Below, piece by piece: positions 1 through 64,000 of a DNA stretch of 64,000 nt. Made by a program: the position numbers and the translations under genes. Every line of letters starts with the position of its first letter. The first letter of the stretch is position 1. Where the stretch lies: positions 1 through 64,000 of the forward strand of contig CAWGPD010000004.1 in NCBI GenBank assembly GCA_963824385.1, read 5' to 3'. The notes below the pieces were generated by a model that saw nothing but the letters and a program-made list of their open reading frames with translations, did not search any database and was not told the DNA's origin. The DNA comes from an uncultured Nitrososphaerota archaeon (lineage in GTDB: Archaea; Thermoproteota; Nitrososphaeria; Nitrososphaerales; Nitrosopumilaceae).

Positions 1-119
1 TTCCAGACAGGCCAGACCGCTGTCATCATGACCCCTATGATTGCAAGACCTATAACCCATGCAAGCAATGGCTGTAGATTTTTGTGTACTTTGTATTCTT
101 TTTGATCTGATGTGGTCAT
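1..119 (-). CDS. 5' part of a membrane or secreted protein running off the window edge
   Basis: Manual translation MTTSDQKEYKVHKNLQPLLAWVIGLAIIGVMMTAVWPVW; hydrophobic segment; no stop before position 1. Confidence 0.55.
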   Translation of the reverse strand, partial: MTTSDQKEYKVHKNLQPLLAWVIGLAIIGVMMTAVWPVW

Positions 120-244
120 GATATCATTATGCACTTCCGAAAATATAACGAGGGCGTACTCAATGTAAGACAACGTATGACGCAAACAAGATCTAGTTTT
201 AAAATTCAAATCAGAGTTTAATGCTAAAATCTACACTACGAAAA

Positions 245-658
245 TTATTGTAAAATTCGAGGTATCTTTTTGATTATATGAGACAAGGATATTCTTCCAG
301 GTCCTAGTACCATTATAGTTATCAAAATAATAAATGCTAACAATTCTAGTTCTATTCCATTTTTACCTGAAAATGATTGCGCCTTTTTAACATAAATGAT
401 TGCACCAAGCATGTCTATGGCAATTAGTGCACTTGCTATCTTTGATAAAACTCCTATTATCAAAAGAGCGCCTCCTACTGACTCTAGTAATCCTACGAGT
501 ATTGCCATCTCTGAAGGAAGTCCTATGCTCTGAAGAAAACTACCAAATCCGCTACCAAATTTCATCTGACTGTGAACTATAAAAAATACACCAACTACAA
601 TACGTAATCCAAAATGAGATAGGTCATGTATTTTATGTGTTCTAAGATTGGCATCCAT
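245..658 (-). CDS. DoxX family membrane protein
   Basis: GLRIVVGVFFIVHS..KF and E..GG.LLI.G motifs with about 4 hydrophobic helices; start placed at MDAN (658). Confidence 0.8.
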   Translation of the reverse strand: MDANLRTHKIHDLSHFGLRIVVGVFFIVHSQMKFGSGFGSFLQSIGLPSEMAILVGLLESVGGALLIIGVLSKIASALIAIDMLGAIIYVKKAQSFSGKNGIELELLAFIILITIMVLGPGRISLSHIIKKIPRILQ

Positions 659-756
659 TCTATTTTGTATCAAAAAATGTTGTATATACTCGTTGTTAAA
701 CTGTTTTTCTTAATTTTCAGTGAAAATGTTTAGCCTCGAAATAATATATTATAATT

Positions 757-1131
757 TTAAACAGTTTTATCATTTGAAATGACTTGCTTGTATTTTTTGT
801 AAGCCATTGTATTGGTAATTAGAAGTAATCCCTGCAAAATGTAACCACCTACAATCAAAACAATTCCATTGTAAAATGGATGTAATGTAGACATGATCTC
901 AATATGTTTTGGGGAAACTGTATTGCCGATAATTACTATTGCCGCAATGATGAAATTTGGAATGTATGCATATCTGAAATTTTTAGCAGAGACTATTGCA
1001 AGTGCAACAAATGAAAATTCAAGGGAAAATGCCTGAATGAGAAATTTGGGATCTCCCAAAGGTATTCCAAATGCGCCTGTTATACAAACTGCGACTAGAA
1101 CTAGAACTACACTTTTTTGGAAATGATTCAT
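757..1131 (-). CDS. Hypothetical membrane protein
   Basis: 124-aa ORF with about 4 hydrophobic segments. Confidence 0.7.
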   Translation of the reverse strand: MNHFQKSVVLVLVAVCITGAFGIPLGDPKFLIQAFSLEFSFVALAIVSAKNFRYAYIPNFIIAAIVIIGNTVSPKHIEIMSTLHPFYNGIVLIVGGYILQGLLLITNTMAYKKYKQVISNDKTV

Positions 1132-1398
1132 TTTTGATTTGAGATGTATAGGTATTCTTAATAAAATTAATTATAATTTGACTAAAAGCATCCTAAATAC
1201 GCGCGTGTTATGGGATTCATGATGTATTGAAACTAGTTCTGGACATCTTTAGGACTTGTAAACCCTAACCTTCAGGTCCTAATTATAAATCCCCGACGAA
1301 TATCGGCATATTTTCTTTCATAGGCATGGAAAAACGACTAGTGGCTCCATTCTAAGACAAGTTTAAAAGGACGATGTTACGTGTTTGATAATCGTCTT

Positions 1399-1677
1399 AT
1401 GACCAAGGACAAGAAAAAAGAAGCAAAAAAGCCTGCTAAGAAGGAAGCTCCAAAAAAAGGCCCCGCTAAGAAGGAAGTCTCCAAAAAAAGAACCTTCTAA
1501 GAAAGAAACCCCAAAGGGAAAGGTAAAGGAGAAGACAAACTCAAAGAAGACATCGTTCAGGAAGATGACGGCATAATAGTTGTTGAAGATGATACTGGTC
1601 TTGACAAAGAAGCAGAGGTTGAAGCAAGAAAGGCATACTTGGAAGAAGCCCGTTCCCAAGAAGCAAGCGACGATTAG
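1399..1677 (+). CDS. Small protein with Lys-rich N-terminus and acidic C-terminus, interrupted by an in-frame TAA between two apparent compensating indels
   Basis: ATG 1399 MTKDKKKEAKKPAKKEAPKK; TAA at 1498-1500; the same frame later reads GKGEDKLKEDIVQEDDG...EEARSQEASDD* ending 1677. Confidence 0.6.
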
Positions 1678-1733
1678 ATTTATTCATAATCTTTTAACAT
1701 AATGCTTATCCGTGATCATTTCATTACAGGAAT

Positions 1734-1982
1734 ATGCGATCTCTATGTTTGATTACAGTAAAACCTGGCAAAGTTGATGCCGTCATCGCATCTTTGAAAA
1801 AAACAAGAAAAATTGTCAAAGAAATAATGGTCGTAACAGGTAGAGCGGATATTGCAGTTGTATTGCAAGGAACGATTGAAGAGATTAACAATGTGGTTAT
1901 AGACTTTAAGAAAATAAAGGAAATTGTTTCAACGGAGACATTGATAGAAGTGGAGGTAGATATGGGTTGGTCAAAGCAGTAG
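1734..1982 (+). CDS. Stand-alone Lrp/AsnC ligand-binding (RAM) domain protein
   Basis: About 80 aa; V.PGK...V, VTGRADI and TETLI patterns of the AsnC C-terminal domain. Confidence 0.8.
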   Translation: MRSLCLITVKPGKVDAVIASLKKTRKIVKEIMVVTGRADIAVVLQGTIEEINNVVIDFKKIKEIVSTETLIEVEVDMGWSKQ

Positions 1983-2185
1983 TTCTAGTTAAATCTCCGA
2001 AAAAATTGATAGCGGCACGACTCCGTATGGTAAAATCAGTCTATGACTCTTTTCCAGTTAGTGGCCAATTTGACGCAGTTGCGCTAATTGAAGTCAAGGA
2101 ATTATCCCAGATCAAGGATGTGACAACCGATATTCACAATATCAAGGGCGTAGAGCGTACTGAAACACTTGTACAAGTAGTATAA
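1967..2185 (+). CDS. Stand-alone Lrp/AsnC ligand-binding (RAM) domain protein
   Basis: VSGQFDAVA and GVERTETLV motifs; overlaps the preceding paralog. Confidence 0.8.
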   Translation: MVKAVVLVKSPKKLIAARLRMVKSVYDSFPVSGQFDAVALIEVKELSQIKDVTTDIHNIKGVERTETLVQVV

Positions 2186-2227
2186 GGTACCAAAATCCTT
2201 TAACACCTCCTAGTCTTATCTCTGGGT

Positions 2228-2638
2228 ATGAATATCAGACACCTTGGCAGTGTAATTCTCGCAGTTTCAGACATTGAAAAGTCTCTGAAATTTTACCACG
2301 AGGTAATTGGTTTGCCAATTAAGAATTCCCGAGAAAATTGGGTAGAATTGGCAAAAGAGGGTGCGACGGTAATACTACATCCTGCAATCAGAGCCATCAA
2401 CACTGGAACATCCATTGAAAATGGCATAGTTGTAGGACTTGTTGTAGGCGATATAGACTCTGCAGTAAAAGAACTCAAATCGAAAAATGTCCCAATTTAC
2501 CGAGACATTATTTCACACAAGGCAGGCAAAAACTGTATTGTGTTAGACCCAGACAAATACATGGTGTCATTATTTGAGCCCTCATTTGATGATGGTGCAA
2601 AACAAGCACGTGGTTTCCACGGATTTGCTCCACTCTAA
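2228..2638 (+). CDS. VOC/glyoxalase family protein
   Basis: LAVSDIEKSLKFYHEVIG and DPD motifs. Confidence 0.85.
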   Translation: MNIRHLGSVILAVSDIEKSLKFYHEVIGLPIKNSRENWVELAKEGATVILHPAIRAINTGTSIENGIVVGLVVGDIDSAVKELKSKNVPIYRDIISHKAGKNCIVLDPDKYMVSLFEPSFDDGAKQARGFHGFAPL

Positions 2639-3027
2639 ATAATTTTTTTAATTTTTAACATTATTTGAACTACAGCATCTGGAGATGTACTCTTGTTTAT
2701 TGAAATGTAGTAAATTCCTTCTTTTCTTTGAAATACAATTACAGTAATTTTTTCATGTCTGAAAACCACATGATCCATCTTTCCAAGGGCCGCACTTGCT
2801 TTGTTTCGCATTGTCAACAAAGTTGAAACAAGAAAGAATTCATTTCTTGCAGCTTCTCTGGATAACAAAGTAGTAAGTCCTGGTTTTAAAATTCCTGTAA
2901 GTGTAGTCCCATACTCATTAATCAAACCGACATATCTTATTGATTTTGATAATTCAACAATACTCTGACACTTTTTTCTATATTGGATAATCTGCTCTTT
3001 CCATTTTTGATCTGGTGTTTTTTGCAT
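2635..3027 (-). CDS. Thaumarchaeal roadblock/profilin-like protein (DUF6659-like)
   Basis: C..I....IRYVGLINEYG pattern typical of this expanded thaumarchaeal family. Confidence 0.6.
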   Translation of the reverse strand: MQKTPDQKWKEQIIQYRKKCQSIVELSKSIRYVGLINEYGTTLTGILKPGLTTLLSREAARNEFFLVSTLLTMRNKASAALGKMDHVVFRHEKITVIVFQRKEGIYYISINKSTSPDAVVQIMLKIKKII

Positions 3028-3065
3028 GTCTATGGTAGAATGTTTAGGCTTTAAAAAGTAAGAGG

Positions 3066-3434
3066 TTACTTTTTCTTTTCTTTATCAAGACCAGTTTTTA
3101 ACGAAAGATTTTCTTGTCGCAATTTTTCATTTTCTTCTCTTAGGGTATCAACTGATTGCATTCTTGTATGCATTGGATGTCCTGGCATGAATGCGTTTGG
3201 TGTCATGTTAAACAAGCCTGCTGCATATTTTTGAAACATTGTATGATATCCTGTTAGTCTACCCATCGTCATGGCGGAATCCTGTACAATTTGGTCCTTT
3301 ATTCTTCCAGTATTGGCAATTCCAAGTGGAGGGTTTGCACGAGGTGGTAATCTTGGAAATGCAAATGGTGAATTTATCATATCAAGTGGTTGTCCAAATG
3401 TTTCCATGATTCTTCTTGCATCGTAATACCACAT
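3066..3434 (-). CDS. Hypothetical protein with C-terminal coiled coil
   Basis: 122-aa ORF; LREENEKLRQEN heptads. Confidence 0.55.
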   Translation of the reverse strand: MWYYDARRIMETFGQPLDMINSPFAFPRLPPRANPPLGIANTGRIKDQIVQDSAMTMGRLTGYHTMFQKYAAGLFNMTPNAFMPGHPMHTRMQSVDTLREENEKLRQENLSLKTGLDKEKKK

Positions 3435-3723
3435 GAATGCAATTCTTCCTCTCCTCTATTTCATGTTTACTCACAAACTTACTCGTTAGATATACAAAAG
3501 TGTCAAATGTCCATCATTTTTTATCAAATTTCATCGATCGCTGATCCTTATAGAATGCCCAGATCGACATCAATTTGATGTCAAAAACAATATCAATGCA
3601 TTGTATAAAATGTAAAAAAAATATTATTTCTACAGATTTGTACAAAATTGTAATGTATATTGTAGATCAAAAATTTACAGATCATCACTACGAACATGTA
3701 GAATGTCCAGATAGATTTACTGT

Positions 3724-4524
3724 CTAGGTATGCATTGCATAAACGCGATATAGTTTTCCAGTCTTCTTGTCTTGGTATGACCAGCGATCGTCTTCCCACT
3801 CTACTGATTCGAAAAGATTTTTCAAATTTGGATGAAGTTTATCATAAATATCTTGGCCAACCAAAATTTGATTTGGTTTTGAATGTGCAGTGATCTTGGC
3901 AGCAATACTTACTGCGGGGCCTAAAATGTCAACATGTGATCTTACTTCATCTGCGCCATATCGTACTATTACATTTTCTCCATAGTCCATTCCTATCTTT
4001 ACTCGCAACTCTGGATAATCGTATTCGCTAAGAATTGGATTTATTCCTCTTTCAATTATGTCTATCATGGTCTTTGCACAGTTGACAGCGTTATCTGATA
4101 CAACAAGCGGGCTTTCTTCTGCAATGAAGTATCCTATTACGGCATCCCCTACGTACTTTAAGACATAACCGCCATGGTGACGAATAACTGAACGCATCTC
4201 TTGTGAGAATGAACTGATGATGATTCCAAGTTTTTCTGGTGGAAGTAATAATGCCATTTCGGTTGAACCGACAAGATCTACATACATGACTATCATGTGT
4301 AGTTTCTGGGATACGTGGTTGCGCAAAAACTTGTCAGACTCGTCGACAGAATAGTCATACTCATATCCTTTCTTAAGTGAACTCCACACTCTCTTTTGTG
4401 TCTCTTTGATGAGACTTTCTGTATCTAACGTACCAGACTTGCCTCCTCCTAACATCATGTCAATGATGTTCTTTGTAGGCACATCTTTTTGGGGATTTAC
4501 GGGTTCTTCACTCATTGGTATCAT
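3724..4524 (-). CDS. Class III adenylate/guanylate cyclase
   Basis: YVDLVGST, KYVGDAV, LRVKIGMDYG and DILGPAVSIAAKI motifs. Confidence 0.9.
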   Translation of the reverse strand: MIPMSEEPVNPQKDVPTKNIIDMMLGGGKSGTLDTESLIKETQKRVWSSLKKGYEYDYSVDESDKFLRNHVSQKLHMIVMYVDLVGSTEMALLLPPEKLGIIISSFSQEMRSVIRHHGGYVLKYVGDAVIGYFIAEESPLVVSDNAVNCAKTMIDIIERGINPILSEYDYPELRVKIGMDYGENVIVRYGADEVRSHVDILGPAVSIAAKITAHSKPNQILVGQDIYDKLHPNLKNLFESVEWEDDRWSYQDKKTGKLYRVYAMHT

Positions 4525-4656
4525 CTACTCTAATGGAAAATTGACTCCACATACAGGACATACTCCTCTTTCTCCTTTGTATTTTATATCAAAGTATTGT
4601 ATGATTTCTACGTCACAGTTCCAGCATACTATCTTCTTAAACGAGGGTTTTGGCAT
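4525..4656 (-). CDS. 43-aa zinc-ribbon (CxxC...CPxCG) microprotein
   Basis: Manual translation MPKPSFKKIVCWNCDVEIIQYFDIKYKGERGVCPVCGVNFPLE*; its TAG directly abuts the cyclase ATG. Confidence 0.7.
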   Translation of the reverse strand: MPKPSFKKIVCWNCDVEIIQYFDIKYKGERGVCPVCGVNFPLE

Positions 4657-4740
4657 TTTTCTTACTCTGAATTGAAATTGGCTTTATAGCGTATTTAAAG
4701 TACCTATCGATTTTATGTGGATGTTTCCTATGGATAATTT

Positions 4741-5592
4741 ATGCAGATTCCCACAAGCAATCCTGATCCTTTTATAAAATCAATGAGTGATAAGGCAGAA
4801 GCCGTCCGTACCTTGTTTTTAGAACACATGACTCGTCTTACAAATAAAGTTCCACTGAAAGTAATGCTGGGTGATGGTACAGTTACCGATCAGGAATCAT
4901 TTGATCCTGCTCTTGTTAGAAAGTTCTTTGATGATATATTGCAAAAAATTCCAGATTGGAGTAATCAGGGGGTTTCTGCAACTGCTGAAAAAGATCTTCG
5001 AAGAAGTTTTATAAAATTTGAGATAAAGGAAGGAAATTATCTTCTTTCTGGACACATGTCGTTACAGTACCACGCGTTATTGTTCTACAAGCTTGATCAC
5101 AGGGTAATTGAGATCCAAAAAGAACTCTCAGACATATCAGACATGATTGCAAAACTTCAGGTAAAGGTGGGACCAGAAAATGACAAGATCATAGAAGAAA
5201 AACTCAAACAGCAAGGATATCAATCAATGGATGACCAAAAATTGTTTGAAGTATTGTTTAACCGCGAAGACATCACCGAGGATATAATCCAATCAATTGA
5301 GGTGTCACATGCTGAACACACAAAACTTGTTTCAAACAGGGATAGATTATTTGGCGAGCTTGACAATATGCTAATTGAAGTATATCACACAACACCTGTT
5401 ATGATCGATGAAAACAGGATGATTGCAGCAGAGGAAGGATGTCTTTGCAACTTTAATTTGGAATATCTAAAAAATAACATACGACAGGGAAACATCAATC
5501 TCTCAAGAATCTCTGAACAGACAAAGACTAACTTGCTTGTGTTAATGGATGATGGCATAAAAGACTCTAAAAAATTAAAAAATTGTTTATAA
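4741..5592 (+). CDS. Hypothetical protein with coiled-coil region
   Basis: 283-aa open ORF; no recognisable catalytic motif. Confidence 0.75.
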   Translation: MQIPTSNPDPFIKSMSDKAEAVRTLFLEHMTRLTNKVPLKVMLGDGTVTDQESFDPALVRKFFDDILQKIPDWSNQGVSATAEKDLRRSFIKFEIKEGNYLLSGHMSLQYHALLFYKLDHRVIEIQKELSDISDMIAKLQVKVGPENDKIIEEKLKQQGYQSMDDQKLFEVLFNREDITEDIIQSIEVSHAEHTKLVSNRDRLFGELDNMLIEVYHTTPVMIDENRMIAAEEGCLCNFNLEYLKNNIRQGNINLSRISEQTKTNLLVLMDDGIKDSKKLKNCL

Positions 5593-5621
5593 GATTGTAT
5601 ATTTTAAAAGTAGCATAATTT

Positions 5622-5700
5622 AGCCAAGGGGCCCGGACTGCATCATCGACGCCAGAGTTTGGGGAGTTGACGTCAGGTGACGCAGCGTGACCCCTTGACT
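5622..5700 (-). ncRNA. Candidate small structured RNA (long interrupted hairpin)
   Basis: GC-rich patch; three stacked helices whose non-Watson-Crick pairs are all G-U on the minus strand; CTAAATAAT box 23 nt upstream. Confidence 0.5.
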
Positions 5701-5870
5701 TAGATCTGTAAGGTATTTCTGATATTATTTAGCCCTTTCCAGATCGTTGAAAATTCTATTAAATTATTAAGCAATCATGTATTTTTTGCTTAAAATCATA
5801 TTTTGTAATCAAAAATACATGACACATTTTGAAGCAATAGTATTCAACAAGCCAAATATACCAAGATGAG

Positions 5871-7091
5871 TTGAAAATTCTATTGAACATCACACTTGAA
5901 GACATACTAAGGTCTCAAAAGATACAGAAAAACGTAATTCGTAGAACTCCTCTTGAGGGTTCATACTCGTTTAGTGTCATGACAGGTTCCCAAGTTTATT
6001 TAAAATCTGAATGTCTGCAAAAGACTGGCTCGTTTAAGGTACGTGGAGCTTATGCAAAGATTGCAAGTCTTTCCAAAGAAGAAAAGAAAAAAGGAGTCAT
6101 TGCAGCTTCTGCAGGAAATCATGCTCAAGGTGTTGCATATGCATCAGCACTTGAAAAAATTCCATGCACTATCGTAATGCCAGTAAACGCTTCACCTGCC
6201 AAAGTTTCAGCCACCAAGGCATATGGTGCCAAAGTAATCTTGGAGGGTTCCATATATGACGAGTCATCTGCCAAGGCAACAGAGATTGCAAAAAAAACTG
6301 GTGCAACGATGGTTCATGCATTTGATGATGAAATAGTAATTGCAGCTCAGGGAGTAATTGGACTAGAAATAATTGAGGATCTTCCAGATGTTGATGAAAT
6401 CTATGTTCCAATTGGTGGAGGTGGGTTAGCTGCCGGAGTTTTAAAAGCAGTCAAGTCAAAAAAACCAAAAGTCAAAGTAATAGGAGTACAATCATCCGGA
6501 TTTCCTGCAATGAAAAAATCATTTGATGCGGGAAAATTACAATCAGTTTCAGGTCATAGAACTATAGCAGATGGAATATCTGTCAAGACGCCTGGACATG
6601 CCACATTTAAAATCATAAACGAATTAATTGATGATATCGTTCTAGTTGACGATTCTGCAATTGTAAAAGCAATGTTTCTTTTAATGGAACGAGCAAAGAT
6701 GGTTGTAGAACCAGCTGGTGCAGTAGGGTTAGCATATCTACTTGACAAAAAACCTGCCAAGGGAAAAAAGGTTGTTCCAATACTATCGGGAGGAAACGTG
6801 GACATGTATCTTCTAGGCCAAATTGTAGCCAAGGGCTTGACTGAGATGGGCAGGATGGTCAAGATATTCATACTTTTAACAGACAAGCCAGGGGCACTAA
6901 AGGAAGTCATAGACCAGATATCTTCTCTTAGTGTCAATATCGTAGATGTAATCCATGATAGGTTGTCATCAAGCATTCCTGCAGGAACTGCTGGGGTAAC
7001 ACTAAGCTTGGAGACCCAAGATCAGGAACACGCAGAACAACTAGTTGCATTTCTCAAAAAGAAAGACATCCAGTTTAAAGTAGTTACATAA
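5871..7091 (+). CDS. ilvA: Threonine ammonia-lyase (dehydratase) with C-terminal ACT domain
   Basis: K.E.LQKTGSFKVRGA PLP-lysine motif, SAGNHAQG, PIGGGGL, SGGNVD; ACT-like DKPGAL. Confidence 0.93.
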   Translation: MKILLNITLEDILRSQKIQKNVIRRTPLEGSYSFSVMTGSQVYLKSECLQKTGSFKVRGAYAKIASLSKEEKKKGVIAASAGNHAQGVAYASALEKIPCTIVMPVNASPAKVSATKAYGAKVILEGSIYDESSAKATEIAKKTGATMVHAFDDEIVIAAQGVIGLEIIEDLPDVDEIYVPIGGGGLAAGVLKAVKSKKPKVKVIGVQSSGFPAMKKSFDAGKLQSVSGHRTIADGISVKTPGHATFKIINELIDDIVLVDDSAIVKAMFLLMERAKMVVEPAGAVGLAYLLDKKPAKGKKVVPILSGGNVDMYLLGQIVAKGLTEMGRMVKIFILLTDKPGALKEVIDQISSLSVNIVDVIHDRLSSSIPAGTAGVTLSLETQDQEHAEQLVAFLKKKDIQFKVVT

Positions 7092-7119
7092 TACACCTGG
7101 ATTTCATTTGAAGTTTATT

Positions 7120-8382
7120 CTATGAGGATGGACTAACTAATGATAAAACATTGAATATCAAAACTATGCCAACAAAAAGACATGCAATTATTGTAGTTAT
7201 TTTTCTATTTACAAACTCACCCATTAATTTTTTGTCCATTGTAAGTATCACAATTGGTATTACTGCAATTGGTATCAACAGGCTGAGTAGAAATTGGCTG
7301 TACACTAGAATGTGTAATGGATCAAAGCCTAACAGTATGGCAACCGTGGTTGGAATTACGTTTACAAATCTTGTAACTATTCTTCGTAGCCACACGTTGA
7401 CTTTTTTCCCCAAGAGACCCTCCATTATTACTTGACCTGCTATTGTTCCAGCTGCAGATGATGCAATACCTGACGAAAGTAATGTGATTACAAAAATTGT
7501 TCCAGCAGATACTCCAAATAATGGCACAAGTGTCTTGTAGGCTTCGACAATTGATGCAATTTGAGAATTGTTGGGATAAAATGCAACTGCCGCCATTAAC
7601 AATATTGCAGCATTTACCAAGGCTGCGATTGTAAGCAAGAATATAGTCTCTGCAAGATGCAACCTTCGCATTTTTCTTCTATCCTCAAGTGTCTTACCAA
7701 TTGCCTTTTCCTTTGTAAGAAAAGAATGTAGGAAAACAACATGTGGCATTACAGTAGCACCAATTATGCCAACTGCAACAAACAACGCACTAGAATTTGC
7801 AAAGTGAGGTGAAAATGAACCAACAAGTATTCCATGTATAGTTGGTGGTGCTACTAGCATCTCATAGACGTAACCAAAGCTTATGATTGAGACAAAAAGC
7901 AAAAAGAGTTGCTCCATTAGGCGGAATTTTCTTGATGTGAGTGCCAATATTATGATGACATCTGCATCTCCAAAGATTGCGGCATAAATCATTGGCACTC
8001 CAAATAATAGATTTAATGCAATCACCGTTCCAAGATATTCTGCCAAGTCTGTAGCTGCAGCTGCAACTTCTGCGCTTAGCCAATATGGGATGATGAATAA
8101 CTTTCTGCCTAATTTTTCCCGCAAAATTTCAGCCATGCTTCTCTCTGTTGCAATTCCTAATTTTCCAGACAGATACTGGACTAGCATAGCAATTGCACTT
8201 GAAAGCCATACCACCCAAAGTAGCGAATAACCAAAAGCGGCTCCGCCTTGTAGGTCCGTTCCGTAATTTCCAGGATCCATGTATGCAATGCTTACAATTA
8301 GTGCAGGACCAGAATATGCGATGAATTTTCTTAGAAAACCTGTAAAATTAGATAATTTCGAATATAATCGAGGTGTTGTCAC
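7120..8382 (-). CDS. mntH: NRAMP family Mn2+/Fe2+ transporter
   Basis: YMDPGN and GATVMPH signature motifs; about 11 transmembrane helices. Confidence 0.93.
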   Translation of the reverse strand: MTTPRLYSKLSNFTGFLRKFIAYSGPALIVSIAYMDPGNYGTDLQGGAAFGYSLLWVVWLSSAIAMLVQYLSGKLGIATERSMAEILREKLGRKLFIIPYWLSAEVAAAATDLAEYLGTVIALNLLFGVPMIYAAIFGDADVIIILALTSRKFRLMEQLFLLFVSIISFGYVYEMLVAPPTIHGILVGSFSPHFANSSALFVAVGIIGATVMPHVVFLHSFLTKEKAIGKTLEDRRKMRRLHLAETIFLLTIAALVNAAILLMAAVAFYPNNSQIASIVEAYKTLVPLFGVSAGTIFVITLLSSGIASSAAGTIAGQVIMEGLLGKKVNVWLRRIVTRFVNVIPTTVAILLGFDPLHILVYSQFLLSLLIPIAVIPIVILTMDKKLMGEFVNRKITTIIACLFVGIVLIFNVLSLVSPSS

Positions 8383-8414
8383 AATTGCGTAAAGGCATGT
8401 TCTTCATATAAAAG

Positions 8415-8447
8415 TTAGCTAAGGCTAAATTATTTAGCCAGATCTAA
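8415..8447. promoter_or_regulatory. Two tandem TTAG-N6-CTAA boxes (DtxR/MntR/SirR-like operator) at the mntH promoter
   Basis: TTAGCTAAGGCTAA (8415-8428) and TTAGCCAGATCTAA (8434-8447), directly upstream of the minus-strand TTTTATAT TATA box. Confidence 0.6.
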
Positions 8448-8503
8448 ATTTCTAATTTCCTTTTTGAAAATGATTATTAGACAATCAAATCAAGTATTGT
8501 AAG

Positions 8504-8938
8504 TTGACCTCTAATTGGAAAGGAAAGTCTAGCATGTCTTGGTCAGAGATTGAATCATGCGTTGAGATTCTCTCCGATGGGATCAAAAAGACAGGTTTTG
8601 AGTTTGATGCAATTGCCACTATATCGCGAGGAGGACTGGTTCCAGCAAGACTGGTAGCTGATCATTTTAATATAAAAAAAATACTGGCTGACAAAAAAGT
8701 TATTCCCAAAAGAACGCTTTTTGTTGATGACATATATGATTCAGGTACTACGTTTGAAAAAATAATACCACGTGTTATAGATCCTAAAAATTTCGTATAC
8801 GCTACACTGGTGGCAAGAAAAGGGGCATGGTATCCAAAACAGCTAGTCTATGCAAAAAAAACTAAAGGCCAAGAATACGTGGTATTTCCATGGGATAAAT
8901 TAGAATCACAAAGGGCTCCAAAGTCTGCTAAAGATTAA
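8504..8938 (+). CDS. Purine phosphoribosyltransferase family protein
   Basis: ISRGGLVPA, FVDDIYDSGTT PRPP-binding loop, YVVFPW. Confidence 0.88.
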   Translation: MTSNWKGKSSMSWSEIESCVEILSDGIKKTGFEFDAIATISRGGLVPARLVADHFNIKKILADKKVIPKRTLFVDDIYDSGTTFEKIIPRVIDPKNFVYATLVARKGAWYPKQLVYAKKTKGQEYVVFPWDKLESQRAPKSAKD

Positions 8939-8963
8939 GTATTAGCATATTATTGAAAAATAC

Positions 8964-9080
8964 ATGAATCCATTTGCATGCTCGAAATGTTTTGTTGGAT
9001 ATAGGCCTGGAGAATTGATATCCTGTCCAAAGTGTAGTCAGGATTTTTGTGGCACGTGTTTTAAACAACATGCCCACTAA
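8964..9080 (+). CDS. 38-aa Cys/His zinc-finger microprotein
   Basis: Manual translation MNPFACSKCFVGYRPGELISCPKCSQDFCGTCFKQHAH* (three CxxC plus two His). Confidence 0.6.
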   Translation: MNPFACSKCFVGYRPGELISCPKCSQDFCGTCFKQHAH

Positions 9081-9118
9081 ATCAAAAAATAAGTAGGCCG
9101 TCTTTCTTACTTGATAAC

Positions 9119-9592
9119 ATGTCAGCTTTTGGAGGAGATGATGTTGATACTCTAGCTTTGATGTTTGATAAATTACAATATATTTTCAGGGGGTATGATG
9201 CATATATTCAAGCATTTACCGAGATGCATTCTCTATACAAGCAAGGCAAGTTGTCTGAGAGGGAATATTATCACGGGATGACTGACGCCGTTCTAAAATA
9301 CTCTGCACTTGAATTTCTAGGGCTCAAATCCATGTTTGAGATAAAAAAAGCATTAAATCGAATGAACAGGCCATCATCAGCCCGTAATTCGATGTCTACA
9401 TTGGCATCGGGAACTGTTTCTGGACAGTCTGGTCCTCAAAACTCTATTGCCTCATTTATCAGTGCGAAAATCCTTCCGGGCAGGGATGGTTTGGTGCAAA
9501 AAACTACTGGGGATGGCAAACCATGTATTTCATGCGGGAAATTATCCGACCCAACAACAAAGTTTTGTAGAAACTGTGGCAACAAATTCTAA
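9119..9592 (+). CDS. Hypothetical protein with C-terminal zinc ribbon
   Basis: C-terminal CISCG...KFCRNCG. Confidence 0.75.
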   Translation: MSAFGGDDVDTLALMFDKLQYIFRGYDAYIQAFTEMHSLYKQGKLSEREYYHGMTDAVLKYSALEFLGLKSMFEIKKALNRMNRPSSARNSMSTLASGTVSGQSGPQNSIASFISAKILPGRDGLVQKTTGDGKPCISCGKLSDPTTKFCRNCGNKF

Positions 9593-9655
9593 TTTGTTTA
9601 AAATTTCATGTGATAATTCAAGAACTAAATAATGCTCACTCTGAAAATAATTTGC

Positions 9656-9730
9656 GGATCGGTAGTCTAGCCTGGTTAGGATATCGCACTCACACTGCGG
9701 GGGTCGCTGGTTCAAATCCGGCCCGATCCA
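9656..9730 (+). tRNA. tRNA-Val(CAC), intronless, CCA not encoded
   Basis: Acceptor stem GGATCGG/CCGATCC, anticodon arm TCGCA-CTCACAC-TGCGG, T-loop GTTCAAATC, discriminator A. Confidence 0.95.
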
Positions 9731-9807
9731 TTGATTTTTTAAAAATAGATGATTATCATGAATATCTCATAGAAAATTTCAAATCATTGTAGAGAATAGA
9801 AAATAAA

Positions 9808-10560
9808 ATGAAAGGAAAAAAAGGGCTTGTAGTAGGCATTGCAAATGAACATTCCATAGCATGGGGTTGTGCTCATGCTCTCCATAAAGCAGGAGCGGAG
9901 CTGGCCGTTACGTATCTAGACGAAAAAACCAAAGGCTACGTGGCGCCCCTTGCTGAAATCGTAGGCGCAGAGATTTTCGCTCCTTTAGACATTACAAATG
10001 AATCTCATCTTGTGTCTCTAATGGACGAGATTAAGAATCGGTGGGGCCATCTTGATTTCCTTTTACATTCGATCGTTTATGCACCAAGTTCAGATCTTCA
10101 TGGCCGGGTGGTGGATTCCTCCCGTGATGGTTTCTTGACTGCAATGGATATTTCATGCCACTCTCTGATACGGCTTGCCAAGGCTGCCGAGCCGCTAATG
10201 GATGGTGGTGCGATTTTGACGATGAGTTACTACGGGTCTGAAAAAGTTATTCCTCATTATGGTATAATGGGTCCAGTAAAAGCCGCCCTTGAGGCTACCA
10301 TGCGTTACCTTGCAGTTGAGCTGGGGCCAAAGAATATCAGAGTCAATGCACTGTCGCCAGGGCCTGTCAAGACACGTGCTGCCTCAGGTTTGACTGATTT
10401 TGACAGGCTGATGGAAATGGCTGCAAGCACCTCTCCATTGAGCAATTTTGTGACGCTTGAACAGATCGGTCAAGCATCAGTCTTCTTGATGTCTGACAAT
10501 GCGAAAAACATTACGGGACAAATTATTTACGTTGACAACGGCTACCACGTTAAGGGGTAA
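9808..10560 (+). CDS. fabI: Bacterial-type enoyl-ACP reductase (FabI, SDR family)
   Basis: GIANEHSIAWG N-terminus, YGIMGPVKAALE (Y-x6-K), RVNALSPGPVKTRAASG. Confidence 0.88.
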   Translation: MKGKKGLVVGIANEHSIAWGCAHALHKAGAELAVTYLDEKTKGYVAPLAEIVGAEIFAPLDITNESHLVSLMDEIKNRWGHLDFLLHSIVYAPSSDLHGRVVDSSRDGFLTAMDISCHSLIRLAKAAEPLMDGGAILTMSYYGSEKVIPHYGIMGPVKAALEATMRYLAVELGPKNIRVNALSPGPVKTRAASGLTDFDRLMEMAASTSPLSNFVTLEQIGQASVFLMSDNAKNITGQIIYVDNGYHVKG

Positions 10561-10715
10561 ACACCCACAAACAGTTTTGATTGCGTCTTACCTTGGAACA
10601 TCAAATTAATATGCGAACTATTTTTTTCTGTAAAAGTGACCGGAAATCATACAGTTGTGGTATAATTGATTATCGCAAATGATAATCAAATTCGACGTTT
10701 TTATGGAATGAAAAA

Positions 10716-11156
10716 GTGTATGGTTCTATGGATACATATGTTAAAGATATGATGAAAAAACAAATTGTTTCAATCGACGTATCACTTACAGTCCAAGAAG
10801 CTGCCAAGATAATGGAGGATACTGGCGTTAGTTGCCTGGTTGTTACCAAAGAAAATGTACCTGTAGGTATGATTACAGAAAGAGATTTTGTAACAAGGAT
10901 TGCATCTCTTGACAAGTCTTCATCTACTCTAGTACAAAATATAATGTCTGTACCCTTGATAACGTCTAGTCCTAGTGATACTGCAAAAAAACTTGCCGAA
11001 CTGATGAAAGAGAAAAAGATACACAAGGTGCCTATAATGGAAGGAAGTCATCTGATAGGAATTGTTACCTCAACCGATTTGATTACAAAGTGTATCATTG
11101 ATTCAGATTTTGAAATGAGACAAATTTGTAACTCTTTTGCGCAAATGGCATTTTGA
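10716..11156 (+). CDS. CBS-pair domain protein
   Basis: VKDMM, VGMITERD and IGIVTSTDL CBS motifs. Confidence 0.88.
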   Translation: MYGSMDTYVKDMMKKQIVSIDVSLTVQEAAKIMEDTGVSCLVVTKENVPVGMITERDFVTRIASLDKSSSTLVQNIMSVPLITSSPSDTAKKLAELMKEKKIHKVPIMEGSHLIGIVTSTDLITKCIIDSDFEMRQICNSFAQMAF

Positions 11157-11394
11157 TTATTTTATACACAAACTAATGTTGGAAACAGAATACAAAATGA
11201 CTCATATTCACTATAGATTTTTTAAACTAGATACATACATTTTTTATTTTTAACAGGTATTGTACCGTACATCTCAACAAATTATTTTATGTGTATTTGC
11301 GTCTCATTCACCTCTCATGAATTCATGACCACACTAACATTGTTACTGAACAATGTGTCACAATTCTTTATATCGACTTTCCAGTAACTACGGC

Positions 11395-11895
11395 ATGAAT
11401 ACACAAAGTCTAGTAGCGCACAAAAAGTTGCTTGCTATCATAATTGGTGTGGCAATATTTGCCACAGCAGGAATGGGCGCAGCTTCTGCACAAGTGTCTA
11501 CAACAAACACAAAACCAACAATCACTGGTTCAATCAATATTGAACAGACACTCATGTCAAAAGTGACAGTAACTTTCGCTGCTGCCTCAACAACTGCAGC
11601 AGGTGGTTCAACTGCATCACCAATTACAGGTGGACAAGTGATTAGTGGTAACTTGAAACCAATGCAAGGTTCTCTTGTATATGCCTTCAAAGTAATCGAC
11701 AGTAATAGCAAGGTATACTCTGTAATTGTCGATCCTTCAAGTGGAGCAGTGCTCTATGTCTCTCCAGGACACACATTCCATGGATTTGGAATGGGTGGTC
11801 ACCAAGGAGGAATGAAGGGTGGTTTCAAACATGGTGGACAGGGATGGAATAAACAAGCACCATCTACAAGCACAGCACCACCAGCAACATCCTAG
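11395..11895 (+). CDS. Secreted PepSY-like protein with Gly/His/Met-rich tail (copy 1)
   Basis: Signal peptide; LVYAFKV...YSVIVDPSSGAVL resembles PepSY; start set by alignment with copy 2. Confidence 0.7.
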   Translation: MNTQSLVAHKKLLAIIIGVAIFATAGMGAASAQVSTTNTKPTITGSINIEQTLMSKVTVTFAAASTTAAGGSTASPITGGQVISGNLKPMQGSLVYAFKVIDSNSKVYSVIVDPSSGAVLYVSPGHTFHGFGMGGHQGGMKGGFKHGGQGWNKQAPSTSTAPPATS

Positions 11896-11996
11896 TAGTT
11901 TCGAAAGAAACTCTCTTTTTTTATTTTTTTAACTAGAAAACAATATTTTTTGTTTCTAAATTATACCATTCTTAAACCATTATTTTTAAAATATAG

Positions 11997-12404
11997 CTAT
12001 TTGCTTTTATTGTAAATTTCTTTTGCGTTTAATTTGCCCATCTTGGATATCACACTTAGGATCTCGTGTATGTCAATTGGCTTTTCAACTATCTCAATCT
12101 GATGTGAATAATTGATATCATAATTTTTTAGTGCAGTTCCTGTAACAAGTATCACCTTAGCCAGAGGGTCAAACTGTCGTATTTTTTCTATTCCATATAG
12201 TCCATCATAAAGAGGCATTGCAGCATCAATTAACACAAAGTCTGGTCGCAGTTTTTGGTACATCTCATATGCCTCTTTTCCATTAGAGCAGGTTCCAATT
12301 ACATTTATTCCATGAATCTGGAGTAGACCAACAAAAGCATCTCGTACGTCTTTATCATCGTCTATTACCAAGACATTGGTTCTCTGCCCAAGAATCAGTC
12401 TCAC
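11997..12404 (-). CDS. Single-domain response regulator (receiver)
   Basis: VLVIDDD, D..MP..DG, VTG and KP motifs. Confidence 0.88.
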   Translation of the reverse strand: MRLILGQRTNVLVIDDDKDVRDAFVGLLQIHGINVIGTCSNGKEAYEMYQKLRPDFVLIDAAMPLYDGLYGIEKIRQFDPLAKVILVTGTALKNYDINYSHQIEIVEKPIDIHEILSVISKMGKLNAKEIYNKSK

Positions 12405-12553
12405 TATATTTTATCATTGTAGATACAAATAGTATTTTGTACCCATGATAAGTGTCCAGTTGTATAATCTGTACAAGCTAAGTTTTTGAAAAATTGAATA
12501 AACACATGTCATTTTTATATCAAATAATTTTGTAAAAAAATTTATTTTAAAAC

Positions 12554-12973
12554 TTACTTGATCAACATTACTGGAGTCTTTGATTTGTGTAATACGTAAC
12601 TTGATACGCTTCCAAGAAAAATATTCTTAAAGGTATTAACTCCTCTTGCCCCAATTACAATCAAATCTATGGCATGAGTATTGGAATATTCCACTATGGC
12701 ATGTCCCGGATCCCCTGTTAATATTCTGCTAGAAAACGGTATCTTGTTTTTAATGGCAAGTTTCTTTGTTTGAAGAATAAATGCTGGAGGCACCTCTTCT
12801 TCTCCTGATTTTTGCTTGACCCCTGCTTTTTGAGAAAGAGTATGAATTACATGAATTACAACAAGTGATGCCTCATTTTCACCTGCGAGATGAATTGCAG
12901 TCTCTAAAGCCTTTAGTGAATTTTTTGAACCATCCAAAGGTACCAGGATTTTTTCAAATCGTTGTGCCGACAT
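12554..12973 (-). CDS. Universal stress protein (UspA family)
   Basis: KILVPLDGS, GDPGHAI, IVIGARG...LGSVS motifs. Confidence 0.92.
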   Translation of the reverse strand: MSAQRFEKILVPLDGSKNSLKALETAIHLAGENEASLVVIHVIHTLSQKAGVKQKSGEEEVPPAFILQTKKLAIKNKIPFSSRILTGDPGHAIVEYSNTHAIDLIVIGARGVNTFKNIFLGSVSSYVLHKSKTPVMLIK

Positions 12974-13086
12974 TGTATATGCTGTATTACTGGTTTGTTA
13001 TATTCTAATCTGTGATTTTTTTGATTACATATTGATACAAAGATTTTCAATTGTGGTATCTTGACCAATTATTATTCAAAAAAGAA

Positions 13087-13866
13087 CTAGACTGCTTTCA
13101 TTCTTTTAAAAGAGTAAGTACCCAATGCACCTAAGGCACAGCTGTACAATAAAAGAACCCCCAAATCAAGACCAAGCCCATGACTTCCTATTCCTAATAT
13201 GATATTTCGAAGAGCATCTACTGCATATGTTACAGGGTCTATAGTTGTTAAAATTGAGAGCCATTGGGGTAGTTTATCAATTGGAAATAACGCGCCACTA
13301 AGAAAGAACAAAGGAAAAACTACAAAACTTACTATCATCTGAAATCCTTCAAGACTTGTCATGTAACTTCCTAGAGTCAATCCAAGAGATGTCAGAGCAA
13401 ATGCAAGCAGTAGAACAATTACTATTGTTTGTAAAAGAGCAAGTGGACTGAACTGTACTCCTATGATTAGACCCACCACAAGAAGGATTGCTACTTGAAT
13501 CATGGAATTTGTCATACCTCCAAATGTTTTTCCTGTAAAAATAGTAGACCGCGATACAGGTGCTACCATCACACTTTTTAGAAAATCAAATTTTCTATCC
13601 CATATAATATACGAGCCAAAAAATACTGCTGAGAAAACGACTGACATGCAAATTATTCCGGGAAATATAAATTTCTGATAATCTATTGCGTGTGCAGATA
13701 TCGAAGTTGAAGATCCAAATCCACTGCCTATGACAAATAGCCATAAAAGTGGAGTAAAGGTTGATGCAACTAGCCTGCTTTTTTCTCTAAAGAATACCTT
13801 GACTTCCCTTAACCAGAGTGCATAGATCTTGTTAAAGTAAATTCTAATGCTTGTCGTATTGGACAT
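13087..13866 (-). CDS. ABC-2 type exporter permease (DrrB-like)
   Basis: Six TM helices; FLSGALFP and P.TYAVDALR motifs. Confidence 0.88.
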   Translation of the reverse strand: MSNTTSIRIYFNKIYALWLREVKVFFREKSRLVASTFTPLLWLFVIGSGFGSSTSISAHAIDYQKFIFPGIICMSVVFSAVFFGSYIIWDRKFDFLKSVMVAPVSRSTIFTGKTFGGMTNSMIQVAILLVVGLIIGVQFSPLALLQTIVIVLLLAFALTSLGLTLGSYMTSLEGFQMIVSFVVFPLFFLSGALFPIDKLPQWLSILTTIDPVTYAVDALRNIILGIGSHGLGLDLGVLLLYSCALGALGTYSFKRMKAV

Positions 13867-14824
13867 ATCTCTCCATAAAACCGCCTTCAGCTTGTTCTTT
13901 GATGTTCCTTCCTGTTAATTTCAAAAATACATCATTTAATGTAGGGCTGGTTGCTTCTACAGATTCAACTTCGACATGCTTTAAAATTTCTGGAATGTTT
14001 CTTTTTGCATCGTCAACGCTTAACAATAGATATCCATCAAGTGACTCCATTTTACTAATACACTCTAGATTCTTTAGGGCATCTGTGTTGGAATCTTGTT
14101 TTAGTTTGAGTTTTACAATATCTCCTCCTAACATTGATTTTAGGTTAGTAGGAGTGTCTAACGCAATAATTTTTCCCTTGTCTATTATGCCAATTCTGTT
14201 GCATAACATATCGGCCTCTTCCATGTAATGTGTCGTAAGAATTATCGAAAGTTTTTCTTGTTTTACAAGCTGTTGTATGTACTTCCACATTGTCTCTCTA
14301 CTTGAAGGATCTAGTCCTAGTGTTGGCTCGTCAAGAAACAATACTTTGGGATTGTGAATTAATCCACGTGCTATCTCTAGTCTTCTTCGCATTCCTCCAG
14401 AGTATTTTTTTACTTGATCATCCTTTCTGTCTGTCAAGCCAACTAGTTCAAGAGCCGCACTGATGCGTTTTTCCCTAACATCTGGTTTTACGCCATAAAG
14501 CAAGGCATGAATTTTGAGGTTTTCATATCCTGTAAGAAGGTCATCGCTACTTGGAACCTGAAAAACAATGCCTATGCTGGATCTGACTTTTTCAGGATCT
14601 TTTAGTATGTCAAAACCATTGACTGTTGCAGACCCCGATGTTGGATTGAGTAGGGTGGCAAGCATGTGTATTACCGTAGTCTTGCCAGCGCCATTTGGTC
14701 CTAATAGGCCGAAAACCTCGCTTTGTCCTATGTCTAAAGATAGATTATCAACGGCAGTTAATTTTTCATAACGTTTTGTCAAATTACGAATATGTATCAA
14801 GTAATTCTTGGATGGATTGGCCAC
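13844..14824 (-). CDS. ABC exporter ATP-binding subunit (DrrA-like)
   Basis: Walker A GPNGAGKTT, signature YSGGM, LFLDEPT, TTHYMEEA. Confidence 0.93.
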   Translation of the reverse strand: MANPSKNYLIHIRNLTKRYEKLTAVDNLSLDIGQSEVFGLLGPNGAGKTTVIHMLATLLNPTSGSATVNGFDILKDPEKVRSSIGIVFQVPSSDDLLTGYENLKIHALLYGVKPDVREKRISAALELVGLTDRKDDQVKKYSGGMRRRLEIARGLIHNPKVLFLDEPTLGLDPSSRETMWKYIQQLVKQEKLSIILTTHYMEEADMLCNRIGIIDKGKIIALDTPTNLKSMLGGDIVKLKLKQDSNTDALKNLECISKMESLDGYLLLSVDDAKRNIPEILKHVEVESVEATSPTLNDVFLKLTGRNIKEQAEGGFMERYVQYDKH

Positions 14825-15206
14825 ATATTATGCTTAGATCTGAGAGCGTTTTAACAAAGATCTAATTTCTTTTAGAATTGTCTGTTTCACGAGAATCATG
14901 GAACAAGATGAGCGAACAAAACATTCGAGGTTTAAATTCACTAATCTAATCGTATAAAATCCCCATTATGCTAAAGAATATCTCATGAAGAAAACTAAAC
15001 ATTCCAAAGAGTTTATCCAGAAAAAATTTGACGAATTAATGAAAAAACGCAAGAAAGAGGAAAATAGCTAATCACAAGTTATTTTATTTTTTGATCTCTA
15101 ATCAGATTCTTTTTAAACAAATCTATTAAATTAAAATAATTTCAAATATTTTTGGAACAAGTTTGACAAGACTATGCTTTAATCTGGCATATTGCGCTGT
15201 TATGCC

Positions 15207-15578
15207 ATGTCCTCGGAAAAACTGACAATCTTTGAAGGGCAAAAATATCTCTGCCTTGAGACATACAAAAAGAATGGTCAAGGAGTAAAGACTCCAGTTT
15301 GGTTTGTAATATCTAATGGAATTATCTATATTGCAACGTCCGAGTCCTCAGGTAAAGTAAAAAGATTAAACCACAATAAATCTGTCAAAATATCACCATC
15401 CAATTTTAAAGGTGAACCAAAAGGAGAATGGTTAGAAGGCCAGGCATTTTTTGGGGATGAATCGGAATTAAAACTGACCAAGTCATTACGCAATAAAAAA
15501 TATGGCATACTATCAAAAATAATTGGCAAGTTTGTATCAAGAAAGGGAAAGATCGTATCAATTGGAATTAAACTATAA
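15207..15578 (+). CDS. PPOX-class (F420-binding, split-barrel) oxidoreductase
   Basis: L.TYKKNG..VKTPVWF and SGKVKRL motifs. Confidence 0.8.
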   Translation: MSSEKLTIFEGQKYLCLETYKKNGQGVKTPVWFVISNGIIYIATSESSGKVKRLNHNKSVKISPSNFKGEPKGEWLEGQAFFGDESELKLTKSLRNKKYGILSKIIGKFVSRKGKIVSIGIKL

Positions 15579-15630
15579 GTGTCATTCATGACGGAACCAT
15601 TTTTATAATTGCCATCTACAAAATTATTAC

Positions 15631-15879
15631 ATGTCATCATCTGAATCAAATTCAATTGGTTGTTCATTACTCATTGATCTCAAAGGCTGTCCAGAATTGA
15701 AAAAACTCAAGAATGGAACACAGTATAACGTAGATGTTACAAATGACCCATGCATAATATTCAAAGACTCGGTAGGAAATAAAAAAGAGATGAAGTTTAA
15801 AAAAAACTGTACTGTAACGATAACTCTAGAAAAGATTCTCTACAACCGTGAGGATGTTACAATAAAATCGGTGCAATGA
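15631..15879 (+). CDS. Hypothetical protein
   Basis: 82-aa ORF filling an intergenic gap. Confidence 0.5.
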   Translation: MSSSESNSIGCSLLIDLKGCPELKKLKNGTQYNVDVTNDPCIIFKDSVGNKKEMKFKKNCTVTITLEKILYNREDVTIKSVQ

Positions 15880-15916
15880 CAATGCTTATGGCTGTCAGGA
15901 ATTAGTAGTGAAATAG

Positions 15917-16048
15917 ATGGAAAATCTACTTAATACTGAAGAGATAGATTGGCTGATAAAATTCTTGTCAGGAAAAGGCAGCAATGACGAAGTTATTGAA
16001 AAGATAGTTAGGATTACTACAAAACTTGAAAAAATGAGAAGACGATAA
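15917..16048 (+). CDS. Small hypothetical helical protein (43 aa)
   Basis: Manual translation MENLLNTEEIDWLIKFLSGKGSNDEVIEKIVRITTKLEKMRRR*. Confidence 0.4.
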   Translation: MENLLNTEEIDWLIKFLSGKGSNDEVIEKIVRITTKLEKMRRR

Positions 16049-16158
16049 AATATTTCCAACCCGCAAATTATCTTATGAAATTTTTCAAAGTCTGATATAC
16101 TGAATTCTAGTTCATGTTGGCATAAAGTTTAATTCAACAACCAAAACAAAAACAAAAC

Positions 16159-18009
16159 ATGCGAATATTACAGTTGCACTGTGATTACGTAGAATACACT
16201 CCGGTAAAAAAGGAAATAAAATCTGCTGAAGAACTTGATCCGCAATCAAAACGCCTCGAAGAGGTAGTTGTTGCATTTGTGGCAGTTGAGGAATCAGACA
16301 ATTCAGATGTTGCCAAGAGGGCAATTGGTGAGATTTCCGAATCCATGAAAAAAGTAGGCTGTACTAAATTATTATTATATCCTTATGCTCATCTAGACTC
16401 AAAACTTGCATCTCCTACCACTGCTCTACTGTTGCTCAAAGAGATGGAATCCAACGCACCAGGACTTGAGGTTCATAGAGCCCCATTTGGATGGACAAAG
16501 TCATACAAACTTCAAGTCAAGGGACATCCTCTGGCTGAAAATTCAAAAACAATTACAGCTGGTGAAGAAAAAGAATCATCATCAAATGCACTAAAAGCAG
16601 AATCCAAGATACAATCATTTTGGCACATATTAACTCCTGATGGTAAATTACATGAAATTGAAAAATTCAACTTTGCAAAATATCCAAACCTTGAGGTATT
16701 GGCAAAATACGAAGCAGCTAAAAAAAGGGCTGTTGATGAACCTCCACCACATGTTAAATTGATGAAAAAATTGGCCATTGCAGATTATGAACCAGCATCA
16801 GATGCTGGCAACATGAGATTTTATCCAAACGGAAGGCTGATGAAATCACTAATCGAGAGATATGTAACAGACAAAGTGATGGAGTATGGGGGATTTGAGG
16901 TAGAGACTCCAATAATGTATGATTCTCATCATCCAAGCATGGAAAGTTATTTCCATAGATTTCCAGCACGACAGTACAGCATTGATTCTGAGGGTAAGCA
17001 CCTGTTCTTGAGATTTGCAGCATGTTTTGGACAGTTTCTTATGGCAAAAGACTTTCAGTTATCATACAAGAATTTACCCTTGAAATTATACGAGTCTACA
17101 AGATATAGTTTCAGAAGAGAGCAGTCTGGAGAACTTGTAGGTCTTCGAAGACTGCGTGCATTTACCATGCCAGACTGTCATGCAATGTGCATGGACATGA
17201 ACCAAGCAAAAGAAGAATTTAGAAAAAGATTTGAGTTATCTCGTGATGTTATCAAGGGATTAGGTATTGATGATACAGATTATGAAATGGCGATTAGATT
17301 TACTGAAGAATTTTACAATGAAAACAAGGCTCTAATTGAAGAGATTGTAGCAAAGTTAGGCAAACCTGTTCTTGTTGAAATGTGGAAGGAGAGATTCTTC
17401 TATTTTGTATTAAAATGGGAGTTTAACTATGTTGATAGTTCTGGAAAAGCGTCTGCATTATCCACTGATCAAATAGATGTGGAGAATGGAAAAAGATACA
17501 ATATTGATTTTATGGATACGGAGAACAAGCCTCAAAATCCAATAATTTTACACAACTCTCCAAGTGGGGCAATTGAGAGAGTAATATACACACTATTGGA
17601 AAAAGCTGCAAAAGATCAAAGAGAGGGAAGAAAACCAATGTTTCCATTGTGGCTTGCCCCGACACAGGTAAGACTCATTCCTGTAAAACCCGAGTTTTTG
17701 GAGCATTGTGAGAAACTTGCCGACACTCTAACTGAGAGCAATATTCGTGTTGATGTAGATGATAGAAACGAGAGTGTTGGAAAAAGTATTCGCGACGCAG
17801 AGACTGAATGGATTAGATACATCATAGTAATAGGCGAAAAGGAAGCAAATTCTACCATGTTATCAATTCGAGATAGAAAATCAAAAGAGCCTCGAAATCT
17901 TTCTGTTGCTGAATTTATCGCAGATGTTCAAGAAGAGACCAAGGGAAAACCGTTTATGAGAATAAACATGGGTCGAAGTGTGGCAAAAAGGCCACAGATT
18001 ATGGTCTAA
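16159..18009 (+). CDS. thrS: Threonyl-tRNA synthetase, archaeal type with N-terminal editing domain
   Basis: MRILQLHCD, YPYAHL, APFGW.K, LRFAACFG, FRREQSGEL.GL.RLR.F.MPD, P.WLAP.QV. Confidence 0.97.
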   Translation: MRILQLHCDYVEYTPVKKEIKSAEELDPQSKRLEEVVVAFVAVEESDNSDVAKRAIGEISESMKKVGCTKLLLYPYAHLDSKLASPTTALLLLKEMESNAPGLEVHRAPFGWTKSYKLQVKGHPLAENSKTITAGEEKESSSNALKAESKIQSFWHILTPDGKLHEIEKFNFAKYPNLEVLAKYEAAKKRAVDEPPPHVKLMKKLAIADYEPASDAGNMRFYPNGRLMKSLIERYVTDKVMEYGGFEVETPIMYDSHHPSMESYFHRFPARQYSIDSEGKHLFLRFAACFGQFLMAKDFQLSYKNLPLKLYESTRYSFRREQSGELVGLRRLRAFTMPDCHAMCMDMNQAKEEFRKRFELSRDVIKGLGIDDTDYEMAIRFTEEFYNENKALIEEIVAKLGKPVLVEMWKERFFYFVLKWEFNYVDSSGKASALSTDQIDVENGKRYNIDFMDTENKPQNPIILHNSPSGAIERVIYTLLEKAAKDQREGRKPMFPLWLAPTQVRLIPVKPEFLEHCEKLADTLTESNIRVDVDDRNESVGKSIRDAETEWIRYIIVIGEKEANSTMLSIRDRKSKEPRNLSVAEFIADVQEETKGKPFMRINMGRSVAKRPQIMV

Positions 18010-18015
18010 TGCAAA

Positions 18016-18246
18016 TCAAGATGCGTCTAAATCTCGTGGGTCAAGTTGTAATGATCTGTTGAAACATTCTAAAGCTTCATCATATCTGCCTAGACCACGT
18101 AATGCAACTCCCTTCTTGTTAAGTAAATCCGGGTTGTTTGGTTGTGTCACAATTGCCTGATCAAAGTAACTCAGCGCTTCTTCAAAATTTCCATCTATAA
18201 TTAACTGCGAGCCTTTTTTGATCAATTCAGAAATGTCTCTTTCCAC
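18016..18246 (-). CDS. Small tetratricopeptide-repeat protein
   Basis: Two TPR units (EEALSYFDQAI...P; KGVALRGLGRYDEALECFNRSL..DP). Confidence 0.85.
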   Translation of the reverse strand: MERDISELIKKGSQLIIDGNFEEALSYFDQAIVTQPNNPDLLNKKGVALRGLGRYDEALECFNRSLQLDPRDLDAS

Positions 18247-18274
18247 TGATTTGATATGTATTTTCTACCTTAAG

Positions 18275-19147
18275 TCACTTGCGGGATATGTTCATTGCAA
18301 TTACTTCGGACATTAGTTTTGCTGCAACAGATGCAGTTGCACCGTTGTCATATGGAGGACATAATTCCACGATATCCATGCATCGAATTGTATTGTCTTC
18401 TAATGCATATATCATGTCAAAGAGTTCACGTGATGTAATGCCCATGGCTTCTGGGTTGCCAACTCCTGGTGCAAATGCTGGGTCTAATACGTCTAAATCG
18501 ATGCTTACATAGATTTTATCAAAAGTTGACATAAAGTCCTTGACCATTTTAGGCCCTCTTCCTTCTCGAATGTCCTTATCTGTAACAGTGTTTACTTTAT
18601 GTTCTGTCTTAAATGCAAGCTCTTCTTTTACAAATGATCTTGCTCCAACATGAACAATGTTTTCTGCACCTCTTTTTTCTATGATTCTTCTAAGATAAGC
18701 TGCATGGCTTAGCTTAATGTCTGCATATTCATCTCGCAAATCATAATGTGCATCAAATACGATATAGCCTGTTTCTTTTGGAAATGCCATGTATGTTCCA
18801 TATGTAATCAAATGCTCTCCTCCCAAAATGATCATCTGTTTGTCTCTTTCTGATAGTTCTTTGGTAATTTTTCCTATCATATCTAGAACCTCTGTTGCAA
18901 CTACGGTGTGATACGTATTTCCAAGATCTTCAATATTGACACTTTCTAAATCTACATTGAATCTTGTTGAGAATATTTCTATATTGTTAAAGGCTTGTCG
19001 AACAGCATCGGGACCAAATCTTGTACCAGGTCTAAAAGAATGAGTCGAATCAAATGGAATTCCATATACTATGGCAGATACATCTCCATCTTCGCTTGGG
19101 CTGGTAATTAGCGGATTGCGATTCATGTATAAATCAAGAAAACTCAT
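18275..19147 (-). CDS. speB: Agmatinase (ureohydrolase family)
   Basis: GGEH, FDAHYD, SIDLDVLDPAFAPGVG.PE motifs. Confidence 0.92.
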   Translation of the reverse strand: MSFLDLYMNRNPLITSPSEDGDVSAIVYGIPFDSTHSFRPGTRFGPDAVRQAFNNIEIFSTRFNVDLESVNIEDLGNTYHTVVATEVLDMIGKITKELSERDKQMIILGGEHLITYGTYMAFPKETGYIVFDAHYDLRDEYADIKLSHAAYLRRIIEKRGAENIVHVGARSFVKEELAFKTEHKVNTVTDKDIREGRGPKMVKDFMSTFDKIYVSIDLDVLDPAFAPGVGNPEAMGITSRELFDMIYALEDNTIRCMDIVELCPPYDNGATASVAAKLMSEVIAMNISRK

Positions 19148-19283
19148 TTGTAACGCTCATCATTTTATGGCAGTATAATAATATTTCATTAGATTATACT
19201 TTTTGTCAAAACATTAGCACTTTTCTAAAGCATTTGAATTAAATGATAAATCATAACTTGAAAATAAATAAAGTATTAAACGA

Positions 19284-19634
19284 TTACTTTTTCCACATTT
19301 TTTGCCAAGTTTCAGCAAATTTGTTCATTGCTTCACCATATGTTTTTACTTGATACATGCTTGATTGGCTGAGTACTTTCTGCCAGTCATCTCCAAATTG
19401 TTTGAATACGTTAATTCCTGCGTCACTCATAGACTTTTTCCAATTTTCGATAAACTGGTTCATAGTTTTATCATTGGAATCTTTCATTGCCTTGATCATG
19501 GCATCATGATATTTTGATTGAACCTCATCTGTTGCCCTCTGAAGAGATTCAAAAGCCCCCATCCATGCCTTGAGCGACTTGTTATAATCAAATCGTAGTT
19601 TGTCCCAATCGTTTGGTGGATTCTGTTTGGACAT
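19284..19634 (-). CDS. Hypothetical amphipathic helical protein
   Basis: 116 aa with periodic W/F/M residues. Confidence 0.7.
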   Translation of the reverse strand: MSKQNPPNDWDKLRFDYNKSLKAWMGAFESLQRATDEVQSKYHDAMIKAMKDSNDKTMNQFIENWKKSMSDAGINVFKQFGDDWQKVLSQSSMYQVKTYGEAMNKFAETWQKMWKK

Positions 19635-19758
19635 GTTATAGTATTACCATGTTACTTGATAAGACTATTGATGATTACCTCCCGCACTAGGGATTTGGAA
19701 ATATAGTTGATAAAGCAAGGTAAAATCGTTTAACTAGTTTTGAAATTTTGGTAATTGA

Positions 19759-19926
19759 CTAATTTAGAAGAATCTCTCTTGTGATATGACTACATTCCAT
19801 GTGAACCTGTTCATCGCTTGCTCTTCTACAGTGAGCGCATACAAACTGGTTTACTACTTTACATACGGTGCAATGTTGAAATTCCTGCATGATTACACCG
19901 CAGTTTCTACATGAATCTTTTCGCAT
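19759..19926 (-). CDS. 55-aa triple-CxxC zinc-binding microprotein
   Basis: Manual translation MRKDSCRNCGVIMQEFQHCTVCKVVNQFVCAHCRRASDEQVHMECSHITREILLN*. Confidence 0.7.
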   Translation of the reverse strand: MRKDSCRNCGVIMQEFQHCTVCKVVNQFVCAHCRRASDEQVHMECSHITREILLN

Positions 19927-20192
19927 ATGTGTAATTTCTATAACTTTCTTTATAAATTATAGTAATGATTGTCTTGACACACAGGTGTAATATTTTGACC
20001 AATTTATTGGTTTTATAGGTTGTTTCTACAATTATACCACCTGAAGGTAAAGTGTAAAAACGTACTTTTCCTGTCCACACATGAGGTCTTAGGATATCTC
20101 AAGATTTTCAATGTCATATTTAAGACATCAGTTAACATTGTTACTGAACAAGGTATCACAATTCTTTATATCAACTTTCCAGCAATTACAAC

Positions 20193-20729
20193 ATGAATAC
20201 ACAAAGTCTAGTAGCGCACAAAAAGTTGCTTGCTATCATAATTGGTGTGGCAATAATTGCTACAGCAGGAATGTCAGCAGCATCAGCACAAACTAGTCCG
20301 TCAGGTCATACAAGACCAACAATCACTGGTTCAATCAATATTGAACAGACACTCATGTCAAAAGTGACAGTAACTTTCGCTGCTGCCTCAACAACTGCAG
20401 CAGGTGGTTCAACTGCATCACCAATTACAGGTGGACAAGTGATTAGTGGTAGCTTGAAACCAATGCAAGGATATCTAGTATATGCATTCAAAGTAATTGA
20501 TAGCAACAACAAGGTATATTCCGTAATTGTTGATCCTTCAAGTGGAGCAGTACTATATGCTTCAACAGGTCATACATTCCATGGATTTGGAATGGGCGGT
20601 CATGGCATGGGTCACGCAAGAGGCATGATGCATGGACACCATATGGGTGCCGGTGCATGGAAATCACAAAATGCCACATCAAGCACAACAACCAATCCAG
20701 CTGACTGGACTACAAACGGATTACAATAA
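20193..20729 (+). CDS. Secreted PepSY-like protein with Gly/His/Met-rich tail (copy 2)
   Basis: Near-identical to 11395-11895 over the signal peptide and core. Confidence 0.7.
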   Translation: MNTQSLVAHKKLLAIIIGVAIIATAGMSAASAQTSPSGHTRPTITGSINIEQTLMSKVTVTFAAASTTAAGGSTASPITGGQVISGSLKPMQGYLVYAFKVIDSNNKVYSVIVDPSSGAVLYASTGHTFHGFGMGGHGMGHARGMMHGHHMGAGAWKSQNATSSTTTNPADWTTNGLQ

Positions 20730-20865
20730 TAATCCAAAAATCTTTTTATCTTTTTTCTTTTCATTCTTAAATTAATTTTAATATTGTTGATACTTGATGT
20801 GACATACTAGTTCAGTCAATTAAAATCTCTCATGTCCTTTTATCCACAGAAGTATAATCTCGGTA

Positions 20866-21048
20866 TTGAGAATTGAAGTTATAACGATGCATGACCAGTT
20901 GGAATTTGTAACATCTGTCAACAAAGCAATCTCAGATGGAAAATACGTAAAAGATGTCAAATATTCTCATAGTTTTGACAAAGACAACAAAGCAGTATAT
21001 TCTGCCATGATTTTATCATACGAATATCAGGAATTGGAACAAAGATAG
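20866..21048 (+). CDS. Small hypothetical protein
   Basis: 60-aa ORF convergent with polB. Confidence 0.5.
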   Translation: MRIEVITMHDQLEFVTSVNKAISDGKYVKDVKYSHSFDKDNKAVYSAMILSYEYQELEQR

Positions 21049-21055
21049 ACTAAAT

Positions 21056-23607
21056 CTATTTCCAAAAGAATTGGTCCAATCCAGTTTGCTTGGGAGCGCC
21101 AATTAGGCTTGCAAAATCAAGGTCCATCGAAGATAGAATCTGGTCAAACGTACTTTCCATAAACTCCATGTATTTTGGAGTGTCAATCTCGTCTGGCCGT
21201 GCCATCTCTACAGGTTTTACTCCGGGCTTGTTGATGATTTTCACATATGATATGATATCTCCTTTTTTTATCTCTCTGGTTTGTTCCAATAATTTTGCTG
21301 CCCTAATGTGCTGTGGAATGGTCTTGACATATTCTGATGGGGCTTTGCTTATCATGACATTAAACGCAAGGTCTGTCAATGGAATTTGTTTTGCCTTTAA
21401 TCTCTTGGCATATCCTGATATCATGTCACCAATTTTTGCCTTGGATTGTGAGAACTCTTGCTCGTTCTGAACTTGGGACAATATGTCCAATATCTCATAA
21501 AACAAATGTCTGATAAATGGGGGAGTATGTGATTTCTTTCCTGTTAGACCCTTGACATCAACCTTGCCATCTTTTTGTACTCCTAGATAATTTTTCTTTC
21601 GTGTACTAAATACCACATAACGATATTCTTTATCCAAATCCAGGTCAACACCAAATTCTGTCTTTGCCCAATCAACTACTTGCTGTACTTGTTCCCTTGA
21701 TGGGGCTTTTAAAAATAATGAATCAGTATCTCCGTACAATACCTCGATTCCAGTTGACTTGCATTTCTCAATTGTTTCTAAAATGGTATATCGTCCAACT
21801 GCTGTTGTTGCTTCAGCAACTGGTAAACAGTACAATGGAAATATTTCTGCCCCCATTACACCATACTTGCATTTAAAATAACTTTGAGCGCTTGACTGAC
21901 AACGGTATACAATTGCTTTTGATCTGCAGAAAGACTTGGGTTTTTGGACAAACTCTTGTAATAGTTGACACGCAAGTCTCGCAGAGAACCAATAAGCATG
22001 GCAGTAAGCCCATTCTTCTTGGTACATACCCAGTGACTTGTTCCTGGAATGGTGTTTTTTTTACATTCGTCATGGGTACAGCGTACTGTCTCATAGGACA
22101 AGTTTCTCACTTTGATTATACTTGGATACAGACTGGCAAAGTCCATCACGGAGACATTAAAGTGAATTCCCTCTGTTGGTTCTACAACTAGCCCTCCACG
22201 ATATTTTTTGTCTTTTATTACTGCTTCAGTAGATGCAGTTCCTGATTTTAGGTCAAGTTCATCCCTTCTTGGAATCAAAAAGTTGTGTTTTCTGTGTTCA
22301 TAATAAAACAGACTACGAATCCACTGTGAGACTCCCATCCTTGATATGTCATCAATTGGCATTCTTCCAATCCTTGTAATTACAACAAGTAGATTCATCA
22401 AAAGATCATTGTTAAAACTGGTAAGCTTTTGCGTTATTCTTGCATCATTAAAACAATAGTTTGCCAATTCGTAAAATGACAAATCTTCCAATTCGCCTTC
22501 ATACTCTGTCTTTGATTCTTCGATGAGTCCTTCACAGATGCTGTTTAGCGAAAAATCATTGTACTTGTGCGAGAACGCATAGATTTGAAATGAACGATTA
22601 GAAAATGCGCGATACAAGTCAATATGTACTCCTTTTTTCAGAGTGGCAGAATCACGCATCATTATTAGCGGAATCTCTTTTAGTGGAACACCTAGGCGTT
22701 CTGCTCTGTTATACATAAACGGCATATCAAAATCATCTCCGTTAAATGTCATGACAAATGGATAACTTTCTAAAATTTTGAACGCGTCTTTTATCATGTC
22801 TGCTTCCTTGTCTTCTTCATAAAAAGAAATTTTGACCCCTTCTGGAAGTTCGTTTGTTCCCATCGGACGTCCTGCCCTTTTTAGAACAAAGACTGCCTTG
22901 AAATCATCACTTGCACAAAATCCTATCGCCGTAATTTTTTTATCTGCAATTTTTGCATCTGGAAGTCTACCTGTCTCAGATTCTACCTCTATATCAAAGG
23001 TAATTCGTTTTATGTTGGGTATGGGTTGGTTGAGAAGGTTTGCCCATTCGCTTATGTGGTCTTGAAATTCTTTGGAATCGATAATTCCCATGTTTGTTAC
23101 TTTGTCAAACAGCAGACCTTTGAGTGCAAGTTGAACCTCGTCTGGTATGGGATAATCATATTCTTTGAGTTTGCCTTCTTCAACACTGTAATATCTTCCA
23201 ACAATTAGAGAATTATCATACAAATAATTTTCATAATATTTTATGTCAGATTCCCACGTCTCCATCATATTTCGTATGCTCTTGTCAGTCTGGGTTCCAC
23301 CAATTGCAAGCGGATCTGATACCGTGATTTTTGTAATATTGATCATTCTATCTTTTAGCAAGTCTTGTCGTTGTACTCGTTCTAGTTTTATGACATCAGT
23401 TCTACTTGACAGAAATTTTAATTCTTCAGGATCTAATTTTGAGTAACAATATGGTTTGTGGCCTGTATTGTCTGACCAGAGTTTTAGTGTCTGGGATTTT
23501 GGTTCATAAAATTTCAGTACTGCGCATTTTTTCATTCCATCATATGATGCAGAGACAAGTAGTGCAGGTGGCATTGTAGTGGTTACTTCTTCTACTGCGT
23601 TTGACAT
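21056..23607 (-). CDS. polB: Family B DNA polymerase; apparent 1-nt deletion near 21866 splits the ORF
   Basis: Exo I FDIEV, Exo II FNGDDFD, motif A DFASLYPS, motif B KVILNAS|YG broken by the frameshift, motif C YGDTDS, C-terminal PIP box QTGLDQFF. Confidence 0.93.
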
Positions 23608-23614
23608 TACATCA

Positions 23615-24157
23615 TCACTTGGGTGTTAGATTGGCATTTGGTTCTTCAAGTAATACCTTTATCCAATGATTTATTCTACTTCTATCTAAAACTACAACTT
23701 CTAATCCAGCTTCGTGTAATAATTCATAATCTGTTTCAGGGTAACTCCCAAGGCAGACTATTCTTTTGATTCCAATTGTAATGGCCATCTTGCTGCATTC
23801 AAGACATGTAACAAATGTCGTATACAGTGTAGAGTCTTTTGTACCAGATCCTACGCCCAATATGGCACAGTGCATTATTGCATTGGCTTCGGCATGATTG
23901 CACAAACATCTGTCTAGTCCCTCTCCAGAAGCAATTTTTCCTTCCATGCGAAGCTGGCATCTCTTACAGCCTCCTTCAAAACAGTTCTTAACACCAGGGG
24001 GTGTTCCATTATATCCTGTAGCAATCTGCCTATTTCCCCGTACAATGACTGCTCCTACCTGTCTTGTAATGCAGTTAGAACGTAATTTTGCAAGTTCTGC
24101 CTGAAGCATGAAGTATTCATCCCAGGTGGGACGATCAAATATCTTGTTCACAGTCAA
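23615..24157 (-). CDS. dCMP deaminase family protein
   Basis: RPTWDEYFM, RQVGAVIV, TGYNG, HAEANA, C..C zinc ligands. Confidence 0.92.
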   Translation of the reverse strand: MTVNKIFDRPTWDEYFMLQAELAKLRSNCITRQVGAVIVRGNRQIATGYNGTPPGVKNCFEGGCKRCQLRMEGKIASGEGLDRCLCNHAEANAIMHCAILGVGSGTKDSTLYTTFVTCLECSKMAITIGIKRIVCLGSYPETDYELLHEAGLEVVVLDRSRINHWIKVLLEEPNANLTPK

Positions 24158-24270
24158 ACTGTATCATGCTTCAATATAAGATTACAAATTTGTGAAAACA
24201 AAAGTAAGCAAAGCTCAGCTCTTAATTTTAAACAAGACTTTTTACCCGAGATTGTCAAATGTGGATATAA

Positions 24271-25773
24271 TTGAGTGATAATTTCGTAGAACATAGATAC
24301 ATCAAAAAATCAAGTATCGAACATAGGGCATATCAAGATAATTTGGCAAAGCAGGCAATCACTGAAAACTGTTTGATTGTCTTACCTACGGGATTGGGAA
24401 AAACAACAGTGGCATTACATGTGATTGCAGAATTTTTGTCTAGAGGAAAAGGAGGAGTGCTGTTTTTAGCGCCAACTAGAGTGCTTGCACACCAGCATTA
24501 TGAATTTTTAAAAAATAATTTGTTGATTGATGATGTGGCATTAGTTACAGGTGAAGACCTTATTGCCAAACGAAAAAAACTTTGGATTAATAGTGTCATA
24601 TGTGCAACTCCTGAAATTGTAAAAAATGATTTAGACAGACAGATTGTATCGCCAGAACAGTTTTCGTTGGTCATATTTGATGAGGCGCATAGAACAGTAG
24701 GGGATTATGCATATTCTGGAATTGCTGAAAGATTTGCAAACATGAATGTCAGAATAATTGGCATGACTGCAACATTGCCTAGTGAAAAACAAAAAGCAGA
24801 AGATATGGTGAGAATACTAAAAATTGCAAGTATTGCACAGCGAACTGAAGAGAGTCCAGATGTAAGTCCATATGTACAACAGACTGATACACAATGGATT
24901 ACAGTAGAACTTCCACCTGAGATGAAAGAAATCCAGGCTCTGATCAAGGCTACCATAGATTCGCGATATGCTGAATTGAAAAAATTAGGCTTGAATCTTT
25001 CTGGAAACAGGTCCATGTCAGAACTTTTACGTGTACGAGAATTTGTAATACGGCAGAATCGCCGAGCTGCCAAGCCACTCTTTACCGCAATACGATTAAT
25101 TCACGCATTAAATGTCTTTGAATCCCACGGCGTGACATCATTTCTTAGATTCTGTGAAAGAACGCAAGAAAAGAAAGGAGTCGGTATAAGAGATTTATTT
25201 GAAAATGACATGAATTTTGGGAAAGCAGTACGTCTTGCAAAAGAAACACAGGCAAAAGGAATTGAGCATTCCAAAATAGAAAAACTAAAAGAAGTTTTAC
25301 AAGGGATTTCTGGTAAAGCCCTTGTTTTTACTAGCTATAGGGATTCTGTAGATGTAATACACCAAAAATTAAATGAGATGGGAATTTCTGCAGGATTTTT
25401 AATTGGAAAGGCAGGAGAGACTGGGCTTAAACAAAAAAAACAGATAGAAACAATACAGAAATTTCGAGATGGTGAATACAAAGTACTTATTGCAACAAGA
25501 GTTGGAGAAGAAGGTCTTGATATTTCCGAGGTCAATTTGGTGGTATTTTTTGACAATGTCCCAAGCTCGATTCGATATGTTCAAAGAAAAGGTCGAACTG
25601 GAAGAAAAGATTATGGAAAATTGATTGTATTGATTGCAAAAGATACTACCGATGAGACCTATTACTGGATAGGAAAACGTAAAGTTACCGCTGCCAAGGG
25701 CATGGGTGAGAAGATGACCAAATTCCTAGAACAGCAAGAGATGCCAAAGGCAGGGCTTGACTCATTTTTCTAA
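24271..25773 (+). CDS. Hef/Mph1/FANCM-like DEAH helicase without a nuclease domain
   Basis: LPTGLGKT, DEAH, TAT, EEGLDI and QRKGRTGR motifs. Confidence 0.9.
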   Translation: MSDNFVEHRYIKKSSIEHRAYQDNLAKQAITENCLIVLPTGLGKTTVALHVIAEFLSRGKGGVLFLAPTRVLAHQHYEFLKNNLLIDDVALVTGEDLIAKRKKLWINSVICATPEIVKNDLDRQIVSPEQFSLVIFDEAHRTVGDYAYSGIAERFANMNVRIIGMTATLPSEKQKAEDMVRILKIASIAQRTEESPDVSPYVQQTDTQWITVELPPEMKEIQALIKATIDSRYAELKKLGLNLSGNRSMSELLRVREFVIRQNRRAAKPLFTAIRLIHALNVFESHGVTSFLRFCERTQEKKGVGIRDLFENDMNFGKAVRLAKETQAKGIEHSKIEKLKEVLQGISGKALVFTSYRDSVDVIHQKLNEMGISAGFLIGKAGETGLKQKKQIETIQKFRDGEYKVLIATRVGEEGLDISEVNLVVFFDNVPSSIRYVQRKGRTGRKDYGKLIVLIAKDTTDETYYWIGKRKVTAAKGMGEKMTKFLEQQEMPKAGLDSFF

Positions 25774-25843
25774 CATGAAACAGTCACACATTGTATGAAA
25801 TTAAATCACAGTTAAATATCATATGGGCCCCAAGAGCTTTTAG

Positions 25844-26617
25844 TTGAAAATTAAAAATAATATGATTATTTTATTATCGTTTATTGCCATATCATCAATT
25901 GTTTTTCCATCTTATGCTGATACTGGAACAATCACTGCAACATCGGACAAGAGTTCGTATGAGCAAGGGGACAAGGTGACAATCAGTGGTTCAGTTCCAC
26001 AGACAGTAGATGACAATCCAGTCACCATGATCGTACGAAATCCTATAGGCAATGTATACGATGTTGGTCAAGTTGACTTGTCAAACAATCTCTTTGTTCA
26101 TGATTTTGTAATAAGTGATGACTCTATTGGTGGAGATTATACAGTCATTGTAAGATATGACACCCTGTCCACACAGTTTCATTTTACTGTTACCCCTAGT
26201 ACATTAACTATAATTCCAGTACTTGATAACCAAATAACAGTTAGAACAATCGGAACAAATTTGATAAAATATGGTGATGTCTCAGTATCTGCTTCAGAGA
26301 ACAAGATTGCAATTGCAATGAATACCTTTAACGTCACAACAAGTACGGCAGAACAAAAGTATCAAATTCCAAAGGAAATAGTAGATAATGCAGGTGGAGA
26401 GATTACACTTACGGTTGATGGAAATAATGTTCAATGTACTCAAAGTGAAACTGACACCATGCGAATACTTGATTGTTTCATACCTACCGGCTCTAAAGAA
26501 CTCGAATTATCAGGTACATCCGTAATTCCAGAATTTGGTCAATTTGCAGCACTGGCTATTTCCATTGCTATGATTACAGCAATAGCATTGTCGAGAACCA
26601 AAAAGATTTCATTTTAG
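25844..26617 (+). CDS. PEFG-CTERM surface protein
   Basis: Signal peptide, SDKSSYEQGD MG2-like start, C-terminal IPEFG followed by a TM helix and basic tail. Confidence 0.88.
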   Translation: MKIKNNMIILLSFIAISSIVFPSYADTGTITATSDKSSYEQGDKVTISGSVPQTVDDNPVTMIVRNPIGNVYDVGQVDLSNNLFVHDFVISDDSIGGDYTVIVRYDTLSTQFHFTVTPSTLTIIPVLDNQITVRTIGTNLIKYGDVSVSASENKIAIAMNTFNVTTSTAEQKYQIPKEIVDNAGGEITLTVDGNNVQCTQSETDTMRILDCFIPTGSKELELSGTSVIPEFGQFAALAISIAMITAIALSRTKKISF

Positions 26618-26623
26618 GTTTTA

Positions 26624-27139
26624 CTAGTTATGTAAACTTTGGCCTATTGTTATGCACTTTATGGCATCTTTTAATTGTTGAATCTTTGTATGATATTTAG
26701 CAATCTCTTTTTCTGAGAGGTATTTTTCATTCTCAAACTTTTTAACATGAGATTCACATATCCATAAAAATTCAAGATCATATGATATGGAATCCTGATA
26801 ATGGTTTGAAATATCTGATGATGGATTATCTTTCTCAAATTGTATCATTTCTGGCATGCGTTCTACGTTGTTTTTGACAAGATTTAGAAATGAATCAAGC
26901 TCAATTTTTATAGATTTATTGTCTTGAACCTGTTGAGTCCATACTGGTTTTGTTTTATCATGATGAATTAATTCTTGGTGCGACAAGTCTATTCCAAAAG
27001 TTTCCATAACGTCACGTGTGATCTCTTCCCGTACTGTTTCTGACATTTTTATCAATTCATCTGTGGAATTGTTCTTTATCTTCATGTTTGACTTTTTGAT
27101 TATAACATGATACCATGGTATGTTGAAACAATCTAACAA
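26624..27139 (-). CDS. Hypothetical protein
   Basis: Long ORF; true start probably an internal Met. Confidence 0.55.
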   Translation of the reverse strand: MLDCFNIPWYHVIIKKSNMKIKNNSTDELIKMSETVREEITRDVMETFGIDLSHQELIHHDKTKPVWTQQVQDNKSIKIELDSFLNLVKNNVERMPEMIQFEKDNPSSDISNHYQDSISYDLEFLWICESHVKKFENEKYLSEKEIAKYHTKIQQLKDAIKCITIGQSLHN

Positions 27140-27202
27140 ATTGGTTTAGAGATGATTGTTTTTCAAAAGATATTTAACATCAGAGATTATCCGAGATTGT
27201 AT

Positions 27203-27457
27203 ATGATTACATACATTCTTGCAACATGCATTCCAGGAAATGAAAAAGAGGTCATACAAAAAATTAAAGAATTGTCAAATATTGTTGAAGTAAACGGTAT
27301 CATGGGAAAATATGACATATTTGTTAAAATTGCTGCAGACGATGTGACAAAGGTAGATTCCACCATAAGTAAAGTAAGAACTGTTCCACATGTCACAAGT
27401 ACAATCTCAATACCTGTACTTTATGGTCAGGGTGGAACAATTGATGAAGAAAAGTAG
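27203..27457 (+). CDS. Lrp/AsnC ligand-binding domain protein
   Basis: YIL..C.PG.E..V, G.YDIFVK, VTST motifs. Confidence 0.85.
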   Translation: MITYILATCIPGNEKEVIQKIKELSNIVEVNGIMGKYDIFVKIAADDVTKVDSTISKVRTVPHVTSTISIPVLYGQGGTIDEEK

Positions 27458-27571
27458 AATCTGTGCATCTCTCTAGAAATAATCTTTCAGTCCTAGTCCT
27501 CTCAAACATCTTGGATGCTACATAGTTTACTTATCTGTAAAGATTATCTAGATTGGTTCTGCAATTAGAAT

Positions 27572-27967
27572 ATGGATAAGGTAATTGAAGTTGCAGATCC
27601 TGCGAGAATAGACAGGGTACCTGACAAGACAATTGTATTGATGTCTGAAGGAAAATTCTTGGAACGAGGACATCTAGTAAAAAACATTGCCTTGAACCTG
27701 TATGTCCAAAAAAAAGACGAGATTCTTGGACCCTACTCTCTAATCACAGTGCTTGTTGAAACAGATAAAGGAATTATAGAAATGACATATGATGAAGGAT
27801 GGAGAGGTACAAATGCATTGGAAGAAGCAGCCGCGTTTCTTACATCGCATCTGGGCATTTCTGGGCTCATACTACGTTCTATAATACAGTTAGACCAGTC
27901 CACAAACAAAAATAATTTATTGGTCCTAGAATCAGACTATCAAGACCCCGAATATTATGAAATTTGA
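27572..27967 (+). CDS. Hypothetical protein
   Basis: 131-aa ORF. Confidence 0.65.
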   Translation: MDKVIEVADPARIDRVPDKTIVLMSEGKFLERGHLVKNIALNLYVQKKDEILGPYSLITVLVETDKGIIEMTYDEGWRGTNALEEAAAFLTSHLGISGLILRSIIQLDQSTNKNNLLVLESDYQDPEYYEI

Positions 27968-28094
27968 AAGAAAACCAATAGAAATTACTCCTACATGTGC
28001 CATGTGCTCACGTCCTGTAAAGGAACACACTCCAGAACAAATGAAGTTGTGTACTGAAGAAAGAAGAAAATCACTGGGATCTAAAAAAATCTAG
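27957..28094 (+). CDS. 45-aa CxxC-H-C zinc-binding microprotein
   Basis: Manual translation MKFERKPIEITPTCAMCSRPVKEHTPEQMKLCTEERRKSLGSKKI*. Confidence 0.55.
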   Translation: MKFERKPIEITPTCAMCSRPVKEHTPEQMKLCTEERRKSLGSKKI

Positions 28095-28207
28095 TAATGA
28101 AATAATTAGCTGCTTTTGCAAAGTACGAATTAGTTATACATGACAAGTCATAGAAGCATTCCACTTGATTCGTATCTTCGTGTAAAAAAAGGACCGCAAA
28201 ATGATCA

Positions 28208-28399
28208 TTGGTATCTCAGCATCCTTCATTACGTAAATCAACGTATGATTCGTTTGAAATCATATCTTTAGATTGTAAAGTTTCCATATATTATTACAAG
28301 GACGGCACACTTGCAATTCAAGGTGATGAGAAAAATCCTTTTCATCGTAGAATAATACGTCAGACCAACAAACTAATTTCTAAAAAAGACTATCTGTGA
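28208..28399 (+). CDS. Small protein resembling a TBP-like fold; 5' part may be frameshifted from an ATG near 28140
   Basis: VSIYYYKDGTLAIQG resembles the Y.sG.l..QG pattern of RNase HIII N-terminal-like domains. Confidence 0.4.
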   Translation: MVSQHPSLRKSTYDSFEIISLDCKVSIYYYKDGTLAIQGDEKNPFHRRIIRQTNKLISKKDYL

Positions 28400-28480
28400 A
28401 TAAAATGTGTAATTTCTTATCCATTTAGATCTATAGATTCTATATAGATAGTCCTTTTATTCCATGATGCTGTATAATAT

Positions 28481-28710
28481 GCTGTCATCCGACCGACAAA
28501 TGTGAAGACTCGCTTGACAGAAAAGAACTTCAGGTAAGGACTTGATTTTCTTGCAAAGCGGTGTTTGAACATTTCTGGTTAGGGAAGAAGTGTGTGAAAA
28601 CACAATTCTTTAGAAATGAACAACAATGGCAAGGAGGGAAAGGTAGTAGAATGCGTTGGCATGTTATTACTAGGAATTGCTATGTCCACTCAAGGACGGA
28701 TGACATTTTT
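28481..28710 (+). ncRNA. Candidate ~225-nt multi-helix non-coding RNA
   Basis: Terminal stem TGTCATCCG/CGGATGACA, three internal hairpins with G-U pairs, upstream TTTTAT box, downstream T5, no long ORF. Confidence 0.6.
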
Positions 28711-28819
28711 AATATAATTTTGTTTTAGAATTGTTCAATATGTGTTATCCTTTTAGATTCTTAACGATTCTCTACTAACATATTATTACAGATCTTGTCT
28801 ATTTCCCCAATGTTCTACA

Positions 28820-28942
28820 TCAAATCCAAGGCAATTCCCTGCAAATTCTTTTACCATGATGATTTTGCAGATTCTGTTCTTGCAATTCAGAGTGTTCTGT
28901 GAATTTCTGTCTGCAAATTGGGCATTTTGTATTCTGAATCAC
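28820..28942 (-). CDS. Small CPxC-H zinc-binding microprotein (possibly frameshifted)
   Basis: Manual translation MIQNTKCPICRQKFTEHSELQ...; same CxxC-x6-H spacing as 27957-28094. Confidence 0.45.
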   Translation of the reverse strand: MIQNTKCPICRQKFTEHSELQEQNLQNHHGKRICRELPWI

Positions 28943-28979
28943 GACTTACATACAAAAAAGAGTTTATTGAAATTTTCTC

Positions 28980-29639
28980 TTACAGGTCTAACCCACTTGC
29001 ATCTTGGAGTTTTTCTGTGAGCTCAAGATAGGTATACGGGTCTAGCTGTTTTGCAAATCCCTTGTCGATATTGATTAGATATATGGAATGCAGGTGGGCA
29101 TTTAGTATGTCATCTGCATCAATTGGTGGATTTTTATAAAATCTATCTACCAGGGATTTAATTTTCTGAATTTCTTCTGGTTTTCTATCCTTTGGAGGTT
29201 TAAGGAACAATTTTGGAATTGGCAAAATTCCGACAACTGGTGTTGCTAATGCAAATTTTGAGCAATGCTTACTATATCTTGCAATCTTACTTGATATTCT
29301 TGCCACATAGTAGTCTATGGTATCTAGTGCGTGGTCTGGTGGAGTAAATCCTGTTTCAATCTCCATGATAAATGTACCATCACCTTTGGTTGCAAATACA
29401 TCGCAGACTAGAATATTGGAAAGTTGTTTTTCTATATCTACAGTATATCCGTAAGATATGAGATTTGAGGCACAGATTATCTCCAATACTGAATGGTTGA
29501 TTTTGACAAGGTTTTTTTTATATAATTCAATTAGTCTCTCTCTTACAAAATTTATCTTGGCCTTGATTTCAGGAGTCTGTCCGGTTGTTAGTTTTTCAGC
29601 CACAGTGTATACATCTTCAGTAAATTTCTCTAAATCCAA
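28980..29639 (-). CDS. Hypothetical protein with PD-(D/E)XK-like motif
   Basis: CDVFATKG..TFIMEIETG resembles a restriction-endonuclease-like core. Confidence 0.7.
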   Translation of the reverse strand: MDLEKFTEDVYTVAEKLTTGQTPEIKAKINFVRERLIELYKKNLVKINHSVLEIICASNLISYGYTVDIEKQLSNILVCDVFATKGDGTFIMEIETGFTPPDHALDTIDYYVARISSKIARYSKHCSKFALATPVVGILPIPKLFLKPPKDRKPEEIQKIKSLVDRFYKNPPIDADDILNAHLHSIYLINIDKGFAKQLDPYTYLELTEKLQDASGLDL

Positions 29640-29758
29640 AATCTACTATTATCAATCTAGTTTGGGGTTTAAGAGGATAGCTGAAACCTCAGTACGTGAG
29701 ACCCAAAATGAATCATTACATGAATTGTATGACAAACAATACAATCTACGTTAACTGC

Positions 29759-30805
29759 TCATTTGAGTGACTTCATGTCTATGACAAATCTGTATCGAAC
29801 ATCACTGTTTAGGATTCGTTTGTATGCCTCATCTACTTTTTGAATTGGAATTATCTCAATGTCACTTACAATGTTGTTGTCGCTGCAAAAATTGAGCATC
29901 TCCTGCGTCTCGGGAATTCCTCCAATAAGTGAGCCTGCTAGACTTCGACGAGTACTAATTAATGACACAAATCCCATCTGTATCTCTTTTTCAGGAAGAC
30001 CAACTTGCACCATTGTTCCATCAAGTGTTAATAAATTCAAAAATTTATTCAAATCAAAATCTGTTGAAACGGTACTAATTATCAAATCAAAATATCCTTG
30101 TAGTTTCTCAAAAGTTTCAGGATCTGATGTTGCATAAAATTTGTCAGCACCCATTTTTTTACCATCTTCTAGTTTTTTGAGCGAGTGACTCAGTACGGTT
30201 ACTTCTGCACCTAACGCATGTGCAATTTTCACTCCCATGTGTCCAAGACCTCCAAGACCAATGATTGCAACTTTTTTTCCCGGGCCTGCTTGCCAATGCT
30301 TGAGTGGAGAATAGAGTGTAATGCCTGCGCATAGAAGTGGAGCAGTTTTATCAAGCGGTAAATTGTCTGGGATTTTTAAAACATAATTTTCATCAACTAC
30401 AATTTTGTTGGAGTATCCTCCTTGAGTTGGCGTCTTTCCATCTCTCTCTACACCATTGTATGTAGTAGTCATTCCTTCAACACAATATTGTTCAAGCCCT
30501 TTGCTACATGGAATACATTTGCGACAGGAATCTACAAAACAACCTACCCCTACCCTGTCTCCTATTTTATAGCGAGTCACTTGTTTTCCAACTTGAGACA
30601 CAACTCCCACTATCTCATGTCCTGGAACCATTGGAAAAACAGAACCTCCCCACTCATCATTTACTTGATGTATATCAGTATGGCATATGCCGCAAAATTT
30701 AATATCTATTACTACATCGGAATCACGCGGTTCACGTCTTTGAAATGCATATGGAGTCAGTGACGCTTTGGCATGATTTACAGCATATCCTGTAACTTGA
30801 ATCAT
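29759..30805 (-). CDS. Zn-dependent NAD(P)H alcohol dehydrogenase (cinnamyl-ADH/YahK/AdhC type)
   Basis: CGICHTD, GHEIVG, C..C..C structural Zn, [26 protein letters not shown]. Confidence 0.93.
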
Positions 30806-30948
30806 AATTTTCTCTTACCTGGCTATTTCATACTATTTGATGTTATTTCTAATTATTGGTGCCAGAGTAATATGACGTTTTGACAATTTTTCTGAGAAAT
30901 TATATTTTTTAAAAAGATTTTTTATCAAGATACCGGGAACTAATGTGA

Positions 30949-31203
30949 ATGATTGATTTATCAAACGAGGACAAACTGATACTTTTGCAGCATGCTATTG
31001 GCAAGTATGAAGATGAGAATACCTTGCTTGAAAAACTAAAAGCAGTCTTGCCTCAAAAGGACATAGATCGTGGCATTGCCACACTAATTGGGACCCAAAG
31101 AGTGAGAAGAATAGGGCCAGATGTATTACAAAATAATGTCAGCCATATTGGGGAATTACCAGAGATTCCGCCTCATATCAAAGAGATCATAGATTCCCTC
31201 TAG
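30949..31203 (+). CDS. Small hypothetical protein
   Basis: 84-aa ORF preceded by a TATA-like element. Confidence 0.65.
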   Translation: MIDLSNEDKLILLQHAIGKYEDENTLLEKLKAVLPQKDIDRGIATLIGTQRVRRIGPDVLQNNVSHIGELPEIPPHIKEIIDSL

Positions 31204-31334
31204 AATGAAACCAAGTAATGCCTGAGATAATTCATGTACAACTGGTGTTCTAAAGCGCATATTTGAAAAAAGTGGTTCTCTTAGGCTAGGTTTATTGAAA
31301 AGTTAATTTTCTACCCCTAACGTGTTATATGTAA

Positions 31335-31946
31335 TTGAAGAAATCATTGCTTTTTTCAGCATTACTTGTTTGTGTAGTGTTGCTATTTTTTGTTAAAGAT
31401 GTCAAAGCTGATGTTGGTGATTCAACAGTATTTGTGACGTCATCCAACCAAAGTACTTTTTCTAGTCAGGAAATAAAATTAGATAATGTAACGCTCAATG
31501 TGAAAATAGCTGATACTCCAGATAAGATGGAACAAGGGTTACAAAATAGTGACCCACTTCCATATGATGAGGGTATGCTTTTCATACCTCCAAGCCCAGA
31601 AGTTCTTGCCATGTGGATGCCAAACATGAAGTTTTCACTGGACATGATTTGGTTTGACAATAACGGAAATGTATTACATATTGAAAAGAATGTTCCACCT
31701 TGTACTTTTACAGATCTGTCAACATGCCCAATCTATAACCGAACCGGACAACCTTCCCAATATGCACTGGAAGTCACTGCAGGCTTTGTGGATAAATACA
31801 ATATTACAACGAATTCAAAACTTGCTATCCCCATACCTGAATTTGGTTCTCTTGCAGGCGTGATCATATCGATATCTATCGTTGGCGTCATAATGATATC
31901 CAGTAAATTCAGATTACCTTTTCCAAAAAATAACCCGTGGAATTAA
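31335..31946 (+). CDS. DUF192 domain protein with PEFG-CTERM anchor
   Basis: IADTP...GL, GMLF, WM.NM.F.LD.IW, ALEV.AG (DUF192); IPEFG plus TM. Confidence 0.88.
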   Translation: MKKSLLFSALLVCVVLLFFVKDVKADVGDSTVFVTSSNQSTFSSQEIKLDNVTLNVKIADTPDKMEQGLQNSDPLPYDEGMLFIPPSPEVLAMWMPNMKFSLDMIWFDNNGNVLHIEKNVPPCTFTDLSTCPIYNRTGQPSQYALEVTAGFVDKYNITTNSKLAIPIPEFGSLAGVIISISIVGVIMISSKFRLPFPKNNPWN

Positions 31947-32048
31947 TTCTTGAATTAGATCATGACACATTGTTACATTTTTATCAGCAACCACATTACC
32001 AAACAATACGCGGTGATTCTATTTGTTGAATTATCCACATAATACAAA

Positions 32049-35000
32049 ATGAAACTTACACTACTAATTTTTATTTTCTTTACGATACTGTTAGTTTTTC
32101 CACAGTATGCTTTTTCAATAGAGTCGCTGAATAATTCCAATAACACCATATCTAGCACCGCAAACCAGAGTACACTGTCCATGCCATCCCAGATAACTAG
32201 CAATGTTACATCTACTATCTCCAGTACTACAAATCCTCAAAATAACACTAGTCAATCATCTACTATCTCCAGTACTACAAATCCTCAAAATAACACTAGT
32301 CACTCATCTACTATCGCCAGTACTACAAATCCTCAAAATAACACTAGTCAATCATCTACACCACCCACTCAAGGATACAACACGACATCATCTTATCATG
32401 GCGTACAGCAAAGACCATTTTCAAATAATATGACTGCATACAACATGACATCATCTTATCATGGTGTACAGCAAAGACCATTTTCAAATAATATGACTGC
32501 ATACAACATGACATCATTTTATCACGAGGTGCAACAAAGACCTACTCTACCAGTAAATTCTATGCATTCTACATCCGTTATCTTAATTCCAAATCTTGCT
32601 ATGATGAATCAAGGATCTCCCATAACATTCACTGTTCAAGTCACTGACACATCAAACTCGCCAACTATTCCAACAGGTATAGTATTTTGGAGTGACGGAA
32701 ATATTGGAGGTTTCTTTAATTCTGCCACATGTGGAATTTCATCTGGCGTCTGTATTGTATCATATATGCCACCGCAAAATTATGTTGGTACAATAACAAT
32801 AACTGCAAGCTATGCTGGAGATAGTATGCACTCTAGCAGCTCTAACACGTCCACTTTGACATCAAGCATGCTTCATGTAGTTATCACAACTATCGTACCA
32901 AACATTATTCCAATAACTCCTGGTTCAGAGGTACGGTTTACTGCAACACTTACCGATACATCGAATCTACCAATCACTCCCACTGGAACTATATCGTGGA
33001 GTGACGGAAATGTAGGAGGCGTATTTAGTACTTCTTACTGTATTTTGTCGTCTGGAATCTGTACTGTATCATATACCCCGCCGCAAAATTATGCAAGTGA
33101 GATAATAATAACTGCAAGCTACGGCGGAGATGTTTCCCATTCTCCAAGTGTGGGAACATTTATCGTTCCACCCAATCTACTTGATAACACTACAACAACT
33201 ATTGTACCCAATATTGTTACAGTTAATCCAGGATCTCAAGTGCAACTGGGGGTATCAGTATATGATGCATACCACTCACAATCCATTCCAACTGGTACTG
33301 TATTTTGGAGCGATGGTAATTCAGGTGGCACATTTAATCCAATTTCATGCATGCTTTCATCGGGGAATTGTACTGTATCATATACCGCTTCTAGCACCCC
33401 CCCAAATTCAATAATAATGACTGCTGAATATCAGGGGGACAACATACACTCTAGTAGTGCAGGCACTTCATCTATAATTACATCTTCTCGTTCTAATACT
33501 ATCACAACTGTCACACCAAACCCAGTGACAATACCTAGAGGTTCTTATGAATTGTTTACTGCAACACTTGCTGATACGTCCAGCTCACCAGAACCCGTCA
33601 CTGGTACTGTATCATGGAGTGACGATAATTCAGGTGGCACATTTAATCCAGTCTCCTGTATCATTTTGTCCAACACCTGTACTGTTTCATATACTCCTTT
33701 GGCATCATCTGCAAATCAAATAACAGTTAATGCCACATATGGCGGAGACAACACACATTCTAGTAGCTTTGGCACATCGCAATCGTCCATAATTGTACTT
33801 CCACCTTCACTCTCGTTGAATACTGATCAATTGTATTATGCGTATGGAGATGCAGTTACTTTATCGGTTAAACTTCCAGGCCAAAGTCTCCAAAGCATTG
33901 CTGTTGGAGTTTCAAATCCAAAAGGTGACAATATCATATCAAGAACAATAACGACAGATGAGAATGGAACAGGATCCATGCAATTCAAAATTCCGGATAG
34001 TTATCAGACTGGAGTCTACCAAGATGTTGTCAATGCGCTTGTTGATGGAAGAAATTATACAAACTCCACCCAGTTTACGGTACTCAAATCTCATGGTGTA
34101 GCAATTGACTCGGTACAAATCACAAATCAGCAAGGAAGTCCTGTTTCAATGCTAGCAAAGGGTCAGAACGGATTTATCAAGGTCTCACTTTCATCAGATG
34201 AAAAAATGCCTGCACTCTTGACACTCAATCTCTTTGATGCCAACCAGAGTAGTCTTGGAACCACATCTATCCAATCAATTGTAAATCCTGGGACTTCGCA
34301 ACTAATCCTGTCATTTTTCATCCCATCTAATGTCCAAGCTGGATTGGCAAATGTTTTCACTGATGTATATTCTGATTGGCCAACCAATGGAGGAACGCCG
34401 CTGACTCCAGAGTCTTGTCTTGCAGCGGATCTCCAGAATCCCTCTACACTTCCAATATCATATGTACCAGTCCCTTCACACAGCTGCGCAAGTTCATCTA
34501 ATGGCCCATCTCCCGGAATTGGAAATACGCTATCTACCGCAATGACAAGTAACCAAGATTATGCAACACTTGGAGTTGTAATCCAAAATGATACCATGAC
34601 ATTTATGAGTCCTAGTGAGGCGCATCTTCTCGCACTTGCATATGAGAACGGCACGGCAAAAAATAATTCAATCAGTTCAGTAGGAACAGTACATGTTAAT
34701 CTGAGTAGTATGAGTTCAAATGGTACAAGTATCACAGTTTCTGGAAGTCCATCCAATTCAACTTCAATTCAATTTACAACACTGGTAGGCTCAAGTCTTC
34801 AAAACAATCCCATGGCAACAAAAATTTTGCAAGAGATTACTGCATCCAAGCAACAGGTAGCAAACATTTTAGGAAATGAGACTGCCAATACACTAAATCA
34901 ACAATTGGTTTTACAGCAAAGACAGGCAGCATCTAGTCAACTCAAACAAGACCTTACCACACTTGAACAGGCAAGTGCGTCCACTACACCGGATGTAGCA

Positions 35001-35681
35001 TATTCAAACTTTCTTACAACAGTGAGTGACAATAAAACTATACCTGTATTCCAAGATGAATTTAATTTCATGAAACAGAGAATATCTGTAGCAAATACTG
35101 CAATGCAGAATACACTTAACACTGGAGGAAGTTTAGAACAAGCACTTGCAGTCTTTGACCAATATGCTACCATAAACTATGTCCAAATGGTCAGCATTAA
35201 CAACGAATTGGAGGTTGAAAATGGCCTTGCAGATAATAAAATCCAATCATGCTTTAATGATATGGGGCAGCTAACTGTCATAAATGGAATAAATCCATGT
35301 GTTGCAAATGTAGAAAATAATTCTACGGAACCAAGCGGAATCACAATTGTATCAGTACAACCTACTGACCAGCAAGGTAATCCTGTATCCTTGATACAAA
35401 GAGGACAGACTGGATATGTCAAGGTAGTAATTGACTCTGCGGTAACTGGGCAATCTCTTATAACTGTAAATATCTTTGACTCTAACGTAAGTAGTCTTGG
35501 CACTGCATCTGCACAGTACGCATTAAGCCCAGGACAATCACAAGTAATTCTTCCATATTATGTCCCGTCAGATTCTGCGGCAGGATTATCTAGTGTCTAT
35601 GCCAATGTATTTACAGACTGGCCAAATAAGGGAGGGGTACCACAATCCAATGAACTATCATACTTTGTCGGAATTTCATAG
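32049..35681 (+). CDS. Large secreted Ser/Thr-rich protein with four Ig-like repeats
   Basis: Signal peptide; 4x PTG.V.WSD...GG.F...C.....C.VSY...Y.GD..H repeats; duplicated DWP..GG.P domain. Confidence 0.85.
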   Translation: MKLTLLIFIFFTILLVFPQYAFSIESLNNSNNTISSTANQSTLSMPSQITSNVTSTISSTTNPQNNTSQSSTISSTTNPQNNTSHSSTIASTTNPQNNTSQSSTPPTQGYNTTSSYHGVQQRPFSNNMTAYNMTSSYHGVQQRPFSNNMTAYNMTSFYHEVQQRPTLPVNSMHSTSVILIPNLAMMNQGSPITFTVQVTDTSNSPTIPTGIVFWSDGNIGGFFNSATCGISSGVCIVSYMPPQNYVGTITITASYAGDSMHSSSSNTSTLTSSMLHVVITTIVPNIIPITPGSEVRFTATLTDTSNLPITPTGTISWSDGNVGGVFSTSYCILSSGICTVSYTPPQNYASEIIITASYGGDVSHSPSVGTFIVPPNLLDNTTTTIVPNIVTVNPGSQVQLGVSVYDAYHSQSIPTGTVFWSDGNSGGTFNPISCMLSSGNCTVSYTASSTPPNSIIMTAEYQGDNIHSSSAGTSSIITSSRSNTITTVTPNPVTIPRGSYELFTATLADTSSSPEPVTGTVSWSDDNSGGTFNPVSCIILSNTCTVSYTPLASSANQITVNATYGGDNTHSSSFGTSQSSIIVLPPSLSLNTDQLYYAYGDAVTLSVKLPGQSLQSIAVGVSNPKGDNIISRTITTDENGTGSMQFKIPDSYQTGVYQDVVNALVDGRNYTNSTQFTVLKSHGVAIDSVQITNQQGSPVSMLAKGQNGFIKVSLSSDEKMPALLTLNLFDANQSSLGTTSIQSIVNPGTSQLILSFFIPSNVQAGLANVFTDVYSDWPTNGGTPLTPESCLAADLQNPSTLPISYVPVPSHSCASSSNGPSPGIGNTLSTAMTSNQDYATLGVVIQNDTMTFMSPSEAHLLALAYENGTAKNNSISSVGTVHVNLSSMSSNGTSITVSGSPSNSTSIQFTTLVGSSLQNNPMATKILQEITASKQQVANILGNETANTLNQQLVLQQRQAASSQLKQDLTTLEQASASTTPDVAYSNFLTTVSDNKTIPVFQDEFNFMKQRISVANTAMQNTLNTGGSLEQALAVFDQYATINYVQMVSINNELEVENGLADNKIQSCFNDMGQLTVINGINPCVANVENNSTEPSGITIVSVQPTDQQGNPVSLIQRGQTGYVKVVIDSAVTGQSLITVNIFDSNVSSLGTASAQYALSPGQSQVILPYYVPSDSAAGLSSVYANVFTDWPNKGGVPQSNELSYFVGIS
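32209..32541 (+). repeat. In-frame tandem repeats: 48 bp x about 3, then 63 bp x about 2.5
   Basis: Encode STISSTTNPQNNTSQS and YNMTSSYHGVQQRPFSNNMTA units. Confidence 0.85.
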
Positions 35682-35712
35682 ACAAAACCTGAATAGGTTC
35701 CTATTCATATTT

Positions 35713-36153
35713 ATGGCGGCATTACTTGCATTTTCAGGAATATCCGATTCTTTTGCACAGATAGAACAATCCATAACTCTTGTTACAAACAAGGACGCTT
35801 ATCTTCCAGGGGACACCGTTCAACTAAGCGGTGTAGTGACAGGACAGTCAAACGTATTAGTTGCATTGCAAATCAAAGATTCTTCTGGAAATCTAATACT
35901 CATTAGAACTGTTCAATCGGATCAAAATGGAAACTTTGCACTACAGTTTAAGATTCCGCCTACTGCAACATCTGGCAATTTCAACATAGCAGCCAGCGCA
36001 AAGATCAATGGTTTCATTGTAACACAAACCAAGACAATGGCTGCAACGGTTCCAGAGTTTGGCAATCTATCAATGTCTATGTTTGTGATTTCATTCATTT
36101 TAATTATTACAGTATTTACTTTTTCAAGCAAATTCAAAATGTATCAGAGATAA
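35713..36153 (+). CDS. PEFG-CTERM surface protein (single MG2-like domain)
   Basis: TNKDAYLPGDTV, VPEFG plus TM; the frame opens at 35560 but the likely start is near the hydrophobic signal. Confidence 0.82.
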   Translation: MAALLAFSGISDSFAQIEQSITLVTNKDAYLPGDTVQLSGVVTGQSNVLVALQIKDSSGNLILIRTVQSDQNGNFALQFKIPPTATSGNFNIAASAKINGFIVTQTKTMAATVPEFGNLSMSMFVISFILIITVFTFSSKFKMYQR

Positions 36154-36196
36154 GCATCTAAAAACTTACAAATAGATGTAAATCCAACTAGTAAAT

Positions 36197-37333
36197 ATGA
36201 CAATAAAAAATATCACAGTTTTGGGGTCTGGGATAATGGGACATGGTATTGCTCAAGTGTCTGCAATGGCAGGATACAGTGTAATTTTACGCGATATAGA
36301 ACAACAATTTCTTGACAAGGCCATGGAAAAAATCAAGTGGTCATTAGACAAGCTAGTATCAAAACAAAAAATAACAGAACAGCAAGGAAAAGAAATATTT
36401 TCAAGGATTACACCGATTGTAGATTTGGCCCAATCTCTCAAAGATTGTGATTTGATGATCGAAGTAGTACCCGAAATAATGGAATTAAAGAAAAAAGTAT
36501 ATGTCGAAGTAGACAAAGTTGCTCAACAAAAGACAGTCTTTGCATCTAACACAAGCACTTTACCTATTACAGAAATTGCAAATACTACATCAAGACCAGA
36601 GAGATTTATCGGAATCCACTTTTTCAATCCGCCACAATTGATGAAGCTGGTTGAAGTAATTCCAGGACAGAAAACATCAAAGGAATTGTTAGATGCAACA
36701 ATTAACTTTGTAAAATCAGTCTCAAAAGAACCAGTTGTATGTAAAAAAGACGTACCTGGATTTATTGTAAATAGACTATTCATTCCGCTAATACATGAGG
36801 CTGCATACGCAATGGATCGCACAGGTGCAACAAAAGAAGAGATTGATTCTGCAGTAAAATTCACATTACATTTTCCGATGGGCATATTTGAATTGGCAGA
36901 CTTTACAGGAATGGATGTAATTCACAAAGCTACAACAGAGATGCATTCTAGAGACAAAAAGGTCATCAACCCCCATCCGTTAATTGAAAAACTATACAAT
37001 GAAAAGAAACTAGGACAAAAAACTGGAGAAGGATTCTACAAGTATTCTGGAGAGCAATATGAGAGAATCAATCTAACTGAAGATCTTGCAAAGAAATTCA
37101 ATCCAATACAACTGCTAGGAAATATACTGAATAATGCTGCGTGGCTTGTAACAAATCAGGCAAGTGATGTTCCGGAGATTGAAAAGGCGTTGTTACTTGG
37201 AATGGGCCTCAAAAAGCCATTATTTGATACAGCAAAAGAATTTGGAATACAAAAAATCGTAGAGGAATTACAAAAACTATCTAAAGAGAATCAGTTCTAT
37301 GAACCAGACCCGTATTTAAAATCTATAAGGTAG
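36197..37333 (+). CDS. 3-hydroxyacyl-CoA (3-hydroxybutyryl-CoA) dehydrogenase
   Basis: GSGIMGHGIA, SNTSTL, HFFNPP, PGFIVNR, PMGIFEL.D motifs. Confidence 0.92.
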   Translation: MTIKNITVLGSGIMGHGIAQVSAMAGYSVILRDIEQQFLDKAMEKIKWSLDKLVSKQKITEQQGKEIFSRITPIVDLAQSLKDCDLMIEVVPEIMELKKKVYVEVDKVAQQKTVFASNTSTLPITEIANTTSRPERFIGIHFFNPPQLMKLVEVIPGQKTSKELLDATINFVKSVSKEPVVCKKDVPGFIVNRLFIPLIHEAAYAMDRTGATKEEIDSAVKFTLHFPMGIFELADFTGMDVIHKATTEMHSRDKKVINPHPLIEKLYNEKKLGQKTGEGFYKYSGEQYERINLTEDLAKKFNPIQLLGNILNNAAWLVTNQASDVPEIEKALLLGMGLKKPLFDTAKEFGIQKIVEELQKLSKENQFYEPDPYLKSIR

Positions 37334-37838
37334 AATTAATTTTTGCCAGAATTACTGTAACAGCTTCTTTTGGTGTATCTACTCCAATTATCATGACATT
37401 TTTCCTATGATCTAGATATTGGTCTGCATATTTTTCTGCAACCCCTCCACTTGTTTTGATTGCAACAATTGGTTTTTTGTGCATGTATGCAGCACAAGTT
37501 TCAGATAATGTTCCAGACCCTCCACCAATAATTATAACCCCATCCCCTGATAACGCAGTAACAAAATCTCTTGCAAGACCAATGCCTGTTGGAATTACAA
37601 TGTCACAATACTCATTTGCAAATGACGCGTCATTTTGAGGTATTATTCCAACAACTAAACCTCCACCATCTTTTGCACCATGGCTTGCAGCCTTCATCAC
37701 ACCGTCTAATCCTCCTGTGATTAAAACAGCTCCTGACTTGGCAATCTCAATTCCTGTGTCATATGCAATTTTAACAAGTTCTGGAGTGGTTCCGTTTTCA
37801 TTATTTCCTATAATCGTAATCTGTATCTTTCTTGGCAA
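37323..37838 (-). CDS. LOG/TIGR00725-like Rossmann-fold protein
   Basis: TGGL.GVM.A, GIIP, GGGSGTLSE motifs. Confidence 0.85.
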   Translation of the reverse strand: MPRKIQITIIGNNENGTTPELVKIAYDTGIEIAKSGAVLITGGLDGVMKAASHGAKDGGGLVVGIIPQNDASFANEYCDIVIPTGIGLARDFVTALSGDGVIIIGGGSGTLSETCAAYMHKKPIVAIKTSGGVAEKYADQYLDHRKNVMIIGVDTPKEAVTVILAKINSTL

Positions 37839-37898
37839 ACAAATATGATCTAAAATGCGATAATAAAAATGGTATTTAGAAAATGAAAGAGAAAATAC

Positions 37899-39872
37899 CT
37901 AAGATGAGGTGTTTGTCTCATTCTTTGGAGTCTCTGTTGTAGAAACTGTACCTTCAGGTTTAGTTGCGGCGGTTTCTGTTTTCTTCTTTCTTGGAGCACG
38001 TGGTTTCTTCACTTTGACTTCAGTACTGGTTTTAACACTTTTTGATTTTTCAGTTGTAATAGTTTGTAGTTTTGGTTGTGGGGATGTTTGTGATGGTTGT
38101 GGTCTTTGTCCCTGTTGTGGTCTGTTACCTTGTTGTGGTTTCTGACCTGGTTGTTGTGGTCTTTGTCCCTGTTGTGGTCTGTTACCTTGTTGTGGTTTCT
38201 GACCTGGTTGTTGTGGTCTTTGTCCCTGTTGTGGTCTGTTACCTTGTTGTGGTTTCTGACCTGGTTGTTGTGGTCTTTGTCCCTGTTGTGGTCTGTTACC
38301 TTGTTGTGGTTTCTGACCTGGTTGTTGTGGTCTTTGTCCCTGTTGTGGTCTGTTACCTTGTTGTGGTTTCTGACCTGGTTGTTGTGGTCTTTGTCCCTGT
38401 TGTGGTCTGTTACCTTGTTGTGGTTTCTGACCTGGTTGTTGTGGTCTTTGTCCCTGTTGTGGTCTGTTACCTTGTTGTGGTTTCTGACCTGGTTGTTGTG
38501 GTCTTTGTCCCTGTTGTGGTCTGTTACCTTGTTGTGGTTTCTGACCTGGTTGTTGTGGTCTTTGTCCCTGTTGTGGTCTGTTACCTTGTTGTGGTTTCTG
38601 ACCTGGTTGTTGTGGTCTTTGTCCCTGTTGTGGTCTGTTACCTTGTTGTGGTTTCTGACCTGGTTGTTGTGGTCTTTGTCCCTGTTGTGGTCTGTTACCT
38701 TGTTGTGGTTTCTGACCTGGTTTATTATTTTGATTTGGTTTTTGTCCTGGTTTTACATTTGGATGTGAACCTGGAATCGGTCTCATCTTACTCCATAGTA
38801 CACTCATTCTTGCCTTGTATCCTACACCATATTCTAGCTCATCTGGAACAAGTGTTGCAGGATGGACAAATCCTTGACTTCTAATTGCAATTGCTCTTTT
38901 CATTGCAATGTTTCTAACATAATCCCAGTCTGCAGTTGCAAACCCATCAATTGGACCTGTTAGTACACCATTGTGCATTGAAAAAACAAGTGCGGATACT
39001 ATTGGAATTGCATAATTAATGCTTGCAGGAGAATTTATTTTCACTGGCATTAATGGCATGTGATGACTACCTCTTGTGTTTCCTGCCACAAGATGTGGAT
39101 TGTTAAATGCAGCACCTGCTTCTTCTGTTGCTGGAAAGTCTTTCTGTGTTCGTATTATACAGATTGGATCATCTTTCCCAACATATGTTCCTGCTATGTT
39201 GTGTAGTCTGTCAGTTGATGCAGATAAAATTGGTTGATTGTCCTTGGTATCTACTGTGGATATGACATATCTTCCAGGATACATTAGTGCAGCTTCAAGT
39301 GTTGGCTTGTCTTCCCACATACTTAATGTGGCTATTTTTCCTTTCTCTACATCCATTACTGATATCTTGACACCTTTTGCCAAGTTCTGATTTACAATTA
39401 ATCCAGTGTTTGATAATGCATCAACAAACATTCTGTAAAACGGATAGTTGAATGCACCGGGTTCTGTCTTGTCTGCTGCATAAATTGTAAATGCTTCATT
39501 AGGTCTCTCTTCAAATGTCAATTCTGCGACTCCTGGTCCCATGCCTTTTACATTTCCAGAGAATGAATCTTTTAGCAGATCTTGACCTGCGCCATACAAT
39601 CCTTCACTTTTTGCAACTCTAGTTGCAGCTTCAAATGCACGCCATGCAAGTCCATGAACTTGAGAATTGTTAACACCCTTTGTATGAGTCATAACGATGT
39701 GGATATCATCTCCGCAATATCCAATATAGGAATCAATGAGTAGTCCTTTACCATCTTTTCTTACTTGTGGCTTTACAAGATTTCTTACGGCGGTAAGTAG
39801 GCCATCACTGGGTCTTGTATGTCCTCCGATTCCGCCAACATCAGCTTTGATTACTGTTACTGTAATTTTCAT
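37899..39872 (-). CDS. fbp: Bifunctional fructose-1,6-bisphosphate aldolase/phosphatase (class V) with long repetitive C-terminal extension
   Basis: IKADVGG, GDD, LYGAGQDLL.D.FSGNVKGMGPG, DKTEPGAFN, YVGKDDP motifs. Confidence 0.95.
   Translation of the reverse strand: MKITVTVIKADVGGIGGHTRPSDGLLTAVRNLVKPQVRKDGKGLLIDSYIGYCGDDIHIVMTHTKGVNNSQVHGLAWRAFEAATRVAKSEGLYGAGQDLLKDSFSGNVKGMGPGVAELTFEERPNEAFTIYAADKTEPGAFNYPFYRMFVDALSNTGLIVNQNLAKGVKISVMDVEKGKIATLSMWEDKPTLEAALMYPGRYVISTVDTKDNQPILSASTDRLHNIAGTYVGKDDPICIIRTQKDFPATEEAGAAFNNPHLVAGNTRGSHHMPLMPVKINSPASINYAIPIVSALVFSMHNGVLTGPIDGFATADWDYVRNIAMKRAIAIRSQGFVHPATLVPDELEYGVGYKARMSVLWSKMRPIPGSHPNVKPGQKPNQNNKPGQKPQQGNRPQQGQRPQQPGQKPQQGNRPQQGQRPQQPGQKPQQGNRPQQGQRPQQPGQKPQQGNRPQQGQRPQQPGQKPQQGNRPQQGQRPQQPGQKPQQGNRPQQGQRPQQPGQKPQQGNRPQQGQRPQQPGQKPQQGNRPQQGQRPQQPGQKPQQGNRPQQGQRPQQPGQKPQQGNRPQQGQRPQQPGQKPQQGNRPQQGQRPQPSQTSPQPKLQTITTEKSKSVKTSTEVKVKKPRAPRKKKTETAATKPEGTVSTTETPKNETNTSS
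38096..38722 (-). repeat. 11 identical 57-bp tandem repeats encoding PGQKPQQGNRPQQGQRPQQ
   Basis: CTGACCTGG recurs every 57 nt from 38142 to 38712. Confidence 0.97.
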
Positions 39873-40016
39873 TATTGATGATGATAAAATAGTTCGATTT
39901 ATACCATGTGAAAAAAGTTGATCTCAATGATCGAGTCAGAAAATAATTCAATTTTTGATACAAAAAAAATTAAAAAATGAAAATGCTAATAAAGCCCTTC
40001 TCAAGTAACATCCTTC

Positions 40017-41327
40017 ATGAGTACAGCAGCAGCAAGAAAACCTCACTTGAACATGATTGTCGTAGGACACATCGATAACGGTAAATCTACTACCATGGGT
40101 CACTTTTTAATGGACTTGGGTTTAGTTGATGAACGAACTATTGCTTCACATGCAGCCGAATCCGAAAAGACCGGAAAAGGTGACACTTTCAAATATGCGT
40201 GGGTCATGGACAATATCAAAGACGAAAGAGAGAGAGGTATTACAATCGATTTAGCATTTCAAAAATTTGAATCACCAAAATACTTCTTCACATTAATTGA
40301 TGCACCCGGCCACAGAGACTTTATCAAAAACATGATCACAGGAGCTTCAGAAGCAGACTGTGCAGTGTTGGTCTTATCGGCTAAAGAAGGTGAAACAGAT
40401 ACTGCAACAGCACCAGGCGGACAAGCAAGAGAACATGCTTTCTTACTTAGAACATTAGGTGTTGGACAACTCGCAGTTGCAATCAATAAAATGGATGACA
40501 GTAACTTTTCAGAAGCAGCATTCAAGGCCGCAAAAGAAAAAGCAGAAAAATTATTAAAATCAGTAGGTTACAAGCTTGAAAATGTCGCAATAATTCCAGT
40601 CTCAGGTTGGAAGGGTGACAACTTGGTCAAGAAATCACCAAACATGCCATGGTGGACAGGTAAAACACTATACGAAGCATTTGATGAATTCAAGATGCCA
40701 GACAAGCCAACAGGTAAACCACTCAGAATTCCAGTTCAAGATGTTTATACCATCACTGGTGTAGGCACAGTTCCAGTGGGACGTGTCGAAACAGGAGTTG
40801 CAAAACCAGGTATGAAAATAGTTGTCATGCCATCAGGTGCAGTCGGTGAAATCAAGTCAATTGAAACACACCATACTGAAATGCCTTCAGCAGAACCAGG
40901 TGACAACATAGGATTCAACTTGAGAGGTATTGAAAAGAAAGATATCCATAGAGGCGATGTTATTGGAACAGCTGATGCCCCACCGAATGTTGCAAAAGAA
41001 TTCCGAGCTCAAATCATAGTTATTCACCATCCAACAGCAATTTCACCTGGTTACACACCAGTAATGCATGCACATACAGCTCAAGTTGCAGCAACCATAG
41101 TTGCATTCGAAGCAAAAATCAACCCACAATCTGGCGCAATTGAAGAAGAAAATCCAAAATTCTTAAAGGCGGGAGATTCTGCAATTGTTAGAATCAAGCC
41201 AGTAAGACCACTGTGCATTGAAACATTTGGAGAATTTCCAGAAATGGGACGATTTGCACTGAGAGACATGGGTGCAACAATTGCAGCAGGTATCGTAAAG
41301 GAAATTACTGAGAAATACACTAAGTAA
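40017..41327 (+). CDS. tuf: Translation elongation factor EF-1 alpha
   Basis: GHIDNGKST, ERERGITID, DAPGHRDF, NKMD, GRFALRDMG. Confidence 0.98.
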   Translation: MSTAAARKPHLNMIVVGHIDNGKSTTMGHFLMDLGLVDERTIASHAAESEKTGKGDTFKYAWVMDNIKDERERGITIDLAFQKFESPKYFFTLIDAPGHRDFIKNMITGASEADCAVLVLSAKEGETDTATAPGGQAREHAFLLRTLGVGQLAVAINKMDDSNFSEAAFKAAKEKAEKLLKSVGYKLENVAIIPVSGWKGDNLVKKSPNMPWWTGKTLYEAFDEFKMPDKPTGKPLRIPVQDVYTITGVGTVPVGRVETGVAKPGMKIVVMPSGAVGEIKSIETHHTEMPSAEPGDNIGFNLRGIEKKDIHRGDVIGTADAPPNVAKEFRAQIIVIHHPTAISPGYTPVMHAHTAQVAATIVAFEAKINPQSGAIEEENPKFLKAGDSAIVRIKPVRPLCIETFGEFPEMGRFALRDMGATIAAGIVKEITEKYTK

Positions 41328-41336
41328 GGGACCTGG

Positions 41337-41645
41337 ATGACACAGACAGCCCGAATCAAATTAACAAGCACAAGTCTTCAAAGACTGGACGGAGTCTGCA
41401 CTGAAATTAAAGGAATAGGAGAAAAAACTGGTGTCAAAGTAAAAGGTCCAACACCATTGCCAGTAAAAACATTAAACGTCGTTACAAGAAAATCCCCATG
41501 CGGTCAGGGTACAAACACCTATGAAAAATGGGAAATGCGAATTCACAGAAGAGTAATTGACTTGGGTGCAGATGATAGGGCAATAAGACAATTGATGAGA
41601 ATAAAAATTCCAAATGACGTCTACATTGAACTTACTTTGAAATAG
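41337..41645 (+). CDS. rpsJ: 30S ribosomal protein S10 (uS10)
   Basis: GPTPLP, RKSPCGQG, WEMRIHRRVID; follows EF-1alpha. Confidence 0.96.
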   Translation: MTQTARIKLTSTSLQRLDGVCTEIKGIGEKTGVKVKGPTPLPVKTLNVVTRKSPCGQGTNTYEKWEMRIHRRVIDLGADDRAIRQLMRIKIPNDVYIELTLK

Positions 41646-41658
41646 ATTTTGATATAAA

Positions 41659-41853
41659 ATGTCTGAACCAACTCCAGAAATTCAAGCAGAAGAAAAACCA
41701 GTGACCTTTAGTGTGTACTATTCTTGCATGCGTTGTGGAACCAATGTATCCCAATCCGAATTGTCACGACTACCTGAAATAAAATGCATTTGTGGTTTTA
41801 GAGTATTTACAAAGGTCAGACCACCAGTAGTAAAAACAATAAAGGCTTTTTAA
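41659..41853 (+). CDS. rpo12: RNA polymerase subunit P (Rpo12)
   Basis: Y.C.RCG...IKC.CGFRVF.K.RP zinc ribbon. Confidence 0.85.
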   Translation: MSEPTPEIQAEEKPVTFSVYYSCMRCGTNVSQSELSRLPEIKCICGFRVFTKVRPPVVKTIKAF

Positions 41854-42050
41854 AAATCTCTTTTTCCGCGATAAGTATGTGATCTCTGCATATGAGTTCG
41901 CATCTCTTCCATGCTAGAGAAATTCATATTGCATTTTTTACAATCATATGCCTTGTCACTATGATACAACTGCTGATGTTGCATTAAGTATTCTTGCTGT
42001 CTGAATTTTTCTCCACATGTTTCACACTTGAATTTTTTGAATATATGCAT
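41850..42050 (-). CDS. Two-finger C2H2 zinc-finger protein
   Basis: FKCETCGEKF....LMQHQQLYH and YDCKKCNMNF....MRTHMQRSH. Confidence 0.85.
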   Translation of the reverse strand: MHIFKKFKCETCGEKFRQQEYLMQHQQLYHSDKAYDCKKCNMNFSSMEEMRTHMQRSHTYRGKRDF

Positions 42051-42055
42051 AGATA

Positions 42056-42466
42056 CTACCCCATCTTTGCCTTTTGCGCATCCCAACATTCTTTGCACAG
42101 TTGACCATCAAGTATCCAGTGTTTTTTAGGATTATACCGTATCATGCCAAGTGTTTTGTGACATACGGCACAAAATGATTTTTGATTTTTAAATTCAAGA
42201 TCCTTTTTATCAAAACATGTCTTACACAACAAGCCAGTCATATCCCACTGGTATCGTGGTTCCCACAAATCTGGAACATCTTTTTCTATGCCACACGTGA
42301 CACATTTTTGTCGCAAACCAAGTTCGTAGAATTTTTTCATCTGGGTAACATAACAATCCCCGCAAAGAGGTCCCTCAATCTGCCATTCACTTTTAGGCTT
42401 GTGTTTATGCGATGTCTCTTTTTTGCAAATATTGCAAATAACAGGTTTTTTGGAAAACAATCCCAT
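42056..42466 (-). CDS. Cys-rich protein with three repeated CxxC...W...LCxxC modules
   Basis: Repeats visible in the translation. Confidence 0.8.
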   Translation of the reverse strand: MGLFSKKPVICNICKKETSHKHKPKSEWQIEGPLCGDCYVTQMKKFYELGLRQKCVTCGIEKDVPDLWEPRYQWDMTGLLCKTCFDKKDLEFKNQKSFCAVCHKTLGMIRYNPKKHWILDGQLCKECWDAQKAKMG

Positions 42467-42538
42467 GTTTTAAAATAAAACTAAATCCATTAAATAGTTA
42501 TCATAAAGGAAAGAAAATGAGAACGTTCGTTCTCTGTT

Positions 42539-42661
42539 TATTGGCCTAGTGCTTCTTCGAGAAGACTGGCTTGCGTTTAACATACCCTTTTGCTTTGCAA
42601 TCTGCTCAATCTGTGCATATTGTTCAGATGTAAAACAAACTGGCATTGAACGGTCTTTCAT
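42539..42661 (-). CDS. Small ribbon-helix-helix-like protein (apparent 1-nt insertion near 42565)
   Basis: MKDRSMPVCFTSEQYAQIEQIAKQKGMLNASQ continues as LLEEALGQ* if one T is removed. Confidence 0.5.
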
Positions 42662-42734
42662 GCATTATGACAGCAACTCTGATTTTATATCCTTTTTGTT
42701 GATTTGCTTTGATCGTCAGGATCGATTTTATGGG

Positions 42735-44129
42735 CTAATCCTTGAATACGTATTTACGCTGACCACGAAGTTCTGGACTACTTCCTACTCCTACTAGTAT
42801 AAACTCTTTTTTGCCCTCAAGAATGTTCTCAGTTGGACCAAGTTTACTTTCATGGATCTGCTCATATTCTTCCAATGACACCTTTCTTCTATCACCTATT
42901 TCTGCCTCCAAATTCATGTTCTTGACAATCTCTTTGTAGGCTGGCATTATGACACCACTGAAGACCATGGCACTACTACCACTTCCATATGATCCAAATC
43001 CAAATCTCTTGTCCTCAAGGTCGGTGCCTTTTTGGAATTCAAACTCTAGACAACTTCTAAAGCCCATGTAAAGTGAAGCCGTGTAAATATTTCCTACTGT
43101 ACTTGATGCAATAAGGGAACTGGCAAGTTTGGAATCATACGCTTCTTGGAATTCCTCAGTTTGAGTAAATCGTTTAGTAAACTCGTGATCTTTTTGCATA
43201 AATTCTTCATCTGCAAGTATTGATTCGATTGTTCCACGTGGATCTTTTGGTGTAGGTTCAGGGATTCCCATTTTTTCTACAATTCCCTTCCAGCGAGGCA
43301 AGCTACGCCACTCATGTCTTAGAAGATACGTCAGCGCCTTTTTACCCATGTTGCTATATGGAAGATGCATGTTGATAAAATCAATATAATCCAAAATCGA
43401 CTCACCTTCCTTTAGTTTTATTATTCCAGTTGATAGTGCTTTTTCTTTGTATGCCATCAACGCCTTTTTGACCTGAATCATGTACAGCAAGTTAGAATAC
43501 TGCCCATTGACAATTGGCGTCTCTTTTCCAAATGGCCTATAGAAATCATATTCATTTTTAATTGAAGTTGAAGTAACTTTAGGATCAAAAGTCATAATTC
43601 GTGGATTGTCGTTCAACAGCATTGCAACAGCACCAGCTCCCTGGGTATATTCTCCACTTGAACCCATGTCATATTTTGCAATATCTGATACCACCACTAG
43701 GGCTGCCTTACCCTCTGCCTCCCCCGCTCTTATCCAATTAGCATTATCATACAAAGCATATGAGCCACTAACACATGCAAACTTGCATTCTATTCCTCCA
43801 CAATGACCAAAGGAATCGTTTCCATAGACTTGTTCTAGCATTCCAATCACATAGGAGTTCATTGCCTTTGATTCATCAAGTGATGATTCTGTTGCAACAT
43901 ATAATCTTCCAATATCTTTTGGAGCAATCTTGTTTCGCTCCATTATTCTCAGACATGCATTTGCGGCCATACATGCAGGGTCTTGATTAGTATCTACAAT
44001 AGCCATTCGAGATACACCTAGACCTTTTTGGAGCTTGTCTGGGTCCATTCCACGTGCCTGTGCAAAGTCTCTAGCATCCACAAACAATCTAGGAACGTAC
44101 AGGGCTATGTCGTCTATACCTGCAGCCAA
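42735..44129 (-). CDS. Hydroxymethylglutaryl-CoA synthase
   Basis: GIDDI..YVP, ATESSLDESK, ECKFAC, SDIAKY, GEYTQGAGAVA, HLPY, GNIYTAS, SYGSG. Confidence 0.93.
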   Translation of the reverse strand: MAAGIDDIALYVPRLFVDARDFAQARGMDPDKLQKGLGVSRMAIVDTNQDPACMAANACLRIMERNKIAPKDIGRLYVATESSLDESKAMNSYVIGMLEQVYGNDSFGHCGGIECKFACVSGSYALYDNANWIRAGEAEGKAALVVVSDIAKYDMGSSGEYTQGAGAVAMLLNDNPRIMTFDPKVTSTSIKNEYDFYRPFGKETPIVNGQYSNLLYMIQVKKALMAYKEKALSTGIIKLKEGESILDYIDFINMHLPYSNMGKKALTYLLRHEWRSLPRWKGIVEKMGIPEPTPKDPRGTIESILADEEFMQKDHEFTKRFTQTEEFQEAYDSKLASSLIASSTVGNIYTASLYMGFRSCLEFEFQKGTDLEDKRFGFGSYGSGSSAMVFSGVIMPAYKEIVKNMNLEAEIGDRRKVSLEEYEQIHESKLGPTENILEGKKEFILVGVGSSPELRGQRKYVFKD

Positions 44130-44229
44130 TAGCTTCAGACTTCCAATTACAGATATAAGGATTTTGAGAATCTCAATTGATCTCAAAGATTGATATTTTT
44201 TGGCATTTAATGGAAAAATGCCTAAAAAT

Positions 44230-44961
44230 TTATGATTTTAGCTGTGATTTGAATATATTATCAAAAACTTGGAATGGCTGCGCCCCTACAACTTTGGTCA
44301 CAGTGTGATCAGGTAATATAATGAAAAAGTCGGGAGTTCCAGTCAAACCAAGGTTTTTTGCATCAGAAAGACCACCCTCGACGGTAGAAATGTACTTGGA
44401 TTGAGTCATACACTGGTTAAACATATTCTCGTCTAGCCCTACTTGCTTTGCGAACTTTAGTAGGTTGTCAGATGATGCCCAGCCAGTATTTTCGCCAGCC
44501 CAGTTATTGTATAATGTGTCATGATAGTCCCAGAATTTACCTTGCTCTTGTGCACAGTGTGAGGCATGAGCAGCATTCACAGAGTCCTGACCAATTATAG
44601 TGAAATCCTTGAAGACCATACGAACTTTACCCGTATTGATGTAATTTTTGAGAATATCAGGCTCAGTATTATTATAAAATTGATGACAGTAAAAGCATTG
44701 ATAATCTCCAAACTCTATCATCGTAATTGGCGCATCCTTTGAACCTAGTATTGGTGATGTGTTATCTACCAACAAGTGTAGTGTGGCAAGTGCAGATGTA
44801 GTATTTACGTGTCCCGTAGTATTTTCTTGTCCTTGGGTTTGTATTTGTGGAATTTGTATATTTGATTTTTCAGTACCCTGCCCAAACATGAAAAAAACAA
44901 TCACAATAACTGCAACTACAACGCCCACCCCAATCCCTATGGATGGTAGATGAATATTCAA
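44230..44961 (-). CDS. Membrane-anchored DsbA-family thiol-disulfide oxidoreductase
   Basis: N-terminal TM; G...AP.T.IEFGDYQCFYC; GTP cis-Pro loop. Confidence 0.9.
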   Translation of the reverse strand: MNIHLPSIGIGVGVVVAVIVIVFFMFGQGTEKSNIQIPQIQTQGQENTTGHVNTTSALATLHLLVDNTSPILGSKDAPITMIEFGDYQCFYCHQFYNNTEPDILKNYINTGKVRMVFKDFTIIGQDSVNAAHASHCAQEQGKFWDYHDTLYNNWAGENTGWASSDNLLKFAKQVGLDENMFNQCMTQSKYISTVEGGLSDAKNLGLTGTPDFFIILPDHTVTKVVGAQPFQVFDNIFKSQLKS

Positions 44962-45039
44962 TAATCAAATAATTATTTTAGATTATTTAGTCCTTGTTGA
45001 AGGGTAATCCAAATAAATGGGCATTCTTGTCAGAAAACT

Positions 45040-46090
45040 GTGAAAAAGGTTTTTGTGAATGGTTATGGTTCTATTGGTAGCAGGATTACTCAATTCATTG
45101 CAGATGATAAAGACATAGAACTAGTAGGAGTTGGCAAATATTCTCCCGATGAGAAAGTTGCAGATGCCATATCTCGGGGATTTCATGTATATGTTCCAAA
45201 GGCAAAGATGGATTCTTTCAAAAATTATAAAATATCTGGCTCATTAGAGGACATAATTTCAGAATGTGATCTAATAATAGATGCCGCCCCAGGCGGGGTA
45301 GGGCATACAAACAAAAAAACACTTTATGAACCAAAAAATGTCAGAGCAATTTTTCAGGGCGGTGAAAAAATAGGAGGACCAGAATCAGTTGCAAATTTGA
45401 TCTTCAACTCTCGTGTAAATTATGAAAAAACATTTAATGAAAAATATGTCATGCAGGGAAGCTGTAATGTAACTGGAATGGGGAGAATACTTCAGCCACT
45501 CAAAGAGAAATATGGAAAAAAGAATCAGGCGATTTGATGCCACACTCATAAGAAGATGGGCAGACCTTGAGGATACCAAGACCCCAGTAAAAGATTCAAT
45601 TGAATGGACTAGAAAACCGCATCATAATGAAGATGTAAAGAGCTACATGGGTGCAGATACCCCATTATTTATTCGAGTATTGAAGGTTCCAACAAGACAA
45701 ATGCATGTTCATTTGATGGATGTTCGATTTGATGGACCTGCACCAAATGTACAAGAAATTCTTGATTTATATAAAAATGAATATGGTATTGCAATATTAT
45801 ACACCGCAAAAGGAACAAAGGATATTCGAGACTTTGCAGAGACTATGAAATTTAATTTCAAAGATACAAACATGATTCACATTCACGCAGATGTGATTGA
45901 GGTTCAGGGTGATGTTATCAAACTTACATATTCTGATGATCAAACCGGAATAGTGGTACCTGAGAATCACATCTTGATGCAGGCAATGTTATTTAATAGG
46001 AAAAGAGAAGATGCGTTCAAACATACTGAGGAATTGTTTCACATGGCAGAAAAGAAAAAACTACTTGAAGAACACTTTGCAAAGAAATGA
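45040..46090 (+). CDS. gap: Archaeal type II glyceraldehyde-3-phosphate dehydrogenase; apparent extra A near 45520 splits the ORF
   Basis: VNGYGSIGSR, FQGGEK, catalytic SCN.TG; second frame carries RRWAD, PHH, VPT..MH.H, IVVPEN. Confidence 0.9.
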
Positions 46091-46274
46091 CACCATATTG
46101 TATGACGATGTGTTATTAGAATGATATTTTGCCAATGTGAACTTATAAAAGAGACACTGTAGAAGTTCACATACACAACACTTTGTTCTCAATCATATCG
46201 AAAAATTTAACGATTAAAACTTATAATTTAACAGTCATGTCAAGCACCTACTCTATCAGCAGAGGTAAAAAATA

Positions 46275-47523
46275 ATGACATCAAACCTGACTTTAGACAT
46301 ACTAATACTGGCAATTATGGTGGGATTGTCTGGGTTTTTCAGTGGTTCAGAGATTGCGTTGATTGGCATAAGCAGAGCAAAGGTCAATCAACTTGTAAAA
46401 GAAAAAGTAAAAGGTTCAGCATCACTTTACAAACTAAAGTCAAACCCAAGCAGAATGCTCGCAACTTTGAACCTAGGTACAAACTTGGTCAACGTAGGGT
46501 CATCTGCACTTGCTACAGCAGTTTCATTAGAGATTTTCGGAAACAACGGTCTTGCAATCAGCTATTGGCATCATGACATTTGTACTTCTAGTATTTGGAG
46601 AAATCACTCCAAAAGCATATTGTAATGCAAATGCAATAAAAATTTCTTTGAAGGTAAGTAGAGTAATACTAGTTTTCAGTTATGTATTTTATCCCTTTGT
46701 GTTACTTTTTGAAAAGATTACAAATGCCATGCTAAAAGTTGTAGGAAGTTCGCACCAACCGCCACCAATTACTGAACAAGAAATTTACAGCGTAATAGAG
46801 CAAGGCTTGGAAGACAAGGCGTTACAAAAACACGAGGGCGAGCTTGTCCATGGAGCACTCAAGTTTGATGATATCGTCATTCGTGCAGTTATGACTCCTA
46901 GAACAAAGATGTTCATGCTTCCAGCAAAGACATTGCTTTTTGATGCAATGCCTTTGATAAGTAAAAGTGGGTATTCAAGAATACCAATTTACAAAGATAC
47001 GCCTGATCAGATTGTCGGCATACTCAATGTAAGAGACTTGTTAAAGCATTTGGAAAAAGATGAAAAAATGCTTTCTTTGGAATCTCTAAGTAGAAAACCA
47101 ATCTTTGTATCCCAAGAACAAAGAATTAGCAAATTACTCCGAGAGATGCAAGGCAGACAAACCCATATGGCAATAGTTGTAGACGAGTTTGGCGGAGTTG
47201 AAGGGTGTGTTACACTTGAAGACTTGTTAGAAGAGATAGTGGGAGAGATAATGGATGAGACCGATTTAGAAGAGCTTAATTTCAAAATGCTGGATAAAAA
47301 TACAATGTTAGCCAATGGAGATGTTGAGATAGATACAATAAATGAGATACTCAAGTCAGAAATTCCACAGGGTGAGGATTATTCTACTTTGAATGCATTA
47401 TTACATGACAAATTAAAAGACATTCCAAAACAAGGAGATAGAATAGTCATAGAATCAGTCAAGATGACAGTAGAAGAAGCAACAAATAATCAGGCAAGTC
47501 GCATAAAAATAGAAAAGATATAA
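46275..47523 (+). CDS. CNNM/DUF21-CBS-CorC (hemolysin-like) transporter; apparent frameshift near 46560
   Basis: SGFFSGSEIAL, FGEITPK, VMTPR, SRIPIY, VVDEFGG..G.VTLEDLLEEIVGEI.DE. Confidence 0.9.
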
Positions 47524-47528
47524 GATAA

Positions 47529-48860
47529 CTAAGTTCTAGGCGGAATTGCAAATTTGTTTTGTGGGTCTTTGTGATAATCCACCGGTATGCTAGAATCTTT
47601 CTGGCGACCAGTTAATATTCCTACAACTGTTTCATCTTTCTTTATTACCCCCTCTTCAAGTAATTTCTTGACTCCAGCAGGCACTGCACCTGATGCCATT
47701 TCACAGTCAAACCCATTAAGACCAACAAGTGCCATTCCATCAAGCATCTCTTTATCTGATACTTGGGTTACAATGCCATTTGTAAAATCAAGTGCACGTA
47801 ATCCCTTGAGAATGTTAGCAGGTTTTGCAATTTGTATTGCAGTAGCTTTGGTCTTGGGCCTAATCTGGTTTTTATCCATGTATTCATAATATCTTTTAAT
47901 CAATCCAGTATCAGATTTTCCTTTATTCCAACGTAGTTCAGTATTTTCAAACTTACCATTATACAAATTGTATAAAGTGTTAGCACCTTCTGAATTTGCA
48001 ACCGCAAGTCTTGGAATTTTCTTTATCCAACCCCATTCGTATAACTCCATCAATGCCTTACCACAGCTTGATGTATTTCCAAGTGCACCTCCCGGGTAAA
48101 CTATCCAATCAGGAGGATTCCAATCCAAGAATTCTAACGCCCTAAAAACAATTGTTTTTTGTCCCTCGATTCTAAATGGATTTACAGAGTTTACAGTATA
48201 TCCACCAACTTTTCCTGCCTGTTGCAATGAAGTTGATAGTGCATCATCAAAATTTCCTTTAATTTCCACAACTTGAGCTCCGAATTGAAATGCCTGACTA
48301 AGCTTTCCAGGCGCAACTTCTCCCGCAGGGATGTATACATCACATTCCATCTTCTCGTTTGCTGCATACATTGCAGTCGAAGCTGACGTGTTACCAGTTG
48401 AGGCACATATTATTTTTTTAATTTTAACGAGTTTAGCATGAGTTACAGCAGTTGTCATACCATTGTCTTTGAATGAACCACTTGGATTGTATCCTTCTGG
48501 CTGAAGCCAGAGATTATTTACTCCAACATAGTCTGAGACTCGGGACATGTGATATGGTTTTGATAGTCTCCCCTCTGCACCATCTAATGATACTAGATAT
48601 TTTGAACATTGATCAATGTCTTCAGTATCAATTTGACAAAAATTCAGCAATTCTCGAAAACGCCAAACACCACTTTCATTAAAAATATTATTAGTATGAT
48701 TCCTGCGTTTATAGAATACATCTTTTAATGTAGTAGGAGGTGTAATGCTATATTTTACATCAAGCAAGTGTCCTTTTTCACATTCTATTCTAATGTCAGT
48801 TATAGGATATTGAAGGCCACAGTTTGGGTCTATGCATTTTAAGAATGCGGTAGGTGACAT
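47529..48860 (-). CDS. thrC: Threonine synthase
   Basis: NPSGSFKD, ASTGNTSAS, GKLSQA, NSVNPFRIEGQKT motifs. Confidence 0.93.
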   Translation of the reverse strand: MSPTAFLKCIDPNCGLQYPITDIRIECEKGHLLDVKYSITPPTTLKDVFYKRRNHTNNIFNESGVWRFRELLNFCQIDTEDIDQCSKYLVSLDGAEGRLSKPYHMSRVSDYVGVNNLWLQPEGYNPSGSFKDNGMTTAVTHAKLVKIKKIICASTGNTSASTAMYAANEKMECDVYIPAGEVAPGKLSQAFQFGAQVVEIKGNFDDALSTSLQQAGKVGGYTVNSVNPFRIEGQKTIVFRALEFLDWNPPDWIVYPGGALGNTSSCGKALMELYEWGWIKKIPRLAVANSEGANTLYNLYNGKFENTELRWNKGKSDTGLIKRYYEYMDKNQIRPKTKATAIQIAKPANILKGLRALDFTNGIVTQVSDKEMLDGMALVGLNGFDCEMASGAVPAGVKKLLEEGVIKKDETVVGILTGRQKDSSIPVDYHKDPQNKFAIPPRT

Positions 48861-48954
48861 TATGAAAAACTTCGTTGAATCTTATTTAAATCTAAAGGAT
48901 TTTAAATTTAGACAAAATCTTTGTCGTTACATAAAAAACATAAACTAGAATGTG

Positions 48955-49068
48955 TTATTTTTTTGGACCTGAACGCATGTGAAAGTTGATACAACATTTA
49001 CATTCTTTTGATATGCATTCTTTTTCAGATAAATGACCACAAATACCACATTCACAATGAGTTTGCAT
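48955..49068 (-). CDS. 37-aa metallothionein-like Cys/His microprotein
   Basis: Manual translation MQTHCECGICGHLSEKECISKECKCCINFHMRSGPKK* (7 Cys, 3 His). Confidence 0.55.
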   Translation of the reverse strand: MQTHCECGICGHLSEKECISKECKCCINFHMRSGPKK

Positions 49069-49132
49069 CTTTCTTCTGAGGAGGTATCAAATTTAACCAA
49101 TATAGGGGTTCTTCTTGGACAAACAATAGATG

Positions 49133-49477
49133 TTATTTTTTTGATTTTTTAGATTTTTCAGAGGGCTTCTTTCCTGTTTTTTTCTTGTCTTCCATGTGTT
49201 TTGCCTTTGCTTCCTCTGTTTCTTTGCTCTTCTCATCGACTGCCTTCATAACAGCCTGAATCAAGCCATCTAGATCACTGTCAGAAACCTCAGGTTCTAC
49301 AGCACTTGCTATTTGAGTGATAGTATTAGATATGGCGGAGCTTACTTCATCAAAACTCTCAGGATCCTCATATGCCGCATTGTATAGTGCCTTTAACCTT
49401 CGAACATCAGAAAGCACTTGATCGGTCAGGGTTAGACGGTATTTTTTACCATTTATGGTGATTTCCTGAATTATCAT
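49133..49477 (-). CDS. Hypothetical protein with Lys-rich tail
   Basis: Likely start MIIQEITINGK within the 146-aa ORF. Confidence 0.7.
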   Translation of the reverse strand: MIIQEITINGKKYRLTLTDQVLSDVRRLKALYNAAYEDPESFDEVSSAISNTITQIASAVEPEVSDSDLDGLIQAVMKAVDEKSKETEEAKAKHMEDKKKTGKKPSEKSKKSKK

Positions 49478-49554
49478 GCATGCACTCGCCATCATGCTTT
49501 CATAAAGTTTTCTGTAAAAAAGAACAATTACCCGAAAGACATCAAATAAGCAAG

Positions 49555-50448
49555 TTGAATAGAAAATCCCCAAGCAAGTCAGAGAGGTATTTTAGCACAG
49601 GTCTTACCATGATCACATCTAGAGGCACTAATGGACCAAATGTTATGACTGCAGAATGGGTAATGCAGATTTCATACCAACCAGTGTTAATTGGAGCATT
49701 CATCCACGAAGGATCCCAAACATTGAAGAACATAGAAAAAACAAAAGAGTTTGGAATTAACGTCACTTCACAAAAACAAACCACTGAAGTAAATATCGCA
49801 GGAGGGTATTCTGGAACCGAGTTGGATAAATTGAAAATAAAAAGCATTTTCAAACTTGTCACACCACAAAAAATCAAAACGCCTCTAATTTCAGGTTGTA
49901 CAATAAATGCGGAATGTAAACTAGTCCGAAAGCAAAAACTAGGAGATCATGTCATGGTAGTAGGCAAGGTTGTATACATTAGACATGATGATTCTAAAAC
50001 TCCATTAATATATCACAGTGGACGATATTTTGGTCTAGATTCGGGTATAGAACAGGACAGAGTAGTAGTCAATGTACATAAAGATACGTTGAAATATTTT
50101 AAAAATATCGCACAGAAAAAATTTGTTGTAAAATGTGTCGGTGTATTAGTAGAATCAAAAAACAAAATCCTAGTCATATCCAAATCAAAAACTATGTTAG
50201 ACGTGATTCCATTTAGCGTTCCACTCCAAGGCGTGAATCAGAGGAATCACCTCATAGAATTTCTAAAAAACACGGAACTGGACATACAAGTTGGCAAAAT
50301 CCCAATCATGAAGAGATTGATTCTAAAAAATGGCAAAGACATTCAAAGAATAAACTTTGTACTATTTCATGGAAAAAACCTAAAATCATCAAAAGTAATA
50401 AAATGGAAGTATTCTACAGATAACCGTCTAATATCGGCCCTAGTCTAG
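49555..50448 (+). CDS. Flavin reductase-like (split-barrel FMN-binding) protein with extra C-terminal domain
   Basis: NVMTAEW..QISY.P, T..NI..T.EF.IN, ECKL, GDH..VVG.V motifs. Confidence 0.82.
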   Translation: MNRKSPSKSERYFSTGLTMITSRGTNGPNVMTAEWVMQISYQPVLIGAFIHEGSQTLKNIEKTKEFGINVTSQKQTTEVNIAGGYSGTELDKLKIKSIFKLVTPQKIKTPLISGCTINAECKLVRKQKLGDHVMVVGKVVYIRHDDSKTPLIYHSGRYFGLDSGIEQDRVVVNVHKDTLKYFKNIAQKKFVVKCVGVLVESKNKILVISKSKTMLDVIPFSVPLQGVNQRNHLIEFLKNTELDIQVGKIPIMKRLILKNGKDIQRINFVLFHGKNLKSSKVIKWKYSTDNRLISALV

Positions 50449-50804
50449 ATTATGATATAGTCTAATGCCACTGCATCAGCAAGCAATGAAGCATGCCTTG
50501 AATTTACAATATATCCATTCTTGATATCGGTTGTTGGAACCCATCTGTTTGTAGAGCTATAATGTCTTTTTTCCTTCATCTCTTTTTCAATAACATGTAA
50601 GTCACATTCTCCCTCTTCAATCTGTTGAGTGTCTATGTGTTTTATTGTGATAAGAATTCTCTTTACTTTGACTCGAACTCCAAATCTCCATATGTGATCA
50701 GAAGTATCATCTTCAACTTCGAGTAATTTTAGTTTTATTTCCTTTGTAGCTAGAGCATCTCTGCTTACCAAGCTGCGTTCATCTACAAAATCTTCAAAAC
50801 TCAT
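50445..50804 (-). CDS. Hypothetical protein
   Basis: 119-aa ORF co-oriented with the resolvase-like gene. Confidence 0.7.
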   Translation of the reverse strand: MSFEDFVDERSLVSRDALATKEIKLKLLEVEDDTSDHIWRFGVRVKVKRILITIKHIDTQQIEEGECDLHVIEKEMKEKRHYSSTNRWVPTTDIKNGYIVNSRHASLLADAVALDYIII

Positions 50805-50822
50805 AATTGTATAAACACAATA

Positions 50823-51416
50823 TCATATTAAAGAAGTATTCGGTTTAGTTAGCACTTGTTTTTTAATAAAAGGCATTATACCATCATCCAGTTTCAGATG
50901 ACTTCTTTTACCCTCAGCCATGGCATATGTATCTCCCTCGTATGTACAAATAAAATCAGTTACAGGGTATTTTTCATCCCATATTTTAAAAAATTCTCGA
51001 AGCTCTCGATGTTCATATATTCCAGTTCCAATTCTTTTCTTGGATGAGAATTTGAAAGCAACAATCATTTTTCTTGTCTGATACAACTCAAAAGTATGTA
51101 TCCACTTCAAACAACGCTGTATCTGATCAAAAGGCACTCTCAAGGTGGTACTTGTACCAGATTTTGCCTCTATTGTGTAAATTGTGTTTTCCTTGGTACT
51201 TACTGCCAGAATATCAGGCAGCCCCACACTGGGAGAACCGAGTCTAAATGCTTTCCAGCCTTCAAGTGCATTGAATCTTTTAACAAGTGTATCTTCCCAA
51301 TTATATCCCCGTTGCCTTCTGGTTCGTGCAATTCTTTGATTAGTTTTTTTACTATTTTTCTTACGAAGTTTGGGTTCAATGCCATTCAAAGCAGTTTGTT
51401 CTATAGACGTCACCAT
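50823..51416 (-). CDS. Holliday junction resolvase (Hjc-like PD-(D/E)XK nuclease)
   Basis: RGYNWE, PDILA, IEAKS motif. Confidence 0.82.
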   Translation of the reverse strand: MVTSIEQTALNGIEPKLRKKNSKKTNQRIARTRRQRGYNWEDTLVKRFNALEGWKAFRLGSPSVGLPDILAVSTKENTIYTIEAKSGTSTTLRVPFDQIQRCLKWIHTFELYQTRKMIVAFKFSSKKRIGTGIYEHRELREFFKIWDEKYPVTDFICTYEGDTYAMAEGKRSHLKLDDGIMPFIKKQVLTKPNTSLI

Positions 51417-51611
51417 GTCTTGTGATAATATTAGAGAATTTTGGTGATATAGACTTCATGGTAATTATAGTAACACCTAGACCAGTATTTTTTACAACTT
51501 GTAGGCCATCGCCTTTACAGTTCAGAGCATATTCGTAGATAATAGATTATTTCAAAAAACTGGTCAGGGCATACTCAGCATTAATATGTCATTATTTGAA
51601 ACAACAGAAAC

Positions 51612-51947
51612 ATGTCAACAAATGATGCTCAGATCACATATCTAAAGTACAAAGAATATGGAGATCTTCTAAAAGTAATCTTATATTCATCACAATCAGT
51701 TCTAGGTGCCGTACCTTTGATTTATCATCTAAATCATAATAATCTGAATATCATTTTCATTCAGACAGGAACTATAGGAGGAAACGTCATACATTATCTT
51801 GTGACCAACGGTCCACCCACAAAGAAATTCATAGAATTGAAGAGACTTACTGGAGATTTCCATTTTGTTGACAAGATAGGAACAGATGGCATGTCTTTGT
51901 ACATACCAATTTTAGAATTAGAGAAATCCAATCTCAAATTTCCCTGA
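51612..51947 (+). CDS. Hypothetical protein
   Basis: 111-aa ORF. Confidence 0.7.
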   Translation: MSTNDAQITYLKYKEYGDLLKVILYSSQSVLGAVPLIYHLNHNNLNIIFIQTGTIGGNVIHYLVTNGPPTKKFIELKRLTGDFHFVDKIGTDGMSLYIPILELEKSNLKFP

Positions 51948-51962
51948 TGGCGTATCTTTTCT

Positions 51963-52283
51963 CTAATCTGATTGGAAAACAAATTTTGGGGCTTTGTCGT
52001 AATCACAATATTTTAGTGTCAGATTTTGCCCTTCAATCAGATTAGAATTTCCCTCAAGAGTTCCAAATACGCGTATGCTATTTTCAAATTCTCCTATGCA
52101 GAAATATGTTCCATCTTTGCTAGAAAGTTCTACAAGTGTTGCTTTTTTTGAAACAGGTCTCCATATGACATCTCCAAAGCATTTATTGCAATAATCACTT
52201 GGAGGCCACACCAGGTGCTTACATTTGACACATTCACTACAGACAAAATTATTATTTTTTAATTCAGTTTCAAATCTAGTCAT
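51963..52283 (-). CDS. DUF35 zinc-ribbon/OB-fold protein (thiolase partner)
   Basis: C..C....WPP..YC..C; translationally coupled to the thiolase. Confidence 0.88.
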   Translation of the reverse strand: MTRFETELKNNNFVCSECVKCKHLVWPPSDYCNKCFGDVIWRPVSKKATLVELSSKDGTYFCIGEFENSIRVFGTLEGNSNLIEGQNLTLKYCDYDKAPKFVFQSD

Positions 52284-53389
52284 GATTCTAATACCATAAC
52301 AGTTGATGAGGTAGATCCTGCAGACATGTTATGTACAAGGCCTGTTTTTGCACCAGATACTTGTCTTTTTTGGGCATTTCCGTCCAATTGCTGATAAATT
52401 TCAACCACTTGTGCTATCCCAGTTGCACCTAGTGGGTGTCCTGCACCAATCAACCCCCCTCTGGGATTTATTTTCTTATTACTTGTATCGTACAAATCTC
52501 GAACAAATTTTGCGCCTTGTCCTTTTTCACAAAACCCCATGTCTTCCAATTCAATAATTTCGCATACACTAAATGCGTCATGAAGCTCTACAACATCTAC
52601 ATCTTTTGAAGTCTTATGAGACATTTTGTATGCATCTGCAACTGCAGTCTTTGTTGATTCCATTGACGCTAAATCATTATTTTTTGTAAAACTTGCAGAG
52701 ATAGTCTTCTGGCCAATTCCAGTTATCCATATTGGAGTATCAGTATATTTCGTCGCTTTTTCTTCTGAGCAGATTAAAACTGCGGCAGAACCATCACATG
52801 GCATAGAACAATCTAACAATCTTATATTTTCTGTAAGATTTTTGGAATGCATTACATCATCAAGAGAGAATGATCTTTCAAAATATGCTGATGGATTATC
52901 TAATGCGTTTTTATGATTTTTAATAGACACATATGCAAGATCTTCAAGACTTGTTCCATATTTTCTCATATGTGCACTTGTAAACATAGATGCCCAAAAA
53001 ATAGGATGATTGAATTCTCCTCTGGACATATCCCAATTTAGAACAAGACCGGGGTTATCTGTTTTCTCAGCACCTACAACAAGCGCAGTATCTGCAAGTC
53101 CAGATGAAATATAAGCATATGCAGATACTAGTGAGTTCGTTCCAGAATTACACAAACTTTCAACTGAATGAGATATTTTTGGTTTGATTCCAGATAACTC
53201 TGATATAATATTTGCCAGATAATTTTTATTTGCGTTTGTTGAGGTAAGCACCACATCAACATCTTTCTGGTCTAAATTTTTAGTATTTTCAAATATTGGC
53301 TTGATAGATGATAACATCATCGAATCTAATGATTTTTCAGATTTATTGAATTTAGTAATACCTGATGCAACAATTGCCACCCTTTTCAT
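52280..53389 (-). CDS. Acetyl-CoA acetyltransferase (archaeal/SCP2-type thiolase)
   Basis: VESLCNSG, KNH.NA..NP.A, DGSAAV, ELHDAF, GHPLGATG. Confidence 0.92.
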   Translation of the reverse strand: MKRVAIVASGITKFNKSEKSLDSMMLSSIKPIFENTKNLDQKDVDVVLTSTNANKNYLANIISELSGIKPKISHSVESLCNSGTNSLVSAYAYISSGLADTALVVGAEKTDNPGLVLNWDMSRGEFNHPIFWASMFTSAHMRKYGTSLEDLAYVSIKNHKNALDNPSAYFERSFSLDDVMHSKNLTENIRLLDCSMPCDGSAAVLICSEEKATKYTDTPIWITGIGQKTISASFTKNNDLASMESTKTAVADAYKMSHKTSKDVDVVELHDAFSVCEIIELEDMGFCEKGQGAKFVRDLYDTSNKKINPRGGLIGAGHPLGATGIAQVVEIYQQLDGNAQKRQVSGAKTGLVHNMSAGSTSSTVMVLES

Positions 53390-54366
53390 TTCATATCACT
53401 TGCAAGTGTTCTAGTTAACATATCAAAAGATTCCCGTACATTGCCAACAGGATTGAATTGAAGTATGGGCAAATCCACTCCAACTTCCATAAATTGTAGT
53501 ATTTTTCTTTGAATATCTTCAGGTGTTCCACATACTGATAAAGAATTTGCCATGTCATCTGTTACAAATTTATAGCTGTCCTTCAAACCATTTTTTTTAT
53601 ACTCGTCAAATATTGCCATTGTTTCATTTTGAAATCCATTAGATGCCAAAAATTCACGATAAATACTTCCTACTGAAACATAAAATGCTATTGTCTGCTT
53701 TGCTCGCGTAATTGCTTTTTCAGAATCTTCAGAAACACAGGTTATTAATTGACATGTAACATCAATTTTTTTCTTGGACTGCATTTTTTTGATTGTCTTC
53801 TTTAATTCTTGCAATGGTCTTAGATAGAATATAACACCATTGGCTATTTCCCAAGTAAGGTCTACCATTTTTTCATTTATCGCTGCAAGATAGATTGGAA
53901 TTTCTTTTCTAGGCGGAATAATTAACAGACCAAAGTTCTTGAGGTTATAAAACTCCCCCTTGTAAGATGTTTTTTCTCCTGAAATTATGAGGCGTATTAT
54001 CTCAACATATTCACGCATTCTTTGTACTGGATTTTTAAATTCCAAACCGTGCCAGTCTTCGACAATCGATTTACTGCTTGTGCCCAAGCCAAGAATAAAT
54101 CTACCATTAGACAAAGTATCAATAGTTGCAGCAGACATGGCTATCAAAGCAGGGCTTCTCGAGTAAATATTGATAATAGATGAGCCCAACTTGGGTTTTT
54201 TTGACATATTTGAAATACCCGATAAAATTGAACTACAATCCATTCCCCACGTTTCTGGGATCCAGATAGAATCTACAGAATAATTGTTTAACACTTTTGC
54301 ACAATCAAATATCTCTTCAACAGACAAGAGAGAACCTAGACTAAATCCAAGTCTCATACTACTCAC
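53386..54366 (-). CDS. LLM-class (probably F420-dependent) oxidoreductase
   Basis: WIPE.WG, R.P..IAM.AATID.LS.GRF.LGLG, PIYLAA motifs. Confidence 0.88.
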   Translation of the reverse strand: MSSMRLGFSLGSLLSVEEIFDCAKVLNNYSVDSIWIPETWGMDCSSILSGISNMSKKPKLGSSIINIYSRSPALIAMSAATIDTLSNGRFILGLGTSSKSIVEDWHGLEFKNPVQRMREYVEIIRLIISGEKTSYKGEFYNLKNFGLLIIPPRKEIPIYLAAINEKMVDLTWEIANGVIFYLRPLQELKKTIKKMQSKKKIDVTCQLITCVSEDSEKAITRAKQTIAFYVSVGSIYREFLASNGFQNETMAIFDEYKKNGLKDSYKFVTDDMANSLSVCGTPEDIQRKILQFMEVGVDLPILQFNPVGNVRESFDMLTRTLASDMK

Positions 54367-55052
54367 TTGGTAGATAGGAATTTTTCATAATGATTAGATA
54401 TCATGAGAGATTCACAATCCTCCATATCTTTGTAAGAATCGACAGATTTCCAAAAAACATTGGAATATTTTACGGCATTTAATGTACCATGTTCGGCAAG
54501 AACTGGAAAAGTGGTGTGTTCTAGATTGCCATCCGTGGGAAGATGTTTTACAATGTCTTTTTTCAAATAATAAATACCCGCATTCATCCAATAATTTGAT
54601 ATTTCTGGTTTTTCTTCAAATCTTTCAACTTTTGTTCCATTGAGATGTACAATCCCAAACATAGTTCGAAGAGGTATAACTGCAACAGAATTTCGATGCG
54701 TTTTTAATTTTCTCAAATCAAGATTTGTTATAACATCACCGTTTGCTACAAAAAAGTCATCAGTGTCAATAAATTTGGCAGCTTTTTTTATGGCGCCAGC
54801 AGTTCCAAGAGGTTCTTTTTCAACAGAATATTCCAATTTGACTCCGAGATTCTTGCTTTCCAGATGTTTTCGTATCTGTTCCGCCCTGTATCCGGCACAA
54901 ACTATGATCTCTTTTATTCCAAATTTCTTAAAATAACGTATCTGCCATTCAATAATCGGATAATTACAAAGAGGTATTAGCGGTTTAGGCAAATAATCTG
55001 TCAAAGGTTTGAGTCTCTTACCAAATCCTCCAGAAAGAAGCAATGCTTTCAC
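54363..55052 (-). CDS. Sugar-phosphate nucleotidyltransferase
   Basis: LLSGGFGKRL.PLT...PKPL, EPLGTAGA, NGD, F.EKP, NAGIY. Confidence 0.9.
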   Translation of the reverse strand: MKALLLSGGFGKRLKPLTDYLPKPLIPLCNYPIIEWQIRYFKKFGIKEIIVCAGYRAEQIRKHLESKNLGVKLEYSVEKEPLGTAGAIKKAAKFIDTDDFFVANGDVITNLDLRKLKTHRNSVAVIPLRTMFGIVHLNGTKVERFEEKPEISNYWMNAGIYYLKKDIVKHLPTDGNLEHTTFPVLAEHGTLNAVKYSNVFWKSVDSYKDMEDCESLMISNHYEKFLSTK

Positions 55053-55129
55053 AAAAATAGAGTCAATAGATTTGAATTAAAAGATTTGGAAAAATCATCT
55101 TCATGTATCACTAAAAAGGTACAAATTAT

Positions 55130-55258
55130 TCAGATTTTTTTCTCAGTAATGTAATAATGTAATTCAGTATAGCATTCTACACAATAATCCTCATCTTGAG
55201 TATGCTCACAGTCATACACTTTACTTACATCCTTGCCACATTTAGTACAATTTGCCAC
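55130..55258 (-). CDS. 42-aa zinc-binding microprotein
   Basis: Manual translation (GTG start) MANCTKCGKDVSKVYDCEHTQDEDYCVECYTELHYYITEKKI*. Confidence 0.6.
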   Translation of the reverse strand: MANCTKCGKDVSKVYDCEHTQDEDYCVECYTELHYYITEKKI

Positions 55259-55326
55259 AGTCTTAATTATTCAGACCAGTCTTTGAATATTTCCTCAGTG
55301 ATATACAGAATCAACGTAGAGAAAAG

Positions 55327-55713
55327 TTAACTTCGACTTCTGATTTTGATTATACCCAATACGGCAATTATGATTCCAATTCCCAAGACTGCCCCAAACT
55401 CTCGTACTGCACGTGAGTCTTGAGTCTGGCTACCTTGCAATGCAAGTATTATTCCAGTGCCTACTATTATCAGTCCACCTCCAATTATTATCAAAATACC
55501 TAGTTTTTTTGAGGGTTCTTTTCTTGTGATAAAAAAAGAAATTATCAGTAATGCAGAGGGAATTATTCCAAAGATTGAGCCCCTTGCAGATACACTCATT
55601 GGAAGAAATCCTGTCTTCCCACCATTGGCCGCAATCACGTCAAAGCCATAAATTGAAAGCATTACTATTGATATCACGGAGATTATAATGGCAATCTTTA
55701 GTTTCATACACAA
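55327..55713 (-). CDS. Hypothetical four-helix membrane protein
   Basis: Four hydrophobic segments. Confidence 0.75.
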   Translation of the reverse strand: MCMKLKIAIIISVISIVMLSIYGFDVIAANGGKTGFLPMSVSARGSIFGIIPSALLIISFFITRKEPSKKLGILIIIGGGLIIVGTGIILALQGSQTQDSRAVREFGAVLGIGIIIAVLGIIKIRSRS

Positions 55714-55773
55714 GACGTTCTCTGGATATAGCTAATAAACCTTAGATGCGCCTTAGTAGATAACAGAATGAAA

Positions 55774-56466
55774 TTAGTGAAACAATTTAATCGTGTTAAA
55801 TATGATGTCTCCAAAAATTAGCTGGACTACAAATCCTCCAAAAATATAGATCACGTATGGAATTCCGGGTGTAACCCAAGTGTCAGGAGAAGAACAAAAC
55901 TCGGTACTATCGGCATTTTTCATTCCAAAATTCATCTTTTTTATGTTTCCTTCCCGCGTTTCAATGGAAAAACTAAACTGAGGATGTTTTGAACGATGTC
56001 CTACAAACATGGCAAAAATCTTGTTCTTTCTGGATTCATTTTCAAATCCCTTGAAGATATCATCATGTCGAATTAATGAAACTATGTTTCGTAGTATGTT
56101 TATCACTACGGGTATGATAGAAAGTATTATTGTATTAGTCAGAGTTGTAAACGGATTTACTTGAGATGCTGTAAATGTAGAACCCGGAGCAAGAGCTGCT
56201 AAAACAATGAGTGCAAAAGCATCAGCACCTCCGAAGAAGCCAAATCTCCATATTACTAGTGCAACAGGTGCCACAATCAGAGATATTCCAATCATCCAAA
56301 GCGAATTTGAAATATTTGAAGTAAAAAATAAAATAACAAATGCCAAACCACCAAAAATCATCCATATTCTATCATCTATCTCTCTCTTTTTAACATCCGT
56401 ATAGGATGCAATACCAAGCATGATTACTGCTAGAATAATTCTAACACTATTCACATCAAACATCAT
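55774..56466 (-). CDS. Prepilin/prearchaellin peptidase (A24, PibD/FlaK-like)
   Basis: ASYTD.K.REI first Asp, GGAD second Asp, WVTPGIPY C-terminal motif. Confidence 0.88.
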   Translation of the reverse strand: MMFDVNSVRIILAVIMLGIASYTDVKKREIDDRIWMIFGGLAFVILFFTSNISNSLWMIGISLIVAPVALVIWRFGFFGGADAFALIVLAALAPGSTFTASQVNPFTTLTNTIILSIIPVVINILRNIVSLIRHDDIFKGFENESRKNKIFAMFVGHRSKHPQFSFSIETREGNIKKMNFGMKNADSTEFCSSPDTWVTPGIPYVIYIFGGFVVQLIFGDIIFNTIKLFH

Positions 56467-57290
56467 TACATATCACAATCCATGACTAGAATAAATTTAC
56501 GCATCTCAAATTTATTTATAGATATACCTTAATTATTTGGAGTGGTTTATCAATACAATCTTTCTTTACATGAATACGAAAATCCATGCCAAAATATAAA
56601 CCAAAATCAACATGTGTACAATTACAGCAGTTATGAAAAGAATTTGCATACGAATTAAAAATATCTTGAAACAACAAATGCTTCAAACATATGAAATAAC
56701 CTAATTTAATCATCATACGGTATAATCATCTAAAATTCATAGAGAACTGACGGGGGTCGGTATAGATCTGCATCTAAATTTCTGCCCCATCAATTCAATA
56801 TGTAATAGTGTCTTATCTCTATTAGATGATGTATGTTTATTAAAAATAAACAGATTTTTCAGTAGACACATTTTCAAACCATTATGATGTATATTGTAAT
56901 AGTATGAGAGAAATTTGAATTTAGACTATTTTACGAAAAATTGATAACAGAATATAAAAATCCATCTTGTTCGTGTTTGTTTGTTACATACACACAGTTA
57001 CTGATATCATGGTCTAGATGTTACTTCTCTATGACTTCAATCTCAGCAACAATGGAACTCCCTTTCCAGATGGCAGTTGTCAACTGCAATAGACAAAACA
57101 GGAATACCACGCGATCAATCTGCTTATATATCAACAACAATAGTTATCGATCTACAATGATCGCTATGAGCGCACCTGATCTTCATATAGAAAACAGTTA
57201 CATGCCTAGTTTTGAAGAAAAAAACACATTGTGGCACAATTTAATAGGGAATTACGATCAGAAATTTTATAATTTTAGGAGTGTTTTGTC

Positions 57291-58103
57291 TTGAATACTG
57301 AAGAAGATCTTTTTTCAACTCTGAAATATTTTGGTCTAGAAGGAGACGATGCTAAGATTTACCTAGGTTTGCTGAGAACAGGAGAAGTAACAGTTGGAAG
57401 TCTATCTGCAAAATTGGATGTAGATAGAGGGAAGACATACAGAGCACTTACAAAATTGCGAAATCTAGGATTGATTACAACAACACTTTCCAATCCGACT
57501 ATATGTAAAGCAGTAAATCCTGAAGAAGCATTCAATGGAATTATTCAGAAAAAACAAGATGAGATTACAACTATGGGAAAACTTTCCAAACAGGTTGTTG
57601 CAAGTCTTGAAGAATTAAAGCGACCAACTCCAGATAATTCCATGTCGTCATTTTCAATCATACAAGGCAGATCAAATATCTATGCAAGAATTGGCAAACT
57701 GGTAACAGAAGCAAACGATGTCGTATATGTAGTAAGCACCGTAGAAGACATAATGAGAATGTATCATACTGCCATTCCGGAAAAGATTAAAGACTGTATC
57801 AAAAGAGGCGGCGAAGTTAGAATAATCACAGAAGTAGAAAATAAACAAGCAATTAGTCTAATACAAAAATTAGGTGCTACTGAAACAAGATTGGGCAAAC
57901 TACCATCAAAAGGAAGAATGGTTGCAGAAAAAGACAAACAAATTGTAATGTCTGGTTCAATGAAAGGAACGATGGATTTGAATGATGACGCGGATTCAAT
58001 TGTACATACAAACTCCACAGAGATAGTAAATAACATATTCAGTCTCTGTGAACACCTGTGGAAGAAATCAAAACCTGTTGAAATGGTATATCAATCAGCA
58101 TGA
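57291..58103 (+). CDS. TrmB family transcriptional regulator
   Basis: L..FGL...DAKIY..LL..G, R.K.YR.L..L...GL wHTH; C-terminal effector domain with VRIIT. Confidence 0.88.
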   Translation: MNTEEDLFSTLKYFGLEGDDAKIYLGLLRTGEVTVGSLSAKLDVDRGKTYRALTKLRNLGLITTTLSNPTICKAVNPEEAFNGIIQKKQDEITTMGKLSKQVVASLEELKRPTPDNSMSSFSIIQGRSNIYARIGKLVTEANDVVYVVSTVEDIMRMYHTAIPEKIKDCIKRGGEVRIITEVENKQAISLIQKLGATETRLGKLPSKGRMVAEKDKQIVMSGSMKGTMDLNDDADSIVHTNSTEIVNNIFSLCEHLWKKSKPVEMVYQSA

Positions 58104-58227
58104 TATACTTTACAATCAAATCAGATTCAAAATTTCATTTAATCAAATTAGATCTATTACAAATCTAGATTCGTTCAGAATAATCATACACCATCTTATA
58201 TTATATTTTAAAGTGTTATTTTTAGAA

Positions 58228-60870
58228 TTGAAAGCCATAGTCCTAATGCTAATTGTATTAGTCAGTGTTGGAATGATGAAAGCGTATGCAGATGATGGGT
58301 ACAGCTTTGGAGTAAGACTGATTCCTCAAAAACTGATTGAGAATTCAGAGGGCACGTTACAGGTTTACGCATTACACAATGGACATATTTCTCCACAAAA
58401 AATTCAAAACATGATATATTCTTCAAGTGATTCATCAGTATTACAAATAATTGGAGTTGAAAACAGTAATGATGGTTTTACCACCAACATTAAATTAATT
58501 ACATCAAATCATGGAACTGCAAATATTGAATTAGGAGCACCTGGATTTTCTTCAAGTCAAGTGCCAGTAACAGTTTATGGAAATAGCAATTACCCTACAA
58601 AATTACTAGTGCAATCCACCCCTTCGACTTTTTCAGTCAACGGTCCACATGAAGGATATTTCACAGTAGAATTGGCAAATAATGATGGGACACCTGCAAT
58701 TACAGATAATGATATTCTAATCAGTCTTACAACATCAGACAACAAAGTGATTACATTAACTGCCCCGCAAATTATCGTAAAGGCTGGAACGTATTATGGA
58801 ATAGGCAAATTTGAAGTAAAAGAACCAGGTACTGCACAAATATTTGCATCAGGAGAATCATTACAATCTGCAGATTCTACTGTAACAGTCATCCAAAATG
58901 GCTCCCCACATATTCAGATGTTCGTGTATCCTCAGGTAATCAATACTTATCAAGCATCCATAGGATATGTAATCACACAATTAACAGATTCATCAGGCAA
59001 TCTAATGCCAGCAAAAGAAGACATTACAATTCCTGTGAACGTCCTTGATCCTCCTAGTAATGAGACAAATTCAAGTCCCATCTTACATGATGTTACGGCA
59101 TACAACCCAATTGTAATAAAGAAAGGGTCCTATTGGGGATATACCAATTTAGCTGTAAGAGCGGGAGCTAATGCAACTTATACAGTAACTGCATCTGTTC
59201 CAAGCGGATATGTTAATCCAGGACCTGGACAGGTAACTACGGCCACAGGTAAATTTTATGATGACAAATCAGCAGTATTGAGTATTTTACCAATATTGGC
59301 CACTGGAAATGATGAGTTGATAGGCGTCGTACAGTTACAGGATCAAAGTGGAAATCCAGTCATAGCAAGCCATGATCTACAGGTAGAAATAGACTCATCA
59401 GATCCAGATACAATTTCAGTGGACAATGCCATCATGAATAAAGGGACGGGGGTCGCTCTAGTGTTTGCCAAGGTCGGTACAAACATTCCACCACTATTGC
59501 CAGGCATAAGCTCCACGATGATTGCATGCCCAACTTCGACATCAACCACGTCGACATCAACTACGACATCAACCACTTCAACATCAGGATGTAGTACCAT
59601 TACAGGATCTACCGCTCCAGGTATAACATTAACTACAACACCACAACCATTAGTAGGCACCAGTGGTGTTACAGGTGCAGTATCACTACATGTAGTTACA
59701 TATAATGAGCAAACTGTTTACCCCACCATGTTCTTACTCAATAGTAATTCACTTAATCTTGTAGCGCAGTCCCTAATTCCAAATATACTAGGTAACAGTA
59801 ATTTTCCTGTTGCTACATACCTAAAGGATTCGTCGGGTGCAATGACATACTTTTCAGATGATTCAGATCTTAATATTTTGGCTAATGATTATTTTTCAAT
59901 CCCACAAACTACAATACATAAGGGAGACACTGCAGTTGTATCAGAAGCCGATTCCTTAAAGGATGGTTCAACATCCCTTACTTTTATTGCAGGAAATTAT
60001 CAAACATCATTAAATCTCCAGACAAGTAGTACTTCGGCGTCTCAAGTAGCACTAAATTGTTCCAACCCAATTTTTCTCAATATGCCAAATACCATGACTG
60101 TTCAGATTTTTGATTCAAAGTCAAATCCAGTATTTGCTCAAAAAGATATCACCCTAAAATTAGTTTCAACTAACAATCAAATTTTGACACTTCCAGATAA
60201 TGTAACAATCTCAAAAGGACAGTATTATACAACATTTGATGTAACACCAAATTCCATAGGCACGGTACAAGCATCCATCATAGCTGATGACTTGCCTCTT
60301 TCAACATACAAGATTTCAGTAGGTAGTCTGTCTCCAACTTTGAAAATAATCGCACCAAAGTCAGTGTTACCAGGAGACACATTTGTTGCGAGTGTCATAG
60401 CAAAGAATCATGGAGATCCATTAAACAATATGAATATTCAGTGGAAAGTAAACGGTGCAAGTATCCAATCTAGTGACAGTGTAACAAATCAAAATGGAAC
60501 TGCAAACATTGTTTTAGTTCCCAATTCTGGTAGTTCTATCAATCTAGATGTAAACGCTACTGGTTTAGGATACATCCCAGCACCCATTAGTAAGATCATA
60601 ACAATTAATGAAACTGGCTCTAGTTTACCAGTACCAAATAGAAATAGTTCAAGCGTAAATGGTTCCAGTGTGAATGGATCCAGTGGAATTAACCCCAATA
60701 TGTCATCATCTGTAGGAATCCAATCGATATTAAAATTATTCAAAGTCAACGGAATAGACACATTACCAATATTGGTACTTGGCACAATAGCAGCAGGCGG
60801 AGTACTTGTCAAGAAGAACAGCATACTATCACGTAAAACTCAATCAAACACAGGGATAAAATCAAGATAA
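58228..60870 (+). CDS. Large secreted beta-rich surface protein with C-terminal membrane anchor
   Basis: Signal peptide ending AYA, repeated P..A..DI.I.L.SS Ig/invasin-like units, C-terminal TM plus basic tail. Confidence 0.82.
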   Translation: MKAIVLMLIVLVSVGMMKAYADDGYSFGVRLIPQKLIENSEGTLQVYALHNGHISPQKIQNMIYSSSDSSVLQIIGVENSNDGFTTNIKLITSNHGTANIELGAPGFSSSQVPVTVYGNSNYPTKLLVQSTPSTFSVNGPHEGYFTVELANNDGTPAITDNDILISLTTSDNKVITLTAPQIIVKAGTYYGIGKFEVKEPGTAQIFASGESLQSADSTVTVIQNGSPHIQMFVYPQVINTYQASIGYVITQLTDSSGNLMPAKEDITIPVNVLDPPSNETNSSPILHDVTAYNPIVIKKGSYWGYTNLAVRAGANATYTVTASVPSGYVNPGPGQVTTATGKFYDDKSAVLSILPILATGNDELIGVVQLQDQSGNPVIASHDLQVEIDSSDPDTISVDNAIMNKGTGVALVFAKVGTNIPPLLPGISSTMIACPTSTSTTSTSTTTSTTSTSGCSTITGSTAPGITLTTTPQPLVGTSGVTGAVSLHVVTYNEQTVYPTMFLLNSNSLNLVAQSLIPNILGNSNFPVATYLKDSSGAMTYFSDDSDLNILANDYFSIPQTTIHKGDTAVVSEADSLKDGSTSLTFIAGNYQTSLNLQTSSTSASQVALNCSNPIFLNMPNTMTVQIFDSKSNPVFAQKDITLKLVSTNNQILTLPDNVTISKGQYYTTFDVTPNSIGTVQASIIADDLPLSTYKISVGSLSPTLKIIAPKSVLPGDTFVASVIAKNHGDPLNNMNIQWKVNGASIQSSDSVTNQNGTANIVLVPNSGSSINLDVNATGLGYIPAPISKIITINETGSSLPVPNRNSSSVNGSSVNGSSGINPNMSSSVGIQSILKLFKVNGIDTLPILVLGTIAAGGVLVKKNSILSRKTQSNTGIKSR

Positions 60871-61052
60871 GACAGTTTTTGACATAGATAACTAATCCAA
60901 ATTTTAAAAGATACAATGTGTTGTAATAATAAATCAAACACAAGTATGTTCAATGCGAACATACTAAAAATTATCATTAGAAAGTTTTAATTGAAAATAA
61001 TGAAACCCACGTCTCACAATCAAATTTTTCTCACACCTAGGAGCAATCACGA

Positions 61053-61940
61053 ATGAATAGCAATTTTTTGTCAGGTCTACAAAATAAATTATCAGGTAAA
61101 ATAAAAACTCAAAATAAAAATAATGGTATACTTTTTTCACCCTTGACACTAGGAAAAAATCTAAACCAATGCACTATTGAGGAAATCATGCCACATCTGT
61201 TAGTCTATTCATCAATGGCAACAATTGAAAGCAAAGAAAAGATATGGGTGGCCACATCAATGCTTGTCAGATTTCTTTCATCTCACACAAATAATTTAGT
61301 AGTAATGGAATCTGACACTCCAGTTGGAATGATAGGAAGTAAAGAAGTATTACAAGGTCTTTATGAGAATCCTAATCATGAATTTTTCTCAGAACATACT
61401 GTTCATGAGGTGATGAATAAAGGGATTGACATAGTATCGCCCAAAACAAGAGTATATGATCTGCTAAACAAGATGAGTTATCTTGGTAGAGACTTTGCTC
61501 TAATTCAAACAACAGATGGCGAATTTTCAACCATCTCTGCCAGGCGATTGTTAGAAGTAGGCATACTTTGTGATACCGCAATAAAAGTTTCAGACATGCC
61601 ATCAAAGAAAATAGTGACATTCCAAAAAGAAGATACGATAGATTTTCTGATAAAAGAGATGCTGAAAAACAACACTGATGTGGTCATATTAGAGCATACT
61701 CCATTATTTGTTACACCGCAGATAATCTTTGAGAAAATATCTGAATTAAATTATCTAGATGGAATTGACAATTTTCTTAATTCAAAGATCAGTACGCTAA
61801 ATTTGAAAAGTGGGCGCATAATTCCAGATAATATCACAGTACCTGAAATGTGCAAAATTATGTTAAGTATGAAAAATGCATTTGTAATGACTCAAAATAA
61901 CGTATTGACACCATGGGATTTGATTACAACTTTTGCTTAG
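61053..61940 (+). CDS. Degenerate tandem CBS-domain protein
   Basis: PVGMIG..EVL, VHEVM, VLTPWDLI. Confidence 0.72.
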   Translation: MNSNFLSGLQNKLSGKIKTQNKNNGILFSPLTLGKNLNQCTIEEIMPHLLVYSSMATIESKEKIWVATSMLVRFLSSHTNNLVVMESDTPVGMIGSKEVLQGLYENPNHEFFSEHTVHEVMNKGIDIVSPKTRVYDLLNKMSYLGRDFALIQTTDGEFSTISARRLLEVGILCDTAIKVSDMPSKKIVTFQKEDTIDFLIKEMLKNNTDVVILEHTPLFVTPQIIFEKISELNYLDGIDNFLNSKISTLNLKSGRIIPDNITVPEMCKIMLSMKNAFVMTQNNVLTPWDLITTFA

Positions 61941-61957
61941 GAGTATGAAATAACCAC

Positions 61958-62948
61958 ATGACACAAAGAATGACTGATAAAGAATACTCGATAAGCCAAT
62001 GGAGAAGACAACTTGAATATTTAACAAACGAATTAAACAAAACCACAGAACAGATACAATTGCTAGAAATTTTTGGCAATTCAAAATCAGAAATGGTTTT
62101 TGAAAAGCCAGGGCACGAAATTAGTGAACTAATGAGAAAACAAAATACTATTTCACATGAGATAATCACAATTAAAAAGAGAATTCAGAAACTTAGTGCA
62201 AAGACCATACTTAAAGTAGAATTGCTAATACTACCAGTAGTTGTAATATTGTTATTTTTTGTTGCAACAAACTATTCAATTATGCCTGCAGAACAAGGTT
62301 CAACCATAAAGACACATTATGTGATAGAAGATCTTCAAGGGAATTCCGTGGGCAATTACAAGCATTGGAGCATCATAAGCGGTACGCCATTAACTGTAAA
62401 TATTAAGAACCATGCAAATGTCAGTGATCAAAAAATCCAAGATGTAGAAAATGCCATAATGTCAACAGATAGCATTACGGGAGACAGTTCAACTCTATAT
62501 CAGTCAGCATCAGGAATGAAATCAGCGTATTTCAAAGGATGGCAGGGAGCAGTTCAGACAGCATATGCTAATACCAAGTACAACATTCCAGAAAAATTTG
62601 ACATAATCCAATCTGACAACAGCGAGGGAAACATAGTGGTAACACTTTCTACAGTGAAATCTGAAGATGGGTATTCAGGGGTCACAAGGACCATAGTAAA
62701 TGGAAATCAAATTCTAAAAACATTCATCACAATATTTGATTCAGACAAATTGACTGACAGTCAATTAGAATCAACAGTAAGACAAGAATTTGGGCATGCT
62801 TTAGGATTACCATATACGGATAATCCAGCAGATTCTCATGCATGAATCTATCTCGACCACTAATTCATACATATCAGAATGTGATATCAATGCCCTGCAA
62901 AAAGTATACAATGATGTAGATCCCGCTGGAAACTTTTGTAATGGCTAA
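61958..62948 (+). CDS. Membrane-anchored metzincin/matrixin-like protein with degenerate Zn motif; apparent frameshift near 62833
   Basis: Coiled coil, TM, RQEFGHALGLPY; the shifted frame continues DLMHES...SECDINALQKVY...*. Confidence 0.7.
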
Positions 62949-62989
62949 AACTAGTTTCAATACCAAGTGTATTTTAATCAAATAAATTA

Positions 62990-63508
62990 CTAGAATGTCC
63001 TGCCCTTTTGCAATTGACATAGGACATCAAAGTATGCTTTTATTTGTGCATGAGACGGATTTAATTCTTTGATTGCAGCTATGTCTACATTCAATTGTTC
63101 TAGTTTAGAATAAATTTCCTTATCTTCCAATGTATCTATTAATGCTTCAAGTTTGAATGGTTTTTTCATTATCTCAGTTATTTGTTTGAGACTTTTGACC
63201 GATTCAAAGAAAGTCTCTTGAACATAACCAGAAGCAAAGATTATTCTCTGATGAGGATTTATTTTTAGAATTTCTTTTGCAGTCTCAAGTCCATTTTTAA
63301 TTGGCATTTGATAATCTAAAATGACTGCATCAAAAGGAGGCACTGTATCATCAGGAGTATTTTGAGATTCTTCTATACGATAAATCTTCAAGCATTCATC
63401 GCCATTATTAGAGGTTGTAACCTTGTGTCCTTTTTCTTCTAAAACATACACGTATTGATCTAAGATATCTTTCTCATCCTCAGCTATCAGAACATGCATG
63501 AATCCCAA
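62990..63508 (-). CDS. Response regulator receiver protein
   Basis: VLIAEDE, LDYQMP..NG, IIFASG, KPF. Confidence 0.9.
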   Translation of the reverse strand: MGFMHVLIAEDEKDILDQYVYVLEEKGHKVTTSNNGDECLKIYRIEESQNTPDDTVPPFDAVILDYQMPIKNGLETAKEILKINPHQRIIFASGYVQETFFESVKSLKQITEIMKKPFKLEALIDTLEDKEIYSKLEQLNVDIAAIKELNPSHAQIKAYFDVLCQLQKGRTF

Positions 63509-63749
63509 ATGTTGGATATGACATATATCTCATTTGCAAGTTTGTCCAGTTCGAATCAGACACAGATTAATCTAAAGGCACTACATAGACCATGTAAGAT
63601 CTGAGGACCTTGCCTATCATTCCCAAAAGACATGCAGTGATTCTCAGTTCTTGATTTTTCCCAATGGTCAACAATATGCCAAATTGGAACTTCTCATAGG
63701 CATATTATTGCAGATTGTGTTATCTATCAAGAAGGAGAAGTTCAGTTAA

Positions 63750-64000
63750 ATGAATCAAATGTGGTATGTAACCATTCTAGTATTTACAATATCAGTAAGT
63801 GTTCTAATTCACTATTCCTACGGGGAAATAACCAGTGTAGACACAGGATGGGGAAATAGAGGAATTGGGGTAGACCCAACAACTGATAAAATATACGTAA
63901 CAGACTCGGTCACAAGTAACATTTCGGTAATTGATGGATTTACAAATAAAATCACAAATTCTATACATCTTGGAAGTAATTCACTTTTTTCAAATGCAGG
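63750..64000 (+). CDS. 5' part of a secreted YVTN/YncE beta-propeller protein (apparent frameshift near 63828)
   Basis: Signal peptide MNQMWYVTILVFTISVSVLIHYSYG; another frame reads GIGVDPTTDKIYVTDS...ISVIDGFTNKI. Confidence 0.65.
   Translation, partial: MNQMWYVTILVFTISVSVLIHYSYGEITSVDTGWGNRGIGVDPTTDKIYVTDSVTSNISVIDGFTNKITNSIHLGSNSLFSNA

Follow-up and report, generated by a model that had tools for sequence, protein, structure and literature searches.

A structured RNA gene and its neighbours

The window analysed here, 64,000 nucleotides from an uncultured Nitrososphaerota archaeon (GCA_963824385.1, contig CAWGPD010000004.1, positions 1 to 64,000 of the forward strand), carries on its plus strand, at 28481..28710, what is almost certainly a real structured non-coding RNA gene of ~225-230 nt, with a closing stem, a purine-rich internal loop, a four-way junction and three arms. 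Convergent with it, on the minus strand at 28980..29639, lies a gene whose product, an orphan protein of 219 aa, has a predicted PD-(D/E)XK nuclease fold and is a putative partner of the RNA. A preliminary description of this DNA had overlooked this neighbour and had placed the RNA among genes for small zinc-binding microproteins instead. One such gene does occur, at 27957-28094 (+), where a 45-aa ORF with a CxxC...H...C motif and no Pfam match likely encodes a zinc-binding microprotein; the rest of that claim was overstated, and the remaining small ORFs near the RNA have no Pfam match. The same 45-aa ORF also stands upstream of the RNA in close relatives. Pfam identifies an Lrp/AsnC-domain protein at 27152-27457. 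A 63-aa ORF at 28208-28399 (+) looks frameshifted or decayed at loci L036 and L037 and is missing at L034, L035 and L040; it is likely an eroding insertion.

All helices listed in the preliminary description were borne out. The ends of the RNA pair at nine of nine positions (P1, 28483-91 with 28697-705). The 5' strand of the closing stem (28483..28509) runs from P1 through the basal purine-rich loop to P1b (GTG, 28502-04) and P1c (GAC, 28507-09), and the 3' strand (28684..28705) returns through P1c, P1b, a bulge and P1. The arms, of which there are indeed three, had been thought to radiate from the end stem, but the stem first extends through GTG/CAC and GAC/GTC, and the arms therefore join in a four-way junction. 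Arm 1 (28511..28560) is built of CGCTT/AAGCG, AGAAAA/TTTTCT and TCAGGT-aagg-ACTTGA, and its tip (28530-45) bears the family motif GG-N-[RRAG loop]-N-CYY. Arm 2 (28570..28618) comprises CATTTCTG/TAGAAATG with the cap TGTGT-GAAA-ACACA; its sequence and length vary among homologs while pairing is kept, and the GNRA tetraloop noted earlier is present in the window but variable elsewhere in the family. Arm 3 (28626..28683) comprises ATGGCAA/TTGCTAT, GGTAGTAG/TTATTACT and ATGC-gttg-GCAT. The complete model of the window element has 64 pairs, six of them G-U, counting two short helices added in this analysis.

The plus strand of the element folds at -74.3 kcal/mol (z -5.45), a stability reached by 0 of 200 shuffles; the minus strand folds at z -3.62 in the shuffle test. 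When the window sequence is folded alone, the lowest-energy structure disrupts the base of arm 2, and the four-way model (-66.8 kcal/mol) is ~7.5 kcal/mol costlier, yet it is the one backed by the homologs. As had been stated, there is no substantial ORF: only ORFs of 48-55 aa overlap the element. Homolog lengths spread over all three classes modulo 3, and an open plus-strand frame of any kind occurs in 8 of 55 homolog rows.

Conservation of the fold

Covariation across homologs, named in the preliminary description among the checks on its RNA-gene reading, was found in two alignments. In an unfitted MAFFT alignment of 13 divergent copies, judged against a structure drawn by hand from these same rows, pairing holds in 91.7% of cells, two-sided change is seen in 24 of the 70 pairs, and 0 of 500 shuffles score as high. 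Compensatory change reached 62 of 70 pairs and 90.0% of cells were paired in an alignment of 48 rows, again with 0 of 500 shuffles as high and with slid controls at 31-40%, this alignment having been fitted to the model and hence leaning to the model's structure. An RNAalifold consensus of close homologs mis-paired arm 3, and the hand-drawn structure was used instead; an unfiltered column-pair scan was too noisy for use.

Conserved sequence is limited to short loop motifs, with no long unpaired conserved stretch. The basal loop has the consensus C-R-R-N-A-N-A-R-G facing Y-Y-G-A-R. At the tip of arm 1 a G-C pair is invariant (48/48), and the loop reads AAAG in 26, GAAG in 14 and AAGG in 9 of 55 rows. 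Arm 3 carries the motif GGC-AAA-CC / GG-AAA-GCC-ACAU in 49 of 55 rows; in the derived subfamily to which the window RNA belongs, this motif is partly decayed.

Within the basal loop, two 5' segments lying six bases apart covary with identical 3' bases. Column 22 pairs with column 364 in 55/55 rows, and column 16 tracks the same column in 50/55; the highest mutual information, 1.51 bits, belongs to column 17 versus column 363, though 13/55 of the pairs there are non-standard. Such double covariation would fit either base triples or a switch between two registers.

Nine Nitrosotalea loci, in nine genomes, hold an extra 5' domain of ~95 nt that separates the core from the common promoter; in the resulting ~340-nt form, domain and core would make up one transcript. 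The extra domain (L096, L098-L105) is a three-way junction closed by CAGAUAGC/GCUAUCUG, ~110 nt 5' of the core RNA. It was not found in the genome of the window; genome G355 has one short and one long copy of the RNA.

Promoter, terminator and presence in RNA data

The RNA had been credited with a promoter and a terminator of its own. The TATA-like box TTTTAT was confirmed at 28455-60 (+), 22 nt 5' of the closing stem, and the T5 tract, a likely archaeal terminator, at 28706-10 (+), directly after it. A TATA-like hexamer lies upstream of 41 of 55 homologs, compared with 305 of 2750 random windows. A run of T4 or longer was seen near the end of only 28 of 55 homologs, so that the terminator is less general than the widespread promoter. 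The G+C content of the RNA exceeds that of its locus in 54 of 55 homologs.

Further upstream, at 28439..28449 (+), stands a conserved, Nitrosotalea-specific promoter element, TCTATATAGAT (consensus near WCTATAWTGAT), which keeps its distance to the TATA-like box in most Nitrosotalea homologs, long forms included. Its pattern was found once in the genome of the window, and the element is likely a site for a regulator or activator. At one long-form locus, L099, a tnpB-like gene ends just 5' of the TATA-like box, and the usual upstream element is altered there.

Eight RNA runs from four studies of peat, soil and sediment contain the element. Small data sets of soil and peat RNA suffice to show it. 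Among the contigs listed, those on the element span 28494-28709, some of them free of mismatches over 155 nt, and those from runs of two studies begin at 28494; since the runs were picked for holding the element and have no DNA control, these contigs speak for presence, not for level, strand or ends. For the same reasons, and because the data consist of contigs alone, stretches left uncovered in the RNA runs are no evidence of silence.

Distribution of the RNA family

BLAST recovered full-length copies with 74-94% identity in 28 other Nitrosotalea genomes (62 searched) and no real homolog beyond that genus. A covariance search with model R1 found the RNA in 43 of 63 Nitrosotalea genomes and in none of 133 genomes from other genera of the family. 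Model R2, built from the 13 divergent copies, found it in 40 of 151 genomes of the order, distributed over seven families, which is an undercount: a laxer search recovered copies in two sampled genomes (G008, G164) that R2 had missed, and a copy in G509 was likewise missed by a genome-wide model search. Because true copies were skipped, RNA-negative genomes are to be read as 'not found' rather than as lacking the RNA. This applies to the Nitrosopumilus-like genera and to some Nitrosotalea genomes, where the model searches did not find the RNA and the promoter pattern occurs at control level. A short arm-3 model, R3, contributed no further copies.

A pattern scan of all GTDB genomes returned 69 stretches, of which 25, all archaeal, are full-length homologs; the other 44 matched the model partially or not at all, so that the bacterial ones were rejected. 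Outside the order, the RNA occurs in family f34, with pattern matches in 11 of 24 genomes and model confirmation at 6 of 6 tested loci; the protein adjoining the RNA there clusters with Ca. Terraquivivens entries. It was also found in one f21 genome (1 of 40 searched) and seen by eye at one f46 locus. Eight pattern matches outside f34 failed the model, weak matches in L252 (an arm-like hairpin) and L272 (5039-5116) lie inside coding sequence, and two pattern scans of viral contigs gave 0 matches. The range suggested at first was underestimated, for the family reaches non-ammonia-oxidising and hot-spring lineages. It is an ancient family that spans globally important ammonia oxidisers as well as deep hot-spring lineages.

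Copy number varies, some genomes having several copies. One genome of Ca. Nitrososphaera maunauluensis has seven RNA copies (L122, L150, L167, L169, L185, L186, L202) and one nuclease gene; of the copies, six were compared, and these are 69-97% alike and all have a TATA-like box.

Comparison with known RNA classes

Against Rfam 15, no match at gathering score falls on the element, and across the whole window the only such match is a tRNA at 9656. Lowering the threshold to E <= 10 over 1.2 kb round the element yielded sub-threshold chance matches only. Scans of 14 diverse homolog loci gave no match on the element, and 40 nuclease-gene loci returned tRNAs and one SRP RNA only.

Neither the helix-8 signature of SRP RNA nor the P4 signature of RNase P RNA had been seen at the outset, and the homologs agree. 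The helix-8 pattern occurs in 1 of 55 homologs, and the genome's archaeal SRP RNA (RF01857) sits at C2:4351-4663; the CR-I and CR-V patterns of archaeal RNase P RNA occur in 0 of 55 each, and that gene (RF00373) lies at C4:336833-337108. The window RNA resembles SRP RNA in its long closing helix and in the GNAG-like, often GNRA-like loops on neighbouring arms but differs in its four-way junction; with RNase P RNA it shares paired ends, a multi-branch fold and A-rich conserved loops, but not the CR-I or CR-V patterns. In a study of N. viennensis, SRP and RNase P RNAs are named as the dominant ncRNAs (PMC13475601).

Other classes fared no better. The box C/D sequence RUGAUGA occurs in 9 of 55 homologs and a terminal ACA, as in H/ACA guide RNAs, in 4 of 55, neither being part of the consensus. 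The c-di-GMP-I riboswitch pattern GGCAAAC...GGNACGCAAAG was found in 0 of 55; that riboswitch has no Rfam match here, and the next gene is often convergent. A search of genome G000 (86% complete) for the Ro60 (TROVE) protein of Y RNA particles gave 0 matches. An OMEGA RNA is contradicted by the two ends of the element, which pair and covary, and by the absence of a variable terminal guide segment. In a BLAST search of the genome, no antisense match at 90% identity or more exceeded 20 nt.

OLE, ROOL, GOLLD and the raiA motif are orphan large structured RNAs, and OLE has reportedly been linked to a protein partner through gene neighbourhood. The window RNA is, like them, stand-alone, multi-helix and strongly covarying, but it is archaeal, smaller, linked to the gene of a PD-(D/E)XK-fold protein and without Rfam match in scans that included the models of all four.

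We know of few conserved stand-alone structured archaeal RNAs beyond tRNA, rRNA, SRP, RNase P and modification guides. Literature searches found no description of the window RNA, although tables of candidate RNAs, whether supplementary or in subscription papers, could hold one, and the main text of one preprint does not mention these taxa (bioRxiv 10.64898/2026.09.22.753630). The initial view of a stand-alone, undescribed RNA is upheld by the lack of an Rfam match, the single copy, the covariation, the TATA-like box and the RNA contigs. These data support a stand-alone structured RNA gene in no catalogued family.

A predicted nuclease accompanies the RNA

The 219-aa protein has no match in Pfam, NCBIfam, PADLOC or the sequences of the PDB; 32 members of its family gave 0 matches in PADLOC, and 17 distant homologs no relevant match in Pfam. 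Its predicted structural model (pLDDT 92.6) matches SPO1766 (3dnx, Z 9.5), XisH (2okf, 9.0), AF1548 (1y88, 8.8) and NucS (2vld, 7.1), with rmsd of 2.2-3.2 A over 95-113 residues, the best being 2.2 A over 103. The core fold is common to all of these; identity, in contrast, is 12-19%, and the window protein has an extra N-terminal helical hairpin, an E-x-E motif and an invariant lysine in the next helix. No RuvC or HNH match stood among the top structural hits. Across 66 sequences, residues E70, D80, E93, E95 and K118 are conserved at 98-100%, and H49 is also conserved. With the fold and the catalytic-type residues of the PD-(D/E)XK superfamily, in an E-x-E variant, the protein is a predicted nuclease, but sharing a fold does not by itself establish function. 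An atlas hit to PF24579 (0.86) serves as a lead only.

The protein was found in 96 of 151 genomes of the order and in 130 of 301 sampled Thermoproteota genomes, and relatives are named from Bathyarchaeia, Pyrodictium and Sulfolobaceae. Nearly all genomes have one copy of its gene, with no sign of mobility. At L247 the protein adjoining the RNA has exactly the sequence of one named for Ca. Nitrosocaldus cavascurensis and islandicus; cultured hosts therefore exist in which a partnership is directly testable.

When ORFs at 51 RNA loci were clustered, the nuclease gene was the commonest neighbour (20 loci). Protein neighbours of the nuclease gene itself recur in at most 8 of 57 loci, rhomboid-like and PRT neighbours persisting in 3-4. 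RNA and nuclease gene lie no more than 1.5 kb apart in 28 of 40 genomes, in three arrangements and five families, and apart in the other 12; these 40 genomes are 38 of the R2 set and the two from the laxer search, G018 and G173 being omitted as RNA-positive genomes with no protein match. Families f1 and f6 have the two genes convergent; in f4 and f9 the nuclease gene precedes the RNA, and in f10, which supplies 19 related genomes, it lies downstream, past a PRT gene. Because kin share gene order, the lineages are not independent. Outside the order, all 10 f34 genomes for which both positions are known, compared by hand, have the two genes side by side and convergent. At f6 loci L110 and L111 the nuclease gene is closely preceded by an SRP RNA gene, and the new RNA has a tRNA gene on its other side.

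The protein is present in 38 of 40 RNA-positive genomes of the order. A further 29 Nitrosopumilaceae genomes have the protein with no RNA detected, as do all 5 of the near-complete Nitrosotalea genomes that were RNA-negative, and many Nitrosotalea RNA copies adjoin other genes.

A second, rod-like RNA beside nuclease orthologs

Orthologs of the nuclease gene at 40 loci outside the order were the subject of a blind fold scan, after a first pass over 127 gaps at 74 loci. Of the gaps that touch the gene, 13 of 33 are strongly folded (z < -5), as against 1 of 38 other gaps; four of the 13 hold f34 copies already known. Sulfolobaceae-like loci showed no folded neighbour in the scan.

At least eight gaps carry an RNA of a second, rod-like and undescribed type, found in Bathyarchaeia-type genomes. 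It is 110-240 nt long, is divergent from the nuclease ortholog and is preceded by a TATA box of its own; its closing stem is accompanied by modular arms, one or two in number. Its basal loop, R-A-G-Y-A-V-G-C facing G-C-U-U-A-G-A, is purine-rich like that of the window family. The scan placed it at L255:3254-3394(+), L256:2249-2397(-), L259:3195-3353(+), L262:2228-2368(-), L263:2076-2245(-) and L264:3441-3677(+), and also at L252, L254, L261 and L267. The rod-like RNA has no Rfam match at gathering score. Since neither R2 nor R3 matches it and a 7-row alignment was poor, we regard it as a parallel or distant form and not as a proven homolog. In an f36 genome, a near-perfect hairpin of ~190 nt (L272:2140-2380(-), z below -15) lies just downstream of the nuclease ortholog.

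Possible roles of the RNA

The reading that we favour, tentatively, is that this separately promoted RNA gene yields an RNA that may bind the adjoining predicted nuclease as a decoy or regulatory scaffold. The RNA would be made from its own TATA box as a stable molecule, shielded by its paired ends. The purine-rich basal loop, likely triple-folded, and the RRAG-capped tip of arm 1 would offer a surface for protein binding, the variable arms might serve as spacers or substrate mimics, and the RNA would restrain or tune the nuclease rather than guide it to a sequence. The choice of a decoy or scaffold follows from the short tertiary-type motifs, the paired ends, an enzyme that is the sole partner suggested by gene order, and the ability of that enzyme to exist alone. 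Because several lineages keep the protein without detectable RNA, the RNA would be an accessory subunit. Against a partnership speak the 12 unlinked genomes, the protein-bearing genomes in which no RNA was found, the two RNA-positive genomes with no protein match, the genome with seven RNA copies but a single nuclease gene, and the kinship of the lineages compared.

A wider and still conjectural proposal is of an ancient Thermoproteota ribonucleoprotein, in which a vertically inherited PD-(D/E)XK nuclease would be joined by a dedicated RNA in four-way-junction form (Nitrososphaeria and relatives), two-domain long form (some Nitrosotalea) or rod-like form (Bathyarchaeia-type), docking via a triple-stabilised basal loop. 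If that were true, the pair would represent a new class of RNA-controlled or RNA-assisted nuclease, and a new kind of ribonucleoprotein in its PD-(D/E)XK fold. Either way, the RNA points to a specific candidate partner, an uncharacterised nuclease-fold protein.

If the favoured reading holds, the RNA would work somewhat as a type III antitoxin or an OMEGA scaffold does. In type III toxin-antitoxin pairs (ToxIN; AbiF with its RNA) a nuclease gene stands beside a structured RNA that restrains it. The window pair resembles it in that a nuclease-fold gene adjoins a structured RNA that would restrain its product. In contrast to such systems, the protein here has a different fold, is encoded by a single-copy, core-like gene and is kept in genomes without the RNA, and the RNA has its own promoter, a varying orientation and no upstream repeats. 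Membership in a known toxin or defence family found no support in PADLOC (0/32), Pfam or NCBIfam.

A somewhat improbable alternative, though the most serious, is that the RNA is an independent housekeeping or regulatory molecule serving a different partner, such as the machinery of transcription or translation, as 6S and Ms1 RNAs do, and that its proximity to the nuclease gene is inherited gene order. The unlinked genomes, the multiple copies in some genomes and the many genomes that keep the protein without the RNA all fit this view, and the Nitrosotalea-specific upstream element suggests regulation of its own. Against it, the linkage outlasts inversions and covers more lineages than any protein neighbour, and in other lineages folded RNAs adjoin orthologs of the nuclease gene at a rate well above background.

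That the RNA is an activating scaffold or guide, part of an OMEGA-like RNA-guided or RNA-assisted enzyme, we consider unlikely. OMEGA systems comprise IscB or TnpB with omega-RNA, and HEARO. The size of the window RNA falls within that of known nuclease scaffolds, and an RNA of 200-350 nt beside a nuclease gene is a trait shared with OMEGA systems; the near-invariant catalytic-type residues and the extra 5' domain at the nine Nitrosotalea loci would also suit an active enzyme complex. However, the window pair has no RuvC or HNH match, the paired ends leave no variable unpaired guide to be seen, the gene is almost always single-copy without sign of mobility, and the protein is kept where the RNA is missing.

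A cis-acting leader, attenuator or riboswitch is very unlikely. It would suit f10, where the RNA, lacking a U-tract, lies just upstream of the PRT gene, with the nuclease gene following on that strand; two-register pairing could act as a switch, and arm 3 resembles part of the c-di-GMP-I riboswitch. The next gene, however, is convergent in the window, in f6 and in f34, the RNA of f4 and f9 lies downstream of the nuclease gene, downstream genes vary widely, and the c-di-GMP-I pattern itself is absent from the homologs.

Least credible of all is an origin as a MITE, the refuting case named in the preliminary description, or as some other non-autonomous mobile element, whole or relic. Although the paired ends, the varied locations, the seven copies in one genome and the tnpB-like genes near two long-form loci (L099, L104) might suggest it, the element is single-copy in the window's genome by BLAST and family profile, its ends covary, G-U pairs included, instead of keeping their sequence, six of the seven copies inspected show no target-site duplication and are as divergent as noted above with TATA boxes of their own, and viral contigs hold no match to either pattern.

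Other genes in the window

Two further loci in the window deserve mention. At 20193-20729 (+), a gene encodes a 178-aa protein that has a PepSY domain, starts with a hydrophobic stretch at its N-terminus and ends in a tail rich in His, Gly and Met; many RNA contigs from peat runs fall on this gene. At 21056-23607 (-), a family B DNA polymerase-like gene is split into two overlapping ORFs of 583 and 323 aa, an arrangement whose sequence suggests a frameshift or an assembly error.
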